Source: Escherichia coli
Lineage (GTDB): Bacteria; Pseudomonadota; Gammaproteobacteria; Enterobacterales; Enterobacteriaceae
NCBI RefSeq assembly: GCF_003334355.1
Contig: NZ_QOWP01000025.1
Reading direction: 5' to 3' (one strand)
DNA length: 57,529 nucleotides
The translations under genes were made by a program, and so were the position numbers. Shown here piece after piece: positions 1-57,529 of the stretch. The notes beneath the pieces were generated by a model. That model was not told the origin of the DNA and made no database searches. It saw only the letters and a list, made by a program, of their open reading frames with translations. Positions within the stretch are counted from its first letter, which is position 1; every line of letters begins with the position of its first letter.

Positions 1-41189: not shown

Positions 41190-41255
41190 CAGTTAACGTT
41201 TCAGGCAATGTTTCACCGCGTTTCATTGCAACAATTATGAAACAAGACTAAACCC
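41190..41255. promoter_or_regulatory. Candidate enhancer (PrpR binding) palindromes GTTTCAT-N10-ATGAAAC upstream of the sigma-54 promoter
   Basis: Inverted repeat cgtttcattgcaacaattatgaaacaag about 100-150 bp upstream of the -24/-12 element. Confidence 0.45.
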
Positions 41256-41286
41256 AATATTCGGTTTCTTAACTTTGCGGTGCGCT

Positions 41287-42873
41287 ATGGCACATCCACC
41301 ACGGCTTAATGACGACAAACCGGTTATCTGGACGGTATCTGTAACGCGCCTGTTCGAGCTGTTTCGCGATATCAGCCTCGAGTTTGATCACCTGGCGAAC
41401 ATTACCCCTATCCAGCTTGGCTTTGAAAAAGCGGTGACCTACATCCACAAGAAACTGGCAAACGAACGCTGTGACGCCATCATCGCCGCTGGATCTAACG
41501 GCGCGTACCTGAAAAGCCGCCTGTCAGTGCCAGTTATTTTGATTAAACCGAGCGGCTACGATGTGTTACAGGCACTGGCAAAAGCCGGAAAACTCACCTC
41601 TTCTATCGGCGTTGTCACTTATCAGGAAACTATTCCGGCACTGGTGGCGTTTCAAAAAACCTTTAATTTGCGCCTCGATCAACGTAGCTACATTACCGAA
41701 GAAGACGCACGCGGGCAGATTAACGAGCTAAAAGCTAACGGCACCGAAGCGGTGGTCGGCGCGGGGCTGATTACCGATCTGGCAGAAGAAGCCGGAATGA
41801 CCGGAATTTTTATCTATTCCGCCGCCACCGTGCGCCAGGCGTTCAGCGATGCGCTGGATATGACGCGCATGTCGTTACGCCATAACACTCACGATGCCAC
41901 CCGCAACGCCCTGAGAACTCGTTACGTGCTGGGCGATATGCTCGGTCAATCACCACAGATGGAACAAGTACGGCAGACTATTTTGCTGTATGCCCGCTCC
42001 AGTGCAGCGGTGTTGATTGAGGGGGAAACGGGGACGGGCAAAGAGCTGGCGGCCCAGGCGATTCATCGGGAATATTTTGCCCGCCACGATGCGCGACAGG
42101 GCAAAAAGTCGCATCCGTTTGTTGCAGTCAACTGCGGGGCGATTGCCGAATCGCTGCTGGAAGCAGAACTGTTTGGCTATGAGGAAGGGGCGTTTACCGG
42201 CTCGCGACGCGGCGGTCGCGCCGGGCTGTTTGAAATCGCCCACGGAGGTACGCTGTTTCTCGATGAGATTGGCGAAATGCCGCTGCCGTTGCAGACCCGG
42301 CTGCTGCGGGTGCTGGAAGAAAAAGAGGTCACCCGCGTCGGCGGGCATCAGCCTGTTCCGGTGGATGTGCGGGTCATTAGCGCCACTCACTGCAATCTGG
42401 AAGAAGATATGCGGCAAGGGCAGTTTCGCCGTGACCTGTTTTATCGGCTGAGTATTTTGCGTCTGCAATTGCCACCACTGCGCGAGCGGGTGGCGGATAT
42501 TCTGCCACTGGCGGAAAGCTTTTTGAAAGTGTCTCTGGCGGCGCTCTCCGCCCCGTTTTCTGCCGCATTACGCCAGGGATTACAGGCAAGCGAAACCGTG
42601 CTGGTGCACTACGACTGGCCGGGCAATATTCGTGAACTGCGCAATATGATGGAGCGACTGGCGCTATTTTTAAGTGTGGAACCGACGCCGGATTTAACGC
42701 CGCAATTTTTGCAGCTGCTACTGCCGGAACTGGCGCGCGAGTCGGCGAAAACTCCCGCTCCACGCTTACTGACACCACAACAGGCACTGGAGAAATTTAA
42801 TGGCGATAAAACAGCAGCGGCGAATTATTTAGGCATCAGCCGGACGACGTTCTGGCGGCGGCTGAAAAGCTGA
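41287..42873 (+). CDS. prpR: Sigma-54-dependent transcriptional activator of the prp operon
   Basis: ORF track 41275-42873; trimmed to [17 protein letters not shown] (528 aa); AAA+ sigma-54 interaction motifs GETGTGKE and GAFTG. Confidence 0.93.
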
Positions 42874-42970
42874 ACTGCCGAATGCAGCGCGAACACTTTA
42901 TCCGGCATAAATTTCAATAGATGATCACCGATAAACTTACGCATCGGGCATGTTTACATAGGGTTCAGAA

Positions 42971-43246
42971 TTACTTCTTCTTATAAATATTTGCCGTGCC
43001 GTGGATCTTATTGTCAGTTTGACCGGAGGTCAGTACCAACACATCAGCCCCTTTTTCATCCGCTTTTTTGATCAAATCCTCTTTCGCATCTGCGGTCGAC
43101 ATTTCATTACTGGTTGAAATATCACCTATTTTTTCATACTGCGATTCAACTTTTTCAAATTCCGCTTTGGTCATCAATTCAGCGGCATAGACATTGGTAA
43201 CGGCTAACGCTAACGCACCGACTAACATTTTAGAGATTATTTTCAT
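42971..43246 (-). CDS. yahO: DUF1471-family periplasmic protein YahO
   Basis: 91-aa ORF with signal peptide [21 protein letters not shown]. Confidence 0.85.
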
Positions 43247-43392
43247 ATTACGGCTCCAGAGTTGTTATCACACTATCACCCACCGACATTATTGGGTTGA
43301 TTAATAATTAGTTCAGTCAGGGCATAAACGCCAGTAACCGGAAATAAGACACTTTGTGATCTCTCTCGCACCCGATTATTTTTGGTAGAAAT

Positions 43393-44064
43393 ATGATGAA
43401 GTTACTTCACTTATTTATGGATGAAATCACTATGGATCCTTTGCACGCCGTTTACCTGACCGTAGGACTGTTCGTGATTACTTTTTTTAATCCGGGAGCC
43501 AATCTCTTTGTGGTAGTACAAACCAGCCTGGCTTCCGGTCGACGCGCAGGGGTGCTGACCGGGCTGGGCGTGGCGCTGGGCGATGCATTTTATTCCGGGT
43601 TGGGTTTGTTTGGTCTTGCAACGCTAATTACGCAGTGTGAGGAGATTTTTTCGCTTATCAGAATCGTCGGCGGCGCTTATCTCTTATGGTTTGCGTGGTG
43701 CAGCATGCGCCGCCAGTCAACACCGCAAATGAGCACACTACAACAACCGATTAGCGCCCCCTGGTATGTCTTTTTTCGCCGCGGATTAATTACCGATCTC
43801 TCTAACCCGCAAACCGTTTTATTTTTTATCAGTATTTTCTCAGTAACATTAAATGCCGAAACACCAACATGGGCACGTTTAATGGCCTGGGCGGGGATTG
43901 TGCTCGCATCAATTATCTGGCGAGTTTTTCTTAGTCAGGCGTTTTCTTTGCCCGCTGTGCGTCGTGCTTATGGGCGTATGCAACGCGTTGCCAGTCGGGT
44001 TATTGGTGCAATTATTGGTGTATTCGCGCTACGCCTGATTTACGAAGGGGTGACGCAGCGGTGA
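43393..44064 (+). CDS. yahN: LysE/RhtB-family amino-acid exporter-like membrane protein
   Basis: 223-aa hydrophobic ORF. Confidence 0.85.
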   Translation: MMKLLHLFMDEITMDPLHAVYLTVGLFVITFFNPGANLFVVVQTSLASGRRAGVLTGLGVALGDAFYSGLGLFGLATLITQCEEIFSLIRIVGGAYLLWFAWCSMRRQSTPQMSTLQQPISAPWYVFFRRGLITDLSNPQTVLFFISIFSVTLNAETPTWARLMAWAGIVLASIIWRVFLSQAFSLPAVRRAYGRMQRVASRVIGAIIGVFALRLIYEGVTQR

Positions 44065-44080
44065 GCAGATAATTTACTCT

Positions 44081-44326
44081 CTACGTAATCAACCTGATTT
44101 GCCGAATCACGGCCATCGGCGATGATAGCCCCCGTAATGCGTGGTCCTTATTTCCGATAAGTTTACTTGAGTCTTTAGCTTCCCATTTCAGCCCACTCTC
44201 CCCTGTGTGGGCTTTTTTCATTGGTCTGCCCCATCCTGAATAGCCAAACAATGGCAATGTTCCACTTTGCAGGGATGATAATAAGGGGATCTGATTCAGA
44301 AGAGTTTTGAAAAGTTGGACCGCCAT
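44081..44326 (-). CDS. yahM: Small uncharacterised protein YahM
   Basis: ORF track 44081-44356; trimmed to MAVQLFKTLLNQ (81 aa); identity rests on position and length only. Confidence 0.55.
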   Translation of the reverse strand: MAVQLFKTLLNQIPLLSSLQSGTLPLFGYSGWGRPMKKAHTGESGLKWEAKDSSKLIGNKDHALRGLSSPMAVIRQIRLIT

Positions 44327-44738
44327 CGAGGCCTCGAACCCCGTACCATACAACAATCCTGGTTGTCGTCTGCTCTTCCTGAGGAGCTAATGGCGGTTTT
44401 TGATATGAGCCTTACAGCATATTTTCTGTCAGGCTTGAGTGCGATGCGTAAGATACAGAAAAGACCCCACACAAACATGATGGAATTATGATTTTTTTCA
44501 TATGAATGTCAACCCACACATTCACAAAACATCTGCATGAGATCATTTTTTATACACCGCATGGCTGCGAAACCACTACTGGTGCTTTTTTAAGCGAAGT
44601 GTCGCCGATCACAACAAAATATAGGCGAAAAAAGAGATGGAATGCCTGTTGGCATACAGATATACAGATGAAATGATTACCTGCATTGCGATTCACTCTC
44701 AGGTGGAATAACAATTTGCAGGTGGAACCCTTTCTGAA

Positions 44739-45554
44739 CTAAAGAGTGTAGCGGATTTTAACGTGCTTATTTACAGGATAATATCTGTCACCTAATTCCT
44801 GCACTCTATTAGATATCCATTCATTTAATCGCGCATCATCTCTGTATGTTTTTACGTCCAGAACAGAGAGCAATAACATCACCAGTGATTCAGGAAAAAC
44901 AGGGTAGATATTTTTTAAGTGTAATAATAATCCATGCGCAAGCGCCTGCTTAATGGGCGCGTCTGTCTCCGGAATAGACGACATTTCGCGAAGCCATTTT
45001 TCCACATGCATACACTCTTTCCCTTTAGGGAAAATTCTCAGCAAAGGCATATGGTGTTCAAGAAGAATACATTTGCAATCTGTTCGCACTGAATCGATAA
45101 ACTGCACTAATTTCTTAAGCCCGGTAAAGCGTCCAGCCTGCACGTTTGCTTTAATATCAAGAAACGCATCATCCTGGTCATATACCCAAACTGTCCCTTT
45201 TTGATTTTCAAGTATGTGAAAAACAAACTTAACCGGGTGATCAGGGTAATCCATCCAGTCATAAAATCCAGGGAAATCATTAAACTGCACATTTATGGTG
45301 AGTGCGTTATCGTCTGACCACTCACAGTCTCGTACGGCAGCCATGAGATGAATGAGTTTGTCGTCATCGACTAAATCATCACGACAATCATAAGGATAAT
45401 CATAATATTGTTTAATCAAAACCTTGAATATATCGACACAGGAAACCAGGGAGCTTTTGATATCCTCTGGTAACTGATTGTTTTTAACCGTATTAAGTAT
45501 GCTTTGTTGCGTATATGGCATCAAATTATTGTGCGGAGCTTTTAATGATATCAT
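44739..45554 (-). CDS. yahL: Uncharacterised protein YahL (AT-rich, no recognisable domain)
   Basis: 271-aa ORF MISLKAPHNNLMPYTQQSILNTVKNNQ in a markedly AT-rich stretch. Confidence 0.8.
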   Translation of the reverse strand: MISLKAPHNNLMPYTQQSILNTVKNNQLPEDIKSSLVSCVDIFKVLIKQYYDYPYDCRDDLVDDDKLIHLMAAVRDCEWSDDNALTINVQFNDFPGFYDWMDYPDHPVKFVFHILENQKGTVWVYDQDDAFLDIKANVQAGRFTGLKKLVQFIDSVRTDCKCILLEHHMPLLRIFPKGKECMHVEKWLREMSSIPETDAPIKQALAHGLLLHLKNIYPVFPESLVMLLLSVLDVKTYRDDARLNEWISNRVQELGDRYYPVNKHVKIRYTL

Positions 45555-45721
45555 CGCGATCTCTCTTAAATAAAAATAAACGTCGCAGATAATAAAGCTC
45601 TGATTAAACCAGGCACTATCAGAAATCGCTCATAACTAACGTGTGAAGTATTGTGTACTGGAGGGCGTTAATTTAACAATTTAAATTTACGTTATAGGTT
45701 TTACTGCTACTTTGATATTAT

Positions 45722-45759
45722 TTCGCTCTCCTTAACTAAAAAGTTAAGTGGAGAGCGAA
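45722..45759. other. Near-perfect hairpin (about 16-bp stem, AAAA loop) downstream of yahK; possible terminator or regulatory stem-loop
   Basis: ttcgctctccttaact aaaa agttaagtggagagcgaa; no clear U-tract on either side. Confidence 0.4.
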
Positions 45760-45796
45760 GTTAATATGTTAAACCACAGGGTATTTATTAATTTTT

Positions 45797-46846
45797 TCAG
45801 TCTGTTAGTGTGCGATTATCGATAACAAAACGATATTTCACATCACCGCGCAGCATTCGCTCATAGGCTTCATTAATTTGATCGGCCCGAATCATCTCTA
45901 TATCAGCCACGATGCCATGTTCGGCGCAAAAATCGAGCATCTCCTGAGTTTCTGGAATGCCGCCAATCATAGAACCGGCTATCGCACGGCGTTTCATGAT
46001 CAGGTTGAAAACTTCCGGCGATTTATGCGGTGTCGCAGGCGCACCAACCAGCGTCATGGTGCCATCACGCTTCAGCAAGGTGGTAAAATCGTCGAGATTA
46101 TGTGGCGCAGCTACTGTATTCAAAATGAAATCGAAACTCTTCAGATGAGCCGCCATCTCATCGGCATTGCGTGAGTTAACAACTTCATCGGCCCCCAGGG
46201 CTTTTGCCGCTTCGCGTTTTGCCTCAGAAGTGGTAAATGCCACCACATGTGCCCCCATCGCGTGGGCCAGCTTAATCCCCATATGTCCCAGACCGCCGAT
46301 GCCGACCACGCCCACTTTTTTACCCGGCCCGGCCTGCCAGTGACGTAGCGGCGAATACGTGGTGATCCCTGCACACAACAAAGGAGCCACCGCCGCCAGC
46401 TGCTCTTGCGGGTGACGAATACGCAGAACATATCGCTCATGAACGACGATCTGTTGTGAGTAGCCGCCCAGAGTATGGCCCGGTTCGTCCGGCGTCGGCG
46501 AGTTATAGGTGCCGGTCATGTGATCACAGTAGTTTTCCAACCCGTCTTCACACTCTTCGCAATGTTTACAACTGTCGACAATGCAGCCGACACCGACCAG
46601 ATCGCCCGGCGCATATTTTTCTACCTGATCACCAACGGCTACCACACGCCCCACAATTTCATGACCCGGCACGCAGGGGTAAACCGTCCCCGCCCACTCG
46701 GAACGGACCTGGTGGAGATCGGAATGGCAAACGCCACAGTAAGCGATTTCGATTTTGACATCATTCGGTCCCGGTTCACGCCGGGTGATATCCATCGGTT
46801 CAAGTGGTTGTTTAGCGGAATATGCACCAACAGCTTTGATCTTCAT
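45797..46846 (-). CDS. yahK: NADPH-dependent aldehyde reductase (zinc alcohol dehydrogenase family)
   Basis: 349-aa ORF with GHEIVG zinc-ADH motif and GIGGLGHMG Rossmann motif. Confidence 0.92.
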   Translation of the reverse strand: MKIKAVGAYSAKQPLEPMDITRREPGPNDVKIEIAYCGVCHSDLHQVRSEWAGTVYPCVPGHEIVGRVVAVGDQVEKYAPGDLVGVGCIVDSCKHCEECEDGLENYCDHMTGTYNSPTPDEPGHTLGGYSQQIVVHERYVLRIRHPQEQLAAVAPLLCAGITTYSPLRHWQAGPGKKVGVVGIGGLGHMGIKLAHAMGAHVVAFTTSEAKREAAKALGADEVVNSRNADEMAAHLKSFDFILNTVAAPHNLDDFTTLLKRDGTMTLVGAPATPHKSPEVFNLIMKRRAIAGSMIGGIPETQEMLDFCAEHGIVADIEMIRADQINEAYERMLRGDVKYRFVIDNRTLTD

Positions 46847-47222
46847 TGTGTTTACTCCTGATTAGCTATGTGTATTTGGCAACGCCTGATATGTCATCGC
46901 GGCAAAACGCGTCCATTGAATATAGCCAATATTTAAACCACCCGATCCAGCCCCAACATGCCGCGAGCCTGAATGAAACAGAGCAGCAACGTTCCCCATA
47001 AGGCGAGCGCCTGTAAGTGTGATATTTGCTATCTGTAAAAGACTAAAATCGGCAAAACTGATGATCTTTTCACGTAGACAAATAGTTATCTACACAACGT
47101 CAATAAGGGCATATTCCTCAAAGATAATGTCCATTTCTGCCGACACACTCATATTCAGATTGCCCCACTCCCTGGGGCTTAAATCTCTTACTATTCACCG
47201 TTGCAGGCGTTTCAAATGCGCA

Positions 47223-48605
47223 TCAACCTGCCACACTCCCCCACACCAGTTGCCCTTTATGGAACGTTGCTGTTCTCGGCGAGATACGCGCCACCGCCTC
47301 GGCAGAACAGGAGGCGTCCACCAGCACAAAGCTGGCGTCATCCTGCGCTTTTGGCCATACACGCTCGCCTTTTTCATTCAGCGGCAATACATCGCCAGTG
47401 GCTAGAAACAGCGAACGGGAGAGGTTCTGTTCGTTAGGACGAATATAGAGCTGCGCGTACAGATTGGCTTTTTCCAGCATGTCGCCCAGACCATAAGGCG
47501 ACCAGTGGTCGATAACGCTGTCAGTGCCAGTCATCACTTTTACGCCTTTGTCGTGCAACTGTTTGAGCGGCATATGCAGCGTGCCAATCGGCACCGTCGA
47601 GGCAATAGAAATTTGTTGCACCACCATCCGGTTCGCCAGTTCATCTACCTGTTGCTCGTTGAGCGTTGCCAGCGCAAAGGCGTGACTGATGGTCAGCTTG
47701 CCCTTCAGCTGTGGCGTTTTCTCTACCGTTTCAACCATATAATTGATGGCTGCCACGCCTGCCGGAGTGGTTTCGTGCAGGTGAATATCGACGCCTTTGT
47801 CGTAGTCCAGCGCAATCTGGAACATGGTGTCGAGGGATTTTTCCATCGCGCCATCAACACTGGTCGGGTCCAGGCCGCCGACGTAATGCGCCCCCGCCTG
47901 CATCGCTTCACGCATTAAAGGTTCAGATTTCGACAGCAGCAAACCGTGCTGCGGGAAGGCGACGATTTCACACTCAAAGCCCGCCTGACGTCGCGCCAGC
48001 ACCGCCTGCAAATTTTGCAGATTTTTCAGGCCGGAAACCGGTTCGATATTGCAGTGGCTGCGGGCAATGGTGGTGCCTTTCGACTGCAATAAATCAATCA
48101 GTTTTTCTGCCCGCTCCTGAGTGTACGGTTGCAGTTCCGGCAGCATTTTCTGCTCGAGTTTGATCATGTCCTGGATGGTGGTGCCTGCCGGACGATTGAG
48201 CGAGCGCCACGGCCCGCCGTAAAAGGTTTTGTCGAGATGAATATGCATGTCGCGGGTGGTGGGCAGCATCAGCTTACCGCCAGCGTCATAGTGCGGCAGC
48301 GTGGCGTCCGGATGCAGCTTGTTCTCGCGCAGGGCGACAATTTTGCCGTCCTGAATCTCCACGGTCTGGCGCGCCGTGCGGGTCTGCACCGCCACGCCAT
48401 TTTCGTAGTCAAAACCGGTTTCCAGCAGCACGTTATCGAGATAGTAATGCGGGTCAGTGATTTTCATGGTGTTGTTCGCTTCGCAGTTTAGGGTGCCAGC
48501 TACCGCCGCATGGGCGAGCGGCACAGAGGTACCAAACAGCGCGGCGGCGGTGACCATCTTACCGCTCTGGCTCAGAAATTCACGGCGGCTATTGCTTTCT
48601 TTCAT
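47223..48605 (-). CDS. yahJ: Amidohydrolase-superfamily deaminase with twin-arginine (Tat) signal peptide
   Basis: 460-aa ORF; N-terminus MKESNSRREFLSQSGKMVTAAALFGTSVPLAHAAV contains S-R-R-x-F-L; HxH motif (DMHIHLD) typical of cytosine-deaminase-like amidohydrolases. Confidence 0.88.
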   Translation of the reverse strand: MKESNSRREFLSQSGKMVTAAALFGTSVPLAHAAVAGTLNCEANNTMKITDPHYYLDNVLLETGFDYENGVAVQTRTARQTVEIQDGKIVALRENKLHPDATLPHYDAGGKLMLPTTRDMHIHLDKTFYGGPWRSLNRPAGTTIQDMIKLEQKMLPELQPYTQERAEKLIDLLQSKGTTIARSHCNIEPVSGLKNLQNLQAVLARRQAGFECEIVAFPQHGLLLSKSEPLMREAMQAGAHYVGGLDPTSVDGAMEKSLDTMFQIALDYDKGVDIHLHETTPAGVAAINYMVETVEKTPQLKGKLTISHAFALATLNEQQVDELANRMVVQQISIASTVPIGTLHMPLKQLHDKGVKVMTGTDSVIDHWSPYGLGDMLEKANLYAQLYIRPNEQNLSRSLFLATGDVLPLNEKGERVWPKAQDDASFVLVDASCSAEAVARISPRTATFHKGQLVWGSVAG

Positions 48606-48614
48606 CTTACGTCC

Positions 48615-49565
48615 TTACGTTTTAATAATATGAGTGCCCGTTTCGCCGCGCAGCGCCGCAGGCAGGCATTCCGGCGTGGTGATAATCACTTCTTTGCCGC
48701 CTTGTTCTAAAAATGTCAGGCTGGCGATGATTTTTGGCAACATGCTGCCGGGCGGGAAATGCCCTTCCTGCATATAGCGGGTCATGGTGGCAATATCCAC
48801 CCGATCGAGCGCCTGCTGCTGCGGTTTGCCAAAGTGAATACACACTTTTTCGACGCCAGTGGTGATCACAAGAATGTCGGCGTGAATTTCACGGGCCAGC
48901 AGCGCGGTAGAGAGATCTTTGTCGATAACCGCGTCCACGCTTTGGTAATCTCCCGCGTCAGTACGCACTACCGGAATTCCACCGCCGCCCGCGCCAATTA
49001 CGACAAAACCTTGTTGGATCAGCGCTTTAATGGCAGGTGCTTCGACAATACGTTTCGGTTCCGGCGAGGCGACCACGCGGCGATAGCCCCGCCCGGCATC
49101 TTCAACAAAACACCAGTCAGGGTTTGCCTTTTGTAATTCGTCACGCTGGCTGTCACTAAAGAATGCGCCGATGGGCTTGGTGGGATGGGCAAAACCTGGA
49201 TCGTTTTTATCCACTTCCACCTGAGTCACCACGGTGACGGCTTTCTTCTCGCCGTGACGCGCCAGCCGGTTATTCAGCGCCTGTTGGATCAGATAGCCGA
49301 TGCCGCCCTGCGTATCTGCCACACAGTTCGCCAGCGGCGTTAAGGGCAGCCCTTCGCGCTCGTGGGCAATCTCCGCACGGCGTAAATCCAGCCCGACCTG
49401 CGGCCCGTTGCCGTGGGTCAGCACAATGTCGTAATCGGAAGCCAGCATTTCCAGCACCGTATCGGCGACGGCTTTCACCGCCTCCGCCTGATGCTCAATC
49501 GACTGGCTGGCGTTATCTTTGATAATGCTGTTGCCACCAATGGCAACGACCACAAGCTCTTTCAT
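48615..49565 (-). CDS. yahI: Carbamate kinase-like protein
   Basis: 316-aa ORF MKELVVVAIGGNSI (amino-acid kinase family N-terminus). Confidence 0.9.
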   Translation of the reverse strand: MKELVVVAIGGNSIIKDNASQSIEHQAEAVKAVADTVLEMLASDYDIVLTHGNGPQVGLDLRRAEIAHEREGLPLTPLANCVADTQGGIGYLIQQALNNRLARHGEKKAVTVVTQVEVDKNDPGFAHPTKPIGAFFSDSQRDELQKANPDWCFVEDAGRGYRRVVASPEPKRIVEAPAIKALIQQGFVVIGAGGGGIPVVRTDAGDYQSVDAVIDKDLSTALLAREIHADILVITTGVEKVCIHFGKPQQQALDRVDIATMTRYMQEGHFPPGSMLPKIIASLTFLEQGGKEVIITTPECLPAALRGETGTHIIKT

Positions 49566-49614
49566 GTTGTTATGTCCGCTACAGAGGGTGATGGGGTTAT
49601 GACCAACGCCAGAC

Positions 49615-49797
49615 TGCCTGATGCGCTACGCTTATCAGGCCTACAATTCTCGCGCCACTCGTAGGCCGGATAAGGCGTTCACGCCGCATCCGGCAATGGT
49701 GACAAATGCCTGATGCGCTACGCTTATCAGGCCTACAGATTCTTGCGCCATTCGTAGGCCGGATAAGGCGTTCACGCCGCATCCGGCATGAACATGT
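49615..49797. repeat. REP/BIME cluster (two REP pairs) between yahI and yahG
   Basis: GCCTGATGCGCTACGCTTATCAGGCCTAC ... GTAGGCCGGATAAGGCGTTCACGCCGCATCCGGCA occurs twice. Confidence 0.85.
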
Positions 49798-49800
49798 AGG

Positions 49801-51219
49801 TCAGACGCCGTAACGTTCGCACCAGCCAAGAATGGCTTTCTCGAAGCAGGCAAAAGGTGGATGCACAATGCCCGCGCCAATCATGCCGACGCCCGCATCT
49901 TTATGGGCGATGGCGGTGTTGATCACCGGCAGAATGCCGCTGCTACCCACGCGGGTGATGTCGATTGCCGACGGCACGCCCATAAAACCGAGCAGCGGAA
50001 TGGTGACGTTGGGGTTTTCACCGAGGGTGATTTCGCGCATCTGACGGGAGAAATCAATAGCTTCTTCCACCGTGCCGCCCACCAGCGCGACGATAGCGGG
50101 CGCGGTCGCCATAGCAAATCCGCCAATACCGTAGGTTTCGGTGATGGCGCTGTCGCCGATATCCAGCCCCGAATCTTCCGGCTTATAACCGGCAAACATC
50201 GGGCCGATCACCTGCTGCGCCGGGCCGGTAAACCATTGCCCCGGCAGGCCGCTGACCCGCAGGCCGAACTCGACGCCGTTACGCGCCATGGTGGTGACCA
50301 CGGTGCTGTATTCGATGCCATGCGCCGCATCCATCGCCGCTTTACACATCGCCATCCACGTCGGGCCGGAGAAGTAGTCGCTGCTGGCGACAAACTCAAA
50401 CACTTCGCGCTGTTGCTCGACGGAATAACCCGCCTGAATAATCCCCGGCGTCAGCGCCTGAATCAGCAGCGTCGTCCCGGCGTTATTGCGGTTATGGCAC
50501 TCATCGCCCATATGCAGCGCCTGCGCCAGCATTAAGCGCAGATCGATTTCGCCGATAATTTTCATCGCGTCGCGCAGTATTGGTCCCTGCACATCACGCA
50601 TCCAGTTCAGGCGGTCAATCACGCTCTGGTCGTTAGCGCCCATACGCAAAATCTTCGCCATCTGCTCGCTCATGTTGGTATAAGCGATGTTGCCGTAGGT
50701 TTTGTTTTTTACGATGTGCATAAACATCGAGGCCGAGGTAACACCCGCCATCGATCCCACGCAGTCGTGCTCGTGACACGGCGAGAAGGTGATCTCCCCG
50801 GAAGCCGCCAGTTCAGCCGCCTCGTCGAGATCTTTCGCCAGTCCTTCGAACACCAGCGCTCCGGTGACCGCGCCTTTCATCGCGCCGCACATTTTTTCCC
50901 AGGTGATCGGCGGCCCGGCGTGAAGAATGGTTTTCGCCGTCATGCCCGGCACCACGTTAATCGCCTGATCAAAACCAATCAGCACCGGATGCGACTGGAT
51001 AATACGCTCCAGCGCCTGCTGGTTAGCGGCGGCGATTTTGTCCGCCAGCGGCGAATCGGCAATGTTATCCAGCGCCTGCACCACCTGCATATTGCCCTGC
51101 CCCGGCGGCGTCCAGTCGAGTTGAGTCACTTCTACATGCTGCTTTTTCAGGTCATCGCTAAACATGGCGATGCCGACGTTAATAACGTTCAATGGTTGGC
51201 TAAACAGTGACTGGCTCAT
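49801..51219 (-). CDS. yahG: DUF1116-family protein (YlbF-like)
   Basis: 472-aa ORF MSQSLFSQPLNVINVGIAMFSDDLKKQ. Confidence 0.88.
   Translation of the reverse strand: MSQSLFSQPLNVINVGIAMFSDDLKKQHVEVTQLDWTPPGQGNMQVVQALDNIADSPLADKIAAANQQALERIIQSHPVLIGFDQAINVVPGMTAKTILHAGPPITWEKMCGAMKGAVTGALVFEGLAKDLDEAAELAASGEITFSPCHEHDCVGSMAGVTSASMFMHIVKNKTYGNIAYTNMSEQMAKILRMGANDQSVIDRLNWMRDVQGPILRDAMKIIGEIDLRLMLAQALHMGDECHNRNNAGTTLLIQALTPGIIQAGYSVEQQREVFEFVASSDYFSGPTWMAMCKAAMDAAHGIEYSTVVTTMARNGVEFGLRVSGLPGQWFTGPAQQVIGPMFAGYKPEDSGLDIGDSAITETYGIGGFAMATAPAIVALVGGTVEEAIDFSRQMREITLGENPNVTIPLLGFMGVPSAIDITRVGSSGILPVINTAIAHKDAGVGMIGAGIVHPPFACFEKAILGWCERYGV

Positions 51220-57529: not shown

Follow-up and report, generated by a model that had tools for sequence, protein, structure and literature searches.

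What do the 1.7 kb between the core genes yahK and yahN of Escherichia coli consist of, and which of the genes annotated there code for a conserved product? The window, by which we mean the whole stretch of DNA that was analysed (57,529 nt, with a mean GC content of 52.4%), carries the E. coli gene order prpR-yahO-yahN-yahM-yahL-yahK, as established by megablast and the RefSeq annotation, the two sources identifying yahN, yahM, yahL and yahK. In an earlier note made from the sequence alone, yahM, yahL and yahK had been correctly identified and positioned. Our reading, which we consider probable, is that the segment is a patch of foreign DNA that arrived long ago and is composed of distinct units: the silenced gene yahL, a hairpin at the 3′ end of yahK, a transcript combining xtpA with a phage pseudo-tRNA, and the doubtful yahM. 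The locus as a whole is mostly biology that is already known, and the main yield of its analysis is mostly a clean-up of the annotation. Three features that lie in the interval covered by the earlier note had not been mentioned in it, namely xtpA, an 81-nt tRNA-like sequence and a plus-strand terminator within the yahM frame.

The xtpA transcript and its tRNA-like sequence

Downstream of yahL, on the minus strand, a promoter scan identified a sigma-70 promoter with 11 of 12 matches (TTGACA-16-CATAAT, positions 44485..44512), which is the "yahMp" of the literature. Its -10 element ends 7 nt upstream of the A in the xtpA start codon ATG, and the transcription start is predicted on that same A, at position 44478, which would give a leaderless mRNA; a start site, together with IHF as repressor, has been confirmed in the Reg-Seq preprint. 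The xtpA ORF itself (44296..44478, minus strand; 60 aa) was recognised from the ORF list and the K-12 annotation, and its peptide is identical to that of K-12 b4845. As cited in PMC10767902, Muto et al. (2022, J Biochem 171:459) described xtpA as a leaderless mRNA that contains a tRNA-like sequence, and an effect on the small RNA GcvB has also been reported. What we find is the same as the published xtpA in its locus, its 60-aa ORF, the predicted start on the ATG and the tRNA-like sequence inside the ORF. The proposed scheme is that a strong and invariant sigma-70 promoter fires the leaderless xtpA transcript downstream of yahL. Two points go beyond xtpA as it is cited from Muto et al., namely the homology to argN-type sequences and the existence of a lineage, about 15% diverged and referred to here as L005, in which the reading frame of the peptide is interrupted while neither the RNA nor its promoter has changed.

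The tRNA-like sequence, found with ARAGORN and by its phage homologues, spans 81 nt within the xtpA mRNA (44316..44396, minus strand) and ends in CCA. It reads CCGCCAT...CGGGG-TTCGAGG-CCTCG-ATGGCGG-T-CCA, and at minimum energy it folds into a cloverleaf that has a 7-bp acceptor stem, a T loop and the CCA end. The anticodon loop is non-canonical (CAGGATT, with an A at position 33 and a T at position 37). The Rfam tRNA model RF00005 did not match at E-values up to 10 in a 271-nt stretch or up to 1 in 4 kb, and the Rfam scans of the region returned sub-threshold chance matches only. Homologues are found in 229 phage records, with identities of 83.7% over 82 nt for phiP27, 79.5% for mEp460 and 75% for argN of PA8, and the phage copies lie downstream of Q in all four of the phage records examined; scanning viral contigs for the exact pattern of its 3′ half gave no match.

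Judged by sequence similarity, the chromosomal element is homologous to the argN-type pseudo-tRNA that lies downstream of Q in lambdoid and Stx phages. In its acceptor stem, D arm, T arm and CCA end it hardly differs from argN of the ileZ-argN-argO cluster of these phages, and the altered anticodon arm is common to the chromosomal sequence and the phiP27 and mEp460 copies. On our reading, the 81-nt core of the xtpA transcript is descended from a lambdoid-phage pseudo-tRNA of the argN type. Unlike the phage cluster, however, the chromosomal copy stands alone between yahL and yahN, its neighbourhood being free of Q, ileZ, argO, stx and lysis genes, and unlike the argN-type sequences it is transcribed within an mRNA from a promoter of its own and has no reportable Rfam tRNA score. 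If this phage origin has not already been reported, the xtpA sequence would be a tangible example of a pseudo-tRNA from a phage that has become fixed in a bacterial chromosome.

The promoter and the tRNA-like block are present together in 5167 of 5426 complete genomes. Between K-12 and the L005 lineage, the promoter is identical at 28 of 28 positions and the tRNA-like sequence at 81 of 81, in flanks of 71-88% identity. The XtpA peptide, in turn, is not conserved wherever the locus is: the frame has a stop at codon 4 in L005 and, in a second lineage (L009), at codon 58. Since promoter and tRNA-like sequence are unchanged in the very lineage where xtpA stops at codon 4 and yahM is frameshifted, we tentatively propose that the conserved product between yahL and yahN is an RNA, a captured phage pseudo-tRNA with its own invariant promoter, and not either of the two annotated peptides; we would give this proposal clearly less than even weight. 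If it is true, the effect on GcvB could come from the tRNA-like RNA itself, for instance as a decoy for a tRNA-processing or tRNA-binding factor.

The yahM frame and the probable yahN terminator

The annotated yahM is an ORF of 81 aa (44081..44326, minus strand) whose start codon, like the GAGG before it, falls within the T arm and acceptor stem of the tRNA-like element. The earlier note had treated yahM like yahL, as AT-rich and horizontally acquired DNA that is probably silenced by H-NS. For yahM none of this was supported: its GC content (46.7%) and GC3 (50%) are within the range of ordinary genes here, the yahM-yahL spacer is only mildly low at 42.5% GC, and the yahM transcript did not differ significantly between the wild type and an hns stpA mutant (logFC +0.53, p = 0.13; PMC4288151).

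On the opposite (plus) strand, folding revealed a stem resembling an intrinsic terminator (44190..44220), with AGCCCAC...GTGGGCT followed by TTTTTT, placed 126 nt past the yahN stop codon and antisense to the yahM ORF. This stem, which is likely the yahN terminator, is invariant across all lineages compared and lies in a conserved block (44130..44225) in which 92 of 94 positions are identical between K-12 and the lineage diverged by about 15%. yahM and yahN have been listed as a convergent overlapping transcript pair (PMC12288877). The yahM ORF would thus lie partly within the xtpA transcript and partly antisense to the putative yahN terminator.

The competing view, that yahM is a true protein gene of 81 aa found in E. 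coli proper only, is in our opinion doubtful. The ORF is annotated in RefSeq, is intact in the window, K-12, UTI89 and L009, has its GAGG 5 nt before the ATG, and changes of its transcript have been reported in several published studies; these reported signals, however, can be explained by the xtpA transcript, and the tRNA-like stems enclose both the ribosome-binding site and the start codon. Furthermore, indels and stops interrupt the frame in five independent assemblies from the L005 lineage, where nucleotide identity is 90.6%, and the 3′ half of the ORF is antisense to a perfectly conserved terminator. All the substitutions between E. coli lineages are non-synonymous (nine non-synonymous and none synonymous against L009, six and none against UTI89), although these are only 6-9 changes. 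Altogether, the annotated yahM is probably no conserved protein-coding gene but an annotation artefact over a real RNA gene; what lies here is more aptly called the known xtpA/tRNA-like transcript together with the yahN terminator.

The hairpin between yahK and yahL

The spacer between yahK and yahL (45555..45796, minus strand) has a GC content of 32.2% and is kept in genomes without yahL. By inference, the promoter and the ribosome-binding site of yahL are situated in it, the putative ribosome-binding site being AAGAGAG, 6 nt before the ATG. The same spacer contains a hairpin (45722..45759, minus strand), which starts 37 nt past the yahK stop codon and consists of a stem of 16 bp, half of them A-T, with a 2-nt bulge and a 4-nt loop. 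The earlier note had pointed to a near-perfect 38-bp hairpin at this position and had given no interpretation of it, and the structure proved to be real. It folds with -23 kcal/mol as plus strand and -21.8 kcal/mol as minus strand (z-scores of -6.9 and -8.1), none of 200 shuffled sequences folded as well, and its rank is within the top 1.2% when compared with all 52-nt windows and within the top 0.3% when compared with windows below 40% GC. An inverted-repeat finder missed the bulged structure. It is kept in four lineages, with 96.8% of the cells paired and one compensatory pair, a covariation signal that over these four lineages is no better than that of shuffle controls.

Most likely, the hairpin is a 3′ stem-loop or weak terminator of yahK that would insulate yahL. 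It is like intrinsic terminators and protective 3′ stem-loops in its stability and in its place on the yahK sense strand, a short distance past the stop codon. It is unlike intrinsic terminators in its lack of a U-tract, the yahK-sense strand after the stem being AUAAUAUC (AUAAUAUCAAAG), and it was not called by a scan for the terminator consensus. In the proposed arrangement it would be a stem-loop in the RNA, at the 3′ terminus of the yahK message, acting either as a weak terminator devoid of a U-tract or as a protector of the 3′ end, and it would stop yahK transcription from reading into the silenced yahL.

We think it unlikely that the hairpin acts instead as DNA or on the other strand, be it as a protein-binding palindrome or as a stop for antisense transcripts running from the AT-rich yahL towards yahK. 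For the majority of E. coli sequences the plus strand folds just as stably (-25.0 versus -22.9), and more U residues follow the stem on the plus strand (GUUAAUAUGUU). Spurious intragenic promoters are expected in targets of H-NS, and published RNA polymerase SELEX peaks of three minor sigma factors do lie inside yahL. The substitutions point both ways. One change in L009 favours the plus strand, on which alone it forms a wobble pair, whereas two changes in L005 favour the minus strand: both keep pairing only as G-U on that strand, the L005 fold is -19.0 on the minus strand against -10.1 on the plus strand, and the palindrome is broken as DNA. The site 37 nt past the yahK stop also suits a 3′ element of yahK, the reading that we retain.

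yahL: silencing, selection and possible function

yahL (44739..45554, minus strand), identified from its ORF and annotation, encodes a protein of 271 aa and is an orphan restricted to Escherichia. With a GC content of 39.0%, and 39.0% GC3 as well, it has the lowest overall GC among the ORFs of at least 200 aa in the window, and its composition is clearly unlike that of its neighbours. Thus the AT-richness claimed by the earlier note, not found in yahM, does hold for yahL and for the yahL-yahK spacer. The protein, with a pI of 5.8, is roughly as rich in acidic and aromatic residues as had been said (27 D, 13 Y, 6 C and 5 W).

The distribution and remote-homology searches placed all relatives of YahL within Escherichia, with no conservation across Enterobacteriaceae. 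Word-indexed protein searches returned Escherichia proteins only, and yahL matches occurred at only two loci among representatives of 100,044 species. A phmmer search against 1.84 billion cluster representatives gave YahL fragments and a single remote relative, P0027, from rare E. coli lineages (E = 1.9e-11, 26% identity), which aligns over the full length and keeps collinear motifs. A profile built from YahL and P0027 found no further relatives, and the DNA of P0027 was not found in 5426 complete E. coli genomes, distant mode included. By tblastn, YahL had no match in phages, and its matches in plasmids were limited to F-prime plasmids and mislabelled chromosomes. Two other candidates were discarded: P0009, at 50% identity, is a frameshifted YahL on an error-prone contig, and P0010 looks like a chimeric contig of 2 kb. 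The absence of recognisable domains, which had been claimed for YahL and YahM, was borne out by searches of both against Pfam, NCBIfam, PADLOC and PHROGs, in which nothing was significant (best match SDH_protease, E = 0.0028), and for YahL also by single-sequence and profile searches against PDB sequences, which gave no match.

Published data bear directly on the suggested silencing. In RNA-seq of wild type versus an hns stpA mutant (PMC4288151, supplementary sheet hs-wt), b0326 (yahL) has a logFC of -7.42 (p = 1e-92), so that its expression is about 170-fold higher in the mutant, and yahK has a logFC of -1.3; in the wild type, the YahL protein has been reported at less than 1 ppm. On the strength of this literature, from which the dependence is taken, yahL is kept off by H-NS/StpA, and the part of the silencing claim that concerned yahL stands. 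We infer physical binding of H-NS at yahL; the H-NS motif TCGATAAATT showed no local enrichment there. The mechanism would be that the AT-rich body of yahL and its upstream spacer are bound and silenced by H-NS/StpA, leaving the gene nearly unexpressed in the wild type and strongly derepressed when the silencers are gone. With other silenced xenogeneic genes of E. coli, yahL shares a high AT content, a restricted taxonomic range, near-silence and derepression in the hns stpA mutant, but it has no adjoining mobility genes.

As to its origin, the description as horizontally acquired DNA fits yahL by its GC content of 39% and its restriction to Escherichia. Its acquisition would be old, because yahL is intact, gapless and at the same site in the L005 lineage, about 15% diverged. 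In this lineage nucleotide identity is 88.9% for yahK and 82.8% for yahL, and the synonymous divergence of yahL resembles that of the neighbour genes; the horizontal acquisition therefore rests solely on composition and distribution. yahL is flanked by neither an integrase nor an IS element nor att repeats, and the phage-derived pseudo-tRNA is located 343 bp downstream of it.

yahL is present at a cover of at least 80% in 4021 of 5426 complete E. coli genomes, and about a fifth to a quarter of E. coli genomes are without it. This absence is probably a loss, in some lineages, through a gene-sized deletion: genomes of the UTI89 type lack an interval of about 835 bp (44726..45560), which comprises the yahL ORF with about 6 bp upstream and about 13 bp downstream, and no repeats border the deletion in UTI89. 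A further lineage (L008) carries a yahL variant with an internal deletion of 168 bp. Where the gene is kept, it is under purifying selection, with a dN/dS of 0.17-0.19 and no indels across a dS of 0.3-0.67, as compared with a dN/dS of 0.02-0.04 for yahK.

We therefore hold it quite improbable that yahL is a functionless, decaying relic, tolerated since silencing makes it harmless and encoding an inert protein. Its loss from about a fifth of complete E. coli genomes, the 168-bp deletion variant, the expression below 1 ppm and the lack of an assignable domain or fold would agree with such a relic, but not the intact ORF of equal length and without gaps across lineages at this synonymous divergence, nor the dN/dS, nor the collinear motifs that the remote full-length relative retains, nor a published fitness effect in Tn-seq. 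Rather, yahL exemplifies well an old gene, silenced by H-NS and taxonomically restricted, that is still under selection.

On the structural side, no fold could be assigned to YahL from AlphaFold models and a Foldseek search against afdb50. The first model was poor (pLDDT 48.6); when P0027 was added, one of five models reached a pLDDT of 67.3 and a pTM of 0.66. The Foldseek search returned only YahL itself, with low TM-scores, and one protein of E. albertii (E = 4.7e-4, TM 0.27). A link to type III secretion is the best guess at a putative function, and a weak one: that YahL belongs to a small family of effectors or accessory proteins linked to this system, with the K-12 copy stranded without its secretion system, is unlikely. 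Within the YahL family, only the relative P0027 is encoded near a translocator module.

YahL has also been grouped with YdjO and YjfZ as proteins confined to E. coli and Shigella (PMC11057252). In BLASTP comparisons we rejected YahL as a remote paralogue of the E. coli orphans of the same length YdjO, YjfZ and YjiC: the best match had an E-value of 0.045 over 29 residues, in contrast to 6e-58 for YjfZ versus YjiC, and a Pfam search of YahL gave no DUF2686 match. YahL is thus without sequence relation to YdjO and to the DUF2686 proteins YjfZ and YjiC. Against the label of a "conserved signature", about a quarter of the complete E. coli genomes have no yahL, and for this reason it is no universal E. 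coli marker, despite its use as one in qPCR assays. Lastly, yahL is listed as relevant for fitness in a Tn-seq study despite its near-zero expression, an observation that fits poorly with simple silencing.

Composition, silencing and history of yahL

A megablast search with positions 44000-45900 of the window matched 5178 of 5426 complete E. coli genomes, and the RefSeq annotation beneath the match reads yahN, yahM, yahL and yahK, the window lying in the orientation opposite to K-12. Both yahL (44739-45554, minus strand, 271-aa ORF) and yahM (44081-44326, minus strand, 81-aa ORF) had been described in the earlier note as AT-rich and probably H-NS-silenced, which was partly confirmed: the interpretation holds for yahL but not for yahM. 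The GC content of yahL is 39.0% (GC3 39.0%) against a window mean of 52.4%, the lowest overall value among the window ORFs of at least 200 aa, and that of its upstream spacer towards yahK is 32.2%, whereas yahM has 46.7% (GC3 50%); the yahM-yahL spacer has 42.5%.

Silencing of yahL is supported by published expression data. In the supplementary table of PMC4288151 (sheet hs-wt), where a gene expressed less in wild type than in the hns stpA mutant has a negative logFC, b0326 (yahL) has a logFC of -7.42 (p = 1e-92), about 170-fold, while yahM has +0.53, not significant; the values for yahK and yahN are -1.31 and +1.94. The H-NS consensus motif showed no local enrichment. The wild-type YahL protein is published as below 1 ppm, and despite this yahL was named as fitness-relevant in one Tn-seq study. 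Genomic SELEX placed RNA polymerase with three minor sigma factors inside yahL, which fits promiscuous promoter-like sequence of AT-rich DNA. The biology of yahL, yahM and the intervening xtpA is largely known, the genes being annotated, the H-NS dependence lying in published data and xtpA being published.

In the literature YahL is already given as E. coli/Shigella-specific (PMC11057252), and the absence of recognisable domains was borne out, as nothing significant was found in Pfam, NCBIfam, PADLOC, PHROGs or PDB sequence searches. An exhaustive phmmer search of 1.84 billion cluster representatives returned only YahL, its fragments and one remote full-length relative (P0027, 275 aa, 26% identity, E = 1.9e-11); word-indexed searches with YahL, P0027 and their joint profile gave no further relatives. 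Among the representatives of 100,044 species, yahL matched at two loci only, a metagenome bin (99% identical) and a separate species representative labelled E. coli, whose yahL is 79% identical. Five independent assemblies have this 79% form at the same site, between yahK and yahN; in the lineage carrying it (L005), which is about 15% diverged, nucleotide identity is 88.9% in yahK and 82.8% in yahL, the latter without an indel. The dN/dS of yahL is 0.17-0.19 across a dS of 0.32-0.67, compared with 0.02-0.04 for yahK. A low dN/dS and a gapless gene at the same site in a diverged lineage mark yahL as a real protein gene; it is a genuine orphan under selection, evolves faster than its neighbours and predates the split of the lineages compared.

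The gene is not universal, since at least 80% of the query was found in 4021 of the 5426 complete genomes. UTI89-type genomes (UTI89 itself belongs to phylogroup B2) miss about 835 bp (window ~44726-45560), corresponding to the yahL ORF with about 6 bp upstream and about 13 bp downstream, and no repeat flanks the gap. Parsimony favours loss, as the diverged lineage has yahL at the same site, and such a gene-sized loss, which would concern about a fifth of genomes, is an addition of the present comparison. In one other E. coli lineage (L008:4001-4633) yahL carries a 168-bp in-frame internal deletion, the product being 210 aa with residues 89-149 gone. A 236-aa protein on a 2-kb contig, in which YahL residues 71-143 are joined to response-regulator/HPt sequence, is most likely an assembly chimera. 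In the UTI89-type genomes and the diverged lineages (loci L001, L004, L005 and L009), ABC-transporter genes take the place upstream of yahK that yahJ has in K-12-type genomes, so the whole yah region is structurally variable.

Structure of YahL and its remote relative

AlphaFold gave a pLDDT of 48.6 with four close YahL sequences, and one model at pLDDT 67.3 and pTM 0.66 when P0027 was added. In the better model residues 1-26 are predicted to be disordered and are followed by a five-strand sheet and a helical C-terminal half. Apart from YahL entries, Foldseek against afdb50 returned a single E. albertii protein (E = 4.7e-4). This sole non-self match, the uncharacterised A0ABD7EEI9 (257 aa), aligns over its full length at 15% identity and may be a further remote family member. 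Kinship with the same-length E. coli orphans YdjO, YjfZ and YjiC was tested and rejected.

Rare E. coli assemblies (L016:1-20480, GCA_009799345.1, and L017) have P0027 between yjiG and yjiJ; its DNA was found in none of the 5426 complete genomes. Its island carries a gene for a 1350-aa invasin/intimin-like protein, IS remnants and an SPI-1-like module (SPI-1, Salmonella pathogenicity island 1), which contains a TPR chaperone, a HilA-like regulator and translocators of the SseC-family, SipC-like and SipD-family types. The similarity of the module to the ETT2 gene ygeG is only 66%. Since P0027 adjoins this module at matching GC (0.315 versus 0.31-0.335), a link between YahL and type III secretion is conceivable, though thin and rather improbable. 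The finding of a single remote relative beside a type III translocator module would be new. The translocators of the island are SipB/C/D-like, and the GC of the module is 33%.

A conserved tRNA-like RNA and the status of yahM

The current K-12 record annotates xtpA (b4845, 60 aa) between yahL and yahM, and the window holds the same ORF at 44296-44478 on the minus strand, with an identical peptide. The RegulonDB v12 paper (PMC10767902), in its mention of the gene, credits it to Muto et al. A promoter scan identified the near-consensus TTGACA-16-CATAAT at 44512-44485 (minus strand), with transcription predicted to start on the A of the ATG (44478); the Reg-Seq preprint confirmed a start site at this promoter, as yahMp, and names IHF as its repressor. 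The window sequence is in accord with what has been published on xtpA.

Within xtpA, ARAGORN called an 81-nt tRNA-like sequence ending in CCA (44316-44396, minus strand), whose minimum-energy fold is the cloverleaf. Its anticodon loop, CAGGATT, is non-canonical, and it had no Rfam tRNA match, even at E = 10. BLASTN against phage genomes found matches in 229 records, among them phiP27 (83.7% identity over 82 nt), mEp460 (79.5%) and argN (tRNA-Arg UCG) of PA8 (75%). These alignments make the element a homologue of the argN position in the ileZ-argN-argO cluster, which Stx-converting and other lambdoid phages carry. With argN it has acceptor stem, D arm, T arm and CCA end in common; its anticodon arm has been replaced, and this replacement recurs in the unannotated copies of phiP27 and mEp460. 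The copy in a Yersinia phage is annotated tRNA-Pseudo-TTG. All four records examined have the copy in the late region: in PA8, mEp460 and YeP1 it follows Q, and in phiP27 it precedes stx. The homology is direct evidence for DNA of phage origin at the yahL-yahM locus; we regard it as an addition, with an earlier mention by Muto et al. possible. The sole variable position seen in the 81 nt is 44374, in the D loop, where the window strain has a private C in place of the A shared by K-12, UTI89 and the two diverged lineages (GCTCCTCAGG against GCTCATCAGG). In 145 Salmonella plasmids, mostly conjugative, there were matches of 60-80% identity to at least part of a query of promoter plus tRNA-like sequence.

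Between K-12 and the L005 lineage, the promoter (28/28) and the tRNA-like sequence (81/81) are identical, compared with 88% in the 5′ part of the transcript, 71% in the spacer towards yahL, 86% with a 4-nt indel in 44315-44226 and 92/94 in 44130-44225. At a background identity of 85%, 81 unchanged bases have a probability of about 2e-6. Of 5426 genomes, 5167 have the block of promoter and tRNA-like sequence, a larger number than for yahL. The reading frames are broken, with a stop at codon 4 of xtpA in L005 and at codon 58 in the second diverged lineage (L009), and with yahM frameshifted and containing stops in L005. Among E. coli lineages the substitutions in yahM are all non-synonymous (non-synonymous to synonymous 9:0 against L009, 6:0 against UTI89), and its start codon and GAGG fall in two parts of the tRNA-like sequence, the T arm and the acceptor stem. 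Antisense to its 3′ half, the plus strand has a stem with TTTTTT behind it (44190-44220); this element, 126 nt beyond the yahN stop, looks like the yahN terminator. Because of the frame breaks, the all-non-synonymous changes, the buried start and the antisense terminator, yahM is probably not a conserved protein gene. We conclude, from comparative sequence, that the constrained element between yahL and yahN is the RNA together with its promoter, an invariant RNA against broken reading frames being a further addition; in E. coli proper the active product could be either the XtpA peptide or the RNA. yahM and yahN are a published convergent overlapping transcript pair (PMC12288877). The block 44130-44225, about 95 nt, antisense to the yahM frame and ending in the plus-strand stem and T6, could be something beyond a terminator, e.g., a small RNA from the yahN 3′ UTR.

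The stem-loop downstream of yahK

The hairpin at 45722-45759 reported in the earlier note was confirmed, with a stem of 16 pairs, a 2-nt bulge and a 4-nt loop. It folds at -23 kcal/mol (plus strand) or -21.8 kcal/mol (minus strand) and was equalled by 0 of 200 shuffles; it is among the top 1.2% of all 52-nt windows and the top 0.3% of those below 40% GC. Read on the sense strand of yahK, it starts 37 nt past the stop codon of that gene, and all four lineage types retain it, with 96.8% of alignment cells paired against at most 58% when the partners were slid along the alignment. In L005 two changes pair only as minus-strand G-U (-19.0 kcal/mol, versus -10.1 on the plus strand), which argues for a yahK-strand RNA over a DNA palindrome; L009 has one fully compensatory change (U-A to C-G), and one L009 change points the opposite way. 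Covariation among the four sequences did not go beyond shuffle controls. The stem lacks a following U-tract, and no terminator was called here by the scan.

We moderately favour a 3′ stem-loop of the yahK message, acting as a weak terminator or exonuclease block that separates yahK from the silenced yahL. This fits the rise of about 170-fold for yahL versus merely 2.5-fold for yahK in the hns stpA mutant (PMC4288151).

The most stable AT-rich hairpin in the window lies elsewhere, at 10069-10120 (-31.3 kcal/mol). It is the palindrome ATACTATAGGGGGGTAT...ATACCCCCCTATAGTAT, just upstream of an ORF, presumably the frmR promoter/operator region.
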